Assembly (NCBI GenBank): GCA_965215195.1
Contig: CBDCDC010000002.1
Location: 3,872,001-3,936,000 of the forward strand
Reading direction: 5' to 3'
Length of the DNA stretch: 64,000 nucleotides
Source: Candidatus Latescibacterota bacterium
Lineage (GTDB): Bacteria; Latescibacterota; UBA2968; UBA8231
The stretch's first letter is position 1. Each line of letters opens with the position of its first letter. The notes beneath the pieces were generated by a model. That model ran no database searches and was not told the origin of the DNA. It saw only the letters and a list, made by a program, of their open reading frames with translations. The position numbers and the translations under genes are program-made. Of this stretch, positions 1 to 64,000 are shown piece after piece.

Positions 1-992
1 ACGAAATCCCCCTCCCACCTCTTCCCGAACAACGCGCCATCGCCCACATCCTCGGCACTCTCGACGACAAGATCGAACTCAACCGGCGCATGAATGAGAC
101 GCTGGAGGAGATGGCGCGGGCGCTGTTCAAGTCGTGGTTCGTGGATTTTGAGCCGGTTCGCGCCAAAGCCGCACTCAAGCACCCCCAGAGCACCCCCAGA
201 GGGGGGAGTGATGGGAGTGTGGAGCGGGAAGGTATTGATGCGGCGACTGCCCAAGGGGGGCGGGATTGGACGGTGGAACGCGCCCGTGCGTATCTCGACG
301 AGATGGATCCGAGCATTGCGGCGTTGTTTCCCGATCATTTTGTCGATTCGGAATTGGGGGAAGTGCCGGCAGGGTGGGGAGTTGGATGCTTTGGGGATAT
401 AGTTGATCAGGTCCGCGATAAGGAAAACCCGCTCGCTTCTCCAGATACCGTCTTCCGCCATTTCAGTATTCCGGCCTTCGATAAAGACCAATGGCCACAG
501 ACAGAGCATGGCGAAAATATCAAAAGTCAGAAATCGCGTGTACCGCCGGGAGTTATTTTGTTATCGAAGCTTAATCCAGAGATTGAGCGCGTCTGGTTCG
601 TGGACGTGGCGTCTGATGAGAGGGCGATATGCTCAACCGAGTTCTTGGTTCTTCAAGCTCGACTGCCGTTCCAACGGAGCTACGTCTACTGCCTCGCACG
701 CTCCCCGCTCTTCCGCCAGCAGATCGAATCTTTCGTGACAGGCACGTCGAAGAGTCACCAAAGGGCGCAGGTAGGAGCCGTTCTCGCCCTAGGAGCAACA
801 ATACCATCGGCACCAGTCATTCACGCGTTTGACCAGCAAGCCTCGGCACTCTTGGACAGGAGTGTTGACTGCCGTAGAGAGACCACCAGCCTCGCCGCCC
901 TGCGCGACACACTGCTGCCCAAGCTGGTGTCGGGCGAAATACGAGTGAACACGCGAGACGAAGAGAGCGAAGCGATAGGAAAGCACCAATGA
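1..992 (+). CDS. hsdS: Type I restriction-modification specificity subunit (5' end outside the window)
   Basis: The frame is open from nt 3 (EIPLPPLPEQRAIAHILGTLDDKIELNRRMNETLEEMARALFKSWFVDF) and ends LAALRDTLLPKLVSGEIRV. Both are conserved HsdS helical spacer segments. hsdR lies downstream. Confidence 0.93.
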   Translation, partial: EIPLPPLPEQRAIAHILGTLDDKIELNRRMNETLEEMARALFKSWFVDFEPVRAKAALKHPQSTPRGGSDGSVEREGIDAATAQGGRDWTVERARAYLDEMDPSIAALFPDHFVDSELGEVPAGWGVGCFGDIVDQVRDKENPLASPDTVFRHFSIPAFDKDQWPQTEHGENIKSQKSRVPPGVILLSKLNPEIERVWFVDVASDERAICSTEFLVLQARLPFQRSYVYCLARSPLFRQQIESFVTGTSKSHQRAQVGAVLALGATIPSAPVIHAFDQQASALLDRSVDCRRETTSLAALRDTLLPKLVSGEIRVNTRDEESEAIGKHQ

Positions 993-1915
993 AATTTTCG
1001 CAAAGATGGTGGGTGGTCGTTGCCTTACTACTTGCGTTCGCAGTGACGGTGAGTTTTCTCTCCGCGCAAACAGAGGAACCTTCCGCTGTCGATGCCCCCA
1101 GCAGTGCAGAAGTCCAATTGAGTAGCGACGAACCCGAACAAAAGCAACCAGCGCTTGCATCGACTAGAGACACAGCCCCCGCCGCCGCTGTCGAGACTGA
1201 CCGCCGTTTCAACGAACTTCGGCGCGAGCTTCTCGACGACCGAGCGAAAATGATCGATAGGTGGCTTGAAGCGACAGCTATCTTCCTTACGTTGCTTGGC
1301 GTTGCTGCTGCAATTCTCGGCTATTTCGGTTTCAAAAGGCTCGATAGAATTGAGAGCGAAGCGCGTGAGAATATGGAAGCGTCTGAGAAACATGCGCAGG
1401 AAGCTCAACGCTATGAGGAGGAAACCCAACGCGATCTTGAAAAGGTCAAGGAGGAAGCCCGACGCTATGTTGAAGAGATCAAGACAATTCGTGACAAAAC
1501 CGAAATAGACCGGGCGTTCTCCGAGGCCATCCTGCTTCAGCAGCAAAACAGGATTGAGGAGGCCATTGAAAAATGGCGTTCTATCGCCAACATCACAGAA
1601 GGAACCGACGACGAGCGTGCGGCTGAAGCATGGTTTAACATCGGCTTCCTCACGTCTCCTAGGAATGTGAAGGGAGAGAATTTTGCAGGAGCAATTGCTG
1701 CCTATGACAAGGCGATTGAGTTAAACCTGAGTGGGCCGAATTTGCATTGGGCGTACTACAATCGAGGAAATGCAAAAACCAGTCTTGGACAAATCGAAGA
1801 GGCCATCGCCGACTACGGTGAAGCACTCAATTTAGCCCGATCAGTTGGCAACGCAGATTTGATGGAACGAGCAAGGCGTAACCTCGACAGTCTCGACAGG
1901 AGCGACTCTCTATGA
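989..1915 (+). CDS. Membrane-anchored coiled-coil/TPR protein
   Basis: Signal-like N-terminus, TM segment (AIFLTLLGVAAAILGYFGF), charged coiled coil and C-terminal TPRs (AIAAYDKAIEL, AYYNRGNAK..LGQIEEAIADY). Starts in an ATGA overlap with the hsdS stop. Confidence 0.8.
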   Translation: MKFSQRWWVVVALLLAFAVTVSFLSAQTEEPSAVDAPSSAEVQLSSDEPEQKQPALASTRDTAPAAAVETDRRFNELRRELLDDRAKMIDRWLEATAIFLTLLGVAAAILGYFGFKRLDRIESEARENMEASEKHAQEAQRYEEETQRDLEKVKEEARRYVEEIKTIRDKTEIDRAFSEAILLQQQNRIEEAIEKWRSIANITEGTDDERAAEAWFNIGFLTSPRNVKGENFAGAIAAYDKAIELNLSGPNLHWAYYNRGNAKTSLGQIEEAIADYGEALNLARSVGNADLMERARRNLDSLDRSDSL

Positions 1916-1962
1916 CCACCATCACCGAAGCCGAGGTTCAACCGCTGCTTTTCATCTTTTAG
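1912..1962 (+). pseudogene. Remnant of an hsdR 5' end (MTTITEAEV...)
   Basis: atgaccaccatcaccgaagccgaggtt resembles the real hsdR start at 3924 (atgaccaccctcaccgaagctgtcgtc). It sits in an ATGA overlap with the TPR gene stop and ends after 16 codons. Confidence 0.6.
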
Positions 1963-2060
1963 GAGAGACCGCGTTGAGTCGTCCCTACGATCTAGACCGC
2001 CGCGAATCTGACTGTGAGCCCCTACGTGAAAAATGCTAAAAAGATGGCGGAGGCCATTGC

Positions 2061-2561
2061 ATGACCGACGCATTGCTGACAGTCCCCGACCAGAAATAAG
2101 CACTGTCCCTTGTCTATGCACAGGCAGTGGCGGCGCGTGCCGGTTATGTCACTGAAGTTCCCAACATGGATCGAGACAGCATTGATCTGTGCATCCGCGC
2201 CGGTGGTAGGATGCGGCCCTTGCTCGATTTGCAGTTGAAAGCTACCGTCAACTTGGAACGGCCTCTTGACGGATTCCTGCACTTCCCACTGGGCATCAAA
2301 AATTACAATGACCTGCGTATTGAAGCCCAGATCCTTCGGCTGCTCGTGGTGCTTGACTTGCCGCAAGACGAACAACGATGGATGACGATCACCCAAGATG
2401 AACTCATACTGAGACATCGGGCCTATTGGCTTAATCTGCGAGGATACGAAGAAACCGCTAACCAGTCGTCTGTTACCGTCCGCATCCCTGAAGAGAATCT
2501 GTTCAACGTCGAAGGTTTGCGTACGCTAATGGAACAATCAAGAAAAGGAGGGAACCGATGA
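2061..2561 (+). pseudogene. DUF4365-like PD-(D/E)xK nuclease-fold protein with an in-frame TAA at codon 13
   Basis: GGAGG RBS, then MTDALLTVPDQK*ALSLVYAQAVAARAGY...DRDSIDL...LDLQLKAT...KNYNDLR. The stop at 2097-2099 is in frame with ORF 2127..2561. Confidence 0.7.
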
Positions 2562-3700
2562 AAGTTAGTATCCAAGACAAGAAAGCCTTGCTTGCGGTTT
2601 CTCCTGCGGCGTTGTCTGCGTACGCTCGCACGGCCGGCTGGACCAAGGTCGATACCTACGGCAAGCATTCTGATGTATTTATGGGCGAGGGGCTGCCCGA
2701 GATCATTCTGCCGCGAACTGCACACTTGGGTGATTACGCCAGAGTCGTCTCGATGGTCGTTGAAATTTTCGCCAAGGTTGCCGACGTTGACGAACTTGCC
2801 CTCTATCGCGACTTGGCGATGGCTGACCGCGACGTGGTCCGCGTCCAAGCCGTTGATGGCGACGACAGCGGCAGCGTGGCAGTGAACGATGGGATCGATC
2901 TCCTGAGTGGCGCACGCGACATGATCCTCGCTGCCGCCTGCTCGCTCCAAGGGCCACAGCCCCTCTATCGTGCGGGTGCCAACCGAGAGGCTAGGGCCTA
3001 CCTGAACCGGGTTCGCTTGGGGCAGACCGAACAGGGTAGCTTCGCCATTACGCTGTTGAGTCCGGTTATTGCTCCCCCGATACAACAGCCGCTCTTTTCG
3101 GCGCTGGAATACGGCGATGACCCGATTGAGCGGCAGGTAACAAGGCGTCTGGCGGACGCGCTGGCAGCTACCTGCGAGGCGACCGAAAAAACGGTTGGCG
3201 GAGACGCTGGCGCTTTCTCGGAAGCCGTAGCGCATGGAGTGAGTGCCAATTTGTGCGAGGCACTCGTCAAGCTGATCGAGCCGTTCTCGATACTGGACAT
3301 CAGTCTGGTTTGGGCGCGCACACACCCGATGAGTACAGCCCGGAATGTCGTTCGCTTCGCCTCGCACGATGCTCCGATCCTGCGCGAGGCCGCGCGGTCA
3401 TTTCGCGACCGCGAACCACGACCGGATATGTGTCTGTTTGGCGTCGTGCAGAGGCTGAAACGCGACGAGACGGATACGAAAGGAACTATTGCCCTGCGGG
3501 CATCCATTGACGGGCAAAACCAAGTAGTTGTGGCCGTTCTAAAACAGTCCGATTACGAGCGAGCCATACAGGCTCACGAGACTAAGTCGCCGCTCGTCAT
3601 GGAGGGCGATCTCGAGCGAACCGGCCAACGCTGGCGATTGCTGAACCCGCGCATCGCAGATGTCATTCTGAATGAGGATGCGTCGGACGAGGACGAATAG
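2558..3700 (+). CDS. Hypothetical protein coupled to the DUF4365-like gene
   Basis: 380-aa ORF with RBS and ATGA overlap. Contains a GQTEQGSF motif and a beta-rich C-terminus (GVVQRLKR...GDLERTGQRWRL). Confidence 0.75.
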   Translation: MKVSIQDKKALLAVSPAALSAYARTAGWTKVDTYGKHSDVFMGEGLPEIILPRTAHLGDYARVVSMVVEIFAKVADVDELALYRDLAMADRDVVRVQAVDGDDSGSVAVNDGIDLLSGARDMILAAACSLQGPQPLYRAGANREARAYLNRVRLGQTEQGSFAITLLSPVIAPPIQQPLFSALEYGDDPIERQVTRRLADALAATCEATEKTVGGDAGAFSEAVAHGVSANLCEALVKLIEPFSILDISLVWARTHPMSTARNVVRFASHDAPILREAARSFRDREPRPDMCLFGVVQRLKRDETDTKGTIALRASIDGQNQVVVAVLKQSDYERAIQAHETKSPLVMEGDLERTGQRWRLLNPRIADVILNEDASDEDE

Positions 3701-3747
3701 CCCATGTCTTGGGAAGGGTTGTATCATTACTCATAGGAGGTGTAGGA

Positions 3748-3855
3748 ATGGCAAACTGGGCGCAGTGCTCCGCAGTCAAACGCGACCCTAGTAAGCTCAG
3801 CGGGGCTTGGGTATTTCGCGGGACACGAGTGCCGGTATCGGCTCTATTCGAGTAA
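3748..3855 (+). pseudogene. Truncated DUF433-family antitoxin
   Basis: AGGAGG RBS, then [35 protein letters not shown]. This has the DUF433 '[14 protein letters not shown]' signature but is only 35 aa. Confidence 0.75.
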
Positions 3856-3923
3856 CGCAGGCGGTCATGCGCGTATCTGCATCGACGCCGGACAAGCCGC
3901 CGCAAACCCCCACGGAAAGTCCC

Positions 3924-6900
3924 ATGACCACCCTCACCGAAGCTGTCGTCGAAGACGCCGCCCTCGCTTGGCTCGAAAGCCTCGGCTGGACGATTGCCCC
4001 CGGTGCTGCTGCCGCGGAGCGCACCTCCTACGGTCAGGTCGTCTTGGAGCAACGGCTGCGGGACGCCTTGACCCGGCTGAATCCCTCGCTACCCGCCAGT
4101 GCGCTAGACGACGCTTTCCGCAAGCTGACCCGCCCGGTAGGCGCGACCCTCGAAACGCGCAACCGCACCTTCCATCAGATGCTGGTAGAAGGCGTGACGG
4201 TCGAATATCGGGCCGACGACAGTTCGATCCGTGGAGCGCAAGCGCAGGTTGTCAATTTTGACGACGTGGCGGCCAACGACTGGCTCGCTGTCGATCAGTT
4301 CACGGTAGCCGAGAACCGGCATAACCGCCGCCCGGACATCGTGCTGTTCGTCAACGGCCTGCCGCTGGGAGTGATCGAACTCAAGAATCCAGCGGACGAA
4401 GACGCCACCATCTGGACCGCTTGGCAACAATTCCAGACCTACAAGGCCGAGTTGCCGACGCTGTTTGCGTTTAACGAACTGCTGATGGTGTCGGACGGAA
4501 TGCAGGCCCGCGTCGGTACGCTCACGGCCGGGCGGGAGTGGTTCAAGCCTTGGCGCACCATCACCGGCGAAGCGCTAGCCGACCCTAATAAGCCGGAGTT
4601 ACAGGTGGCCTTGGAGGGGGTCTGCGAGCCGGGGCGGTTCCTGGCCCTCGTGCGCGACTTCATCGCGTTTGAGGACGATGGTAGCGGTGCGCTCGTCAAG
4701 AAGATGGCCGGCTATCACCAGTACCACGCGGTCCGGGTCGCCGTGGGCGAGACCCTGCGTGCGGCCAAGCTGCAACGCACGGTCAAGCAGGTGGCCGAAG
4801 AGCGCGGGCGCTACGAATCGGGCCAAAAGCCCGGCGGCGAGCTGGGCGACCGGCGCATCGGCGTGGTCTGGCACACGCAAGGGTCGGGCAAAAGTCTGAC
4901 CATGGTCTTCTATGCCGGGCGCATCATTCGCGAACCGGCCATGGGCAACCCTACCATCGTCGTGCTCACCGACCGCAACGACCTCGACGACCAGCTCTTC
5001 GGCACGTTTGCGCACTGCCAAGACTTGCTGCGCCAGCCGCCGGTGCGGGCAGATAGCCGGGCCGACCTGCGTAACAAGCTCTCGGTCGAAGCGGGCGGCG
5101 TGGTCTTCACCACCATCCAGAAGTTTTTCCCCGAAGAGAAGGGCGACAGGCATCCGGTGCTTTCTCCGCGACCCAACATCGTGGTCATTGCCGATGAAGC
5201 GCACCGCAGCCAGTACGACTTCATCGACGGGTTCGCCCGCCACATGCGCGATGCATTGCCGTGCGCCTCCTTTGTTGGCTTTACCGGAACGCCTGTGGAG
5301 TTGCGGGACGCCAACACCCGCGCCGTGTTCGGCGATTACATCAGTATCTACGACATTCAGCGCTCAGTCGAGGACGGGGCCACAGTGCCGATCTACTACG
5401 AGAGCCGCCTCGCTAAATTGGCCCTCGACGCGGGGGAGCGGCCGCGCATTGACCCGGGTTTTACAGAAGCCACCGAAGGCGAGGAAATCGAGCGCAAGGA
5501 AAAGCTCAAGGCCCGCTGGGCACAGCTAGAGGCCATCGTCGGCGCGGAGAAGCGCTTGCGGCTGATCGCCCAAGACATCGTAGAGCACTTTGGGCAACGC
5601 TTGGCAGCGTTGGACGGCAAGGCCATGATCGTCTGCATGAGCCGCCGCATTTGCATCGACCTCTACCGCGAACTGGTGCGCTTGCGCCCGGACTGGCACA
5701 GCGAGGACGACACGCAGGGAGCCGTCAAGGTGGTGATGACCGGCTCGGCGTCCGACCCGCTAGAATGGCAGCCGCACATCCGCAACAAGCCCCGGCGCGA
5801 GGCACTGGCCAAGCGGTTCCGCGACGCGGCCGATCCGTTCTGCGTCGTGCTGGTGCGCGACATGTGGCTGACGGGTTTTGACGCGCCGAGCCTGCATACG
5901 ATGTACGTCGATAAGCCCATGCGCGGTCATGGGCTGATGCAGGCGATTGCCCGCGTCAACCGCGTGTTCAAGGACAAGCCGGGCGGCTTGGTGGTGGATT
6001 ACCTCGGCTTGGCCCACGAGTTGAAAAGTGCCTTGGCTACCTACACCGAGAGCGGGGGCACCGGGCAGACCGCGCTCGATCAGGAGCAGGCGGTGGCGGC
6101 GATGCGGGAAAAGTACGAGGTCTGTTGCGGCCTGTTCTACGGATTCGATTGGTCGGCTTGGACCGCCGGTACGCCAGCAGAGAAGCTGGGCCTGTTGCCA
6201 TTGGCGCAGGAGCACATCTTGGCACAGGAAGACGGCAAGGCTCGCTGTGTGCAGGCCGTGCGGGCACTCTCGCAAGCCTTGGCCTTGGCCGTGCCGCACG
6301 AGGACGCGCTGTGCATCCGGGACGACGTGGGGTTCTTCCAAGCCGTGCAATCCGTGCTCGCCAAGCGCGCCCCCGGCAGCGCATGCTCCGAGGCGGAGAT
6401 GGACCACGCGGTGCGCCAGATCATCTCGCGGGCCGTGGCTTCCGAGGGGGTGATGGACCTCTTCGCCGCGGCCGGGCTGAATAAGCCGGACATTTCGGTA
6501 CTATCAGACGAGTTTTTGGCCGAGGTGAAGGGGATGCCCCAGCGCAATCTCGCCGTGGAGTTGTTGCAAAAGCTGCTCAAGGGCGAACTCGCTGCCCGCC
6601 GGCGGAAGAACGTGGTGCAAGCGCGCTCCTTCGGCGAGATGCTGGAGCAGACCCTGCGCCGCTATCAGAACCGGGCCATTGAGGCCGCGCAGGTAATTGA
6701 AGAACTGATCGGGCTTGCCAAGGAAATGCGCGAGGCCAACGCTCGCGGCGAGCAACTAGGTCTTGCTGAAGACGAGCTGGCCTTGTACGACGCGCTGGAG
6801 ACTAACGACAGCGCCGTCCAAGTCTTGGGCGATGAGACCCTGTGCCGCATAGCCCGCGAACTCGTCGAGACCGTCCGCAACAATGTCACTATCGACTGGA

Positions 6901-7058
6901 CGCTGCGGGAGAACGTGCGGGCGAAGCTGCGCGTGCTGGTTAAGCGCACGCTGAAACGCCATGGCTATCCGCCGGACAAGCAGGAAAACGCCACGAAGAC
7001 CGTCCTAACACAGGCCGAAGTGCTGTCGGAAGGATGGGCGGCCTACCCATGCCATTGA
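3924..7058 (+). CDS. hsdR: Type I restriction endonuclease subunit R
   Basis: PD-(D/E)xK motif ([20 protein letters not shown]), Walker [13 protein letters not shown] box, [14 protein letters not shown] and QAIARVNR. The likely start is ATG 3924 rather than 3807. Confidence 0.97.
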
Positions 7059-7237
7059 CTAACGATCGTTATTCCCTACTAGACTCACTCGAAGATGAAC
7101 GACGATGGGATCGTTCGTTCGCTGACTCGCAGGATAAGCTCGCCCAATTGGCCCAAAAAGTTCGCACGGACATTGAAGCTGGTCGGGTCCACAAAATGAG
7201 TACGACAAATTGCTCAATCGACTATAAGCGCCCCTAA
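7049..7237 (+). pseudogene. C-terminal fragment of a small antitoxin-like protein; no toxin partner
   Basis: LEDERRWDRSFADSQDKLAQLAQKVRTDIEAGRV resembles the C-terminal half of small antitoxins found upstream of RelE/ParE-like toxins. The N-terminal half and the toxin are absent. Confidence 0.5.
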
Positions 7238-7242
7238 CAATC

Positions 7243-7815
7243 ATGAACGCGACGCGCAAAAGCCCCATCGCCCATCTCGTTGCCGACGCACCCGCTGCGG
7301 TGCAGGCCGCCTTGCACCATCCGGTTGATATGGTCAAGGTCGGGGCCAAAGGACCGCGCTTGGTCGAGTGGGCCGAGCAGTACGCGCTGGTCCTGCCAGC
7401 GCGGATATACGACACGCGGCCCGTGGGAGCGGATGGGGTTTTGGCGCGGGTGGGCGCGGGCGAACTTATCTTGGAGTGCCGGCCCGCAGACGAGTTGTGG
7501 GCGCGCCTGAACGCGGCGTTGGAAGCTGCGGAGGCCGGGGTCTATCGGGTGGAGCAGCAGTCGGCGACCTTGGTGGTGCGGGGGGATGCAGCCGCGAGTA
7601 TTTTGGCGCAGGCCTGCGCGGTGGATTTGGCTCGTGCGCCAGCAGGGCGGATGGTGTACACGCAGGTGGCCGGGGCGGCTTGCGGGGTGCTGCCGCACAG
7701 TAGGGACGGGCAGCGCGCGTACCGCCTGTGGGTCGATTACAGCTTGGCGACCTATCTGTGGGAAGTGCTCGCCGCCATTGCCGCGGATCTCACTTGCGCC
7801 AAAACGCCGGGCTGA
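7243..7815 (+). CDS. Sarcosine oxidase gamma-subunit/GcvT-like protein
   Basis: KVGAKGP, LARVGAGELIL, ILAQACAVDL and YRLWVDYSLATYLWEVL match the SoxG-like pattern. Confidence 0.65.
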   Translation: MNATRKSPIAHLVADAPAAVQAALHHPVDMVKVGAKGPRLVEWAEQYALVLPARIYDTRPVGADGVLARVGAGELILECRPADELWARLNAALEAAEAGVYRVEQQSATLVVRGDAAASILAQACAVDLARAPAGRMVYTQVAGAACGVLPHSRDGQRAYRLWVDYSLATYLWEVLAAIAADLTCAKTPG

Positions 7816-9238
7816 ACAGCACCAAGAGCGTGAAAATCTCCAGCCGCCCAATCAGCATGGCAAAGCACAGAATCCACTTGGCGACCGGATTGATGTCGCC
7901 GTAGTGATGGACGACTTGCCCCAGGCCCGGTCCTAAGTTGTTGATGCAGGCGGCTACCGCTGAAAAGGACGTAGTCAGGTCCAAGTCGGTGGCGAGTACT
8001 GCGATGAACATGATCGTGAACGCCAGCACGTACACCGAGAAAAATCCCCACACCGCTTCCATTACGCGATCGGAAACAGACCGTTGCCCCACCTTGATGG
8101 GGAGGACCGCGTTGGGGTGAATCAGGCGCGTGATCTCTCGGCTCCCCTGCTTTAGAATGAGCAACATGCGCATCATTTTAATGCCCCCTGCTGTCGAGCC
8201 GGCGCAGCCACCGGCAAACGATCCGAGGAACAACAAAAACGGCAGTACGCTAGGCCAAACCGAATGGTCTGCAATGCTAAAGCCCGTGGTGGTGACAATG
8301 GACACCGTGGCGAAGAGGCCGTAGCGCAGGGAGGTGCCGGCGTCGTGCTCGTTGTGCGTAAAAAGTATTAGCGAGGCAATTAGGATGGTGATTAGCAAAA
8401 TGGTTAGGTATGTGCGGCATTCGGGGTCAATGCGATACGGATGCAGGGACCGCTGGCGAAAGGCGTAAAAGTGCAACGTGAAGTTGATGCCCGATAGCGC
8501 GATAAAAAAGACGGCGACTAGCTCGATGGTTTGGCTGTTAAAAAAGCCAATGCTGGCGTCGTGGGTTGAAAAACCGCCGATGGAAACCGTTGTAAAGCTG
8601 TGGGCAATGGCGTCAAAAGGTTCCATGCCGGCCAGCCAATAGGCCAAGGCACAGGCCGCGGTTAAACTCAAGTAGATGTACCAAAGGGCCTTGGCGGTCT
8701 GGGTGATCCTCGGCGTCAGCTTGGAATCCTTAATAGGGCCGGTGATCTCGGCGCGAAAAAGCTGCATGCCGCCGACCCCGAGCATGGGCAACACGGCAAT
8801 GGCGAGGACGATGATGCCCATGCCGCCCAACCACTGGAGCTGCTGGCGGTATAACAAGATGGATCGGGGCAGGTCGTCCAAGCCTTGGATGACGGTGGCG
8901 CCGGTCGTGGTCAAGCCAGAGAGGGATTCGAATACCGCGTCGGTAACGCCCAGTTTGGGCTGGTCGGACAACATCAGCGGAAAGGCACCGTAAAACCCCA
9001 AGACGACCCAGAACAACACCGTTACCAAAAAGCCGTCCCTGATCCGCAACTCGGCGCGCTGCTTGCGCAATGGCAACCAGCACACCAGCCCGGTGCCAAG
9101 CGTAATGGCAAAGGCCAACAGAAAGGCGTTCTCAGTCCTCTCGCCATAGAGGAGGGATACGCCGACAGGCACTAACATGGTGACGCTAAATAGCGTCAGC
9201 AGGACGCCGAGGACCCGAAATGCGACTGCGGGGTGCAT
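7790..9238 (-). CDS. trkH: Trk potassium uptake membrane protein
   Basis: FESLSGLTTTGATV, QWLGGMGII, GGCAGSTAGGIK, NNLGPGLG and GRLEIFT motifs. Confidence 0.97.
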   Translation of the reverse strand: MHPAVAFRVLGVLLTLFSVTMLVPVGVSLLYGERTENAFLLAFAITLGTGLVCWLPLRKQRAELRIRDGFLVTVLFWVVLGFYGAFPLMLSDQPKLGVTDAVFESLSGLTTTGATVIQGLDDLPRSILLYRQQLQWLGGMGIIVLAIAVLPMLGVGGMQLFRAEITGPIKDSKLTPRITQTAKALWYIYLSLTAACALAYWLAGMEPFDAIAHSFTTVSIGGFSTHDASIGFFNSQTIELVAVFFIALSGINFTLHFYAFRQRSLHPYRIDPECRTYLTILLITILIASLILFTHNEHDAGTSLRYGLFATVSIVTTTGFSIADHSVWPSVLPFLLFLGSFAGGCAGSTAGGIKMMRMLLILKQGSREITRLIHPNAVLPIKVGQRSVSDRVMEAVWGFFSVYVLAFTIMFIAVLATDLDLTTSFSAVAACINNLGPGLGQVVHHYGDINPVAKWILCFAMLIGRLEIFTLLVLFSPAFWRK

Positions 9239-9248
9239 GCGTTATAGT

Positions 9249-10592
9249 TCACGCTCCGAAGATCTTTCGCACTTCCGCATGGACGTAGTGGCGGGCGAAG
9301 ACCACGGCTTTGTCTCCGGGGTGAATGCGCGTATCTCCACGGGGGATGATCACGCGATCGCCATGCACGACAGCGCCGATGATCGAATCCCTCGGTAGGC
9401 GGATGGAGATCAGGGGTTTTTGGGTGATTTTGCTGCCGCCGTGGGCGATGTACTCGACCGCTTCCACGTCGAGGCCGGGCAGGCTGGCGATGGAGGCAAT
9501 GCGCTGGTGCCGCACGTAGCGCTGGACGGCATTGACGGTCAGGAGCTGTTTGCTCAATACCGAATCTAGGCCGATGGCCGGGGTGATGGGCATGTAATCG
9601 ACGTTGTTGACCAAGGCAATGGCGCGCGGCACTTCGAGGTGCTTGGCGACAAGCGTCGAGATGATGTTGACCTCGTCGTTGCCGGTAACGGCGATAAAGG
9701 CGTCCATGTCGGCGAGCCCTTCGACGGCCAACAGGTCGTAGTCCGTGCCGTCGCCTTGGATGACCAGCACGTTGGCGAGTTGGTCGGCGATTTGCCGGGA
9801 GCGGGTCGCGCGGCTTTCGATGAGCTTGACGTGTATCTGCGAGGAAAGCGCTTGGGCGACGAATTGGCCGATGAGGCCGCCGCCCAAGATCGCGATGTTC
9901 TCGATGCGGTGATCGGCCAGACCTGTCAAGCGGAGCACCGAGGGAATAAAGTCGGGATCGCTGATGACGAAGATCCGGTCCTCTGGCAGCAGCTTGGTGT
10001 TGCCGCTGGGGATCAAGGTCTGCTGCTTGCGCTGGATGGCGACGATGCGCATGGGAATGTCGGCAAACTGCCGCCCCAATTCGGTCAGGGGGGCGTGGAG
10101 CAGGGAGGACTGATGGTCGAGGCGCATGCCGAGCAAGACGAGCTTGCCCTCGGAAAACTCGACCAGATCAGTGGCACTGGACTGGCGGATGAGGCGGACG
10201 ATGGCGTCGGCGGTTTCCTTCTCCGGGTGGATGAACTGATCGACGCCAAGTTCTTGCGGGCTGAAGATAAAGTCGGGCGCGGCAAATTCGGGATTGCGGA
10301 TGCGGGCGATGGCCGATTGGATGCCTAGCTTCTTGGCCATTCTACAGGCGAGCAGGTTGACTTCGTCGTTGGTGGTCATGGCGGCGACGAGATCCACCTG
10401 CTCAATGCCGATCCCGCGCAAGTCCTGCAAACTGGTGCCATTGCCTTCGGCGACGATGATGTCGAGCTGTTCGCTAACGCGCTTGACGCGGCTGGGGTCG
10501 GTGTCAATCTGGGTAATATCGTGCCCGTCTTGGCTCAGTTGCTTGCTCAACTGGAAGCCGATGGCCCCGGCACCTATGACCAAAATGTGCAT
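9249..10592 (-). CDS. trkA: Trk potassium uptake NAD-binding subunit
   Basis: Two RCK_N/RCK_C repeats (IGAGAIG; LGGGLIG). Lies directly upstream of trkH. Confidence 0.96.
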   Translation of the reverse strand: MHILVIGAGAIGFQLSKQLSQDGHDITQIDTDPSRVKRVSEQLDIIVAEGNGTSLQDLRGIGIEQVDLVAAMTTNDEVNLLACRMAKKLGIQSAIARIRNPEFAAPDFIFSPQELGVDQFIHPEKETADAIVRLIRQSSATDLVEFSEGKLVLLGMRLDHQSSLLHAPLTELGRQFADIPMRIVAIQRKQQTLIPSGNTKLLPEDRIFVISDPDFIPSVLRLTGLADHRIENIAILGGGLIGQFVAQALSSQIHVKLIESRATRSRQIADQLANVLVIQGDGTDYDLLAVEGLADMDAFIAVTGNDEVNIISTLVAKHLEVPRAIALVNNVDYMPITPAIGLDSVLSKQLLTVNAVQRYVRHQRIASIASLPGLDVEAVEYIAHGGSKITQKPLISIRLPRDSIIGAVVHGDRVIIPRGDTRIHPGDKAVVFARHYVHAEVRKIFGA

Positions 10593-10749
10593 GGTTTTCA
10601 GCTAAATTTGCAGCGAAGTACGCCGTTAGGAATTGGAACTGATGGTGCGCTCGGGTGCCTTGGATTGTCGGGAATAACGATCGTTCGAGGGAACGATGCC
10701 GCTGCGTTCATCTGCGGATATCCTATTGTGCGTAACGTCAGTTAGAACG

Positions 10750-10885
10750 CTACTACACGACACCAGCCCTCAGCCGGCCAAGGATCGAGGGCATCTTGCC
10801 CTCGTCGAGGGCGGGACGCCCGCGATCCCGGACCCATCGGAAACAGCAGAAAAGGCGTACTCTAAAGTAAGTGTCGTGTACTAAG
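10750..10885. mobile_element. MITE copy 1 (136 bp)
   Basis: Ends CTACTACACGAC...GTCGTGTACTAAG. Flanked by the 9-bp direct repeat GTTAGAACG (10741-10749 and 10886-10894). Internal GAGGGC..GCCCTC palindromes. Confidence 0.88.
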
Positions 10886-10928
10886 GTTAGAACGTAAAAG
10901 CTAAGGACGACGCGCCCACAACGCGAAC

Positions 10929-11243
10929 TCAGTCAATGTGAAAGACTTCGCGCAGGTCCTTAGCGCGCGGGCTGTCGTCCGGGTTGGTGGCCATGATGTC
11001 CTTCATGTAGGTCCACCACCGGCGGCAGGATGGCGTCTCGGCGATGCGATTCCAGCGCTCCTCGTCCTCGAGTTCAACGTAGGCAAAAAGCTGGTGGGTG
11101 TCTGCGTGGAGGAAGATGGAGTAGTTGTGGACGCCGTGTTCTTTGAGGGTCTGTTCCAGATCGGGCCAGATGGGGTTGTGGCGCTTTTCGTATTCGGCGT
11201 GTTGGTCGGGATTAACCTGCATGACAAAGGCTTTGCGGATCAT
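10929..11243 (-). CDS. rhaM: L-rhamnose mutarotase
   Basis: [27 protein letters not shown]...HNYSIFL...WWTYMKDIM; 104 aa from ATG 11243. Confidence 0.95.
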
Positions 11244-11263
11244 GGGGTCTCCTTTTGGGTGGG

Positions 11264-12766
11264 TTAGCGAATCAGGACCAATTTGCGCGTCAGGGTCGCG
11301 TTGGCGGTGTGCAAGCGGCACAGGTACACTCCGGTGGCCCGGCCGCGGCCGCTCCAAGTGACGGTGTGCCAACCAGCCGACCGCGCGCCTTGCGCCAAAA
11401 CCGCTACTCGCTGCCCCTTGAGGTTGTACACGGCCAGTTCGACCGGCCCGGGCGCGTCCAGCGAAAAGCGGATGGCGGTGTGGCCGTTAAAGGGGTTGGG
11501 CGCGTTGGCGACGAGGGCCGCTCCCCGGCTGGCCGGCGCGTCCGCGACCTCAACGGCGGTGGGGTGCGCATCCGGCGCGAATTGGGCGAACCACAACTCG
11601 TAGTTGGGGTGGACGCCCGCGCTGAATACTACTGTGGGTATCGGCGGCGCGAGGCTGCCGCTGGCCGCGGAGATGCCGTGCATAAAAAAGGTGGAGACCA
11701 GCCCGTATTCCTCCAAATTCGGCAGGGTCACCGCGCCCCAGCTCGCCCCGGCGTCCTCCGAGGTGTAGAGCCGCAGTTGCGCGCCGTAGGTGCTGGGGAT
11801 CCACAGGCGCGCTGGTTCGCCGGGCGCGTGGAATACGGCCGCCACTTGCGACGGGCTGAGGGCTTGGCCGCTCCAAGCTCGCGCCTGCGGATCGCGCTGG
11901 AAGATGTAGAGCTGGTTGGTCGCCTCCTCGTCGGGCTGGTACTGGGCGGTGACGTAGATGCGGCCATCGGGCGTTTGCAGCATGGCCTCGCCAAAGGCCA
12001 TCGCACCTTGCGCAATGACTTCGGGTTGGGGCGGCGTGGCTGGCGCGTAGGGCAGGTGCATGTAGAGGATGCGGTCGTAGCGGGCCGTTGGATCGGGCTG
12101 GTTGCTCACCAGCAGATGAATTCCGGTCGCGTCGGGCTGGACGATGGGGTACAGCCAAGTGGTAAAAGGCTCGTCCCGCCGCTGGGCCGGGGCCAAGACA
12201 AAGGGGCCGTCCCAAGTCTGCGCGGCCAAGTCGAGCACGGCTAGCTGGAAGGTATAGGTAGCCGGGTCGCCAATATAGGCAATGACGAGCCGCTCCCCGT
12301 GGATCCCGGCCCCCATGTACCCGGCCTTGCCCGAAGGCGGCGCGGGCAACGGCTCAAAGCGGTCGATCTGCCCCGGCTCGGCCGCCCGCAGCACCACGGG
12401 CGGGCCGTTGAGGGTGGGGTAGATCAGGATGAGGCGCTGCTGGCCGTCGAGGAGCAGCAGGCCCGGCTGGTAGTTCAGGCCGTCCCACGTATAACCGCGC
12501 CGCCACTGGCCGTTTTCCAGCTTGTAGATCGCCCCTCGCGCCGTGGCCTGCTCAGCCCCCCACAGCCCCAGCGTGTAATAGGCAGTGCCGTCGAAAATTA
12601 GTTTGGGCGCGTTGTACCCCCAATAGGGGCTGACCCAAGCGACGCCCTCGTCGATTTTGGACAGCCGCACATCCACCTGCGCCCAACCTGGCCCGGCCCA
12701 CGCAGCCGCTAGGGGCAATAGCCAGCGCAACATGGGGTCGGGAGGTCGTCTGCGCATGAGGATCAT
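11264..12766 (-). CDS. Secreted beta-propeller/BNR-like protein with a T9SS type-A-like/FlgD C-terminal sorting domain
   Basis: Signal peptide, Asp-box-like SEDAGASW, and C-terminal NAPNPFN...IRFSL...VYNLKGQRV...GVYLCRL...TRKLVLIR. Confidence 0.8.
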
Positions 12767-12859
12767 GGCCGTTTGCTCCTTTTCGCAAAGTGCCAAGTGT
12801 CTGGCATTCCGCCCACCGAGTCAAATTAAGCGTATATTGCGGTGCCAAAAGAACGCCGC

Positions 12860-12992
12860 CTTAGTACACGACCCCTAAAGTAGGCACCCCTTACTTTAGA
12901 GTACGCCTTTTCTGCTGTTTCCGCTGGGTGCGGGATCGAGGGCAAGATGCCCTCGATCCTTGGCCGGCTGAGGGCTGGTGTCGTGTAGTAAG
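12860..12992. mobile_element. MITE copy 2 (133 bp, inverted relative to copy 1)
   Basis: CTTAGTACACGAC...GTCGTGTAGTAAG, flanked by the 9-bp direct repeat GAACGCCGC (12851-12859 and 12993-13001). Confidence 0.9.
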
Positions 12993-13146
12993 GAACGCCG
13001 CTCAGAAGCCGTTTGAAAACTAAAGTTTTGCTCTCGGCCTTAACTCCGAGCCGCTGGGATCGAGGGCGTCTCGCCCGCGAAAATCGCCTTGCAAAGCAGC
13101 CCGACAGGGGTTTGTCACGCCTAGGCGCGGTGAAGCAGACGGCTGC

Positions 13147-15090
13147 TCAGAAATTGAAGATCATGTTGCCCTCAACGCCGTAGGCCCCATCGATGAAGAG
13201 CCACAGGCCGGCCGTGGTGAACTCGCCGAGGATCAGCCCCAAAAAGAACGGCAGCAGGGCGCGATAGGCACGCACTCCGCCGTAGCGCAGGATGGTCGCC
13301 TTGAGCAGCCAAGCGCAGAAAATGGCGAACCAGCCATAGGAAATAATGGTATAGGTGGAGGCAATGGGGAAGCCGAGCGGGTGCAGCGGCCACCACACAA
13401 AGCGGTGGCGCAAAAACAGCAGGCCGGCCATGACCGAGCCGCCGATGGAGGTAAACAAGAGGCGGGGGCCAAAGGACGGGTCGGGATTGTGGTACATGGA
13501 GGCCATATAGGTGAAAGGCCAGCGCGGCGCACCGCTAAAGTACCAGCTATGCAGGTTGATGCCGCCATAGGTATAGGCGAGGGTCATGGTAAACCAGATC
13601 GAGCCGAGCAGGCCCACGGCAATGGCGGCGAACAAGGCCCACGGCAGCCAGCGCGGCGCGGGCGAGTCGCCGGAGGTGAGCTTGAGGCTGTGCATGACCG
13701 CGTTCATCATGTTGGCGGCCGTCTCGCCCATCCACACCGTGCTCAGCCCGAGGCTGGTCATGTTCCCCAGCCCGAGGCCCTCCGGGCCAAAGCCGCGCGT
13801 GATAAAGGCTTGGGGGGCCATGGGGGTCTGGCAGCCGGGGATGCCGGCCTCGCAGACGATGCGCGACAAGGCCACGAACACGACGAGTGCGCCGGCGATC
13901 AGCAACAGGGCCACGTACAGGGAGAGGCCGGTGAGGGTCAGCCAAGCCGCCATGACCGCGATGCCAACGCCGAGCCCGACAAAGGCCGTACGCGGCGACA
14001 CAAGCTCGCCCGGGGCCGGCTCGCCTTTGCGCGCTTGACGCCACAGGCCGCGCAGATGGGAGCGGGCCGTCCAAACGACGAAGAGCGCCAGCGCGAAAAG
14101 CCCGCCGGCCTGCTGGTAGGACACTGGAACCGGGCCGCCCGAAGTCCAGATGTCCGCGCCCCCCAGTTGGAAGCCGAGGCGGGCGAAGGCGACTTTTTGC
14201 AGGGTGTAGAGCAAAAAGAAAAACCAGATGCTAAAGGACACATCGAGTGCCATCAGGTACGCGAGGCCCATGACCGGCAAGTTGACCCGCAAGGGCAGGC
14301 TCGCGCTGCCTTGCAGCAGGGACACTGCGCCGGTGAGGGCGATGGGCTGGAAGGCGTCGTGGTAGTAGTGGAGCGAGTTCCACGAGTGCAGCAAAAGCGG
14401 CACGGCCGCGCCCAGCCACAGCAGGCGGCGCTTGAACAGGCCGCCGAGGAGGGGCGCAGAGTCCGCGCCTTCGAGCATGGCGAGGGGCAGGCGGGTGAGG
14501 GGAAAGACGAGGCGCTCGTTGGCGATCCACTGGCCGCGCAGCAACGCGCCGAGGCAAAAGATGACCCAGTAGAAGGCGAATATGAAGAGCATCCAAGCCG
14601 CCAGTGGCCGCGCCCAAGCCGCCCACGGCACTGGTGCGCCGCGCTCGGGCAGCCCTTCGTAGAACAGGCGCACGGCCTCGGCGTCGGCTGGCGCGAGATA
14701 GGGGTGGATGTGTTCGACGAAGAGCTCCTGCCAAGCATTCTCCGGCGTAGCGTAGTACGCGGCTCCGGTGATGACCGACAGAAAGCTGCCGGTGAAGCCG
14801 GTGGTAACCACGACTGAGCCGACCAGCATCATGGCGTACACCGCGATGAGTTCGGCGCGGGAAAAGGCCCACGCTCGGCCCAGCATCTTGAGCAGGGGCA
14901 GGATCGCGGCCGTCAGCAGAAAGAGGAAGAGGACGGCGATTACCGGGATGGCATTGCTGGTGAGCTGCGATCCCTTGACGATGAGGATGCCCCAAGGGCT
15001 GAGTACGCTGATGGCCCCCACGAGGAGCAAACCCGTGAGGACAGCGCGCCAAGAGCAGGCGGATGGGGAGGTGGGGCGGAACGTGGGAAG
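13147..15090 (-). CDS. DUF6785/DUF6784-like multi-pass membrane protein (putative transporter); start uncertain
   Basis: Many TM helices, plus ERLVFPL, WWPLHPLG and PFFLGLILGE motifs shared with the paralogue at 44889. The track ORF's upstream extension overlaps the CFA-like gene and is probably not real. Confidence 0.8.
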   Translation of the reverse strand, partial: LPTFRPTSPSACSWRAVLTGLLLVGAISVLSPWGILIVKGSQLTSNAIPVIAVLFLFLLTAAILPLLKMLGRAWAFSRAELIAVYAMMLVGSVVVTTGFTGSFLSVITGAAYYATPENAWQELFVEHIHPYLAPADAEAVRLFYEGLPERGAPVPWAAWARPLAAWMLFIFAFYWVIFCLGALLRGQWIANERLVFPLTRLPLAMLEGADSAPLLGGLFKRRLLWLGAAVPLLLHSWNSLHYYHDAFQPIALTGAVSLLQGSASLPLRVNLPVMGLAYLMALDVSFSIWFFFLLYTLQKVAFARLGFQLGGADIWTSGGPVPVSYQQAGGLFALALFVVWTARSHLRGLWRQARKGEPAPGELVSPRTAFVGLGVGIAVMAAWLTLTGLSLYVALLLIAGALVVFVALSRIVCEAGIPGCQTPMAPQAFITRGFGPEGLGLGNMTSLGLSTVWMGETAANMMNAVMHSLKLTSGDSPAPRWLPWALFAAIAVGLLGSIWFTMTLAYTYGGINLHSWYFSGAPRWPFTYMASMYHNPDPSFGPRLLFTSIGGSVMAGLLFLRHRFVWWPLHPLGFPIASTYTIISYGWFAIFCAWLLKATILRYGGVRAYRALLPFFLGLILGEFTTAGLWLFIDGAYGVEGNMIFNF

Positions 15091-15094
15091 CCCC

Positions 15095-16327
15095 CTAACT
15101 GAGACTGCGGATGAAGTAGAGCAGGCGCTTGAAAAACCCCGGCCGGATGCCGGGGGCTTGGGTGCGCTGGGCCACCACGTGGTAGGCTTGGAGCTGGCGG
15201 TTGTGCATGGCGTGGGAGCCACCCCACAAGTACAGGCGGAAGGCGCGGAAGACAGCTTCGCCCCAGCGCTCGACGATAGTTTGGCGGTTGGCCTCAAAGC
15301 GAGCGGCCCAGTGCCTCAGCGTCAGGGCGTAATCGTTGGTTTCATCTACCACTTCCTCCACCTTGAAGCCGTGCATGAGGAATTCTTGCAGCAGGTCGGG
15401 CAGGCACAGGTACGTGTGGGTGCCGGGGTAGATATAGCGGCGCACGAAATTGCTCACCTTGTACTTTTCGAGCGTGGCCGAGGCGTCCAGATAAATGCGG
15501 CCCCCGGGCTTGAGGCACTTCCACACTTGCGCGGCAAAGTCGCGGTAGTGGGGGATGTGCTCGATGACGCCGAAGATGACAATGGCGTCGTACGGCTCGT
15601 GCGGCTCGTGTTCGAGGAAATCTTCGAGGAGAATTTGGCAGGTCGTCAGCCCTTGTTCGGCGATGAGGTTTTGGTGCAGCCGGTGCGAATCCTCGGCAAG
15701 GGTCAGGGCCGTGCAGTGGATGCCGCGCGGGCCGGCGTAGCGGGTAACTGCGCCCCAGCCCGCGCCGATGTCGAGCAGGCGGGAACCCGCTTGCAGGTGC
15801 AGGGCTTGGGCCATGGTAGCAAATTTGTGCTCGGCAGCCTGTTCCAGCGTTGCGTCGTCGTCGCGGAAGAGGCAATGCGAGTAGAGATGGTACTGGCGAT
15901 CGACGAACGCCAAGTAGAAATCGTCGCCGAAATTGTAGTGGTGCGCGATGGAAGCGCGGTTGAGGCGGAGGCGGTTGCTCCACAAGAGTTGCAAATAGGC
16001 CCGCAGCAGGAAGCCGAGGCTGACCCTGCCCTTGACGTAGTGGCGCAGATCTAGGAAGCAGCGCACATCGCCCTCGATATCGATCTGGCCCTCGACATAG
16101 GCGCGACCGATGGCGTATTCGTCGAGTCCTTTGCCGAGCACCTCGTCGGAGTGAAAGACGACGCTAAAGGCCGGTTCGCCTGCGGGTCCCAAGCGCAAGG
16201 TCTCGCCTTGAGCAAAGGTGAACTGGCAGGGGATGGGGATGTCGGCGATGGCGGCGTGGAGCAGACGGGCGGCAGCGCATTGGGGCTGGGGGGGCGAGGC
16301 TTGCTGTAACTGGGGTTGTGCGGTCAT
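15095..16327 (-). CDS. Cyclopropane-fatty-acyl-phospholipid synthase family SAM methyltransferase
   Basis: IAHHYNFGDDFY, YSHCLF, LLDIGAGWG, FVRRYIYPG, YALTLRHW and RAFRLYL motifs. Confidence 0.9.
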   Translation of the reverse strand: MTAQPQLQQASPPQPQCAAARLLHAAIADIPIPCQFTFAQGETLRLGPAGEPAFSVVFHSDEVLGKGLDEYAIGRAYVEGQIDIEGDVRCFLDLRHYVKGRVSLGFLLRAYLQLLWSNRLRLNRASIAHHYNFGDDFYLAFVDRQYHLYSHCLFRDDDATLEQAAEHKFATMAQALHLQAGSRLLDIGAGWGAVTRYAGPRGIHCTALTLAEDSHRLHQNLIAEQGLTTCQILLEDFLEHEPHEPYDAIVIFGVIEHIPHYRDFAAQVWKCLKPGGRIYLDASATLEKYKVSNFVRRYIYPGTHTYLCLPDLLQEFLMHGFKVEEVVDETNDYALTLRHWAARFEANRQTIVERWGEAVFRAFRLYLWGGSHAMHNRQLQAYHVVAQRTQAPGIRPGFFKRLLYFIRSLS

Positions 16328-16440
16328 GGAGGTTTTCCCGGTGGCGATTTCTGCGGCTTAGCTAGCCGCGCAAGCGGGGCGGGAACAGACTATGAATCTT
16401 CGCCCAACCCGTCAAGGAGGTGGGCAAAAGGAGAGAGGCC

Positions 16441-18417
16441 ATGCAGGTGATTGGATGGGAAAAGATGGCGTGGAGTATAGGGGCGGTTGCGTGGTTGGGC
16501 TGCGCTCCGCTCGAAGCGGAGCGTCCGTCGCCGACGGGCGACATCCCGCGCAGCGCGTGGCCCGAGGCTTGGTTCCGGCCACCGGCCACGGCCGCGGCCG
16601 TGGGCTTGCAGACCTTCCGCCAGTCGCCCGCGCTCGACGAATTGGTCGCGGCCGGTGCATTGCCGCCGGTCGCCGAGCGCCTGCCCGACGACCCGGTGGT
16701 GGTGGAACCTTTCGACGCAATTGGCCGCTACGGGGGCACGGCCCGGCTGTTCTTGGCGGGCGAAAGCCTGATCAACGTGCCCGAGGGGGTGCTGCGTCCG
16801 GGGCCGCAAATGCGATTGAATCTGCCGAATTTTGCGGCAAAGGCCGAATACCTCAACGGCGCGAGAACGTTGCGGATCACCCTGCGCCCCGGTCACAAGT
16901 GGTCCGACGGCCATCCCGTAACGGCCGACGACTACGCGTTCTGGTTCGACCACGTGCTGCTGAACGAGGAGCTCACGCCCGTGGTGGAGCCGCGGTTTAA
17001 GGGCGCGCACATCGAAAAGCACGATGCGCATAGTTTCAGTTATCACTTTCCCCAGCCCATGCCGCTTTTTGTCAACCACCTCGCCCACAATAGTTCGCGC
17101 TTGGCAGTGCCAGCGCACTTCATGCGCCGCTACCACCCGGCCTTCACCGATCCGGCGCAATTGGAGCGCGAGGCCGAAGCGCTGGGTTTGCAGGATTGGC
17201 GCACCTATTTCGCGGCTGTGAACAGCACGACCGATCTGATCCCCTTCAACCGCCCGGTGCTGACGGCCTACGTACTGGTTAGCCGGACCTCGACGCGCGC
17301 CCTGCTGCGCCGCAATCCCTATTATCCGAAGATCGACCCGGCCGGCAATCAGTTGCCCTATATTGACTCTCTGGAGGTACAGCGGGTCGATAGCCCCGAG
17401 ATCATGGCGGCCAAGGCTTCGACCGGGCAGATCGACTTTGCCGGGCGGCAGTTTATGACGGCCGATATTCCCCTGTTTAAGCGCTTTGAGCAGCACAACG
17501 GCTATTCCACGTATGTGTGGCCGCGGCCCTACGGCTCGGACGTGGTATTGCAGTTCAATTTGAATCACCCCGACGCGGGCCTGCGGCAGATTTTCCAAGA
17601 CGTGCGCTTTCGGCGGGCCATGTCGCTGGCCATCAATCGGGAGGAAATCAACGACATCGTTTACTTTGGCTACGGGGTGCCGCGCCAGTTGACGGTAGTG
17701 CCGGCGAGCCGCTACTTCGAGCCAGAATTTGCCGCCGCTTGGGCCGAGTTTGACCCGGTGCGGGCGCGGGCCCTGTTCGACTCGGTGGGGCTGGTCGACC
17801 GCGACGGGGACGGCCAGCGCGAGCGGCTTGACGGCAAACCGCTGCAAATCACCTTGGAGTACATGATCGGGGAGACGCCCAAGCAGGTCACCCTAGACTT
17901 GATCGCGGCCCACTGGCGCGAGGTGGGGGTGAACGTCAATCTCAAGCAGATCAGCGGCACCTTGCAGCGGATTCGCGCGAGGGCGGGCTTGATGGACATG
18001 ACTATATGGCACGCCGACCGCAACGCGGATATCCTCTTTCCCATTGAGCCTTATTGGTACGTGCCGACCAATGGCGGCTGGGAGCAGAGCCAGTGGTCCA
18101 AGTGGACGCGGTGGTACTTTACCGATGGCGCGCTCGGGTGGGAGCCGCCGGCGCAGATCAAGGAACTGATCGGCTGGTGGGAGACCCTGCGCCGCACTAC
18201 CAACGAGGACGAGCGCATCGCGATGGGCAAGAACATTCTCCGCAGCCAAGCCGAGAACTTGTGGGCACTCGGGGTCATTGGCTTGGGGCCGCATCCGGTC
18301 GTGGTCAGCCACAAGCTGCGCAATGTGCCGCCGCAGGGCTATTGGGGCTGGGATTCGCGCTGGACGTGGCCGTACTATCCAGAAACTTGGTATTTGGATG
18401 AGGGAGTTGCAAAGTAG
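16441..18417 (+). CDS. ABC transporter substrate-binding lipoprotein, family 5
   Basis: Lipobox-like AWLGC, LPPVAERLP, LRPGHKWSDGHPVTADD, RNPYYPKID..GNQLPYID and FRRAMSLAINREEI. Confidence 0.92.
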   Translation: MQVIGWEKMAWSIGAVAWLGCAPLEAERPSPTGDIPRSAWPEAWFRPPATAAAVGLQTFRQSPALDELVAAGALPPVAERLPDDPVVVEPFDAIGRYGGTARLFLAGESLINVPEGVLRPGPQMRLNLPNFAAKAEYLNGARTLRITLRPGHKWSDGHPVTADDYAFWFDHVLLNEELTPVVEPRFKGAHIEKHDAHSFSYHFPQPMPLFVNHLAHNSSRLAVPAHFMRRYHPAFTDPAQLEREAEALGLQDWRTYFAAVNSTTDLIPFNRPVLTAYVLVSRTSTRALLRRNPYYPKIDPAGNQLPYIDSLEVQRVDSPEIMAAKASTGQIDFAGRQFMTADIPLFKRFEQHNGYSTYVWPRPYGSDVVLQFNLNHPDAGLRQIFQDVRFRRAMSLAINREEINDIVYFGYGVPRQLTVVPASRYFEPEFAAAWAEFDPVRARALFDSVGLVDRDGDGQRERLDGKPLQITLEYMIGETPKQVTLDLIAAHWREVGVNVNLKQISGTLQRIRARAGLMDMTIWHADRNADILFPIEPYWYVPTNGGWEQSQWSKWTRWYFTDGALGWEPPAQIKELIGWWETLRRTTNEDERIAMGKNILRSQAENLWALGVIGLGPHPVVVSHKLRNVPPQGYWGWDSRWTWPYYPETWYLDEGVAK

Positions 18418-18455
18418 GCGCGAGCGCTCAGAGCCCGCAGGACCGCTAGTTGTTT

Positions 18456-18483
18456 TTGGCCGTTCTCTAATTTTTATTATAAT
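18456..18483 (+). promoter_or_regulatory. Possible sigma-70 promoter for the surface-protein cluster
   Basis: TTGGCC-N16-TATAAT in an AT-rich intergenic gap upstream of 18605. Confidence 0.35.
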
Positions 18484-18604
18484 AATGTGCCAATTATTAA
18501 GAGTTGTTGAAAGGAGGTGAAGAGAAGCTGTTTTAGGCATCAGAAGTTCACTTTTCGCTTTTTGACGAATGTTCCAACCACGAACCTATGAGGTGAATCG
18601 CATT

Positions 18605-19564
18605 ATGAAGAAAATTTTGAGCATCGCGACTGTGTTGGCCCTAGGCATCATGTTGCAGGCCAGCGCGGTATCGGCCCACGTGCCGATCCCCGGCATCGAC
18701 TCCGGTACGCTTTTCCAGTGGCCCGCTGGCCAAGAACCGACCTTGGACGGCGACCTCTCTGAATGGGATATCGTCCCTGAGGATTACTACGTCCCCTTTG
18801 ATTCGCACTTCGAGTACTATCTCGGCTTGGGCCACGAAAACGACGAGAGCAATTTGTCGTTTCGGGTAGTGGGCGCTTGGAGCGCGGGGACCAACCGCCT
18901 CTATCTCATGATGGAGCGTTTCGACAACTACTGGGATCGCAATGGCGTTGGCGCGGTCGCGGCTGGCGATGATAGCTGGGAGATCATGATCGACGCCGAC
19001 CACGGCGGCGACCGGCACTTTGCGCTCCCCGACGATTACGAAGACGACGACGAGCGTCAGCGCAATCAGGGCCGTTTTGCCCAGAACGCCCATTACGTCT
19101 GGCCCGACATGCCCGACGCCAACCGGGCCGTCGGCTGGAAGTGGTTCTTCAACAGCAACTCAACATGGCACGACGTGCCCCCGTGGGGCGATTACGGTTT
19201 CCAGCTAGACGGCGAAGTCAACTCGGGCGAGGTCACAGCGCGCATCGAGGTGATGTCGGTCGCTTGGGACGACTTCCACTGGGTCGGTCCCGACGAGAGC
19301 CAGATCCACACTTTCACCGAGGGCAATACCATCGGCTTGGGTTGGGTCGTACACGACATGGACTCGGCCGAAGAGGACAATGGCGGCGCCAGCGACGGCG
19401 GCTGGGGCATCAATCCCAACATCCAGATGTGGTTCGACTGCGTCAACTGCTCGGACTTCCTGCTGGCGCCGCTGGATCCTCGCGTGGATTTCAGCAGTAT
19501 TGAAACTGGAACCGCAGTAGAGGAAGAAAGCTGGGGACGCATCAAGGCGGCCTATATCCAATAG
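18605..19564 (+). CDS. Secreted CBM9/DOMON-like acidic protein with a C-terminal 'SWGRIKA' motif
   Basis: Signal peptide MKKILSIA..., PTLDGDLSEW, DDSWEIMIDAD, GNTIGLGWVVHDMD, and tail TAVEEESWGRIKAAYIQ. Confidence 0.75.
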   Translation: MKKILSIATVLALGIMLQASAVSAHVPIPGIDSGTLFQWPAGQEPTLDGDLSEWDIVPEDYYVPFDSHFEYYLGLGHENDESNLSFRVVGAWSAGTNRLYLMMERFDNYWDRNGVGAVAAGDDSWEIMIDADHGGDRHFALPDDYEDDDERQRNQGRFAQNAHYVWPDMPDANRAVGWKWFFNSNSTWHDVPPWGDYGFQLDGEVNSGEVTARIEVMSVAWDDFHWVGPDESQIHTFTEGNTIGLGWVVHDMDSAEEDNGGASDGGWGINPNIQMWFDCVNCSDFLLAPLDPRVDFSSIETGTAVEEESWGRIKAAYIQ

Positions 19565-19592
19565 TTCGCTTCTCGTTCCCAACTGCTAGTCT

Positions 19593-19627
19593 CTGAAGGG
19601 GAGGTGTCTCGTGCATCTCCCCTTCAG
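19593..19627 (+). terminator. Intergenic stem-loop (terminator or mRNA stabiliser)
   Basis: CTGAAGGGGAGGTGT-ctcgt-GCATCTCCCCTTCAG, followed by GTTTCT. Confidence 0.7.
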
Positions 19628-19653
19628 GTTTCTGTATGTTAGGAGATGCAGTC

Positions 19654-21642
19654 ATGGTCGCATTCAGAGGCTTTTGCGCCGCGCTATTGTTGGCCGCCAG
19701 TAGTGCCCCGGTCGCGGGATTGACCGTCTATCGGCTGGGCGGCGAGGGCTTGCCGCCGCCGCCCGAGGTGGCCAGCGGGGAAGCCGATTTCGTCCAATTT
19801 AGCTGGGCCGAACTCGACCCCGACTTGCAGGGCGCAAGCGAATCCCTCGCGATTGCCCCCGACGGTATTGCCCCTTTGTTCTTCCCCGCCGATTTCAATA
19901 TCGCGCCGACGGTCGAGGATCGCGGCGGCTACCTACATACCCAGGGCTTTCAGGCTTGGATCGAAACCGATGACACTAGCTTGGTAAATGACGGCGATCC
20001 TGCGACGGCCTATTACGAAGAGAAGGGATCCAATCGGGTGAACGTGGGGGATGACTTGCGGTTCGGCAAAACCTTATTGTTCGACCTCGGCGGCTTGTTT
20101 GCGGTAGATCGCATCCGCTTTTCCACGCGCGCTGGCAACGAAGACAATTACATCGAGCTGTTCCACGTGTGGACCAATACCCTGACGACTGAAGAAGCCG
20201 GGATCAGCAGCGTCGACCTCTGCACGGCCGGGAGGACGGACAACTGTTTGAGCTTCATCAACCGGGCCCACCGCGACATCTACAACCGCAAAGACATGTA
20301 CTTCGACGCCCTGTTGGAGGTCAAAGAAAACACCCGCTCCACCGTAGAAGTGGAACTCACCGGCGAATACATCCGTCGCGTGGCACTATTCGTGCCGTCG
20401 CAGCCGACTCGCGACTGGGAGATTGCCGAATTCGAGATCTTCGCGCCCGGCTATGTGCCCAATGCCTCGTACCTGTCCAACATCCTCGATCTCGGCAAAG
20501 AGGTCTCGCTGGGTGAGCTGCGCTGGTCGGGGCACAAGGACGCGGCCGCCGCGGTCAACATCCGCAGCCAGAGCGGCAGCGATGTCGATCCCAATATATA
20601 CTGGCGCCATACGTTCCGCGGCGACGAGCAAGTCAGGTACGACGCCAAGGGCAAGCCGCTAACCCTGCGCACCTACGGACGCTTGGAAATTTCCGAGCGC
20701 GGCAAGATCACCCGCGATGCAGAAAACTGGGATTTCTGGTCGACGACCTATGATTTTAGCGATAGCAGCGGGACGCGCTGGTCGGCGACCAAGCCGCGGC
20801 GCTATGTGCAGTTTGAGTTGGATTTTCAATCGAATATCGCCGCGGGCAGCCGGATGGATTACGTGGAGTTCACCGCGTCCCCGCCGGCCGTCACCGCGCT
20901 GGTCGGCGAGATTGACCCTTGGCAGGTCGAGACGGCCGCGGTGACCCAGTTCACTTACGCCATCCGGCCTACCATTGGACTTGACGACCCGGGGTTTGAC
21001 CACGTGGAGATCGCGGCTAACGGCGGGCGTTTAGTGAGCATCGACGGTGTGCGGATCGGGGGCGAGGCCGTGGCTTTTGAGCGAGTTGAAGAAGGGGCCG
21101 AGCGGCTAGTGGTGGGCGTACCTAAGCTGAACGTGGACCACACCGAAGAGGTGGTGGAAGTGGATTTCAGCGGCGAGATCTTTCGCTACGGAGCGACCTT
21201 TGCCGGTCGCGTGTTCGACAGCCAAACCCCGCAGGAGATTTGGCAGCCGGTGCAGCCCGGCGACGCCACGGCGCTCAGGGACGGCAACACCCTTTCGGTG
21301 CAGGCTCTTGCGCTAGGCTCCCGGGTTCTCGGTGCGCTAGACCTAGCCGGGGGCGTTTTTACGCCCAACGGCGACGGCGTCAACGACAGGTTGGACATTG
21401 CCTATGAGCTGCTCAAACTGGTGGCACCGACCCCGGTGGTGGTGCAGGTGCGGGATGTGGCCGGCGGATTGGTGCGCGAGGTGTACCATGGTCTCGACGC
21501 AGCCGGTCGCCACCGGCGGCCGTGGGACGGCTTGGACGGGCACGGGCAGCGGGTGGCCCCCGGCGTTTACATTTGCCGCGTCGAGGTCGCCACCGAGGAG
21601 GGCCGGCGGCAGCGCGCAGGGGTGATAGCGGTCACCTATTAA
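19654..21642 (+). CDS. Secreted protein with a discoidin/F5-8-like region and C-terminal FlgD-Ig domain (paralogue 1)
   Basis: Signal peptide, DGDPATAY, FDLGGLFAVDRIRF, IAEFEIF..GYVPNASYLSNILDLG, and tail FTPNGDGVND...WDGLD..GQRVAPGVY. Confidence 0.8.
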   Translation: MVAFRGFCAALLLAASSAPVAGLTVYRLGGEGLPPPPEVASGEADFVQFSWAELDPDLQGASESLAIAPDGIAPLFFPADFNIAPTVEDRGGYLHTQGFQAWIETDDTSLVNDGDPATAYYEEKGSNRVNVGDDLRFGKTLLFDLGGLFAVDRIRFSTRAGNEDNYIELFHVWTNTLTTEEAGISSVDLCTAGRTDNCLSFINRAHRDIYNRKDMYFDALLEVKENTRSTVEVELTGEYIRRVALFVPSQPTRDWEIAEFEIFAPGYVPNASYLSNILDLGKEVSLGELRWSGHKDAAAAVNIRSQSGSDVDPNIYWRHTFRGDEQVRYDAKGKPLTLRTYGRLEISERGKITRDAENWDFWSTTYDFSDSSGTRWSATKPRRYVQFELDFQSNIAAGSRMDYVEFTASPPAVTALVGEIDPWQVETAAVTQFTYAIRPTIGLDDPGFDHVEIAANGGRLVSIDGVRIGGEAVAFERVEEGAERLVVGVPKLNVDHTEEVVEVDFSGEIFRYGATFAGRVFDSQTPQEIWQPVQPGDATALRDGNTLSVQALALGSRVLGALDLAGGVFTPNGDGVNDRLDIAYELLKLVAPTPVVVQVRDVAGGLVREVYHGLDAAGRHRRPWDGLDGHGQRVAPGVYICRVEVATEEGRRQRAGVIAVTY

Positions 21643-21711
21643 AATAATTGCAAATTGCGAATTAGCAGCGCACAGGGGTCGTTAGTTCAGCAGCGTTCAG
21701 GAGAATTGGCT

Positions 21712-24279
21712 ATGGTCAGCGGAAAGTGCATACTGGCGCTGGGGTTGGGTCTGGGGTTGTGGGGGTTGGTGGGGGCGCAGAATCACGCCCTGCGCTCCGA
21801 CCACGTCGTCGTAAACACCCAACGGCACTGGAGTAACTGGGCCTTCGTCGAGGGGACGCTGGCTATCTCCGCTAGCGGGGAGCTCGCTCCAGCCTTCGTG
21901 CCCAAGGACCACAACGCCGTAACGGACATTGGCCAACACCTGCGGCGCATCGCCGATGACGCGACCATCCTCGACGCGATCGAAGCCGGTTCCAACGAGG
22001 CGGCGGTCGCCAACCTCTTCGATGGCGACGAAACGACCTATTGGGAGCCAGACCCGGACAGCCCGCTGCGGGACTGGTGGTTTCAAGTTGATATGGGCCG
22101 GTTGATCAATGCCACGCGCGTTGGGTTGCAATTTGCGCCCGAGGGGCAGGGCGATCCCTTTTTGCAGTTCGCAGTGCTGACGGCCGACAACGCCGATCAG
22201 GGCAACAAGATAGCGGGCAAGGTGCCCATGCACTTGGTGTACCGCACCCCAAGCGACAACAAAAACCAGCGCGAGTTCGAGTTCGACCTGAAGCGCGGGG
22301 AGCTAATCAACCCGGTCCCCGGGGTGGATTTCCAAGGCGATATGGTGCGCTTGGTGCAAGTCGTGGTCACCGAAAGCGATGGCGCACGCGCCGTTGAGGT
22401 GTCGGCCGAAGAATACGCGGCCTTGGCAAGCCAAGATCAGGGGGACGTGGTTTTCTACAAGCAAGTGGGGGAGGGAGAAGTAGAGGTCGAAGAGGCGATC
22501 TACGAGGCGATTGACCCGCAATTGCGCGGCGCGGTGCGCCATTACCGGCGAGAGCGGCCGCGCTTGGCCGAATTGGCCGTCTATGAATTGGGCAAGAACA
22601 TTTCGCAGGGCATGATCCTAGATCGCAATGGCAGCGCCGAAAGCTCCCACGAAGGGTCGGTGGGCAACCTAGTGGACGGGGAAGGCACCTATCTGACCTT
22701 CAATCTCAAAGCCTTTCAGACCGGGAACGTGGCATTCGGCGAGCGCTTTCTGGAGTTCGACTTGGGCGCTTCCTACTGGCTCGACACCGTGCAACTGTGG
22801 TACAACCTCAGCGTGGCGGGCGGGCGGCTGGCCGGAGCCAGTTTCCACCGCTACGAAATCAAGACTTCGGACGGCACCCCGGCCCCGGGCGGCGGGCGGC
22901 TGTGGGCGACGCCCGCACAGGTCCGCGGCCTAGGCACGGCGCATGAAGTCAACACCTTCGAGCCGACGCCGGCCCGCTTTGTGCGCATAGCCTATCCCTT
23001 TGCCAGCAGCGAATCGGGCCGCGAGGGGAATAAAGCGCGCCTCCGAGAAGTGCAGATCTACGGCGAAGGACACCATCCCGAGGTGGCGCTGGAGTCGGGA
23101 TTGATCCCATTGCAAGGGGCCAAGAGCTTGGTGTCCATCGAATGGGAGGCGGACGCGCCCCCGGGCACGTCCGTGCAAATCCAGACCCGCACCGGCAATG
23201 AGGTCGCCGAAGCGTACCGCTACTACGACAGCGGCGGCGTGGAAGTCTCGGCCGGCAAATACGAGAAGTTGGGCTTTTTCAAAAAGGGCCGGATCGACAC
23301 CCTGCAGGTGGCCGGCTCGGACTGGAGCAACTGGAGCGCGCCCTACGCGCGTTCCGGCGACCCCATTGCTTCGCCCAGCCCGCGTCAATACCTGACCTTG
23401 CGCGCCCGGCTTTCTACCACAGACCCAACGCACGCCGCCAGACTGCGCTCCATTCGCTTGAACTTCAATCCGCCAGTAGCCAAACAACTGCTAGGCGAAC
23501 TGGATATAGGGGTCTTTGCGCGCTTGGGTGCGCCGCAGGAGGTTGCGCTGTTTGTCAAGCCGATCTTCGCGCCGCAGGATTTGGGCTTTGACGAGGTACT
23601 GGTGCGCACCCCGCCGGATATGTCGCTCGAATTCGGCGCGCTGCGCTTGGGCAGCTTGGCGCAGTGGGAAAGCGGCCAAGCCGAAGAGTTGGCCGATGTG
23701 CAGGTGGTGGAGACGCGCTCGGACTCGCTCTATTTGCGCCTCAACCGGCTGGTACAGCAGGGCGGGCAGGTCGAGCTGATGGAGGTGCGGTTTACGACGG
23801 CCCTGTTTTCCCCCGGGGTGGTGCTCCAAGCGGCCCTGGGCAATTCGTCGTTGGCCAACTCGTGGCAACAGGTCGATCCCGCAGACGTGACCGAATTGGC
23901 CCAGAGTCAGGGGTTGCAGATCCTCGCTTCGGTGCAGGACAACAACGTGCTCGGCGACATAAGCGTCCAGCCAGCGGTAGTGACGCCCAACGGCGACGGG
24001 GTCAACGACGCCCTGACCATTGATTTTACCGTGCGTCGGCTGAGCGGCGTGCGCCCGGTCAAAGTGCGGCTCTACGACCTAGGCGGTCGGCTGGTGCGCC
24101 GACTCGATGCCCAGAAGCCCCTAGTGGCCGGAAAATACGCGCTCAACTGGGCAGCCGATGACCAGCAAGGACGGGTGGTGCCGCCCGGGATTTACATCTT
24201 GCGCATCGACATTGACGCGGATTCGCACCGCGGCGTGCGGCAAACGGGCGTTCAGCGCCTGCTGCACGTGGCGTATTGA
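21712..24279 (+). CDS. Secreted protein with discoidin/F5-8-like regions and C-terminal FlgD-Ig domain (paralogue 2)
   Basis: Signal peptide, NLFDGDETTYWEP, FDLGASYWLD, WSNWSAPY..SPSPRQY, and tail TPNGDGVND...YDLGGRLVR...PPGIY. Confidence 0.8.
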   Translation: MVSGKCILALGLGLGLWGLVGAQNHALRSDHVVVNTQRHWSNWAFVEGTLAISASGELAPAFVPKDHNAVTDIGQHLRRIADDATILDAIEAGSNEAAVANLFDGDETTYWEPDPDSPLRDWWFQVDMGRLINATRVGLQFAPEGQGDPFLQFAVLTADNADQGNKIAGKVPMHLVYRTPSDNKNQREFEFDLKRGELINPVPGVDFQGDMVRLVQVVVTESDGARAVEVSAEEYAALASQDQGDVVFYKQVGEGEVEVEEAIYEAIDPQLRGAVRHYRRERPRLAELAVYELGKNISQGMILDRNGSAESSHEGSVGNLVDGEGTYLTFNLKAFQTGNVAFGERFLEFDLGASYWLDTVQLWYNLSVAGGRLAGASFHRYEIKTSDGTPAPGGGRLWATPAQVRGLGTAHEVNTFEPTPARFVRIAYPFASSESGREGNKARLREVQIYGEGHHPEVALESGLIPLQGAKSLVSIEWEADAPPGTSVQIQTRTGNEVAEAYRYYDSGGVEVSAGKYEKLGFFKKGRIDTLQVAGSDWSNWSAPYARSGDPIASPSPRQYLTLRARLSTTDPTHAARLRSIRLNFNPPVAKQLLGELDIGVFARLGAPQEVALFVKPIFAPQDLGFDEVLVRTPPDMSLEFGALRLGSLAQWESGQAEELADVQVVETRSDSLYLRLNRLVQQGGQVELMEVRFTTALFSPGVVLQAALGNSSLANSWQQVDPADVTELAQSQGLQILASVQDNNVLGDISVQPAVVTPNGDGVNDALTIDFTVRRLSGVRPVKVRLYDLGGRLVRRLDAQKPLVAGKYALNWAADDQQGRVVPPGIYILRIDIDADSHRGVRQTGVQRLLHVAY

Positions 24280-24298
24280 GCAGAGGAGCTAGTCGGCT

Positions 24299-26482
24299 GT
24301 GTTGAATCCGCGTGCGAAGGCGCTGGTGCTGGTATTGTTGGCGGTGCAAAATCTAGGGGCGGAACGCCGCGCCATTGTCTTGGGCGGCGAGGACGGGTTG
24401 GCGTGGGCGAGCGGCGGCGGGACTGTCGCGGCCTTAATACAAACCGACCCGACCGAGGTTGAGGTTAGCAATACCCCGGGCAATGTGCTCGAGTTTGACG
24501 CCGACGGCCGGGTGGGCTGGATGTCGCCGCAACGGGCGGATGAGACCGCGAATATCGCCTTGGGCCTCCTCGACCGCGGCGGTCGCCTCGGCGCACCGAC
24601 CATATTGTCGCAGGTCATAAAAGACCAGCTAATTTTTATGATCGACGACGACCCCACGACCGCGTTTGAGCGCAAGACAGCGCGCGGGGCGAGTCAGGTC
24701 AACTCGCTTGGGGTCATCATGGATTTCGACCTCGGTGCGCGGTTCGGGGTTGAGCGCATCCAGTTTTTCCCCCGCAACGCACATCCCGATTTTCTCGCCC
24801 CGGACTTCCCGTTCCAAAACGATTTTCTGCGGGGCTTTGAACTGCTGCTCAACGACGGCAGCGAAGAAACGCAGGTGGCCAATCAGCCGGTGCTGACCAC
24901 GGTTGAACTGGAGCCGGAAAACGAAGAGCCGGTCGTCGAACTGACCATCCCGCCGCAATACGTCCGCTATATCCGCCTGAAATCCCAGACCACCGTGGGG
25001 TTTGAGATTGCCGAATTCCGCGTCTTTGGGTCCGGTTTTGTGCCCCGCGCCGACTACCTTTCCAACATCTTCGACTTTGGCGAGGAACTAGCCCTGTGGG
25101 GGCGCATTCGCTGGGAGGAGGAGCACTTCGGCGTCGAACGCCTGTCGCGCTTGCTGATCAGTTCGCGCAGCGGCTGGGACGACACGCCGTTGGAATTCAC
25201 CCGTCAGCATCCAGACAGCGGGGAGGACGTGCCGTGGCGGGCGGGCGCGGTCGCGACCACGGCGACCGGCGATGCGGTTGACCTAGACGCCGTGGACGAT
25301 GTCCAAGAAGCGCTCGACCTCTTCAACGCCCTGCCCGTGGACGAGCGCAACCGGGTCGCGCTGACGCAGGACGAGTACGACGATTTGAAGAGTTCGGACA
25401 AAGGCGACGTGCGCGCCGACTTAGTCGCTTGGAGCCGCTGGTCGCCGCCGTATAAACTAACTGCGGGTGCTATAAACGACGATCAATTGGGCGCGCCCAT
25501 CCTCTCGCCCGGCCCCCGCCGCTACTTTCAGTTGAAGGCCGAATTCGCCAGCGAGGATTTGCAATCCGCCCGCGCCTTGGGGCCCCTCGCCTTTACGGTA
25601 TCGAACCCGCCGCTGACGGAGCGGATCATCAGCGAGGTCGTCCCGCGCCAAGTCGAACTGGGCGTTCCGGTGTCGTTCACCTATGCCGTCCTGCCGACCA
25701 AGATGCGCCGCGGCGTAGATTTGGGTTTCGACGTGTTCGAGATTGCCACGCCCGTGCGCGCCGCAGCGGTCGAGACCATTGAGGTGGTCCACGCCGATGG
25801 CCGAGTGCAAACGGCGGATTTCACCGGCATCGCCCTGACCGATTTGCCCGTCCAAGACGCCAGCGGCCTCTTTGCCGTAGAATCGGTGACCGAGCGGCAC
25901 CTGCGGGTGCGCTTTCCCACCATCGCGGAAAGCGATTTGACCGCCGGCCGGGCCGCCGTGCTCAAAATCCGCTTCAAGTGCCGAGTGCTGAGATTTGGCA
26001 CGACCTTTAGCGGCACCGCTTGGAACAGCACGACCGACGACCTCGGCCAGCGGGTCATCGGCGGCAATGCGGCCGATCTGGGGGCCGCGGACGACGATTT
26101 AATCCCCATCGGGGCGGCCGACCCGAATGACCTAGCGGTAAAAGTGCCGCTGGCCGGTGGCCGCCTCCTGATCAACGTCGCGGCCCAACCGCGGGTGTTC
26201 AGTCCCAACAAAGATGGGGTCAACGACGAGACGCGGATACACTGCGATCTGGTGCGGTTGGTCGATGCCGCGCCGCTTACCGTGCGCGTGTTCGATCTGG
26301 CCGGACACCGCGTCCGCACGCTCTTTGCCGGCGCACAAGGCGGCGGGAGTTTTTCCGCGCAGTGGGACGGCACGAATGCGGCGGGACAACAGGTGCCCCC
26401 GGGCATCTACCTCTTCCGCGTCAACTTGGCCACCGATGCCAAACGGGAAGCGGTCGTAGGTATCGTCGAGGTAGTTTATTAG
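24299..26482 (+). CDS. Secreted protein with a discoidin/F5-8-like region and C-terminal FlgD-Ig domain (paralogue 3)
   Basis: Signal peptide, IDDDPTTAF, FDLGARFGVERIQF, IAEFRVFGSGFVPRADYLSNIFDFG, WSRWSPPY..SPGPRRY, and tail FSPNKDGVND...WDGTN..PPGIY. Confidence 0.8.
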   Translation: MLNPRAKALVLVLLAVQNLGAERRAIVLGGEDGLAWASGGGTVAALIQTDPTEVEVSNTPGNVLEFDADGRVGWMSPQRADETANIALGLLDRGGRLGAPTILSQVIKDQLIFMIDDDPTTAFERKTARGASQVNSLGVIMDFDLGARFGVERIQFFPRNAHPDFLAPDFPFQNDFLRGFELLLNDGSEETQVANQPVLTTVELEPENEEPVVELTIPPQYVRYIRLKSQTTVGFEIAEFRVFGSGFVPRADYLSNIFDFGEELALWGRIRWEEEHFGVERLSRLLISSRSGWDDTPLEFTRQHPDSGEDVPWRAGAVATTATGDAVDLDAVDDVQEALDLFNALPVDERNRVALTQDEYDDLKSSDKGDVRADLVAWSRWSPPYKLTAGAINDDQLGAPILSPGPRRYFQLKAEFASEDLQSARALGPLAFTVSNPPLTERIISEVVPRQVELGVPVSFTYAVLPTKMRRGVDLGFDVFEIATPVRAAAVETIEVVHADGRVQTADFTGIALTDLPVQDASGLFAVESVTERHLRVRFPTIAESDLTAGRAAVLKIRFKCRVLRFGTTFSGTAWNSTTDDLGQRVIGGNAADLGAADDDLIPIGAADPNDLAVKVPLAGGRLLINVAAQPRVFSPNKDGVNDETRIHCDLVRLVDAAPLTVRVFDLAGHRVRTLFAGAQGGGSFSAQWDGTNAAGQQVPPGIYLFRVNLATDAKREAVVGIVEVVY

Positions 26483-26490
26483 CGGATGGC

Positions 26491-26642
26491 CTTAGTACAC
26501 GACACCTAAAGTAGGCGACCCTTATTTTGAGTACGCCTTTTCTGCGGTTTCCGCTGGGTGCGGGATCGAGGGCGTCCCGCCCTCGACGAGGGCAAGATGC
26601 CCTCGATCCTTGGCAGGCTGAGGGCTGGTGGCGTGTAGTAAG
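26491..26642. mobile_element. MITE copy 3 (152 bp)
   Basis: CTTAGTACACGAC...GGCGTGTAGTAAG, flanked by the 9-bp direct repeat GCGGATGGC (26482-26490 and 26643-26651). Confidence 0.9.
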
Positions 26643-26650
26643 GCGGATGG

Positions 26651-26870
26651 CTTACTACACGACCCCCGCGACCCCCTGATTTCCTTTGGGAGCTGGATGA
26701 TGAACCATACTAACGTCGACCCCTTGGTTGACGAAGTGCGTAATGTGCGCAAGGCGATCTCTGAGACGTTTGACCAGTTGATAAGTTGTGTGACTACTTT
26801 CAGCATCAAGAGCGGGTCGTCAAGCCAGTACGGGGCCTTCTCGGAGGCGTCCGGCAGGGAAGAAGTGAGG
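26651..26870 (+). pseudogene. Orphan MITE end followed by a frameshifted small antitoxin-like gene remnant
   Basis: CTTACTACACGAC at 26651. Then MMNHTNVDPLVDEVRNVRKAISETFD, continuing in a shifted frame as VDKLCDYFQHQERVV, like small 'DPIVDEVR' proteins of TA loci. Confidence 0.45.
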
Positions 26871-26880
26871 GAGGATTTTG

Positions 26881-29673
26881 ATGGGCAGAACTAGGGGGAT
26901 ACTCGCGTGGTTGGTCCTCTTGGCATTGGTGTTGCCGGCGACCGCGGCGACCGGCCAGTCGCCGGACCGTCGTTTTGGGACCCAGCGCGGGGCGCAACTC
27001 ACCTTTGAGCCTCGCGGGCCGGGCGTCCTCTTCGATGCGCTCGATCCGGCGCTCAAGAAATGGTACGTGCCGCAGGAGCTATACGTGGATTACGGCTTTC
27101 GCCAGTGGGAGTACTCGAATTACGCCAGAGACCTGTACCAGCGCTACGTCAACACCAACCGCCAGGGCGGGCCGTTTTACGACTTGTACGGGAACTACCA
27201 GACTTGGGGCTGGCTGATTTTCGACTGGAACCAGACCCAACCGGGCCAATTCGGTTCGTCCATATACAAAGACCCCAAGTTCAATTCGTGGTTCAACGCG
27301 GTCACGGTCTCTTCCGATTCGCGCGATCAGTATTACTTGGCAATAACCATTGGCGAGCGCATCCGCACCGCCCTGACCCCGCTGACCTTTTCAAAGCCGC
27401 GTTTTAACGGCATCCAGATGGACTTTGCCGCGGACAAATACGAGGCCACGCTGTTGTTCTCCCGCGCCAGTGAGGCCATCCTCGGCACCACCCCCGAGCG
27501 CCAGCCCAGCGTCTCGACCAACGCGACCAATATGATGGGGGGCCGGGCCACGGCGCAGGTGGGGGATTTTGTCAAGATCGGCGCGACCATGGTAAACGCC
27601 CACAATGCGCAGACCTTGGCCGAGGCGTTTGAACGCAACCCGTTCATCGGCACCTTGGGCGCCGAGCAGGGCAGCGACCCAATCCGGGCCATCGCCGTGG
27701 TCCTGAGCGACGACTCCCCGGAAGACGGCCAAGGCGGCGCAGCCCTGTTTGCCCACGACATCATCATTACGGCCGAGGATTTCGACACCAAGAAGCGCAC
27801 GAAATTCCGCTTGCGCGAGGTGGTGGCCGATCCGACCAAGTGGCCGGTGATTACCGGCGGCTTCCCGCGCGAGGGTTTTTTGGCGGCCGACGGCGAGGAG
27901 CAGATCGTCATCAACTACGACTTCACGGACTTGGCGTATATTGGCCCGCGGCCGACCGAGATCGTCGATATCCAGTTCGATATAGTGGTGGCCAACGACT
28001 ACAAGATCCAGGTGTGGTCGGACCGCCAGATCGGGCGCGGCAGCCTGCCCAGCCCGCCGCTTACGGGCTTGGACTTGGCGCAAGCGGGGGCCGTGCTCTT
28101 TGACGTCCGCAGCGCCGCTGGCAATGTGACGGACAATTCAAACCAGCAGCGCGTCGTCTTCGACTACGGGCTGCCATCGGCGAACATGGTGTTTGGGTTT
28201 ACGATGGAAGTGTTGCAGCTAATGGGATTTGACGCCTATGCCGAGTACGACATCAATCGCGCCTACCTCCAGTACCCCAACCTCACGCTCGCCAACGCCG
28301 ATCGCAACCTGAGTACCCACGCGCGCGACGCGGCCGCTTGGATGATCAACGTTTCCAAACAGGCGTATCCGTTCTTCTTGTTCGGCGAAGCCTTCAGCAT
28401 GGATCCTTCCTACTCGACGACCGCGTTTATCGTGGATTCGGGCGGCAGCATCTACTACGACGACGAGCGCACTTCGGTCTATGAGTTCGTCGATGACAAC
28501 GACGACCAAGATCGCACGCCCGATTGGAGCCGCTGGGGCCAAGGCGGCCCGGACGCGATCGTCTTCCCAGGTTGGGACGAAAACAACGACTTTGTCTCGG
28601 ACTTCAACCAAAACGACAATATCTCCCTGAGCAATCGCATCCCGGATTACGAGGAGCCGTTTTTCCGCTACAACGTCGATCGGCCGGAATTCCTCTTTGG
28701 CGTTGACCTCAACAACAACAATTGGATCGACCGCTTTGAAAACGACGACTTGCCCGACTATCCCTATCGCCGCGACCACCAGGGCTACAACATGTACGTC
28801 GGCCAACACCTGACGCCCCACGCCCGCTTGACGGTGGGACGACTGCGCGAGGACGAGATCTCCTCCAACCGCCGCAACCACGTGACGTACGGCGTCTTCA
28901 CCTACGACCGCGACCACCCGCAGTGGGGCCGCTTGCGGTTTTTCAATTTCCTGAAAAAGGTCGCGGACGATATCCCCGACATCCGCCGCGAGCCCACGCC
29001 AGACCTGCAGACGGTCTCGCTGGCCCACGTCGAGGACATCCTGCCGGCGAGGGACACTTGGGTCAACGACAGCTACGTGCAATTCGATTACGCGCCGGTC
29101 GACGAGTTGAATGTCATCAACAAATTCAAATACAGTCTCTTCAGCCAGCGCGGTCAGGCGTTCAAAAGCGGCGATGCGCCCATTCTCAATGAACGCACGC
29201 GGTTTGTGGGTTTGATCAACAAGGCGGATTACACCTACCAGATCGGCCAACTCGTGCTGCAACCCAAGGTGAAAAGCGAATACCTCAACCAGACGGCCTT
29301 TTTGCCGGCCGATCCCGACCGCAAGGAGTGGATGGGGATCGGCATTGTGCAGGCGCGGCTGCCGGTGCTGAACAACTCCTTCCTCGAAAGCGGAGTGGAG
29401 TATTCGCTTTTCCGCGAGCTGGTCTTGGACGAAGACGCGTTGCTGGCCGATGGCCCGACCCAAGACACGGGCGATTTCCGCAATTTGGTCTTGGCCGTGC
29501 AGTGGACCACCCTCGGGCACTATCTCGGCTACAAGCTCACCACCCAGTTCGGCATTAGCTATACCAAGCGGTGGGACGAGGCGGTGGTGTTGGGGGCCGA
29601 GGGCCTAGTGAAGCAGAGCGAGAGCCGCTCCTTCGGCACCAGCTTTATTTCGGTGTACGCTGGTGTAGAATGA
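26881..29673 (+). CDS. Large exported protein, probable outer-membrane beta-barrel with a D/N-rich insert (paralogue A)
   Basis: Signal peptide, many amphipathic aromatic strands, final strand SFISVYAGVE, and insert DDNDDQD/DENNDFVSDFNQNDN/DLNNNNWIDRFEND. Confidence 0.7.
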   Translation: MGRTRGILAWLVLLALVLPATAATGQSPDRRFGTQRGAQLTFEPRGPGVLFDALDPALKKWYVPQELYVDYGFRQWEYSNYARDLYQRYVNTNRQGGPFYDLYGNYQTWGWLIFDWNQTQPGQFGSSIYKDPKFNSWFNAVTVSSDSRDQYYLAITIGERIRTALTPLTFSKPRFNGIQMDFAADKYEATLLFSRASEAILGTTPERQPSVSTNATNMMGGRATAQVGDFVKIGATMVNAHNAQTLAEAFERNPFIGTLGAEQGSDPIRAIAVVLSDDSPEDGQGGAALFAHDIIITAEDFDTKKRTKFRLREVVADPTKWPVITGGFPREGFLAADGEEQIVINYDFTDLAYIGPRPTEIVDIQFDIVVANDYKIQVWSDRQIGRGSLPSPPLTGLDLAQAGAVLFDVRSAAGNVTDNSNQQRVVFDYGLPSANMVFGFTMEVLQLMGFDAYAEYDINRAYLQYPNLTLANADRNLSTHARDAAAWMINVSKQAYPFFLFGEAFSMDPSYSTTAFIVDSGGSIYYDDERTSVYEFVDDNDDQDRTPDWSRWGQGGPDAIVFPGWDENNDFVSDFNQNDNISLSNRIPDYEEPFFRYNVDRPEFLFGVDLNNNNWIDRFENDDLPDYPYRRDHQGYNMYVGQHLTPHARLTVGRLREDEISSNRRNHVTYGVFTYDRDHPQWGRLRFFNFLKKVADDIPDIRREPTPDLQTVSLAHVEDILPARDTWVNDSYVQFDYAPVDELNVINKFKYSLFSQRGQAFKSGDAPILNERTRFVGLINKADYTYQIGQLVLQPKVKSEYLNQTAFLPADPDRKEWMGIGIVQARLPVLNNSFLESGVEYSLFRELVLDEDALLADGPTQDTGDFRNLVLAVQWTTLGHYLGYKLTTQFGISYTKRWDEAVVLGAEGLVKQSESRSFGTSFISVYAGVE

Positions 29674-32465
29674 TGCGATGCGGTTCAACACAGGGGTGGG
29701 CGGTGGTTTGCCTGCTGGCCGGGCTGCTGCCGGCCGGTGCCCAACCCGACTACGGCAACCGCTTGGGAATCAACGAAGCGGACCGGGTTTCCTATTACGC
29801 CTCCGGCCCACTCGTGCAGCAGGCCGCGCTCGTCCCGGCGTTGAAGCGCTGGTACATGCCGCAGGAAATCGCCCCGGAATACCGCTGGCAGTGGGAGTAC
29901 ACCAACTACGCGCGGGATCCCTACCGGCGCTATTTTTCTCCCGCGCAGGAAGGCGACTATTTCTACGACCTGTACGGGCGCTATCTGACCAAGGGTTGGC
30001 TGGTGTACGACTGGCGGCAGCGGCAGCCGACCAGCTCCGGGGGATCGGGCCTGCTCAAACCGGACGGGCGCTACAACTCGTGGTTCAGCAACCTGCTCAT
30101 CGCCACCGATGCCAAGGGCCAGCACTATTTGGGGGTGACCATTGGCGACCTGATCAACACCACGCTGACGCCGATGACGTTCCGCAAAACCCGCTTCAAC
30201 GGGGTGCAGTTCGACTATGCGGCCGACCGCTTGGCCGCTACCGCGCTGATGTCGCGGATCAGTCTGCCGGTAGATCAGATCGCCCCGGGCGTACGCGTCC
30301 CCGTGGTCACCGAGAACTTTACCAACCTGCTCGGCTTGAGGGGCGAATGGCAGGTGCGCGACGCCGTGCGCTTGGGCGCGACCTTTGTCAACGCCCACAA
30401 CGGCCGAGCGCAAGCCGACCGCGGCGGCAACCCCTTCAAGGGCAAGCTGACCAATGGCCAACTGGAAAACCGCATCAATTGGATCATCGTCCGCATAACG
30501 GACGACTCGCCCGCAGACGGGGTGGGCGGGCCTACGGTTTTCGACCGGGATGTCGAAGTGCATACCCGAATCGGCGGCCGCGACACTGTGCTGGTGGGCA
30601 GCCAGATCGGCTTTCAGCCGCAGATAGAAGGTGGGACCACGCGCAATGGCTTCCCCCTTGCCGAAGGGGCCGGCAGCGAGGGCGCGATCACCTATCGGTA
30701 CAATTTCTCGGCTGAGGACCCGGCCGTGGTGGCCTTAGAAGACCTCATCGACGATGCCGATTTGGTCAACAACATTACCGCCGTGAAATTTCGCTTTCTA
30801 CTCAACAACGATTACCGGGTCGATGTCACTTCAGATGCCCAGACCGACAACGAACCTTTGGGGGCCCAATCCAAGTTTTTGAACGTGGTGCGGGCCGCGG
30901 GCAATGTCCAAGACAACTCCAATCAGCAGTGGGTCGTCTTCGACTACGGCCTGCCGACCGCGACCCAAGTCTTCGGCTTCAGCTTTGAGGTCAGCGATTG
31001 GGCGGGCTTTCGGCTGTACGCCGAGTACAACGTCAACCACCAGTTCCGGCAGTACCCCAATATCGCCCGCAAGACGCACCCCAGCGCGTCCGGCGTGTTG
31101 GGGAATGAGTCGGCCACGGGCTGGATGGTCAACGTCGCCAAAGAGCACTACCCCTTCTTCCTGTTCGGCGAGGCGTTTGGCATGGACGCCGAGTACAACA
31201 CCACGTCGTTCCTCGTGGATCAGGGCGGGCGCATCAATTACGGCGACGACGAAGAGGCGCGCTCGGAGTTTATCTACGACTTGGTCGACGACAACGACGA
31301 CAACGACATCCGCCTCGACCAGCGGCGCGACAAGGAGGGGCTGGCCGACGGAGCGGTGTTCCCCGGCCTCGACGAAAACAACGATTTCATTTCCGATTTC
31401 AACCAGAACAACACCTCAGTGCGCCCCAATTTCATGCCCGACTACGAGGAGCAGTTTTTGCGCCACTACGTCGATCGGCCGGAATTTGTCTTTGCCCTCG
31501 ACTTGAACAACAATGGTTGGGGCGAGCGCTTTGAGAACGACGACGAGCCGGACTATCCCTACAAGCGCGACCGGCGCGGGTACAACGCCTACTTGGGGGC
31601 ATGGCTGACGCCGGAGCTGAAGTGGATGGCCGGGCAAGAGCAAGTGCAACGCTTATCGACCGGCGAAAAGAACCTGACCCGCTACGCCCTGCTGGCCTAC
31701 GAGCGCAATTTTCCGCGGGCCGGCAATGCGGCGTTCTACAACATGTTCAAGCTGGTGCAGGACGATATCGCCGACGACGTGGTCCAGTGGGTGACGGCGC
31801 GGCCCGAACTGGGCCGACCCCTCGACTCGTCTGGTTCGATGCAGCCGATCGCGGATCCGCTGGCCATGCGCGACGCCCTCGTCAATCGGCTGTGGGCTGG
31901 TTTCAGTGGCAAGACCTACAAGGGCATCAACACCGAGGGCAAGTTCATCCACGAGTTCATTCGGCAGCGCGACGCAAACGGCCGCAACACGCGGCGGCTG
32001 GGGCTGATCAACCGCCTAGACTACCAATTCTCGCTGGGCCGCATGGCAGTGCAACCGCGCTTCAAGCACGAACTCTTCATGGACGACACGCCCTACAACA
32101 TCGGCCGCCTGACCGGCCCCGCCACGGCCGAGCGCGAGGACTGGAGCGGGATCTTCTCGCTCTTGTTGCGGCGTCCCTTTTTGAACCACGTGTTGCTGCA
32201 GTTGGGCGTTGAGCATCTCATCTTCCGCGATTTTACCCAAGACGAAACGGCTGCCGCTGGCTTGCGCGTCGGCCATGCGACCGGGGATTTCGCCGAGACT
32301 TCGCTCGCCGTGCAACTTTCCATTGACACGCCGTACCTCGGCTATACCCTGCAAACCCTGCTGGGGATCAGGGTGAGCAGACGCCATTTGGAGCGCTTTG
32401 AACAGCCCAGCGCTCGAGAGACGGGGGCCCTCTCCTTTGTGACGGTATATGGCAGCGTCCGCTAG
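29670..32465 (+). CDS. Large exported protein, probable outer-membrane beta-barrel with a D/N-rich insert (paralogue B)
   Basis: Collinear with paralogue A (ALKRWYMPQE, QWEYTNY, LTPMTF, DDSPADG, VFDYGLP, YPFFLFGEAF, DLNNNGW). ATGA overlap at 29670; ends SFVTVYGSVR. Confidence 0.7.
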   Translation: MMRCGSTQGWAVVCLLAGLLPAGAQPDYGNRLGINEADRVSYYASGPLVQQAALVPALKRWYMPQEIAPEYRWQWEYTNYARDPYRRYFSPAQEGDYFYDLYGRYLTKGWLVYDWRQRQPTSSGGSGLLKPDGRYNSWFSNLLIATDAKGQHYLGVTIGDLINTTLTPMTFRKTRFNGVQFDYAADRLAATALMSRISLPVDQIAPGVRVPVVTENFTNLLGLRGEWQVRDAVRLGATFVNAHNGRAQADRGGNPFKGKLTNGQLENRINWIIVRITDDSPADGVGGPTVFDRDVEVHTRIGGRDTVLVGSQIGFQPQIEGGTTRNGFPLAEGAGSEGAITYRYNFSAEDPAVVALEDLIDDADLVNNITAVKFRFLLNNDYRVDVTSDAQTDNEPLGAQSKFLNVVRAAGNVQDNSNQQWVVFDYGLPTATQVFGFSFEVSDWAGFRLYAEYNVNHQFRQYPNIARKTHPSASGVLGNESATGWMVNVAKEHYPFFLFGEAFGMDAEYNTTSFLVDQGGRINYGDDEEARSEFIYDLVDDNDDNDIRLDQRRDKEGLADGAVFPGLDENNDFISDFNQNNTSVRPNFMPDYEEQFLRHYVDRPEFVFALDLNNNGWGERFENDDEPDYPYKRDRRGYNAYLGAWLTPELKWMAGQEQVQRLSTGEKNLTRYALLAYERNFPRAGNAAFYNMFKLVQDDIADDVVQWVTARPELGRPLDSSGSMQPIADPLAMRDALVNRLWAGFSGKTYKGINTEGKFIHEFIRQRDANGRNTRRLGLINRLDYQFSLGRMAVQPRFKHELFMDDTPYNIGRLTGPATAEREDWSGIFSLLLRRPFLNHVLLQLGVEHLIFRDFTQDETAAAGLRVGHATGDFAETSLAVQLSIDTPYLGYTLQTLLGIRVSRRHLERFEQPSARETGALSFVTVYGSVR

Positions 32466-32534
32466 GGGCCGGTCGCACCTCGCTGTAATTAGACAACTAA
32501 TCACCACTACACCGGCTTAGTAAGGCACAATAAA

Positions 32535-34232
32535 ATGAACCTGCTATGGTCCTTGTATGCCGGCCTAGTCCTCGCCGCTTGTGCAAAGGATGCCGAGGAA
32601 CTGGAAGATCCCGTGCTGGCCGCAGTGGGGGATCGCCGGATAACGGCCTCTCAACTGATCGACTTTGAACAGCGCCTGCCGGCGCAGCTAAAAACGCAGA
32701 AATCCGGCTTGGACGGCTACCGCGACTACCTACAGACGATCATCGACAAGGAGATTTTCCTCCAAGAAGCGCTCAAAAGGGGGCTTGACGAGGTGCCGGA
32801 GGTGGCGCAGAAGCTGCGCAAGGAAAAGGCCGAACGGGTGTTGCGGCTGTTGTTCGAGCGCGAATTCCTCGCCAAAGTCCGCGTCGATGAGCAGGAATTG
32901 CGGGCGGCCTACGAGGCCGCGGACAAGGAGCGCGAGGTCAAGCTGCGCCTGATTATCGTTGCCACGCAGGCCGTCGCCGAGGATATCCGGCAAAGCCTTG
33001 CCGACGGGGAGGATTTCACCGCCCTGGCGCTCAGCCGCTCGCTGCACCAATCAACGGCACCGCAGGGTGGGGAATTGGACGGCTACCTGACCGCCAAGCG
33101 CATTCCGATCTACCTGCAAGAATACATAAACGCGCTGGCAGTCGGCGAGTACTCCGAGCCGATTCGCCTGCCCAACGGCCAGTTCGGGATCTACCAAGTC
33201 ATGCACGCCCGGCCCGTGAGTTTTGCCACCGCGAGCAACGCGCTGGAGGCCGAGCTGCGCGAGGAAAAGACGACCGCACTGATAGAGGCATTCTCGGCGC
33301 AACTGCGGGCCGACCTCGACTTGCAGGCCAACAGCGAGACTTTGCAGCAGTTACAGCAATGGGTCGCGGCCGGGCGCAGAGAGTATAACGCCGCAGAACG
33401 CGCCGGGGTACTTTTTCACTTTCGCGGCGGCCGTGTCTCGGTAGGCGATTTCTGGGATTACGCGGACGAGTTGGACATGGGGTTTTCGGGCGACATTGCC
33501 GAGTCCGTGCGCTGGTTTGCCGCAGACGTGCTGCTGCCCCGCACCTTGTTCCTGCACGTGGCCTATGAAAGGGGGATTGACCGCGAAGAGCAGATTGTGC
33601 GCTGGTATCAGCGCCGCAAAGACGCCCTGTTGCTGTTGGCGCTTAGGCAGACGGCGGTCAAGGACCAAATCCATATCGCGCCGGAAGCCGTCAGGAAACT
33701 ATACGACGAGCGGCCCGAGTTGTTCACCGCACCGGAGGAAGTCACACTGCAGGAGATCATGGTGCAAACTCGGGAAGAGGCCGTGGCGATCAGAGAGCGG
33801 ATTGAGGCCGGTGAGGATATGGGAGCACTGGCCAACGAATACACCTTGCGCGCGGCGGGCAAAGGCGCACAAGGCACATTCCACATCCACGCTTTTGAAC
33901 AATCCTTCTACCGAGAATTGATCGACGCGGTACACAGCGCCGAGATCGGCCGGTTGTACGGCCCGGTCGCGGTGACGGCGCAGCCCGCCCAAGTGGTCGG
34001 CCCGGAGGCCATGCCGCGGGGCGGCGAGTACTATTCGGTGTTCAAGGTGTTGGAGTCGAATTTCGGCAGTGTCCCCGAGCCTTTTGCCACCGCGGCGAAG
34101 CGGGCGCGGGCGCTGTTGAAGCGCGCCGAGGAGGGCCGCTTGGCGGATGCGTTTTTGATGGGATTGCGGCGGGAGTACGAAGCGAGGGTCGTCGTGTATG
34201 AGGACCGTCTGAAGACGCTGTTGCCGCAGTAG
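32535..34232 (+). CDS. PpiC/SurA-like peptidyl-prolyl isomerase lipoprotein with two rotamase domains
   Basis: Lipobox LVLAAC, VLAAVGDRRIT, GEDFTALALSRS..TAPQGGEL, and PEEVTLQEI...GEDMGALANEY. Confidence 0.85.
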   Translation: MNLLWSLYAGLVLAACAKDAEELEDPVLAAVGDRRITASQLIDFEQRLPAQLKTQKSGLDGYRDYLQTIIDKEIFLQEALKRGLDEVPEVAQKLRKEKAERVLRLLFEREFLAKVRVDEQELRAAYEAADKEREVKLRLIIVATQAVAEDIRQSLADGEDFTALALSRSLHQSTAPQGGELDGYLTAKRIPIYLQEYINALAVGEYSEPIRLPNGQFGIYQVMHARPVSFATASNALEAELREEKTTALIEAFSAQLRADLDLQANSETLQQLQQWVAAGRREYNAAERAGVLFHFRGGRVSVGDFWDYADELDMGFSGDIAESVRWFAADVLLPRTLFLHVAYERGIDREEQIVRWYQRRKDALLLLALRQTAVKDQIHIAPEAVRKLYDERPELFTAPEEVTLQEIMVQTREEAVAIRERIEAGEDMGALANEYTLRAAGKGAQGTFHIHAFEQSFYRELIDAVHSAEIGRLYGPVAVTAQPAQVVGPEAMPRGGEYYSVFKVLESNFGSVPEPFATAAKRARALLKRAEEGRLADAFLMGLRREYEARVVVYEDRLKTLLPQ

Positions 34233-34391
34233 GCAGAGCGAGTCATTGCCATTAGCCTTTGTGTGGGTTAGCTTCTAGCCTTCATTTATTGAATGTCTTT
34301 GCACTAGATTTCTGCTCTAATCATCTTTCGGCAAATCATTGGCGATCTGTGCTTAGAAGAAGACTTACAGATAAAACAAAATGGAGAAAGA

Positions 34392-36647
34392 ATGACACAA
34401 CAATCGGACATTATCCAAGAGACACTCAAAGATAGCAATTATCATCTCGGCTTGTTCAAAGAAGATGAAATTGCAACTCTGTGCCAAAAGGTCTTTATCA
34501 AAATGACCAGCACAGGCAAGAAAATTCCCTATGTGAAGTGTATTGTGCGGGGCAAGGATATTCAACTCAAGCCGGAAGAAATCGTCCGCCAACTCTACGC
34601 AAAGAGACTTATCGATCAGTATCGCTATACCAAAAATCGGTTGGGTTTTGAATACCCGGTTAGCTTTGGGCGCGAAAAGAAAAAGGCCGATATTGTCATT
34701 TTTGATAAAGACCGGCCTGATACAGCCTATATCATCGTTGAAGTAAAAAAGCCCAAACTCAAAGATGGAAAAAGCCAGCTTCGATCCTATTGCAACGCCA
34801 CAGGTGCGCCGATTGGCGTCTGGACGAATGGAGAGCAAATTTCCCATTACCACCGCAAAGACCCCAATTACTTTGAAGACATCACCGATGTTCCAAATAG
34901 CGAGCAAAGACTTGAGGACATTCTCAGTGAACGCTTTACACTCAAAGACTTAATCACCAAGGATAAGATCGCCAATGAGCGAAAATCTCTCAAAGATATT
35001 ATCCTCGAAATGGAAGATGAAGTCTTGGCAAATGCCGGAGTAGATGTATTCGAGGAGCTTTTCAAGCTCATATTTACCAAGCTCTACGACGAGTTCCTTA
35101 GCCAAGACGATAAGGAATTCATCAATCGTTCTATCCGTCGTGCTATATCAACTGTTGTTAGTGAGCCAAAACAACAAGGCCGCCTTGATGGACAGAATTA
35201 CGATGTCCTCAAGGCAGAAGTCGAAAAAATCCCAGACTACTACTTTAGGGTAATGGAGTTCAGAAACACCGGACAGACTGATACGGAGCTCAAGGACAAA
35301 ATACAAAGCCTGTTCGATAAGGCAAAAAAGAAGTGGCCAGGTGTTTTTCCAGAAGGCTCTACATTTGATCTTTCAGACAGCCACTTATCCGTCTGCGTGT
35401 CCAGTTTGCAGGATGTCAAATTGTTCAACTCCAATTTACTGGTCGTGGATGAAGCATTTGAATATCTGGTCAACAAATCTGCTAAAGGCGAAAAAGGACA
35501 ATACTTTACGCCTCGTCATATCATTGATATGTGCGTACAAATGCTCAATCCACAACCCGGCGAATACATGATTGACACCGCCTCCGGCAGTTGCGGTTTC
35601 CCGGTGCATACTATCTTCAAGCTCACTGGACACCTGTTTGGCAATTCGGATATAACAGATAAAGAAAAAGAGAATGTGCTGAAAGTATTTGGCATAGACT
35701 TTGACGAAAAAACAGTCCGTGTTGCTCGCACTCTGAATCTGATTGCAGGAGATGGCGAAACCAATGTTTTGCACTTGAATACTCTAGACTTTGAACGCTG
35801 GCGAGATAAGACCAGAGATACAAATTGGATCATAACCTATGGCAAAGGTTTTGAACGACTGGAAAAACTGCGAACTAAAAAAGACCAAAACAAGCGGTTT
35901 AACTTCGACATCTTGATGGCAAACCCGCCCTTTGCAGGAGACATCAAGGAAGGTCGCCTTTTGCATCAATACGAACTCAGTTTTAAGGCAAACGGCAAGG
36001 CGCAAAGCAAAGTCGGGCGCGATATACTGTTTATCGAGCGCAATCTGGACTTTCTCAAACCCGGTGGACGTATGGCGATTGTGCTGCCACAGGGCAGATT
36101 CAACAACACATCTAATAAATACATCCGAGAGTTTATCGCAGATCATGCTCGCATCTTGGCTGTAGTTGGGCTACATGGCAATACTTTTAAGCCGCATACG
36201 GGCACCAAGACCAGTGTGTTGTTTCTGCAAAAGTGGAATAATGACCCGGCAAAAGGGCCGCTTTGTCCCAGAGTAGATGACTATCCCATCTTTTTTGCTG
36301 TGAGTGAGAAGGGGGGAAAGGACAACTCCGGCGATTATATCTATCTCGAAGATAGAAATGGACAGGATAAGTTGGACAGAAACGGCCATCTAATTGTTGA
36401 CCACGATTTGCACAATCACGATGGAGAGTTGCCCGATGGAATAGCAGAGGCGTTTATTGCGTGGGCTAAAAGTGAAAAGCTGAGCTTCTGGAGAGTTGAA
36501 GAAGATAGGCTTGACAACAAGAGGCGTAAGGCATGGCAGAACATTATCAACAGTAATCGCAATCGGCGGCTTTATGTTGATCCCAATATCGACATTTCCC
36601 GCTTGGCCGACGAAATGAACGATGTGGAAATGGAGTTTGATGGGTGA
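34392..36647 (+). CDS. Fused restriction endonuclease-N6 adenine methyltransferase (type IIB/IIG-like RM subunit) with an extra C-terminal tail
   Basis: N-terminal PEEIVRQ..ADIVI..IIVEVKK nuclease motif, GQYFTPR, DTASGSCGF (motif I) and NPPF (motif IV). AT-rich compared with the flanks. Confidence 0.92.
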   Translation: MTQQSDIIQETLKDSNYHLGLFKEDEIATLCQKVFIKMTSTGKKIPYVKCIVRGKDIQLKPEEIVRQLYAKRLIDQYRYTKNRLGFEYPVSFGREKKKADIVIFDKDRPDTAYIIVEVKKPKLKDGKSQLRSYCNATGAPIGVWTNGEQISHYHRKDPNYFEDITDVPNSEQRLEDILSERFTLKDLITKDKIANERKSLKDIILEMEDEVLANAGVDVFEELFKLIFTKLYDEFLSQDDKEFINRSIRRAISTVVSEPKQQGRLDGQNYDVLKAEVEKIPDYYFRVMEFRNTGQTDTELKDKIQSLFDKAKKKWPGVFPEGSTFDLSDSHLSVCVSSLQDVKLFNSNLLVVDEAFEYLVNKSAKGEKGQYFTPRHIIDMCVQMLNPQPGEYMIDTASGSCGFPVHTIFKLTGHLFGNSDITDKEKENVLKVFGIDFDEKTVRVARTLNLIAGDGETNVLHLNTLDFERWRDKTRDTNWIITYGKGFERLEKLRTKKDQNKRFNFDILMANPPFAGDIKEGRLLHQYELSFKANGKAQSKVGRDILFIERNLDFLKPGGRMAIVLPQGRFNNTSNKYIREFIADHARILAVVGLHGNTFKPHTGTKTSVLFLQKWNNDPAKGPLCPRVDDYPIFFAVSEKGGKDNSGDYIYLEDRNGQDKLDRNGHLIVDHDLHNHDGELPDGIAEAFIAWAKSEKLSFWRVEEDRLDNKRRKAWQNIINSNRNRRLYVDPNIDISRLADEMNDVEMEFDG

Positions 36648-37048
36648 TTTACATCGATACAGATGTCTTGGTCAATGCCTATGTTGTTCAGGATATTGCT
36701 AAAAATCGACAAGCTAATCAGCTCATTAAGCAAGCAAATGACAACGATGTTGCGATCATCTCAACGCTTAGTGTTCAGGAATTGTTATTTGTGCTTGCAA
36801 AGCTGGACATTCAAGATGAAATTATCCACAGCGTTTATAACGAAGTCATGCAACTAGAGCCTCTTGCCTATGACATAGAAACTCTACGAAGGGCGTTTGA
36901 TATAGCAAATCGCATCGGATTCAGAAACATCAATGACTGTATTCATACGGCGATTGCTGAACAGCATTGCACGGAACTGATTACCTACAACAAGACAGAC
37001 TTCAGCAAAATCAAAGAAATTACAACGGTTAACTTGATGATACTGTGA
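36644..37048 (+). CDS. PIN-domain (VapC-like) ribonuclease toxin
   Basis: IYIDTDVL, STLSVQEL, INDCIHTAIA and LITYNKTDF give the PIN acidic residues. GTGA overlap with the upstream gene. Confidence 0.88.
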   Translation: MIYIDTDVLVNAYVVQDIAKNRQANQLIKQANDNDVAIISTLSVQELLFVLAKLDIQDEIIHSVYNEVMQLEPLAYDIETLRRAFDIANRIGFRNINDCIHTAIAEQHCTELITYNKTDFSKIKEITTVNLMIL

Positions 37049-37070
37049 CGAAGTAAATGAGGAGCTAAAG

Positions 37071-38495
37071 ATGCAGTATTCGATTGTCAAATTGAGTGAA
37101 ATAGAATCTATATCTTCACGACTTGATGCGGAGTACTATAGTTCAATTTTTCTTAAAACAGAAAAACAATTAAAATGTGGTAGTTGGGATTATTTAGAAA
37201 ATTTGGTGGAGTCCATAAAGAGTTTTGGATCATACTCCCTTTGTAATCAAATTGAATACACCGAGATTGGCATCCCATTCCTTAGAGCAAAGGATATAAA
37301 AGCGGGACTTATTGATTTTTCAGACGTACTGTATATCAGCGATGAAAAGAATGAGCTTTTATGGAAGTCAGAAATTAAACCAGAGACTGTCCTACTTACT
37401 ATGTCAGGCACTATTGGCAACTCATCAATAGCAACAAAAGAAATAAACTATCCAATAAATTCAAGTCAAGATATTGCAAAAATAATAACTAATCAGAGAC
37501 TCAACCCCTATTATCTTTCAATTTTTCTTCAGTCAATTTATGGAAAAAGGCAAATGTCTAGGATACCGATAGGAAGCGTACAGCAATACATATTTTTATG
37601 GCAGCTTGAAAAATTACTTATTCCTGTGTTTGGAAACGAAATTCAATCAAGTATAGAGAATGCTTTCAAATTGATGTTATCAACTAATAAAAAAGCTAAC
37701 AATGTCTACAACCAAGCCCAAACCCTTCTTCTATCCGAACTCGGCCTTGCCGACTGGCAACCCAAACACCGCCGAACCTTTGTCAAAAACTATTCCGATA
37801 CTCAACGAGCCGAACGCATTGACGCCGAGTATTTTCAGCCGAAATACGAAGAAATCGTCTATGCCATCAAAAGTTACGCGGGTAGATGGGAGACGCTGGG
37901 AAATCTGGTGACAATAAAAAAATGCGTAGAGGTGGGAAGCAAAGAGTACCTCACTGAGGGCATACCCTTCGTACGAGTGAGCAATCTAAGCCCATTTGAA
38001 ATCACAGAAGAAAAATACATTTCCGAAGCGTTGTATGCGGATCTCGTTAAACATCAACCCGAACAAGGCGAGATACTATTCAGCAAAGACGCAACACCCG
38101 GCATAGCCCATTATTTGCGGCAACAACCCCCAAAAATGATTCCTTCTGGTGGCATACTCCGATTAAAAAGCAAAACAGATAAAATCGCTAATGAGTACCT
38201 GACGCTGGTGCTTAACTCACTACTAACAAAAGAACAAGTCAATCGCGATGTCGGCGGCTCAGTGATTCTACATTGGCGATCAGATCAAGTGCAGGGAACA
38301 GTTATTCCCATTCTGCCCATAAAAAAACAAACTCAAATACAGCAAAAAGTTGCTGAATCTTTCAACTTGCGAAATCAGTCTAAGCACCTGCTGGAATGCG
38401 CCAAGCGAGCAGTGGAAATAGCAATTGAGCAGGGCGAACAAACAGCGATTGATTGGTTGGAAAAAGGAATCCAACCAAGACGAACATCATTTTGA
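37071..38495 (+). CDS. Restriction-modification specificity (S) subunit with two TRDs
   Basis: Repeated RLDAEYY/RIDAEYF, GIPFLRAKDI/GIPFVRVSNL, and ending SKHLLECAKRAVEIAIE. Confidence 0.88.
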   Translation: MQYSIVKLSEIESISSRLDAEYYSSIFLKTEKQLKCGSWDYLENLVESIKSFGSYSLCNQIEYTEIGIPFLRAKDIKAGLIDFSDVLYISDEKNELLWKSEIKPETVLLTMSGTIGNSSIATKEINYPINSSQDIAKIITNQRLNPYYLSIFLQSIYGKRQMSRIPIGSVQQYIFLWQLEKLLIPVFGNEIQSSIENAFKLMLSTNKKANNVYNQAQTLLLSELGLADWQPKHRRTFVKNYSDTQRAERIDAEYFQPKYEEIVYAIKSYAGRWETLGNLVTIKKCVEVGSKEYLTEGIPFVRVSNLSPFEITEEKYISEALYADLVKHQPEQGEILFSKDATPGIAHYLRQQPPKMIPSGGILRLKSKTDKIANEYLTLVLNSLLTKEQVNRDVGGSVILHWRSDQVQGTVIPILPIKKQTQIQQKVAESFNLRNQSKHLLECAKRAVEIAIEQGEQTAIDWLEKGIQPRRTSF

Positions 38496-38697
38496 AAGAG
38501 TGACTGGCGACACTTATGCGATTGTCATACACACAGGCAGAGGGTTAATCGCCAGTTATGCTGTTAGAACTCGGGTTGAAAAACTGCGAGATATTTGGCT
38601 GCATTGAGCAAAAAGTATCCCTGTCCAATCCAGCGCACTAGGCTTGAGAAGGATACAAACGGCAGTTCATTCGCTTCGTTTCTGAGGAGGACCAGTC

Positions 38698-39852
38698 GTG
38701 AAAATCACCAATGTTGAAGTCATTCACTTTCGCACCCAGCACCGCGGCCGCAGTGCTGGCTCGCGCTGGGGCTACGGCGTGTGGATTGACGACGAGGAAG
38801 TGGAAAGCACCGCTGCGATTACCCGAATTTCCACGGACGAAGGCGTCACCGGGCACATGCTGGGCGGCAACAAGGCGACCATGGAAGGTGCCGTCAAAAA
38901 TCTCTTGGTCGGCGAGGATCCCCTCAACCGCGAGAAACTATGGCACTGGATGGACCAGATGTCCACGTTTGGCCACAGCCTCGCCGAACACGAACTCGGC
39001 ATTGTCGATTGTGCGTTGTGGGATCTGGCCGGGCAAAAAGCCGGCATGCCCGTGTACCAACTTTTGGGCGGCACCCGCGACAGGGTCGAAGCATACGCCA
39101 GCACGTACCCGAACTTGGGCGGCCCCGAGGTATATGTAGATCTGGCGCACGAGTGCGTAGCACGCGGTTACAAAGCCTTCAAAGTACACGCCAACATTTG
39201 CTGGAATCCGCACACGCGGGAGCCAGCGCCGCAACTGCCGGGATTTCCCAAAGAGGATGTAGAGATCTGTCGCGCCGTGCGCGAGACCGTGGGCGACGAC
39301 ATCGCGCTGATGCTCGATCCGTTCGGGGTCTATACTCTGGAGGAATCGCTGTGGGTCGCGCGGGAATTGGAAGAATTGAATTACTATTGGTTGGAACACC
39401 CAATGGTGGAGACGCGGGTAGAGGCCTACCGCCGCTTGACGCAGCAAACCACCATTGCCATTTGTTCCCCGGAACACGTCAAGGGCGGCCCCTTTGCGCG
39501 GGCCGAGTGGCTGTTGCAGGGGGCCTGCGACATGCTGCGCATTGACGTGAATTACGGCGGCATCACGGGCTGCTGGAAGCTGATCAATTTGTGCCAGCTC
39601 TACGGCGTACAATGCGAACTGCACGGGGTTGGGGCCCCGCACGTGCATTTGGCCGCGGCCGCCCCCGAAGCCACCTGCCGCTATTACGAGCGCGGTCTGT
39701 TGCGGCTTGGGCGCGAATACGACGAAAGCCCGCCTCACCTTGGACAGATTGCCGATCCCATGGATGGCGAAGGGTGCGTCCGCGTTTCGCAAGAACCGGG
39801 GCTGGGGATAGCCTACAACTGGGATTATATCAATGCCAACCGCATTGATTGA
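38698..39852 (+). CDS. Mandelate racemase/muconate lactonizing enzyme family (enolase superfamily)
   Basis: VDCALWDLAG...PVYQLLGG, GYKAFKVH, LMLDP, WLEHP, SPE and CELH motifs. Confidence 0.93.
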   Translation: MKITNVEVIHFRTQHRGRSAGSRWGYGVWIDDEEVESTAAITRISTDEGVTGHMLGGNKATMEGAVKNLLVGEDPLNREKLWHWMDQMSTFGHSLAEHELGIVDCALWDLAGQKAGMPVYQLLGGTRDRVEAYASTYPNLGGPEVYVDLAHECVARGYKAFKVHANICWNPHTREPAPQLPGFPKEDVEICRAVRETVGDDIALMLDPFGVYTLEESLWVARELEELNYYWLEHPMVETRVEAYRRLTQQTTIAICSPEHVKGGPFARAEWLLQGACDMLRIDVNYGGITGCWKLINLCQLYGVQCELHGVGAPHVHLAAAAPEATCRYYERGLLRLGREYDESPPHLGQIADPMDGEGCVRVSQEPGLGIAYNWDYINANRID

Positions 39853-39915
39853 GCCGGAGGGCATGGGACGTGCTGGTCCGGTGAACTGCTGGCGTGCGCA
39901 AAGGTAGATGCGCTG

Positions 39916-41667
39916 GTGCTCATTGCCAGCCAGCCGCGGTGGGCCCCGGGGATCGTCTTTGTACTGGCACTGGGCCTGCGTCTGGTACATGCGTTCGAGA
40001 TGTCGGTCAGTCCGCTTTTTACTATGCCGGCGGTAGATGCGGCCACGTACGCCGAACAGGCCGCTAGCCTAGCCGCGGGCAACTGGTTGGGCCGCGGCCA
40101 AGGCCCGTTCTGGCAACCCCCGCTCTATCCTTATTTCCTCGGCGCAATCAAGCTCGCATTTCCAGAATCCTTTTACTACGTATCCCGCTTTGCACAGGCG
40201 CTAATCGGCAGCCTTAGCTGCGCGTTGCTGTACCCGATTGGGCAGCGGCTTTTTGGGTCCGGCGTCGGTTTCAGCGGCGGGCTCATTGCAGCAGTGTACG
40301 GGCCGCTGATCTATTTTGACGCCCGGCTTTTGCCGGTTGGGCTAGCTACTCTTCTCACCCTTGTAAGTCTCTGGCTGTTAATCCGCGCGGTTGAGCGGCC
40401 GACGAGACCCATTTTTATGGCCGCGGGTTTTGCGCTGGGCCTCGCATCCCTTACCGCGGCGATTCTCGCGCCCTTGATTCCGGGCGTGGCCATCTGGCTG
40501 TTGTGTTGGTTGCGGAAAAACACTGCGCCTTTTCTGCTGGGAGCGGTGCTGGCGATTGCGCCGGTGACGCTGAGAAACTACGCCATTGGCGGCGACATGG
40601 TGCCGATCTCCTATAACGGAGGGGTGAATTTCTACATAGGAAACAACGCAAACGCCGCGCAGACGCTCGCGCTGCGCCCGGGATGGGAATGGGAGGAACT
40701 GGTTGCCCGGCCCCTGCGGGAAGGGATTGTGCGCCCGTCGGCCAAGTCCCTGTTCTTTTACCGACAGGCTCTCGAGTACATGCAGAATGCGCCCCTCGAT
40801 TACATGGGCTTGCTAGCGGCAAAAACAGCCCAGTTCTGGCGCGGCGATGAAATAGAGCGCAATCAGGAAATGTACTATTGGCGCAAGTATTCAAGCGTTC
40901 TCGCCGTTGCGTTGTGGAAATGGGGGGTGGCTTTTCCCTTTGGCTTGGTAAGCCCGTTCGCGCTGTTGGGTCTGATAGTGTACATCCGGCGGCGTGGCAT
41001 TGCGCTGCCGGTGCTTTTCGTCCTCGGCTATAGCTTCGCGGTCATTTCCTTTTTTGTCGCGGCTCGTTACCGCCTGCCAATCGTGCCGCTGCTGATTCTG
41101 TTCGCCGCGTACGGGGGGAGCTGGCTGTATGCGAGATGGCGTCTTTGGCCAACGGTCTGCCTCGCCCTCTTGGTGCTGTTGGTGAATTGGGAGCTGCCGC
41201 CAATGGATGGGCGGGGCAAGGCCGCCACGCACAATGACTTGGGCAACGCCTACCTGCAACAAGGCCGCTACGACATGGCGCTACTGAAATACGAACAGGC
41301 CACGCGGCTCGACTCGACGTATTGGCAGGCTTGGTTCAACCTCGGTTCACTGCGGGCTATGCGCGGCGATTTGCGCGGCGCGCTGCCCATCCTCCTGAAC
41401 GTGTTGGAGCACGAGCGGGAACGCGCTGACGTGTGGAGCAATGTGGCCGGCGTCTATGTCGGACTCGGGGAGTACCCACAGGCGACTCGTACGCTTGAAA
41501 ATGCCTTGCTCGTGGCCCCACCGCGCCCCGACATCTACGCCGAGTTGATGCGATTGTATCTTTTTCAACGGGAATACGACAAGGCGGACGCCCTGTATCA
41601 TCGGGCGTCGTTGGAGTTTCCCGACGATATGCACTTGCGATCCATGCACGATGCGATAAACCATTGA
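39916..41667 (+). CDS. GT39/PMT-like membrane glycosyltransferase with C-terminal TPRs (start may be slightly upstream)
   Basis: VDAATY, FWQPPLYPYFL, NGGVNFYIGNN, ARYRLP and terminal TPRs. Confidence 0.85.
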   Translation: MLIASQPRWAPGIVFVLALGLRLVHAFEMSVSPLFTMPAVDAATYAEQAASLAAGNWLGRGQGPFWQPPLYPYFLGAIKLAFPESFYYVSRFAQALIGSLSCALLYPIGQRLFGSGVGFSGGLIAAVYGPLIYFDARLLPVGLATLLTLVSLWLLIRAVERPTRPIFMAAGFALGLASLTAAILAPLIPGVAIWLLCWLRKNTAPFLLGAVLAIAPVTLRNYAIGGDMVPISYNGGVNFYIGNNANAAQTLALRPGWEWEELVARPLREGIVRPSAKSLFFYRQALEYMQNAPLDYMGLLAAKTAQFWRGDEIERNQEMYYWRKYSSVLAVALWKWGVAFPFGLVSPFALLGLIVYIRRRGIALPVLFVLGYSFAVISFFVAARYRLPIVPLLILFAAYGGSWLYARWRLWPTVCLALLVLLVNWELPPMDGRGKAATHNDLGNAYLQQGRYDMALLKYEQATRLDSTYWQAWFNLGSLRAMRGDLRGALPILLNVLEHERERADVWSNVAGVYVGLGEYPQATRTLENALLVAPPRPDIYAELMRLYLFQREYDKADALYHRASLEFPDDMHLRSMHDAINH

Positions 41668-41704
41668 TTCATCGCCCATCTGATTTCTAGAGAGGTGCAA
41701 TCGT

Positions 41705-43702
41705 TTGGCAAAAGCGCGTTCTGGACGGCTCTGGACGTTCCGGTTACTTACGGCGCTGGCCGGCGTGGGTCTGGTGGTAGGGCTAGAGTTCCTCCTGCGG
41801 CTCGCGCCGGGCTTGGGGCCGTCGCCATTGGTGGTGACTTTGGCCGAAGACGAGGCGACCGGCGAATCCCTGCGCGCGACGAGCCGGTTTTACGCGCAGC
41901 GATTTTTTACGCAATACAAGCGATGGCTGGCCGCAGCAGGCCAAATGGGCGAGCACTTCTTTGTGGAACCCGCGCCGGCTAACCGCTACCGAGTTGCGTT
42001 TGTCGGTGCTTCCACTGTGCAGGGTTTTCCCCATCCGCGCCGCTTGGCCGCCGCGTCTTTTTTGCAAGCGATGCTGGCGGATGCGTGGCCGGAGCGGGAG
42101 GTGGAGGTCGTCAACTTGGGCATCGCAGCCATTGCCAGCTTTGCGGTGGCGCAAGTGGTGGAAGATGCGTTGGTGCTGTCGCCGGATTTGGTCGTCGTCT
42201 ATACCGGACACAACGAATTCTACGGGTTGTACGGGGCCGGGCGGCACCAGCGGCTACAGTACTTTTTGCGGCAACTGCATTTGACGCATTTAGTGGATGG
42301 ATTGCTAGGGGGCATTGCGGCAAGGGACGAGCCGACGGATTTGATAAAAATGGCGGCTGTGCGCGGCGAGGTGCTGTTGCACAGTTCTGCTCGCACGACA
42401 GCTGAGCAGAATTTGTGCGCCAACTTGCGGCGCGTGGCCCGGGTCTGTGCGCGTGCGCAGGTGCCCCTGGTGCTGTGTACTATTGTGGCGAATGACGCGG
42501 GATTTGCGCCAGTGGGATCGACCGCGGGGGGCGAGGCGTGGCAGGCGCGGGTGGAACAAGCGGCGCAGGTCCTGACACAGGGATACGTCGCGCCGGACGA
42601 TGCCGAGAACGCGCTGCAGCAATTGGAGCAAGCAGCGGCCCTTGCCAGCGAACACGCTTGGTTGTGCTATTTGCAAGGCCGGGCGCTGGAGCGGCTGGGG
42701 CGGGACGCCCAAGCGCAGCGGGCCTTTCGCAAGGCGCGGGATTTGGACACCATGCCGTGGCGGGCTCCCACGGCGCACAATGCAGTAATTCGCGCAGTCG
42801 CCGCCGAGCATGAGGTCGTGTTGGCGGATGTGGAAGCGGCGTTTGCGGAGGCTGCGCCCGCGCAGGGCGTGGGTTGGGAGTGGATGGTGGATCACGTTCA
42901 CTTTTCTGTTGCCGGGCAGGCTTTGTTGGCGCGGACCGTTCTCCACAGCATCGCCGCATTGCAGGCTATTGACTTGGGATTGTTGCGGAGCGCAGAGGCG
43001 TATCGGCGCGCCTTGGGGGACCTGCCGGTGGAGCGCGCGGTGGCGTACAACAAGATGGGGGCGATGCTCGCACAAGCACCCTTGCACCAGTACAATGGGC
43101 ACAATGTGCGCTATCTCGAGCAACTGGCGGCCATGGAGGGGCAGCGGTTGTCGCCGGGGGAACGGCGCGGTCTTGAGCAGTGGATGCAGCAGGAGCAGCA
43201 GGGGCCGTTGGTGCTGGCGGTGGCGGATCAGCTTTTCACCGCGCGGGATTTTGCGCGGGCACAGGTCTATTACGCGGCCGCGCACCGCGAGGTGCCGTTT
43301 ACGCGACGCGGGTTGTGGGCGGCGGTGCAGTGGGCGTGGTGTACCAAGATGCAGGGGATGGCACTTACCGACGAGCAGCAAGACGAGGTGCGAGCCGCCC
43401 TGAAACAGGCGGGCTTTCTCGCGCACGATCCAGCCGTGGGCGCGTCCTTCGTCGATTTTGCCAAGGGCCAGCTACACCATTTGCTTGAAGAACGCGATCC
43501 GGCCTTGCTGCATTTGGAGCGCGCTTTTTTGGCCGAGGATTTTCGCCGCCGCTATGCGTTGAGCTTGTTTCAGGCGTTGGCGTTTGAATTGGTTTGGGCT
43601 GGGCGGGTGGAGGATGCGCGGGAATACGCGCGCTTGGTGGGGGGAGAGGTTGGACAGGAAGCGCATTTTTTGCGGATCGTGGAAGACCAACTGACGCCGT
43701 AG
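41705..43702 (+). CDS. Membrane-anchored SGNH/GDSL-fold protein with TPRs
   Basis: FVGASTVQG, EVVNLG, YTGHNEFYG, DHVH and TPR-like helices. Confidence 0.8.
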   Translation: MAKARSGRLWTFRLLTALAGVGLVVGLEFLLRLAPGLGPSPLVVTLAEDEATGESLRATSRFYAQRFFTQYKRWLAAAGQMGEHFFVEPAPANRYRVAFVGASTVQGFPHPRRLAAASFLQAMLADAWPEREVEVVNLGIAAIASFAVAQVVEDALVLSPDLVVVYTGHNEFYGLYGAGRHQRLQYFLRQLHLTHLVDGLLGGIAARDEPTDLIKMAAVRGEVLLHSSARTTAEQNLCANLRRVARVCARAQVPLVLCTIVANDAGFAPVGSTAGGEAWQARVEQAAQVLTQGYVAPDDAENALQQLEQAAALASEHAWLCYLQGRALERLGRDAQAQRAFRKARDLDTMPWRAPTAHNAVIRAVAAEHEVVLADVEAAFAEAAPAQGVGWEWMVDHVHFSVAGQALLARTVLHSIAALQAIDLGLLRSAEAYRRALGDLPVERAVAYNKMGAMLAQAPLHQYNGHNVRYLEQLAAMEGQRLSPGERRGLEQWMQQEQQGPLVLAVADQLFTARDFARAQVYYAAAHREVPFTRRGLWAAVQWAWCTKMQGMALTDEQQDEVRAALKQAGFLAHDPAVGASFVDFAKGQLHHLLEERDPALLHLERAFLAEDFRRRYALSLFQALAFELVWAGRVEDAREYARLVGGEVGQEAHFLRIVEDQLTP

Positions 43703-43806
43703 CGCGGATTCCCCAAGCGGCAAAGGCACCTAAGCGACCCAGTGATGGATACTGTTCGACACACCTTGCGCCGCTCGCAAGCCGCCCGCTCAGACGACCG
43801 TCGGTG

Positions 43807-43823
43807 CTGGCATAGATATTGCA
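43807..43823 (+). promoter_or_regulatory. Sigma-54 (-24/-12) promoter consensus
   Basis: CTGGCATAGATATTGCA matches TGGCAY-N5-TTGCW. It is intergenic and 72 bp upstream of the ATG at 43896. Confidence 0.65.
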
Positions 43824-43895
43824 TTACACGCAGCGCAAGCCGCCTGTTGGTGGTCTTTAGTCCTTCGTTTATATTTCCCGCTGAGGAGTCCAGCC

Positions 43896-44567
43896 ATGAG
43901 CGAAAGTGCCGATCCCCAAACCCGTGCGATCCCCAAACCCGAAGAAATGCCTTGGGTCATTAGCTATCTGCACAACGACATTCAAGACCTACGTCGAGAC
44001 CTGCGCACCCAAGTAGGGGCCGTCAACAACCGCATTGACGAGACCAACCGCATATTGAGCGAACAGATTCATGAGACCAACCGCGTGTTGAGCGAACAGA
44101 TTCATGAGACCAACAACCGCATTGACGAAACCAACCGCGTATTGAGCGAGCAAATTCATGAGACCAACCGCGTATTGGGCGAACAGATTCATGAGACCAA
44201 CAACCGCATTGACGAGACCAATCGCGTATTGGGCGAGCAGATTCATGAGACCAACCGCGTGTTGAGCGAACAGATTCATGAGACCAACAATCGCATTGAC
44301 GAGACCAACCGCGTATTGAGCGAGCAGATTCATGAGACCAACCGCGTGTTGAGCGAACAGATTCATGAGACCAACAATCGCATTGACGAGACCAACCGCG
44401 TATTGAGCGAACAGATTCATGAGACCAACAACCGCATTGACGAGACCAACCGCGTATTGAGCGAGCAGATTCGCGCTGTCCACAAGCGCATGGACACCTA
44501 TTTCCTGTGGATGATGGGCACGTTGGTGGCCATCACCGGCGTCCTCATCGCCGTCATCAAGCTCTGA
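43896..44567 (+). CDS. C-terminally membrane-anchored coiled-coil repeat protein (DUF1640/CCDC90-like architecture)
   Basis: GAGGAG RBS, short head, NNRIDET/NRVLSEQIHET repeats, and TM tail FLWMMGTLVAITGVLIAVIKL. Confidence 0.8.
   Translation: MSESADPQTRAIPKPEEMPWVISYLHNDIQDLRRDLRTQVGAVNNRIDETNRILSEQIHETNRVLSEQIHETNNRIDETNRVLSEQIHETNRVLGEQIHETNNRIDETNRVLGEQIHETNRVLSEQIHETNNRIDETNRVLSEQIHETNRVLSEQIHETNNRIDETNRVLSEQIHETNNRIDETNRVLSEQIRAVHKRMDTYFLWMMGTLVAITGVLIAVIKL
44025..44471 (+). repeat. Coding tandem array of 21-bp and 33-bp units: (21-33-33)x4 then (21-33)x2, last unit partial
   Basis: Units aacaaccgcattgacgagacc and aaccgcgtgttgagcgaacagattcatgagacc, with few substitutions. Confidence 0.95.
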
Positions 44568-44888
44568 GCACCTCGAACCAGTTAGGACTGTCAAGCGCAG
44601 TCGAACAAAACTTTGCCGAGGTGAATCCCCTTTTGCTCCCACGGCCGGGCCGCGGCCGCTTCTGCGGCTGGTTGAGCACCCTCAATGCGATGCTCGTCTA
44701 CGAGTAAATGCTTGCCGGGAAATAATTCAACGCTCACCAGTTCCTTGCCACGCAATTTGCCGCGTCGGACGGGTCGTCCGCTCTGCGGAGCTGGCCTCTT
44801 TCCCCATCCCATCCATCTTGGTCCCTTGACGATTAGCGCACCGTCTCCTTTTTTGCCCTCCCGTTAATTTTGCCAAGAAGCGCACCCC

Positions 44889-46868
44889 TTGCAAAAGAAA
44901 ATCCCCGCCCATTACCTCACCCATCTCAGCGACCGCTACCTCGTGGAATTGCCCGGGTCCGGCCTGAGCTGGCGATCTGTGCTGCTCGGTCTGGGGCTGG
45001 TCATCGCCATCAGCGTTGGCAGCCCCTATTCAATATGGATAGTCGGCTCGTCGGAAATGACGTGGTCGTACTTTCCCATTGCTGTAGGCGCACCCCTGTT
45101 TATCCTGGTCCTATGCAACGCGCTGCTCAAACGCGCCCTCAGCGCGGCCGAGCTGATCACCATTATCATCATGGGGCTGGTCGCCAGCGGCATGCCCATT
45201 TTCATCATCGGCCTGATTCTCAGCATCATCTCCAAGCCTTATTACGGTGCGCTTCCCACCAACCAATGGGCCGAATACGTCCATCCCTATCTGCCGGATT
45301 GGGCCATCCCAGACCCGGCGCACGACGCCATGCGCTTTTTTTACGAGGGCTTGCCAAGCAAAGACATTCCGTGGGGGGCGTGGGCCGGGCCGCTGCTGTG
45401 GTGGCTGCTGCTGGTGCTGGCCATATACTTCGTCGGCCTGTGCTCAGTGGTAGTGTTGCGCCGGCATTGGATGGAGCGCGAGCGGCTGACCTTCCCCCTG
45501 ACCGAGGTGGCCTTGATGCTGACCGAAGAAGCCCCGGGATCGGCGCTGCCGCCGGCGCTCAAGACCCGGGCCTTCTGGATCGGCTTTGCCATCCCGTTTG
45601 GCCTAATCGCCTTCAACATGCCCAGCTACTTTTCCCCGGGTTTGGCGCAAGTGCCCATCTTTCGGGGATGGGCCTTTTCCCTCATTCCCCACGCACCGCC
45701 CCTCAACCTGCTGCTGTATTTTCCGGTCTTGGGGTTTATGTACTTGGCCCCACTGGCCATTTCGTTCAGCGTCTGGTTTTTCTACCTGCTCCACTTGGTG
45801 CAACTGGGCCTGATTAGTCAAACGGGCCTTTTTAACTTGCGCGCCGACCCGTTTGTGTACGGGGGGACCCCCCTGTCGTGGCAGTCTTGGGGGGCCTTTG
45901 CGGCTATGGTGGGGGGGAGCTTGTGGATGGCGCGGCGTCACCTCGCGGCCGTGTGGCGCACCGCGCTGGGCCGCGCCGGGCGGATCGACGACGCCGACGA
46001 GGTGATTTCCTATCGGGTCGCCGTAGGCGGCGGGTTGGCCGGGCTGTGTTTTATCCTCGGCTGGCTGTGGCGCAGCGGCTTGGAGCTGCACTTGGCGGCC
46101 CTCTATCTGGCGGCCGCGCTGGCGATCTTCTTGGGCATTACGCGGCTGGTGGTGCAAGCCGGTTTGCACTATTTGACCACACCCATGAGCGCACAGGGCG
46201 CGATCGTGGCTGCGGCCGGCTCGGCCTTGGGGCCGCAGAACTTGGTCGCGCTAGCCCTGACCTTTGCGTGGTGCAGCGATGTGCAATCGACCTTTATGCC
46301 CTCGGCAGCTAACGCGCTCAAGCTGCACGCTTACTACGCGCATCAACGCAGTGGGGGGCTGGCCGCGGCCATTGCCTTGGCGGTGGTGGTCAGCTTTGTT
46401 GCGACCACCAGCTTCATGATCTACTTGTGCTACGACTACGGGGCGAGCAACCTGCGCTCGTGGTTTTTCAATGCGGCCGGGGGGGCCGGGGGCCAGGCTT
46501 TCGACTGGGTCGCCGAGCAGACGCGCAATCCCGCGCCCGTTGACTGGGACAAGCTCGGCTTGGCCGGCAGCGGGGTGGTGGGCTATGTGGTGCTGGCGTT
46601 TTTGCACTACCGGATCGCGTGGTGGCCCTTGCACCCGGTGGGGCTGGCCGTAGCCTCGACGTGGATGGTCAAACGGATTGCGTTCTCAGTGTTCTTGGCG
46701 TGGGCCTGCAAGGCCTTGATCTTGCGCCTCGGCGGCGTGGCGCTCTACCAGCGGCTCAAGCCGCTGTTCATCGGGCTGGTGGTGGGGTTTTTCTGCGGGG
46801 TTTTTCTGTCGTTTGTAATCGACTGCGGCTGGTTTAAGGGCGCCGGGCATCCGATTCTGCACGGGTGA
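44889..46868 (+). CDS. DUF6785/DUF6784-like multi-pass membrane protein (putative transporter)
   Basis: ERERLTFPL, FFYEGLP, WWPLHPVG and PLFIGLVVG; paralogue of the 13147 gene. Confidence 0.82.
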   Translation: MQKKIPAHYLTHLSDRYLVELPGSGLSWRSVLLGLGLVIAISVGSPYSIWIVGSSEMTWSYFPIAVGAPLFILVLCNALLKRALSAAELITIIIMGLVASGMPIFIIGLILSIISKPYYGALPTNQWAEYVHPYLPDWAIPDPAHDAMRFFYEGLPSKDIPWGAWAGPLLWWLLLVLAIYFVGLCSVVVLRRHWMERERLTFPLTEVALMLTEEAPGSALPPALKTRAFWIGFAIPFGLIAFNMPSYFSPGLAQVPIFRGWAFSLIPHAPPLNLLLYFPVLGFMYLAPLAISFSVWFFYLLHLVQLGLISQTGLFNLRADPFVYGGTPLSWQSWGAFAAMVGGSLWMARRHLAAVWRTALGRAGRIDDADEVISYRVAVGGGLAGLCFILGWLWRSGLELHLAALYLAAALAIFLGITRLVVQAGLHYLTTPMSAQGAIVAAAGSALGPQNLVALALTFAWCSDVQSTFMPSAANALKLHAYYAHQRSGGLAAAIALAVVVSFVATTSFMIYLCYDYGASNLRSWFFNAAGGAGGQAFDWVAEQTRNPAPVDWDKLGLAGSGVVGYVVLAFLHYRIAWWPLHPVGLAVASTWMVKRIAFSVFLAWACKALILRLGGVALYQRLKPLFIGLVVGFFCGVFLSFVIDCGWFKGAGHPILHG

Positions 46869-46927
46869 ACGGATTGCCGTATATTGAGATTGCAACGCCA
46901 AGCCCCTACGAGGAAAGGTAGCCGCTG

Positions 46928-47701
46928 ATGAGCACTTCCCACCCCCTGCACGTGACGGCCGCGGACGTGCAATTCTACCGCGATCGCGGTTATTTCGTCT
47001 ATCCCCATCCGCTCTTTCCCGCTGAAAAGTTCCAGCGCTTGCAAGCCTTTTTCGCCGGCCTGTTGGCCGAGTTGCCCGCCGGCAAGCGGCCAGAGGCCAT
47101 GGACGTGCCGCACTTTGCCCACCCGGAGCTTTTCGAGTGGCTCCTCGCCGACGAGGTACTCGATTTTGTCGAGGCGTTTATCGGCCCGGACATCGTCTTG
47201 TGGTCGAGCCACTTTATCAGCAAGCCGCCCGGCGACGGCAAGCGCGTGCCTTGGCACGAGGACTCGGCGTATTGGAATGAGCGGCTCAGCGAGCACGAGG
47301 TGCTGACCGTGTGGCTGGCCATTGACGACTCAACGCGAGAAAACGGCTGTATGCGGGTGGTCGCCGATTCGCACACGCACGGCTTCTCCGACTACGTGGA
47401 GGTCGATCCCAACACCCACGTTTTCGGGCGCGAGATCGTGGCCGAGCAAGTCGATCAGTCGCGGGTCGTCGATTTGGAACTCCGTGCGGGCCAGTGCCAC
47501 ATCCACCACGCCAAGATCGTCCACGGCTCCAACCCCAACACCAGTGCCAAGCGGCGCTGCGGCTACACCATGCGCTACATGCCGGCGACGACGAAGATGC
47601 GACCCACCCAGTCCCACGCGGTGTATCTGGCGCGCGGCCGGGATCGGGCCGGCAACGAGTACGGCGAGCCGGGGGTGCGGTTTGGCGATGGCATTCGCTA
47701 G
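46928..47701 (+). CDS. Phytanoyl-CoA dioxygenase (PhyH) family Fe(II)/2OG enzyme
   Basis: FISKPPG, WHEDSAYW (HxD), WLAIDD..ENGCM, and HGS..N.S..RR.G.TMRY. Confidence 0.93.
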   Translation: MSTSHPLHVTAADVQFYRDRGYFVYPHPLFPAEKFQRLQAFFAGLLAELPAGKRPEAMDVPHFAHPELFEWLLADEVLDFVEAFIGPDIVLWSSHFISKPPGDGKRVPWHEDSAYWNERLSEHEVLTVWLAIDDSTRENGCMRVVADSHTHGFSDYVEVDPNTHVFGREIVAEQVDQSRVVDLELRAGQCHIHHAKIVHGSNPNTSAKRRCGYTMRYMPATTKMRPTQSHAVYLARGRDRAGNEYGEPGVRFGDGIR

Positions 47702-47757
47702 CTTGCGGTATGCACACAAGAATTCTTCTGGTGGAATCCATTGAAAGGATCATCCTA

Positions 47758-48048
47758 ATGATCATTACACTTACGCCCGACCTTGAGCGTGCGTTGATTG
47801 AGCAAGCCCATAAACTGGGCACCACGCCTGAACAACTCGCTCTCGACAGCCTACGGGCGCATTTTGCTCAGGCCGCGTCTCGCGAAAGCCCGTCAAAAGG
47901 GCGAGGAACACTGGCGGATTTTTTCCAAGGACATATCGGCATCCTGCACAGCAGTGACTACATTCCCGGCGGTGCGCGTATGTCGGAAAATAGCGGCAAA
48001 AAGTTCGCCGCGGGCCTGCTCAAACAACGCGAGCAAGAGGAACGATGA
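47758..48048 (+). CDS. Antitoxin (VapB-like)
   Basis: MIITLTPDLERALIEQAHKLGTTPEQLALDSLR. Small gene coupled by ATGA to the PIN gene. Confidence 0.7.
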   Translation: MIITLTPDLERALIEQAHKLGTTPEQLALDSLRAHFAQAASRESPSKGRGTLADFFQGHIGILHSSDYIPGGARMSENSGKKFAAGLLKQREQEER

Positions 48049-48488
48049 CCCTGACGGATACAGGTCCCTTAGTCGCCTTGCTCGATGCCGATGATCCGTA
48101 CCATGCCGAATGCGTTGCCGCGTTGCATCGTTTGCCACCGGATCCGCTGCTCACCACTTGGGTGTGCCTCACCGAGGCTATGTACCTCCTTAGCGAGGTT
48201 GGCGGTTATCGCTACCAAGCGGCCCTGTGGAACTTGCGTACATCAGGCCGACTCGTCCTACATACTCTGACGTCAGCGGAAGCTGACCGGATGGCGGCGT
48301 TGATGACGCAATACCGAGATGCGCCGATGGACTTGGCGGATGCGTCTCTGGTAGCAACCGCGGAGAGCCGTTCCATGCGTCGCGTGTTCACCGTTGATAC
48401 AGACTTTTATATTTATCGCCTTGTTGACGGGTCTGCATTGGAAGTTGTGCGAGGCCGTGGACCTGCCGACGACTTGGAGCGCGAATGA
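48045..48488 (+). CDS. PIN-domain (VapC-like) toxin; C-terminus reads into duplicated PQQ-gene sequence
   Basis: LTDTGPLVALL, CLTEAMYLL, MDLADASLV and VFTVDTDFYIYR. Confidence 0.9.
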   Translation: MTLTDTGPLVALLDADDPYHAECVAALHRLPPDPLLTTWVCLTEAMYLLSEVGGYRYQAALWNLRTSGRLVLHTLTSAEADRMAALMTQYRDAPMDLADASLVATAESRSMRRVFTVDTDFYIYRLVDGSALEVVRGRGPADDLERE

Positions 48489-48702
48489 GAACGTGGGCCA
48501 CATCCACCACGCCAAGATCGTCCACGGCTCCAACCCCAACACCAGTGCCAAGCGGCGCTGTGGGTACACCATGCGCTACATGCCAGCGACGACGAAGATG
48601 CGACCCACCCAGTCCCACGCGGTGTATCTGGCGCGCGGCCGGGATCGGGCCGGCAACGAGTACGGCGAGCCGGGGGTGCGGTTTGGCGATGGCATCCGCT
48701 AG
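48449..48702 (+). repeat. Duplicated fragments: 48 bp of the PQQ gene joined to 206 bp of the phyH 3' end
   Basis: 48449-48496 is identical to 50900-50947. 48497-48702 matches 47496-47701 with four differences seen. Confidence 0.92.
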
Positions 48703-48749
48703 AGAGCGAAGCCTAATTTATCATCTCAAATCAGGAGGTTGTTTGAGAT

Positions 48750-49748
48750 ATGGAACTATTTCACAAAACCGATTTAGGGGAAATCTACTTGGGCGACGCG
48801 CTCGATCTCATGGTAGGTATCGCGGATAAAAGCGTTAATCTGCTCATGACGTCACCGCCATTTGGGTTGGTTCGCAAAAAGGACTACGGCAATGTCGATG
48901 CGGATCAATACCTCGATTGGTTTCGGCCATTTGCCAAAGAATTTATACGTATCCTCAAGGATAATGGTTCTTTGGTCATTGATATTGGTGGTGCTTGGAT
49001 TCCGGGGCAGCCGACTCGCTCGCTGTATCACTATGAGCTTTTGATTATGCTTTGCAGGGAATTCGATTTGCATCTCGCCCAAGAATTCTTCTGGTGGAAT
49101 CCATCAAAATTGCCTACGCCGGCCGAGTGGGTGAACATACGGCGAGTTCGAGTTAAGGATGCGGTTAATTGCGTCTGGTGGCTTTCGCCGACCCCTTGGC
49201 CGAAAGCTAGCAATCGTCGGGTTCTGATTCCCTATAGCAATTCAATGAAAGGATTACTCAAAAGTGGATATAGAGCCAAGCTGAGGCCAAGCGGGCACGA
49301 TATTAGTGAAAAATTTAACGTTGACAATGGTGCTTCTATTCCGCCCAATCTCATCGCAATTCCCAATACAGAGAGCAATTCTAATTACTTGCGACTTTGC
49401 AAGGAGCACGATATAAAACCACACCCTGCTCGCTTCCCCGCTGAATTGCCCGAGTACTTTATTAGGATGCTCACTGACAAGGGGGACTTGGTTTTCGACC
49501 CCTTAGCTGGCTCTTGTGTGACGGGAGAGGTTGCCGAGCGCTTGAAGCGCAAATGGCTCTGCTGTGATCTCGTCAAAGAATACCTCGAAGGCAGTCTTTT
49601 TAGGTTTGAGACCAAACATAGAGCGAAAAAGAAAGTGCCTTCTTATGGCCTTTGTCACCCTGCTGCGATGTGGAATGGAACTGATAGTGAAGAGGCCCTA
49701 TCGGACGATGGGGGAAAAAAAAGACCTAAAAACAAAACGAGGCCCTAG
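48750..49748 (+). CDS. Site-specific DNA methyltransferase, beta class, M.PvuII-like (probably m4C)
   Basis: MTSPPFGLVRKKDYGN (motif IV) comes before HPARFP and FDPLAGSCVTG (motif I); also NPSKLPTPAEWVN. Confidence 0.92.
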   Translation: MELFHKTDLGEIYLGDALDLMVGIADKSVNLLMTSPPFGLVRKKDYGNVDADQYLDWFRPFAKEFIRILKDNGSLVIDIGGAWIPGQPTRSLYHYELLIMLCREFDLHLAQEFFWWNPSKLPTPAEWVNIRRVRVKDAVNCVWWLSPTPWPKASNRRVLIPYSNSMKGLLKSGYRAKLRPSGHDISEKFNVDNGASIPPNLIAIPNTESNSNYLRLCKEHDIKPHPARFPAELPEYFIRMLTDKGDLVFDPLAGSCVTGEVAERLKRKWLCCDLVKEYLEGSLFRFETKHRAKKKVPSYGLCHPAAMWNGTDSEEALSDDGGKKRPKNKTRP

Positions 49749-49754
49749 GAAACT

Positions 49755-50759
49755 ATGCCTGCTGCTTCGCCCGCCGAACTCGTCGATGCTGTTCTTCGCG
49801 CCATACAGAAATCCGGTGGCACCGGTTTCTACGTGTCTGAAAGTCCGGCTACTCATCCCAGAAAATTCTTGGTTCAGTACCTCGAAGATACCATTTCACT
49901 TTGGGTTTATATATGGACGCTCACTCATGGCGGCCGGCCATCGTTACCGGACGAGTACAGAATTCAGATGACCTCGATTACCTCTCCATTGCCGATCAAT
50001 ACAAGCGGCCATACTGTTTTACTGGGTTATCACGCTGAGACCGATGTGTTTGCGGGCTTTGATATAGATAAACATCGCACATTTACAGCAGGTTCGCCCT
50101 CCGTTCAGATCGATATAGAGGCTATTTGTACGGCTGTTGGAGACGGCCTAGCCTTTTCCCGTAAAGATAACGAAGAAGTAGCTGTTGGAATTCGTCCCGA
50201 TCAATTTTTGAATTACGTGTTCAACGCAGCCCCTCTGCATCAGCACGGAGGAGATATTTCGACATATACTCTCTTGCTAAAGGCCGCTCAGTTGGAGGAA
50301 ATAAGGCAGCAAGAGATGGAGTTTCTGACGCAAGAGCGGCAAAGAATAGTCGAATCGGTAAGCCGCTATGTGCGCGAGTCGAGTTTTCGTCGGCAAGTTA
50401 TGGATGCTTATGGGAACTGCTGTGCGGTGACCAAAACACAACTCAACCTCGTCGATGCCGCCCACATTGTGCCGGTAAAGGCCCAAGGGACAGATGATGT
50501 TTCTAATGGCATAGCACTGTCGCCAACCATACATCGCGCTTACGACAACAGCTTGATTTACCTCGACAAGAAATACTATATGCGGCTCAACAAACAGAAA
50601 GCGGATGAATTAAAAATCCAGCGGCTCGACGACGGCCTTGACGAGCTGCGTAGTTACTTGGATTCTCAGATACACTTGCCGGCCAATAGAGCGCAGTGGC
50701 CCGACCCCGAACTCATTGGGATGGTCAACAAGCTGCGGCGAATACAGGGCTACTATTGA
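49755..50759 (+). CDS. HNH endonuclease, putative cognate restriction enzyme
   Basis: C-terminal FRRQVMDAY..CAVT..VDAAHIVP..NGIALSPTIHRAYD. Starts 6 bp after the methylase. Confidence 0.85.
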   Translation: MPAASPAELVDAVLRAIQKSGGTGFYVSESPATHPRKFLVQYLEDTISLWVYIWTLTHGGRPSLPDEYRIQMTSITSPLPINTSGHTVLLGYHAETDVFAGFDIDKHRTFTAGSPSVQIDIEAICTAVGDGLAFSRKDNEEVAVGIRPDQFLNYVFNAAPLHQHGGDISTYTLLLKAAQLEEIRQQEMEFLTQERQRIVESVSRYVRESSFRRQVMDAYGNCCAVTKTQLNLVDAAHIVPVKAQGTDDVSNGIALSPTIHRAYDNSLIYLDKKYYMRLNKQKADELKIQRLDDGLDELRSYLDSQIHLPANRAQWPDPELIGMVNKLRRIQGYY

Positions 50760-50796
50760 GCTACGCAGTTTTGCTGACAATAAATAGGAGCAAACC

Positions 50797-52077
50797 ATGA
50801 AAAAGTACATATCCGTCTCCCTGCTGCTTTTGGCCGCTTTGTGCGCCGCTGCCGAAGAGTACTGGCCCCAGTGGCGCGGACCCAACCACAACGGCGTCAG
50901 CGAGGCCGTGGACCTGCCGACGACTTGGAGCGCGAATGAGAACGTGGTCTGGAGCAGGAAGCTGCCCTCTTGGAGCGGGAGTACGCCGGTGGTGTGGGGC
51001 GAGCGGCTCTTTTTGACGTCGCCCAATACGGGCGAGGAGATCCAAGGCGGCGAAAAGCTGCTTTTGGGCTGCTTGTCAACGACCGACGGCAATGTGTTGT
51101 GGCAGCGCACCCTCGACGAGGGCAACGCCTATTGGCGCAAGCACAACAACACCTCGCCTTCGCCGGTCACGGATGGCGAGCGCGTACTGGCCGTTGCGGG
51201 CACGGGGATGATCCGGGCCTTTGACATGGATGGCGAAGAGCTGTGGCACTACGACTTGCAGGCCGAGCACGGCTCCTTCGGCCTGATGTGGGGCTACGCT
51301 TCCTCGCCCCTGCTCCACGACGGCAAGCTCTACGTCGAGGTCCTGCACGGGATGAACACGGACGATGCTTCCTACCTGATTGCATTCGACGCGGCTACCG
51401 GCGAGGTCGCGTGGCAGCAGGAGCGGCGGACGGACGCGGTGGGCGAGTCCCCGGATGCCTATACCACGCCCGTGGTGCTCGAACACGATGGCCAGACGCA
51501 AATCGTCATCTCCGGCGGCGACTACCTCACCGGCCACGATCCGGCCACCGGCCAAGAGCTGTGGCGGGCGGGTGGCTTGAATCCGGGCAAGGAGCGGAAT
51601 TACCGGGTGGTCGGGTCGCCGGTGGCAGTTGCCGGGATGGTGTACGCGACCAGTCGCCGCAATCCAGTGCTGGCGTTCCGCGCCGGTGGCACGGGAGATG
51701 TTAGCGCGAGCCACTTGGCTTGGAAGTGGACGGGGGCCGGAGGACCAGACGTGCCTTCGGCCGCCACTGATGGCCGCTATTTCTACATGGTCGATGACCG
51801 CGGGCGGGTCACCTGCCTCGACGCCAAGACGGGCGCGGTGCTGTGGGGGCCGGAGCGCACGGCCCAAGGGTCGGTCAGCGCCTCGCCGGTCTTGGCCGAC
51901 GGCAAGCTCTACGTGGTCAATGAAAACGCAGTGACGACCGTGCTCCAAGCCGGCCCAGAGTACAAGGTGCTGGCCACCAACGAACTCGACGGCGGCTATA
52001 CACTGTCTTCGCTGGCCATTGCCGGGGGGCGGATTTTCCTGCGGACCGAGTCGCACCTGTACTGCATCGGCCAGTAG
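50797..52077 (+). CDS. PQQ-binding-like beta-propeller (BamB-like) secreted protein
   Basis: Signal peptide, WPQWRGPNHNG, repeated SSP/STP..W blades, and ending FLRTESHLYCIG. Confidence 0.9.
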   Translation: MKKYISVSLLLLAALCAAAEEYWPQWRGPNHNGVSEAVDLPTTWSANENVVWSRKLPSWSGSTPVVWGERLFLTSPNTGEEIQGGEKLLLGCLSTTDGNVLWQRTLDEGNAYWRKHNNTSPSPVTDGERVLAVAGTGMIRAFDMDGEELWHYDLQAEHGSFGLMWGYASSPLLHDGKLYVEVLHGMNTDDASYLIAFDAATGEVAWQQERRTDAVGESPDAYTTPVVLEHDGQTQIVISGGDYLTGHDPATGQELWRAGGLNPGKERNYRVVGSPVAVAGMVYATSRRNPVLAFRAGGTGDVSASHLAWKWTGAGGPDVPSAATDGRYFYMVDDRGRVTCLDAKTGAVLWGPERTAQGSVSASPVLADGKLYVVNENAVTTVLQAGPEYKVLATNELDGGYTLSSLAIAGGRIFLRTESHLYCIGQ

Positions 52078-52083
52078 TGCCGG

Positions 52084-55000
52084 TCACTCGGCCTTGAGAA
52101 CCGCCAGCAGGGGGCGGCGCAGGGCCAAGTGCGCGGCAGCAGCACACGCCAGCAGGCCAGCGGCCAAGACCAAGCCGAGCGAGATGCCCAGCGAGGCCCA
52201 AGGCAAGGGTGCGGGGTCGAAGAGGCGGGGTGCCACGGCGATGAGGGCAGCGACGCTGCCGATCCCTTCGCCTGCCAGCAGGAGAAAGCCGTGCTCGTAG
52301 AGCAGCATCGCCCCTAGGCGGGCGCGGCGAAAGCCACAGGCGCTCAAGGCCGCCAGCTCGCCACTGCGCTCGAGGACGTTGCGCAGAATGAGGATTCCCA
52401 AACCCAGAGTACCCAAGAGCAGCCCGAGCAAGCCCAGCGTCTGAAAGGTCGCCAAGTACGTGTTTTCGACGGCGCGGTAGCCTCGGAGGCGCTCGGCACT
52501 CAGAGTGGTGTCAAGCCCGTAGGCCGCTAGCCCCTTTTCGATCGCGGCGGCGACAGCGGCTGGTTGTTCCGTTTCGACTAGGAAGTAGGAATAGCCTTCG
52601 CGCGCGGGAAAGTGCGCGGCGAAGCGATCCTCGGCAATGAGCAACTCGCTCTGGAACAGGCTGCCGTCCAACAGCCCGACCAAGCGCAGGGTCAAGCCCT
52701 CGGCAAGTGGGATGTCGTCGCCCAGACCCTTGTGCAAAATCCACTGCGCCGAATTAAAATCGCCGATGGCTGGGACGACGCCCGGCCCCAAATCGCGCTG
52801 GAGCAACCGCCAAGGATTGGTGCGCTCGTCCGGCGTCAGGGCGAGGGTCTGCCGGAAGGGCAAGCCACCGCGCTGCACGAACTCGGCCGGTGCGCCGAGG
52901 ACGCGCGGGGTTTGGGGCAGGTAGAGGTTGAGGCAGCTCACGTCGTCGCCGGGCAGGACGCGGAAGGGAAAAAAGCGTACGGCAGCCAAGGCTGTTGACA
53001 GCCCCAACTCGAAGCGACCGTCCGCGCTATTGAGGTCTTGGTGCAGGGGGATCGCTGCCTCGGCGATGAGCGCGAAACCGCCCGTGCCCGGATCGTCTAG
53101 CCACTCGACCTGTCGGTGGGCCCCAGCGGCGACGATGACAAAGGTGGCGCAGGCCACGAGGGACGTGCAGAGGGTGCTGCGGCTGGGCTTGCGGGTGCTG
53201 TTGAGCAGCCCCAAGCCGAGGCTGGAGCTGAGGCGTCCCGAGGTCGGAGTGCGCAACCATACCGCGAGCAAAGCCAATAGCGCCAAAAGGGCTGCGGTGC
53301 CGCTACCCAAGAAAAGCGCCGCGGCCGTGGCTGCGTCGGCCATACCGGCGAGGACGCTCAAGGCGAGGGCGAGGGCCAAACCGAGTGCGGCGAGGACGGC
53401 ACTGCGCCGGCGCGGACGACGCGGAGCCGTGTCAAGAGCACCGGCGAGCAGGGCGCGGACGGGCAGCCGGTGGAAGCGCTGCACAGTGCGCCACAGCGCC
53501 AGCGAGACTAGTAGCAAGGTGGATAGATAGCCCACTCCTAAGCTCAACCAGCTAACGTGGAGGTGGAGGAAGGGCGTACCGATAGCCTCCAACCACAGAG
53601 TGTGCAAGCCGACCAGCATCAGGTAGGCGTAGAGCGGGGCACCGGCTAGGCCGAGCAGGGCACCCAACGCGGCCAAGGCCATGCCCTCGCGCAAGAAGCG
53701 TCGGCCTACGGCTGCGAGTGGGTAGCCGGTGGCGAGCAACAGACCTGCTTCGCGTGCGCGTTGTTCGAGGCCGAACTTGCACAGCAGGACCACCAATAGC
53801 GCGGCCGCGGCGATGAGGAAGAGGCTGAAGCCGATAAAGAGGCCGCTGAAATCCGTGGCCCCGGTCGCGGCCCGCAGGGCTTCTTGGCGGACGGGGTGCA
53901 AGGAGAAGCCGGCCGCTGGAGACAGACGCGCTAGCAAGTCTTGACGCAGGCTTTGGTAGCCGGCGGGCGCGGGGGGATAAAAGCGGATGGCGGTCAGGGT
54001 GCCGTGGCGGCTGCCCCAGAGGCGCTGGCCCGTATGGGCCGCGACAAAGGCTTTGGGCGCGGCCCCGTACTGATCCCAGTAGGCTTCGTCCTGCGGGCGG
54101 ATTTGCCCCATGTCGATGGGGAAGGGAGCATCCCAAGCCGCCATATCGCCTTCTTCCTGCAATCCCGGATAGGCGGGCGTCAGAGTGGGATCAATGGCCA
54201 AGCCGCGCATCTGCACAATCCCTTGGAGGCGGAAGTGGGCCTGCTCGGTTCGGAGTTCCTGGCGCGGGCCGACGAGGTAATAGGTCAGGGAGATCGAATC
54301 GCCGGGGGCTGCGGCCAACTCTTGGGCCGTCCAAGCGTCGAGGTAGAGGCCGGCGGCGGAGAGGGGCGGTGCGGGCTGTCCATCGGCGAGGTAGAGGCCG
54401 GTGGGATCGTCGAGCCCGGTGACGGTTGAGTAGGGAACTTGGCGGCCATTGCCCGCAATGGCGTTGGCCAGATAGGTCGAGAAGGTCGCGGTTTTGAGCT
54501 GTTGGGCGGCACCGCTCGCCAAGGCGATGGCGCGGGTCGAATCGTCGAGGACAAAGCGGGTGCTGGTGAGTTCGATGTAGCTGGAGTGCAGGGCGAGGTC
54601 CAGTTTGTGGTCGGCGAGGCTCAGGCGTTGGGCGAGGGCGCGTTGCAGGTCTTGGCTTCGACTGGCAGGTGCGGCCATGAGCAGGGCGTTGACTTGATCC
54701 TGCTGACCGAGGGCGCGCTGGAGGGCTTGGAGGTCGAGGTAGGCGTTGAGCGGCAGATGCTGCTGCGGTCGCAGGCCAAAGCGCCCCGCGCCGCTATCGG
54801 GCAAGACGCCGGTGAGCACCACGCGCAGGGTGGTGACCAGATCGTCGGTAGCGCGGCGGCCAAACAGGGATTCTCGGTAGGTTGGGCTGGGGCGCTCCAG
54901 CGAGAGCAGTACCGCGTCGCCTAGTTCAATATCGAGGGCGCGTTGCAGGGAAGCGCTGACGACGAGCGAGGGAAATGCTTGGCCGGGCCTTGGCTCGAGG

Positions 55001-55353
55001 GCGTCGCGCAAGGTGGAGCCGTCTTGGGGAAAGAGCGCGGCGAAGCGGGCGTCAATGCCTTGGATCTGCACGCCGGAGGCGAGCGCCTGGGTCGCGGCGT
55101 GGCGGGCACTGCCATTGAGGAGGATGGCGGGCGCGGGGGCCCCGGGCAGCGCGGGGGCCAAGTCGCTGCGGAAAAAGTGCGCGGCGAGCAGCGCGTAGTC
55201 GATGCGGCCTAGACGCTCTAAGGCCAAGTCGCGCAGGCTGCCGCGCATGGAGTCGCCGACTAGGAGGGCACCGGTCAGGGCGGTTGTGGCGACAGCGGTC
55301 CCCAGCAGCAGCCCCAAGTGAACCCGCCAGTAGTAGATCAGGCTTCGACGCAC
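52084..55353 (-). CDS. FtsX/MacB-like ABC transporter permease
   Basis: LTGALLVGDSMRGSL, EQRAREAGLL and ERSGELAAL; two TM clusters. Likely GTG start at 55353. Confidence 0.88.
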   Translation of the reverse strand: MRRSLIYYWRVHLGLLLGTAVATTALTGALLVGDSMRGSLRDLALERLGRIDYALLAAHFFRSDLAPALPGAPAPAILLNGSARHAATQALASGVQIQGIDARFAALFPQDGSTLRDALEPRPGQAFPSLVVSASLQRALDIELGDAVLLSLERPSPTYRESLFGRRATDDLVTTLRVVLTGVLPDSGAGRFGLRPQQHLPLNAYLDLQALQRALGQQDQVNALLMAAPASRSQDLQRALAQRLSLADHKLDLALHSSYIELTSTRFVLDDSTRAIALASGAAQQLKTATFSTYLANAIAGNGRQVPYSTVTGLDDPTGLYLADGQPAPPLSAAGLYLDAWTAQELAAAPGDSISLTYYLVGPRQELRTEQAHFRLQGIVQMRGLAIDPTLTPAYPGLQEEGDMAAWDAPFPIDMGQIRPQDEAYWDQYGAAPKAFVAAHTGQRLWGSRHGTLTAIRFYPPAPAGYQSLRQDLLARLSPAAGFSLHPVRQEALRAATGATDFSGLFIGFSLFLIAAAALLVVLLCKFGLEQRAREAGLLLATGYPLAAVGRRFLREGMALAALGALLGLAGAPLYAYLMLVGLHTLWLEAIGTPFLHLHVSWLSLGVGYLSTLLLVSLALWRTVQRFHRLPVRALLAGALDTAPRRPRRRSAVLAALGLALALALSVLAGMADAATAAALFLGSGTAALLALLALLAVWLRTPTSGRLSSSLGLGLLNSTRKPSRSTLCTSLVACATFVIVAAGAHRQVEWLDDPGTGGFALIAEAAIPLHQDLNSADGRFELGLSTALAAVRFFPFRVLPGDDVSCLNLYLPQTPRVLGAPAEFVQRGGLPFRQTLALTPDERTNPWRLLQRDLGPGVVPAIGDFNSAQWILHKGLGDDIPLAEGLTLRLVGLLDGSLFQSELLIAEDRFAAHFPAREGYSYFLVETEQPAAVAAAIEKGLAAYGLDTTLSAERLRGYRAVENTYLATFQTLGLLGLLLGTLGLGILILRNVLERSGELAALSACGFRRARLGAMLLYEHGFLLLAGEGIGSVAALIAVAPRLFDPAPLPWASLGISLGLVLAAGLLACAAAAHLALRRPLLAVLKAE

Positions 55354-56015
55354 GTCCCCTCGCGCAGATGTAGGCGGCGGTCGCAGCGCGCCGCTAGTTC
55401 GAGGTCGTGGGTTGCGATGACGAGGGCGGCTTGTTCGGCGCGGTGCAGCGCGAAGAGCAGGTCGGCGACGGTGGCAGCCGTCTGGCGGTCGAGGCTGCCG
55501 GTAGGCTCGTCGCAGAGCAAGAGACGAGGCTGGTTGATCAAGGCCCGCGCCACGGCCACGCGCTGGCACTCCCCGCCGGAGAGCGCGGCGGGGCGGTGGT
55601 GCAGGCGTTTTTCTAGACCGACGGCGGTCAAGAGGTCGCGGGTGCGCTCGCGCCGGTCGGCCTGGGGAAAGGCGAGGGTGGGGATTAAGGCGTTTTCGAG
55701 GGCCGAGTATTGGGGCAGCAGGTGGTGATTTTGGAACACGAATCCGATGTGCTGGTTGCGGAAGCGGGCGAGTTGAGGTTCGGGGAGGGCTAGTGGGTCT
55801 TGGTCGCTGATGGCGATTTGGCCCGAGGTAGGCGGTTCGAGGGTGCCGAGCAGGTGCAGCAAGGTGCTCTTGCCCGAGCCAGACGGCCCGATAAGTGCTA
55901 GGGACTGGCCCACCTCGGCGCGGAAAGAGACGCCGCGCAGCACTTCGACGGTCTGATCGCCGAGGGCAAAGTGCTTGCAGACGTCGGCGGCGATGAGGGC
56001 CGGGGCTGCGTTCAT
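55338..56015 (-). CDS. ABC transporter ATP-binding protein (LolD-like)
   Basis: GPSGSGKS, LSGGECQR, LCDEPTG and ATHD. Confidence 0.95.
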   Translation of the reverse strand: MNAAPALIAADVCKHFALGDQTVEVLRGVSFRAEVGQSLALIGPSGSGKSTLLHLLGTLEPPTSGQIAISDQDPLALPEPQLARFRNQHIGFVFQNHHLLPQYSALENALIPTLAFPQADRRERTRDLLTAVGLEKRLHHRPAALSGGECQRVAVARALINQPRLLLCDEPTGSLDRQTAATVADLLFALHRAEQAALVIATHDLELAARCDRRLHLREGTCVEA

Positions 56016-56476
56016 GGGACTTGGGCGCACTCAGTTGAGTCGTGCGGCGCCAGTTTGCGGGACTTGGGCGCGCTCAGTTGAGTCGTGATGAAGTTCGGGA
56101 TCGGGATGGCGCGGATGGGCTCGCCCGGGTTGCAGACGCAACAGGCGACCTTGAGCCGCCCTTGGGCTATGTGTTCGCCGGCGCAGTGGAAGTCAAAGCG
56201 CAAGCTGAGGGACTTCTCGCCCTGCTTTTCGAGGTGCATGAGGATGTCGAGGACGTCTTCAAAGGCGACCGGGCGGAAGTACTCGCATTCGGCGACGAGG
56301 CGGGGCCAGCTAATGATGTCGCCGTTGCGTTGGCTGTGGACGCTCAGGCCCAAGCTGCGCCAGAAGGCGTGTTCAGCCGCCTCCATAAAGACGAAGAAGC
56401 GCGCAAAGTGGACGATGCCGGCCTGATCGGTGTCGGCCCACTCGACGCGGCGGCGGGTGTGAAATTCGACGGACAC
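56012..56476 (-). CDS. Acyl-CoA thioesterase (4HBT hotdog fold)
   Basis: RRVEWADTDQAGIVHFARFFVFMEAAEH. GTG start at 56476. Confidence 0.9.
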   Translation of the reverse strand: MSVEFHTRRRVEWADTDQAGIVHFARFFVFMEAAEHAFWRSLGLSVHSQRNGDIISWPRLVAECEYFRPVAFEDVLDILMHLEKQGEKSLSLRFDFHCAGEHIAQGRLKVACCVCNPGEPIRAIPIPNFITTQLSAPKSRKLAPHDSTECAQVP

Positions 56477-56477
56477 G

Positions 56478-56948
56478 TCAGTTTTCTGGGCGGAAGAAGG
56501 TGACCAAGCAGCCGCCCAAAGCGGCCAAGACGATGCCGAGGACAAAGGGCCAGCGCACGGCCGCCCAGCCGCCGGCGGGCGGATGCACGAGCGCGGCGAC
56601 CACCGCGTTGACGATGGGGGCCCCGGCAAAGACGATGGACATGACTACGGCCGGCGTCCCCTTGGCACCAAAGGCGAGCAGGACGCCCAACGCGCCGATG
56701 GCCCCGGCCATGCCGGCCGCGGTGGACCACAAGACGCCCTTGGCCGGGTAGAACCAACTCGCCCCATTGTAGGTTAGGACGATCAGCGAGCCGAAGACAG
56801 CGGTGAGCAGATAGGCCAAGCCGACGAAGAGGAAGGCTTTGTAGCGGCCATTTACCGGGTCGGCCATGGCGATTTGGCCGGTGTGCAGCAGGACTCCGTA
56901 GAGGCCCCAGCTAGAGACAGTGAGGAGGGCGAAGACGAGCCAAGTCAT
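56478..56948 (-). CDS. Small EamA/DMT-like membrane protein
   Basis: About five TM helices, SWGLYG and VMSIVFAGAPIVN. Confidence 0.75.
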   Translation of the reverse strand: MTWLVFALLTVSSWGLYGVLLHTGQIAMADPVNGRYKAFLFVGLAYLLTAVFGSLIVLTYNGASWFYPAKGVLWSTAAGMAGAIGALGVLLAFGAKGTPAVVMSIVFAGAPIVNAVVAALVHPPAGGWAAVRWPFVLGIVLAALGGCLVTFFRPEN

Positions 56949-56962
56949 GGGGATAATCCTTT

Positions 56963-58246
56963 CTATAGATACTGCTCGTACACGGCGAGCGTCCCCGCGG
57001 CCATGGCGTCGGCGTGGAAGCGGCTGTGGACCGCCTCTTGGCCGGTTTGTCCGAGCTGGCGTCGCCGCTTTTTGTCGCGCAGCAAAGCGGCAAGCTCGTT
57101 GGCTAGGGCCTCTGGGGAATGGGGCTTGACGAGGAGACCGCCGCCGGTGGCCGCGATCAGCTCGGGGAACGCGCCGTGGTCGGGCTGGATGACCGGGATG
57201 CCGTTGGCTAAGGCTTCGAGGATCGACAGGCCCTTGGGGTCGGCGTAAACCGAAGGTACGGAAAAGACGTGGAGCGAGCAGAGGAAGCGAATTTTTTCGC
57301 GGCGATCGACTGCGCCGTGGTAGGCAAACGAGTCGGCTAGCCCCCAGCGGCGGATTTTTTGCACCTGCTCGGCAAAGTAGGGCTTGTCATAAGCACTGAG
57401 ATAGCCGGCGGCTTCGAGGCGCAGGGCGGCAAACTCGGGCTGCTCTTTTAAGTGCCGGAAGGCCTCGACGAGCAGGTGAAAGCCCTTTTCCGGGCAGATG
57501 CGGGCGAGGTAGCCGATTTTGTCGGGGCTGTCGGTGGGGGGTGGCTCTTGCCCGTGTCCGGTCAGGTTGAGGCCGAGCGGCACCACGTGGATTTTGGTGC
57601 GCGGCACCTGCAGGTATTCGGCCATGTACTCTTGGTAATATGTACACGGGGCGATGAAGGCGTCGATGTCTTGGGCGCGGTGGCGCAGGATGTTCAGGGC
57701 TTGGGTCTTATAGGGTTCGGGCAGGCCGTCCAAGAACAGGTCCTCGCCTTGGAGGGCGCAGAGGACGGGGACGCCTAGTTGCGCTTTCAATTGCCGGGCC
57801 ATGCCGACGAACATGGCGTTGGTCAGCTCGACGAGATCGGGTTGGAAGTCGCGCTGGAGATAGGCGACGAGACGGGTGAGTTCCTTTTGTTGGTTCCCCT
57901 CCTCGCCGGCGAGAATCGAGACGGTGAGCGGCCCTAAATCGCGGGCATTGGTAGAGGAGCCAAAGCGCGCGAGGGTGCGGATCAGGAGCGGGGAGTCGAG
58001 GACGCGGTCGAAGAAGCGGTGCGTACGGCGAAAAAACGACCATTGCTGTTGCAGGAAGATGTTGACGCCGCCGTAGAAGACCCGGTCCAGCGAGACGTTT
58101 TCCTCGTCCGTGCGCAGCGGCGTATAGGTTGGAATGAGGACGACATCGGCGGCGCGGCGCACCAAGGCGGCCGCGAGCGCGTTGTCGTGGATGCAGCTAC
58201 CGCAGTACATGCCGGCCGCACCGGCCGTGATGTAGGCGAGGCGCAT
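56963..58246 (-). CDS. Glycosyltransferase family 4
   Basis: Starts MRLAYITAGAAGMYCGSCIHDN. Contains YLARICPEKG and DPKGLSILEALANGIPV. Confidence 0.9.
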   Translation of the reverse strand: MRLAYITAGAAGMYCGSCIHDNALAAALVRRAADVVLIPTYTPLRTDEENVSLDRVFYGGVNIFLQQQWSFFRRTHRFFDRVLDSPLLIRTLARFGSSTNARDLGPLTVSILAGEEGNQQKELTRLVAYLQRDFQPDLVELTNAMFVGMARQLKAQLGVPVLCALQGEDLFLDGLPEPYKTQALNILRHRAQDIDAFIAPCTYYQEYMAEYLQVPRTKIHVVPLGLNLTGHGQEPPPTDSPDKIGYLARICPEKGFHLLVEAFRHLKEQPEFAALRLEAAGYLSAYDKPYFAEQVQKIRRWGLADSFAYHGAVDRREKIRFLCSLHVFSVPSVYADPKGLSILEALANGIPVIQPDHGAFPELIAATGGGLLVKPHSPEALANELAALLRDKKRRRQLGQTGQEAVHSRFHADAMAAGTLAVYEQYL

Positions 58247-58248
58247 CG

Positions 58249-59703
58249 CTAGAAGAATTTGTCGATGGTGGTTTTGGCCGGTGGCTTGGTCAGCAGCGAT
58301 CCGACGACCATCGCTGCGGCCGAAGCGGCTAGAATCACGGCCACGGGCATTACTCCGGTCATGCCGACCGTATAGCCGGGGACTTTCCACCCCTGAAAGA
58401 AGAAATAGCACCACAGCGCGGCTACGGTGAGCACCGAGGCAAAGGCGCCGTACTGGGTGCTGCGCTTCCAGAACAGGGCGGCCACGACCACCGGAAAGAG
58501 TGCCGCAAAGCCGGTGAAGGACCAGACCGCGAGGGAGAAGATGCTGCGGGCCGAGACCAGCGAGAGCACGTAGGCAACAGCTAAGATGGCGATCACGAAG
58601 AGGCGGCCCCACAGGACTTGGGCCTTTTCGCTCAGTTCGTCGCCCTTGCGGTAGTGGCGGACGATGTCTTGGGTGAACATGTTGCTGATGGAGAGCACCT
58701 GCGAGTCGAGCGACGACATAATGGCGGCAAAGACCCCGGCCGCGAGCAGGCCGGCCAGCGCGCCGGGAGCGTGTAGGTCAATCATCTGGACCAGCACCGA
58801 GTTGGCGGCCGCGCCCTTGAGGCCGGGGAAGTCAATGCTGCCGAAAATCCCCAAGAGCACGCTGGGGATCCAGACGATGGCAATGCACAGAGGATACAGC
58901 ATCAGGGGGTAGCGGAAGGTGCGGGCGCTTTGGGCGGTGAGCCAGTGGGTGAAAAGGTGGGGGAACATGCCCACCGACAGCGGGATGCAGGTGTAGGTTA
59001 AGAGTTTGATTGGGCTGATGAGGTCGCCTTTGATCAGCAGCTCGGGGTGCGCGGCCGCGACTTGCGCTAGTGCGCGGTCTAGCCCGCCCAGCTTATCGAC
59101 GATGACGAAGAAGGTCGCGCCACCCAAGATCATAAAGACCAGCGTTTGGAAGGCGTTGGCCCAGGCCGTGCTCCGCATGCCGCCGAAACTGACGTAGGTC
59201 AGGACCACCAAGCAGATCAGCAGGCCGCCGGCCCACTGGGGGATCTGGCCCTTGGTGATTTGGGCGAGGGTGATGCCGCCGCCCATGACGCCGATGAGCA
59301 GGTAGGGGATCAGCAGCGCGATCATGACCGCGAAGAGCAGGAGTCCCAAGCCATCGGAGTCCCAGCGGCGGCGGAAGTACTGGACCTGCGTGAGGAGGTT
59401 GTGGCGCTTGCCGAGTGCCCAGACGCGGGTGCCGATAAAGAAGAAGACAGCGGGAATAATCAGGGCCGCGCCCGAAGGCATCAGGGCAAAGACGCCGATG
59501 CCGGTGTGGTAGGCTTCGCCAGAGGCTCCCAAAATGGCGAACGCGGTCATGTTGGTGCCAAACAGCGACATCAGCAGCAGGAAGGGGCCGATGGAGCGGC
59601 TGGCAACGAAGTAGTCCTCGCCGGTGCCGCGGAAGAAGCGATTGGAGAGGACGCCGATGCAGAGTACGAGGCCGAGGTAGCAGAAGATGATGATCGTGGT
59701 CAT
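58249..59703 (-). CDS. Sodium:solute symporter family protein
   Basis: EDYFVASRSIG, GGMRSTAW and AAIMSSLDSQ; about 13 TM helices. Confidence 0.93.
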   Translation of the reverse strand: MTTIIIFCYLGLVLCIGVLSNRFFRGTGEDYFVASRSIGPFLLLMSLFGTNMTAFAILGASGEAYHTGIGVFALMPSGAALIIPAVFFFIGTRVWALGKRHNLLTQVQYFRRRWDSDGLGLLLFAVMIALLIPYLLIGVMGGGITLAQITKGQIPQWAGGLLICLVVLTYVSFGGMRSTAWANAFQTLVFMILGGATFFVIVDKLGGLDRALAQVAAAHPELLIKGDLISPIKLLTYTCIPLSVGMFPHLFTHWLTAQSARTFRYPLMLYPLCIAIVWIPSVLLGIFGSIDFPGLKGAAANSVLVQMIDLHAPGALAGLLAAGVFAAIMSSLDSQVLSISNMFTQDIVRHYRKGDELSEKAQVLWGRLFVIAILAVAYVLSLVSARSIFSLAVWSFTGFAALFPVVVAALFWKRSTQYGAFASVLTVAALWCYFFFQGWKVPGYTVGMTGVMPVAVILAASAAAMVVGSLLTKPPAKTTIDKFF

Positions 59704-59924
59704 GCGGCTTGCTCCTCGTCCTCCGCGTCCAGTCCGGGCGGCCAGGCGTAGTTGACCAACAAGACCATCAGCCCGGCGGCCGCCAAGCAGAAGCCGATGT
59801 GGTAGAGCAGGCCGATGGGCAGCCCCCAGACGATGCGCGGATCGTCCCAGAGCCAGAGATCGTTGTGCAAGAGGTAGAGGACCAGAAGCCCCAAGTAGAG
59901 GAGCCGGCGGACGGTGGCGTTCAT
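59700..59924 (-). CDS. Small membrane partner of the symporter (DUF3311-like)
   Basis: LHNDLWLWDD...GLPIGLLYHIG. Coupled to the symporter start. Confidence 0.75.
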   Translation of the reverse strand: MNATVRRLLYLGLLVLYLLHNDLWLWDDPRIVWGLPIGLLYHIGFCLAAAGLMVLLVNYAWPPGLDAEDEEQAA

Positions 59925-60006
59925 GCTGCACTCCAGCGGTAGAGGTGGTTGGCGTTGCGCGCCCTTTTGTTGTGCGTCTATCGGCCCGGACAAACCCACC
60001 CAACGG

Positions 60007-60043
60007 GTAGGGGCGATTCGCGAATAGCCCCCTGCAATCGCCC
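60007..60043. repeat. GTAG-type REP-like palindrome
   Basis: GTAGGGGCGATTCGCGAATAGCCCC..AATCGCCC. Confidence 0.55.
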
Positions 60044-60083
60044 TCGTGGTTGCCCAGCCGGTGTTGCCGAGGGCCTCGGCGAC

Positions 60084-60692
60084 CTAGGACCAGAGTTTGC
60101 CGACTTGGAGTTCAAAGCCGGGTAACAGGGGTTCGCCCGAGACCGTTTCAGGTGCCGACAGGCAAACGACAGTTTTTGCTGGGCGATAGACGTACACCGT
60201 TTTCGCCCGCGGATCGATGAGCCAGCCGAGTTGTACGCCATTCGCGAGATACTCCTGCATCTTGTCTTGGACCACGGCAAGCCGATCGGTGCGGGAGAGC
60301 AACTCGACGACAAAGTCGGGGCATATCGGGGCAAACTCCTCCTGCTCATCCGGGGACAGGGCTTCCCAGCGGTCGCGGCGAATCCACGCCAGATCCGGTG
60401 CCCGCACCGCCCCATTGGGCAGGGTGAAGCCGGCCGAGGAATCAAAGCCCAACCCGGTTGCATCGGCTTGCGTCCATAGGCCAAGTTGGGCCGTAAGGGT
60501 AAAGTTGCGGTGGCCGGATTTGCTCCCGGTGGGCGGCATGACGATCAGGTCTCCTTGGCAGGTGAGTTCCATGCGTAGATCGCGGTTGGCTTGGCAAAAC
60601 TCGAAAAACTCATGCCGGCTCAGGCGTCTTAGCACCGAACTAAAATGAAGGGTAAGAGCCATCGGCTCGGCGCGTACGGCAGCAGTGCTCAT
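60084..60692 (-). CDS. Uma2 (DUF820) family endonuclease
   Basis: GFDSSAGFTLPNGAVRAPDLAWI, CPDFVVELLS and KMQEYLANGVQLGWLIDP. Confidence 0.93.
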   Translation of the reverse strand: MSTAAVRAEPMALTLHFSSVLRRLSRHEFFEFCQANRDLRMELTCQGDLIVMPPTGSKSGHRNFTLTAQLGLWTQADATGLGFDSSAGFTLPNGAVRAPDLAWIRRDRWEALSPDEQEEFAPICPDFVVELLSRTDRLAVVQDKMQEYLANGVQLGWLIDPRAKTVYVYRPAKTVVCLSAPETVSGEPLLPGFELQVGKLWS

Positions 60693-60795
60693 GGCATGCG
60701 CTCCAAAATTTGAATGTTGCGCCCGCAACTATCCGCTGGAACGCGGGTGGCGCGGGCCGTTTTAGGCTTGTCAAGCGTACAATTCCCAATTTTTG

Positions 60796-60875
60796 CTGGG
60801 AGCGAGGGCGTCCCGCCCTCGACGAGGGCAAGATGCCCTCGATCCGAGATTAAGGCCCTACTGTCGTGTACTTAG
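60796..60875. repeat. Partial MITE/REP copy with one TIR
   Basis: Same internal GAGGGCGTCCCGCCCTCGACGAGGGCAAGATGCCCTCGATCC as the full copies, ending GTCGTGTACTTAG. No second TIR or TSD found. Confidence 0.7.
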
Positions 60876-60876
60876 G

Positions 60877-62178
60877 TCACCGCGTCAAGGCGACGGGCGC
60901 GGGCATCTGGCAGACCTCGCTCATCGGCCCGAAAATGGGCTCGACGCGTTCGCTGAAGAGGTTGCCGCTCAGAACGTCGATGACCCCCTGTTTGCACTCG
61001 GGATGGCACTTGAGGAATTCGGCGAAGCTGAAGTCCTTGGCGTAGAAGGCGTACACCATTTTGCGCACTGCCTCCATGCCGCGCACTAGCTCCGGCCCGA
61101 AACCGCCCAACTGCCCGGCCGAGAAGTCCCCTTTGGCAAAGGCCCCGGCAATGGCGTCGGCGGCCATCTCGCCGGATTTGAGGGCTAGGTACACGCCCGA
61201 GGAGTACATAGGGTCGAGAAAACAGAACGCGTCGCCGACCAGCACCCAGCCCTCGCCGGCGATGCGGCTGGCGCGGTAGGAAAAGTCCTTGGTGGTCTTG
61301 ACCGGAAAGAGCTGGTCGGCGTTTTGCAGGCGCTCCTGCAGGGGTCGGCATTTGGCCAACTCTTGCTCGAAGATGGTCTGCGCGTCTTGGCGGCGGCCTT
61401 GGACCAAGTAGGAGATCGCGCCGACCACGCCGACGCTGACCACATCGTTGGACAGGGGTATATACCAAAACCAGGAGTCCCGGTTCTCGGTGTGGAGGAT
61501 CAAGGTCGCGCCGGCGTCGATGCCGGCGTCGCGCCGGCCGCCGCGATAGTGGGTGTAGATCGAAGCCTTCTTCAGTTCGGGCTCGGGCTGGGTCAGCTTG
61601 AGCTTGCGGCCGATCAGCGCACTCTGGCCGGTGGCATCGACGACGACTTGCGCGGCAAAATCGCGGGTTTGCCCGTCGGCGAGCTTGGCGCACACGCCGG
61701 TAGCGCGGTCCCCTTCAAACAGCACTTCGAGCACCCGGGCACCCTGATGCACTTGAGTACCTTTTGCGCGGGCGTTGTCGAGGAGCATCTCGTCGAATGG
61801 GCCGCGCAGGACCTGCCAAGTTATTGCGCTTTCGTGGGGGTTGGTGTCGGAAAAGTAAAAGGGCGTTGAGCCGCGCCCCGACTTGCCGAAAAACTGTACG
61901 CTGTGCTTGCGGGGAAAGGCGCTGTCTTTGAGCCGGTTGAGCACGCCGAGCCGTTTGAAGGTCCAGTAGGTGTCCGGCATCAGGGACTCGCCGATCGCGA
62001 AGCGGGGAAACTGCGCCCGCTCAAAGAGCCGGACTCGGCGGCCGGTTGCGGCTAGGAGGGCGGCGACGGTGCTGCCGGCCGGGCCGCCGCCGATGACGAT
62101 GACATCGCTCACGTTTGTCCTAGGTCTGTGGCTTTTTGTGATTTCGCTCTGCTGCAGTCTGTCATTGACGTGGATCAA
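60877..62178 (-). CDS. Flavin-dependent halogenase family protein (start could be 62112)
   Basis: IGGGPAGS, FPRFAIGESL, the WxWxIP motif (WFWYIP) and GDAFCFLDPMYSSGV. Confidence 0.85.
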   Translation of the reverse strand: MIHVNDRLQQSEITKSHRPRTNVSDVIVIGGGPAGSTVAALLAATGRRVRLFERAQFPRFAIGESLMPDTYWTFKRLGVLNRLKDSAFPRKHSVQFFGKSGRGSTPFYFSDTNPHESAITWQVLRGPFDEMLLDNARAKGTQVHQGARVLEVLFEGDRATGVCAKLADGQTRDFAAQVVVDATGQSALIGRKLKLTQPEPELKKASIYTHYRGGRRDAGIDAGATLILHTENRDSWFWYIPLSNDVVSVGVVGAISYLVQGRRQDAQTIFEQELAKCRPLQERLQNADQLFPVKTTKDFSYRASRIAGEGWVLVGDAFCFLDPMYSSGVYLALKSGEMAADAIAGAFAKGDFSAGQLGGFGPELVRGMEAVRKMVYAFYAKDFSFAEFLKCHPECKQGVIDVLSGNLFSERVEPIFGPMSEVCQMPAPVALTR

Positions 62179-62227
62179 ATTGTACGTCCTTAGGGCCTAC
62201 CTTTCAATATACTAAAGAGAAGATCGA

Positions 62228-63508
62228 CTAGAGTTGGTCGCTCCTGTGATCGGTGACGCGCTGGGCTTTGAGTTCAAAGCGCGGCAGGGTGTTCGGCTCG
62301 GCGATTTGGATGTCGGCGCGCAGGCCCAGTCGGTGGGCGAGGGCGCGTTCTACTTGGTCGGCGGTGTCGTTGGCATTGCCGTCGAGTTCTAGGCGCACCT
62401 CCAGCTCGTCCAGTGCCCTGCGCCGATGGACGTCAACGGCAAATTCAGTGACCGCGGGGAACTGGCGCACGACGTTTTCAATCGCGCTGGGATAGACGAC
62501 CACGCCGCGGATGAGCAAGGCGTCGTCGAGGCGGCCGGTGACCCCGCCTTGGAGCCGCTCGAAGCTGCGGCCGCAGGCGCAAGGCGTGCGATTGAGCGCG
62601 ACGCGGTCGCCGGTGCGGTAGCGGAGGACCGGCATTCCGCTGCGGCCGAGATTAGTGATGACCAGCTCGCCCTCGTCGGCCGGTACGCCGCTTTGCGGAT
62701 CGACGACTTCGCAGATGAACTCGCCCTCGTTGAGGTGCAAGCCAGCCTGTTCGCAGCAGTCAAAACCCCAAGCGCCGACCTCGGTGGCCCCGGCGTGGTC
62801 GAAGCAGCGGGCACCCCAAGTGCGCTCGATTTGGGCGCGGGTAGCCGGGAGGTTCGCGCCCGGCTCGCCAGCGTGGATAGTGGTGCGGACGCTGCTGGCG
62901 GCGAGGTCGATCCCGCGGCCGCGGGCGACTTCGCCCAAGTGCAAGGCATACGTCGGCGTGGAGACGAGGACGGTGATCTCGTTTTCGACGATGGCGTCTA
63001 GGCGCTGCGCCGAAGACATGCCGCCGCCGGGGACGATCAGCGCGCCAATGCGGCTGGCCCCCTCGTGCCCGCTCCAGAAGCCGATAAAGGGGCCAAAGGA
63101 GAAGGCGAAAAAGACGCGGTCGCGGTTGCCGACGCCAGCGGCGCGATAGACTTGGGCCCAGCAGCGCCCCCACCAGCCCCAGCTCTGGGCCGTGTCGAGC
63201 CAGCGCAGGCGCTGGCCGGTGGTGCCGGAGGTCTGGTGGATGCGGGTGTAGCACGCGGGCGGATAGGTGAGGTTGGTGCCGTAGGGGGGGTGGGCGACTT
63301 GGTCCGCAGACAGTTCGGCGCGGGTGGTAAAGGGGAGGCGGGCCAAGTCGGAGAGAGTGGCGATATCCTCGGCCCGTGCGATTCCGGCCGCGTTGAGCTT
63401 TTGGCGGTAAAAGGCGTTGGTCGCCAGCACGGAACCGAGCAGGGTGTGCAGGCGGTTGCGCTGGTGTTTGGCCAGTGCGTCGCGGCTGAGGCGTTCGCAG
63501 TCCCTCAT
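62228..63508 (-). CDS. Phenylacetate-CoA ligase (PaaK)-like adenylate-forming enzyme
   Basis: QTSGTTG, HAGEPG, DHAGATE, RYRTGD, GRLDD and LPRFELKAQR. Confidence 0.92.
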   Translation of the reverse strand: MRDCERLSRDALAKHQRNRLHTLLGSVLATNAFYRQKLNAAGIARAEDIATLSDLARLPFTTRAELSADQVAHPPYGTNLTYPPACYTRIHQTSGTTGQRLRWLDTAQSWGWWGRCWAQVYRAAGVGNRDRVFFAFSFGPFIGFWSGHEGASRIGALIVPGGGMSSAQRLDAIVENEITVLVSTPTYALHLGEVARGRGIDLAASSVRTTIHAGEPGANLPATRAQIERTWGARCFDHAGATEVGAWGFDCCEQAGLHLNEGEFICEVVDPQSGVPADEGELVITNLGRSGMPVLRYRTGDRVALNRTPCACGRSFERLQGGVTGRLDDALLIRGVVVYPSAIENVVRQFPAVTEFAVDVHRRRALDELEVRLELDGNANDTADQVERALAHRLGLRADIQIAEPNTLPRFELKAQRVTDHRSDQL

Positions 63509-64000
63509 AGCGAATAGCCTAGGGTTGCCTTGAAGGAGAAGGGGGCCGCCGGGATGACCGAGGTGGCCCCAAAACCTCGGGTCTCGTATTCGCTGCCGGT
63601 CGCGTTTTTGAGGTTGATCCGCAGCAGCCCCGGACCTCGCCGATAGGTCAGCCCGCAGTCAAGCGTCAGCGCACCGTCGATCGCATAGGCGTTGTCCTCG
63701 GCCACGAACTGGCTGCCGACGTAGCGAATGCCAGCGGCCAAGGTGAGGTTTTCCCCCAAGTCGCGGGCGGCCCACAGCGTCAAAAGGTGTTCGGGCGCAA
63801 AGGCCGGCGCGTTGCCCGTGCGGTCAAAGATTTGGGGGACGAAGCCGTCGGCCGTGGGGACCAATGCGGATTCGTTGAAGCGCGTCAGCTCGGCGTCCAA
63901 AAAGGCATAGGTGCCTTGGGCGTACCAGCCTTGGGCCAGCCGCGCCGCCAGTTCCAGCTCCAGGCCCCGAGCGCGCTGGTTGCCGAGTTGCTGGGTGATT
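63505..64000 (-). CDS. TonB-dependent receptor, C-terminal part (5' end outside the window)
   Basis: The frame is open to the window edge: GNQRARGLELE...GTYAFLDA...APEH...GIRYVG...INLKNAT...LGYSL. Confidence 0.88.
   Translation of the reverse strand, partial: ITQQLGNQRARGLELELAARLAQGWYAQGTYAFLDAELTRFNESALVPTADGFVPQIFDRTGNAPAFAPEHLLTLWAARDLGENLTLAAGIRYVGSQFVAEDNAYAIDGALTLDCGLTYRRGPGLLRINLKNATGSEYETRGFGATSVIPAAPFSFKATLGYSL

Follow-up and report, generated by a model that had tools for sequence, protein, structure and literature searches.

How can a gene for a PIN-domain toxin persist inside a restriction-modification (RM) operon that seems to lack an antitoxin? Defence operons, among them those for restriction and CRISPR, often contain toxin genes that lack an antitoxin, and a standing hypothesis holds that the defence proteins themselves keep such toxins quiet. 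To our knowledge, the nuclease PrrC is the sole well-studied example, and we know of no sequence-level understanding of its interface. The locus described here lies in a 64,000-nucleotide stretch of a Candidatus Latescibacterota contig (CBDCDC010000002.1), hereafter termed the window, and points to a direct answer, namely that the RM enzyme is probably the antidote of the PIN toxin.

GC content and flank comparison delimit a low-GC inserted island at positions 34240..38680 (no strand assigned), which holds three genes only. Its GC fraction is 0.30–0.48 compared to about 0.6 outside, and in same-genus genomes the two flanks adjoin with a gap of, e.g., 37 bp (G133) or 66 bp (G127), while a related cassette occupies a different locus in G139. 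No meaningful repeats flank the island, no terminator-like sites were found on the + strand between the three genes, and a gene for HsdR is absent from the island. Four sigma-70 promoter-like sites were counted within the island, below the mean of 8.3 for shuffled sequence. Read from its sequence, the island is a three-gene operon consisting of a two-subunit, type IIB-like RM system, i.e., an RM protein and a specificity (S) subunit, with a VapC-like PIN gene in between.

The RM gene (34392..36647, + strand) encodes a 751-aa protein comprising a PD-(D/E)xK-type nuclease domain at residues 61–168 (34572..34895, +; Pfam HSDR_N_2, E 1.6e-26), an N6-adenine methyltransferase domain at residues 352–618 (35445..36245, +; Pfam N6_Mtase, E 3.3e-33) and a C-terminal tail. 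Among PADLOC models the protein matched MTase_I (PDLC03034, E 1.5e-291), and the best methylase model stops at residue 701, where the tail starts. Across 39 homologues D100, E117 and K119, which we take to be the D...ExK motif of the nuclease, are invariant, as are P512, P513 and F514 of the methylase motif NPPF, with N511 conserved in at least 90%; the nearest solved structure is RM.BsaXI (8w0p, E 3.5e-20). The S gene (37071..38495, +; 474 aa), which the earlier note had placed after the PIN gene, was identified as such by NCBIfam (MAD5-like, E 1.3e-56 but below the cut-off; also type I S) and by PADLOC (Specificity_I, E 8.7e-44, in two stretches). Assignment to MADS (methylation-associated defence system) was rejected, as both MAD2 (297.8 bits; cut-off 720) and MAD5 (192.4 bits; cut-off 400) fell short, and the island has three genes only. 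In other lineages, ORFs are inserted between the RM and S genes; visual inspection suggested R-x4-H strings of HEPN type in these ORFs, but Pfam gave no support.

The gene between them (36644..37048, +) encodes a 134-aa PIN-domain protein (PF01850, E 1e-13), in which D5, E46, D98 and D119, by position presumably the catalytic set, are invariant among 49 homologues of 63–100% identity. A close solved relative was not found by sequence (best PDB E 0.008). The PIN profile had no match in a viral contig collection or in plasmids, and at E<=1e-15 none in 401 sampled genomes each of the phyla of loci L018 and L003, with at most ten candidates scored per genome. RM and PIN genes share the GTGA at 36644..36647 (+) that the earlier note had described, the RM stop TGA occupying 36645–36647 and the PIN start GTG beginning at 36644. 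Such an [A/G]TGA overlap is kept in all six related loci, and a GGAG lies within the final tail codons, with 8 nt between its end and the PIN start. Given this stop/start overlap, the ribosomes that translate the PIN gene are presumably those that have just completed the RM protein, so that the toxin would not be made without its neutraliser. The three genes are separated by no further + strand ORF, and a separate antitoxin gene is therefore absent, as the earlier note had stated.

Where, then, could a neutraliser reside? The earlier note had taken the motif LSFW (residues 697–700; 36480–36491) for the natural end of the methylase, and the alignment bears this out: of the 120 top RM homologues, about 47 end 1–7 residues beyond it. 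The island protein continues in the single frame 34392..36647 for 51 residues (701–751; 36492..36644, +), close to the roughly 50 that had been estimated. This tail matched no Pfam family; its delimitation as antitoxin-like draws on its position past LSFW, the homology and dN/dS values given below and the co-fold. Contigs from three runs of three studies, one run possibly being the source sample, span 36200–37200 free of indels, the substitutions numbering 0, 1 and 2, and none has a stop after LSFW, which the earlier note had named as evidence against the tail; the tail frame is no assembly error. Among the 120 best homologues, by homologue clusters, 70 carry the tail, and its dN/dS is 0.11–0.49 in 13 pairs, two more pairs being saturated; the tail is under purifying selection. 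A tree of the RM core of the 120 homologues requires at least 14 changes of tail state, ten of them forced by well-supported branches, and shows frequent loss or exchange of the tail.

PIN relatives in 25 metagenome loci bear on the origin of the tail. In the locus with the closest PIN protein of this set (L068, 73% identity), the RM protein bears the same tail. With PIN proteins of 38–54% identity, a small ORF (74–93 aa from its first ATG) ends at the PIN start instead, and the C-termini of these small ORFs are collinear with the tail. The tail of the window alone matched five of the small upstream ORFs with phmmer E-values of 3.8e-9 to 5.3e-6 (2171 ORFs searched), in line with the antitoxin-like nature ascribed to it in the earlier note. 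Conversely, an HMM of 15 free-standing antitoxin C-termini, run against the 1128 six-frame ORFs of the window, matched the RM tail only (E 9.6e-7; next 0.21). The likeness between tail and antitoxins is beyond chance. At E<=0.01 the tail profile missed the upstream ORFs in L080, L081, L083, L084, L089 and L090. By eye, the ends of these six ORFs have only a loose likeness to the tail.

Searching 1.84 billion proteins with the tail profile gave 45 matches at E<=0.001, of which 42 were 111 aa or shorter, and most of these small proteins carry the motif at or near their C-terminal end. Upstream of it, P0271 has a MazE_antitoxin domain (35.8 bits, cut-off 24.7) and P0264 a RelB-like one (27.2 bits, cut-off 27), while further small partner proteins have DUF2281-like heads below the cut-off; DUF2281–PIN pairs are tabulated as type II toxin-antitoxin pairs in one article (PMC4963859). 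With their MazE/AbrB or RelB-like heads, some of the small proteins are thus classical antitoxins.

Moreover, tail and PIN gene tend to travel together. Tailed RM, PIN and S genes occur jointly in the window, L068, G090, G139 and G088, whereas neither PIN nor tail was present in any of 66 untailed loci of an RM scan, nearly all matches of which end at residues 699–703; whole genomes available for five of these loci had no PIN either (0/5). For 20 of the 70 tailed homologues, the longest contig is equal in size to one with a PIN among the matches listed, compared to two of the 50 others, and these two are one split form and one truncated tail. At every locus where an unbroken PIN gene of the clade has readable upstream sequence, either the tail or a small ORF partner precedes it. 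The earlier note had counted tails in homologues lacking PIN against its idea, and such cases do exist: G085, G082 and P0054 have no intact PIN. These three look like later PIN losses, the signs being tail truncation, a PIN remnant of 15 residues and the fusion of RM, tail and S in one frame, and a tail without intact PIN was also judged by eye in P0024, P0027, P0039, P0044 and P0049. The tail can hence persist without the toxin. In the readable loci it co-occurs with an intact or remnant PIN, and the combination of decayed-looking tails lacking an intact PIN with the consistently partnered intact PINs of these loci is the asymmetry expected of an antitoxin.

Co-folding of tail and PIN predicted the binding that the earlier note had envisaged, with a score of 0.68 (three runs, 0.66–0.72) compared to 0.00 for the best of three controls. 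A score this high was attained in 116 of 157 solved complexes and in 2 of 215 mismatched pairs, counts that apply only approximately here, since the alignments were our own. The three runs share at least 90% of their predicted contacts, at a partner pLDDT of 68–70. In the model, the tail contacts PIN residues including 6–7, 46, 94–97 and 115–116, which adjoin or include the invariant acids D5, E46, D98 and D119. Since a PIN protein was paired with a peptide resembling an antitoxin, part of this score may stem from solved VapBC complexes that the model had memorised.

Binding of this kind would also fit a quite different role, in which the tail is a docking peptide recruiting the PIN protein as a working nuclease subunit, active while bound, that would cleave, e.g., the RNA or DNA of phages at the RM enzyme and would need no release. 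The predicted complex supports binding but is equally compatible with inhibition or docking; an HsdR gene is missing from the island, and PIN nucleases have been suggested as possible restriction modules in HsdM-HsdS operons without an R gene, according to passages of Matelska et al., 2017 (PMC5499597). The RM protein, however, has a nuclease domain of its own with the invariant residues D100, E117 and K119, and untailed relatives do with RM and S alone, so no extra nuclease is needed. In addition, the source of the tail motif is proteins headed by MazE and RelB antitoxin domains. The C-terminal region of VapB is the neutralising part. Among the predicted contacts, furthermore, are E46 itself and neighbours of the remaining catalytic acids, and we regard docking as unlikely. 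Slightly less likely still appears a free mini-antitoxin, made from an internal translation start or clipped off by a protease, in which case the fusion would be an expression device only and the RM enzyme would not hold the toxin. Split tails of 61 aa (P0241) and 85 aa (P0242), on contigs equal in size to those of PIN matches, and an in-frame TTG at RM residue 680 directly preceded by GGAG speak for it. Yet only 2 nt separate the end of this GGAG from the TTG, further in-frame start candidates (ATG, GTG, TTG) are confined, from residue 700 onwards, to residues 738–747, and the split forms start at methionines absent from the window and may stem from frameshifts or faulty gene calls; by comparison, 70 of the 120 homologues retain the fused frame.

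The earlier note had also raised an accidental deletion fusion. As a one-off event this is rejected in view of a tail present in 70 of 120 homologues at the dN/dS values given above, although the tail probably goes back to an ancient fusion. In its extreme form, such an old deletion would have fused the RM gene with what was left of an antitoxin and produced a functionless relic, with tail and PIN now drifting. Frequent losses of both, as well as the PIN remnants and truncated tails of relatives, could be read in this way, but the dN/dS of 0.11–0.49, PIN catalytic residues that are invariant over 49 homologues, an overlap kept in six of six loci and the presence of the tail in 70 homologue clusters make it very improbable.

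Tail-antitoxin homology, predicted tail-PIN binding and tail-PIN co-occurrence together favour the earlier note's reading of an RM-bound toxin, and we consider it likely that the RM enzyme bears a VapB-type neutralising module and holds the PIN protein, which might then be released as a guard or addiction device. The 51-residue tail would represent the C-terminal, toxin-binding module of those antitoxins that partner this PIN clade elsewhere, the whole RM enzyme standing in for the usual DNA-binding head. On the PIN surface, the tail is predicted to reach residues beside the catalytic acids. VapB tails lie on VapC likewise, beside the catalytic acids. Thus positioned, the tail could hold the PIN protein inactive on the RM enzyme, and any event that removes, degrades or disturbs either the tail or the RM protein would yield free PIN. 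The cassette might be lost, proteases might act, or a phage factor might target the RM enzyme, and the ensuing growth arrest could make the cassette more stable, serve as a backup for restriction, or do both. Classical antitoxins are labile proteins that regulate their own operons. A tail without DNA-binding domain, mounted on a 700-residue enzyme, does not automatically follow this addiction logic. It is possible, though on balance doubtful, that tail and PIN form a portable, self-guarding cassette, i.e., a suicide or dormancy RNase tied to the integrity of the restriction complex. If so, anti-restriction phage factors, proteolysis or loss of the RM genes would free the toxin.

The RM enzyme thus appears to have acquired the peptide with which the cognate antitoxins bind their toxin, in an arrangement conserved in many lineages. 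With the link seemingly visible in the sequence, the hypothesis that immunity proteins restrain toxins becomes directly testable, and an antitoxin C-terminal module ending a large enzyme could serve as a signature for hidden antitoxins in other defence systems. Passages of Makarova et al., 2012 (PMC3506569) propose immunity proteins as antitoxins of associated toxins; a self-guarding cassette, if true, could offer a minimal two-protein model for this proposal and its first case readable from sequence homology.

Among known systems, the island resembles type II VapBC modules in the four conserved acidic residues of its PIN protein, in a putative neutralising peptide that is encoded directly upstream and overlaps the toxin start, and in the homology between the tail and the C-termini of the small free-standing proteins that accompany related PINs. 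It differs in that a separate antitoxin gene and a DNA-binding head, which in VapB is of the AbrB/MazE, RelB/Phd or DUF2281 type, are replaced by the RM enzyme preceding the tail. The putative binding module is a C-terminal extension of a 700-residue enzyme, and classical antitoxin autoregulation cannot work. On the RM side, one chain of nuclease and N6-adenine methylase with a separate S subunit is the architecture of type IIB enzymes, to which BcgI, with its RM and S subunits, belongs. BsaXI (PDB 8w0p) likewise fuses the nuclease to a gamma-type N6-adenine methylase and has a separate, two-part S subunit; its similarity to the island RM protein is, however, confined to the methylase core (residues 436–618), and the molecule names of the entry mention neither PIN nor tail.

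A full-text literature search returned no report of a fused antitoxin tail of this kind, the nearest paper being that of Matelska et al., 2017 (PMC5499597). In its accessible passages, three operons of PIN, HsdM and HsdS genes without an R gene are described, with antitoxins missing as in the island and regulation left open, but an antitoxin-like extension of the methylase is not reported there. PrrC, according to passages of two articles (PMC3506569, PMC12707154), is kept latent through the type IC RM system EcoprrI and activated by the T4 Stp peptide. As described, it shares with the island a toxin gene within an RM operon, no antitoxin gene and the RM complex as proposed inhibitor. PrrC combines an ABC-ATPase with a HEPN-type nuclease and belongs to a three-subunit type I enzyme, whereas the island toxin is a 134-aa PIN protein beside a two-subunit, type IIB-like one. 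We know of no antitoxin-derived peptide in EcoprrI. In the island, by contrast, where activation is a proposal only, the link between RM enzyme and toxin appears to be written in the sequence.

The 751-aa RM protein (34392..36647, +) combines an HSDR_N_2 nuclease-type domain (residues 61–168) with an N6-adenine methylase domain (352–618) and runs on beyond its LSFW motif (697–700) in a tail of residues 701–751. The earlier note took LSFW for the natural end of this family, and the comparison bears this out: among the best 120 homologues, ~47 stop 1–7 residues past LSFW, and the best PADLOC methylase model stops at residue 701. A conserved extension was detected by a tail profile in 70 of the 120, and P0041, P0064, P0119, P0034 and P0104 have only the tail start or end ahead of LSFW. 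Contigs from three runs in three studies (one run may be the source sample) are free of indels over 36200-37200 and carry 0, 1 and 2 substitutions, which excludes a stop after LSFW; one substitution replaces Asp by Glu two codons ahead of the stop. The accidental deletion fusion considered in the earlier note is likewise excluded as a one-off event or assembly artefact, given the 70 tailed homologues, the purifying selection on the tail codons (dN/dS 0.11–0.49 in 13 pairwise comparisons, 2 more being saturated) and the conserved junction with the next gene.

This next gene encodes the 134-aa PIN (36644..37048, +; PIN domain, E 1e-13), whose residues D5, E46, D98 and D119 do not vary among 49 homologues. 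As read from the sequence at the outset, the RM stop TGA and the PIN start GTG overlap as GTGA; an [A/G]TGA overlap at the PIN start is kept in 6/6 loci, and a GGAG within the final tail codons ends 8 nt upstream of that start.

Metagenome contigs scanned with the PIN alignment yielded 25 loci. The closest PIN (L068, 73% identity) lies downstream of an RM protein that ends in the same tail, and PINs at 38–54% identity are preceded by a small ORF (74–93 aa from the first ATG), the end of which meets or overlaps the PIN start and the C-terminus of which is collinear with the tail over ~37 residues. The search of the tail against small ORFs upstream of PIN homologues, proposed earlier, was thus positive: the window tail alone matched five of them in a set of 2171 ORFs, with E-values from 3.8e-9 to 5.3e-6. 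When a profile was made from the ends of 15 small ORFs, leaving out RM tails, the RM tail was its sole match among 1128 six-frame window ORFs (E 9.6e-7; next 0.21), and the likeness is statistically sound. Since RM or S genes accompany PIN at only one of the 25 loci, L068, in the sequence examined, the small-ORF/PIN pairs look like ordinary stand-alone two-gene modules. Broken stand-alone pairs were also met, with a DUF2281-type partner fused to PIN pieces (P0266) or PIN split into two ORFs (L089, L090).

Searched against 1.84 billion representative proteins, the tail profile gave 45 matches at E ≤ 0.001, 42 of them ≤111 aa long. The 34 of these that were retrieved fall, by eye, into 20 small proteins that have the motif at or close to the C-terminus behind an N-terminal part of another kind, 12 short proteins with an RM-type tail and 2 unrelated repeat proteins. 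The small-protein heads include a MazE/AbrB antitoxin domain (P0271; 35.8 bits, cut-off 24.7) and a RelB-like domain (P0264; 27.2, cut-off 27), and several of the 20 are DUF2281-like, under the cut-off; a table of PMC4963859 includes DUF2281-PIN combinations among type II TA pairs. With such heads joined to it, the motif is a C-terminal module on the toxin side of VapB-type antitoxins, and in the tailed RM family it has been attached to the RM enzyme instead of to a DNA-binding head.

Co-folding from PIN and tail alignments, also proposed in the earlier note, supports binding of the tail to PIN at the level of a model: the score was 0.68 (three runs, 0.66–0.72), and the best of 3 controls reached 0.00. 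Of 157 solved complexes, 116 attain this mark, as do 2 of 215 mismatched pairs; both counts apply only approximately, since the co-fold used alignments prepared for this analysis. At least 90% of contacts are shared between the runs, the partner pLDDT is 68–70, and the predicted PIN contacts include residues 6–7, 46, 94–97 and 115–116, adjoining the invariant acidic residues. No close solved relative of PIN was found by sequence (best PDB E 0.008); the model may, however, be remembering solved VapBC complexes in general.

The window, L068 and the genomes G090, G139 and G088 each combine a tailed RM gene with PIN and S. None of 66 loci located by a search with the RM protein, in which almost every match ends at residues 699–703, had PIN or the tail, and PIN was absent from five whole genomes holding five of these untailed loci; in G092, an untailed RM gene is directly followed by S. 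As indirect evidence, the longest contigs of 20 of the 70 tailed homologues, but of just 2 of the other 50, equal in length that of a PIN homologue among the 120 listed. These two, without a recognised tail, are P0034, a split form with the tail as a separate 61-aa protein (P0241) on a contig of equal size, and P0064, with a truncated tail. The pairing is not strict, as some tails stand without an intact PIN: the tail is shortened in G085, with S 87 nt later; in G082 (L102:3741-4300) it is intact, but of PIN just the first 15 residues are left, and a broken start of S and an IS-like ORF come next; an in-frame RM-tail-S fusion is seen in P0054, and in P0024, P0027, P0039, P0044 and P0049 the tails break, by eye, within their last few residues. 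These cases look like later toxin losses, the direction expected if the tail is the antidote. G082 also holds another tailed piece of an RM C-terminus (L106), ~9 kb from the decayed copy.

A tree built from the RM core without the tail requires at least 14 changes of tail state, 10 of them forced by well-supported branches, as compared to a mean of 38.4 when states were shuffled (0 of 500 as low as observed); the module is therefore clustered, yet often lost or exchanged. By eye, two short proteins have the tail attached to the first 21 RM residues (P0246) or to the HSDR_N_2 domain (P0272), which hints that selection might keep the tail as the enzyme decays. At L068, ~840 nt (4575-5418) separate PIN from S and may hold a further inserted gene.

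The three genes, the last encoding the 474-aa specificity subunit S (37071..38495, +), are the entire content of a low-GC island (34240-38680; GC 0.30–0.48 vs. ~0.6 in the surroundings), all on one strand, and no terminator-like site was found between them on the + strand. The island borders (34232-34392 and 38495-38698) lie next to a PpiC/SurA-like gene (32535..34232) and an enolase-family gene (38698..39852). These flanking genes are adjacent in genomes of the same genus (37 bp apart in G133, 66 bp in G127), and G139 carries a related cassette at a different locus; the island is consequently a mobile insertion. The interval varies across G133, G127, G130 and G126, elsewhere measuring 0.5–5 kb, and looks like an integration hot spot with cargo differing by genome. 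Outside the island, a 223-aa ORF (43896-44567, +) consists mostly of tandem ~11–18-residue units (ETNRVLSEQIH / ETNNRID), with a hydrophobic stretch at its end.

Among solved structures, the best relative of the RM protein is the BsaXI RM subunit, from a type IIB enzyme (8w0p, E 3.5e-20), and D100, E117, K119 and the NPPF motif are conserved in 39 homologues. Models of the methylation-associated defence system MADS match the RM and S proteins, yet far under their cut-offs, and assignment to MADS was rejected. In cyanobacterial loci (L011, L013–L016, L018–L020, L022), the RM and S homologous parts form one frame of ~1170–1205 aa, i.e., single-chain forms of this enzyme family. The RM-S junction of untailed relatives carries other genes (L030:7069-8297, L039:4564-5724, L045:7052-8062, L065:5502-6152, L002:4647-5201, L049:7039-7656, L034:7168-7938), e.g., DUF3800 in a Campylobacter locus, RhuM with DUF559, Schlafen AlbA_2, Uma2 and several ORFs without family; accessory genes seem to have inserted there repeatedly. 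In a Nitrospira MAG (L001:7091-7297), a 68-aa ORF whose beginning resembles DUF2281 by eye lies between an untailed RM gene and S, with no Pfam match at E ≤ 0.01 and no PIN downstream; it may be an orphan antitoxin remnant.

Beyond the observed homology, gene order, conservation and start-stop overlap, the tail is predicted to bind along PIN and to reach its active site. PIN would come solely from ribosomes that have just completed the RM gene, and the tail would capture it and keep it inactive on the RM enzyme; loss, degradation or disturbance of the RM protein or its tail might then set it free. Such a release, if true, would turn the cassette into an addiction device, or let PIN serve as a second line when restriction comes under attack. 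Possibly the tail instead docks PIN in active form, as a functional subunit; against this stand the intact nuclease motif already present in the RM protein and the derivation of the tail motif from antitoxins. A free peptide, made or cut separately, would agree with the existing split forms, but no convincing internal start was found in the window, and a functionless relic is contradicted by the conservation of the tail. We favor capture of PIN by the enzyme-borne tail.

PIN genes in HsdM-HsdS operons were described with "antitoxin elements missing" in a section of Matelska et al. 2017 (PMC5499597) that leaves their regulation open, and full-text literature searching turned up no description of an RM enzyme carrying a fused antitoxin module. 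The release logic was put forward in general form in a passage of Makarova et al. (PMC3506569) and is that known for PrrC with EcoprrI, as outlined in parts of PMC3506569 and PMC12707154. The tail and PIN would be the counterpart of a VapBC pair, and the coupling of RM system and toxin resembles, by analogy, that of PrrC; we rate the cassette as a variant on both rather than as a new category.
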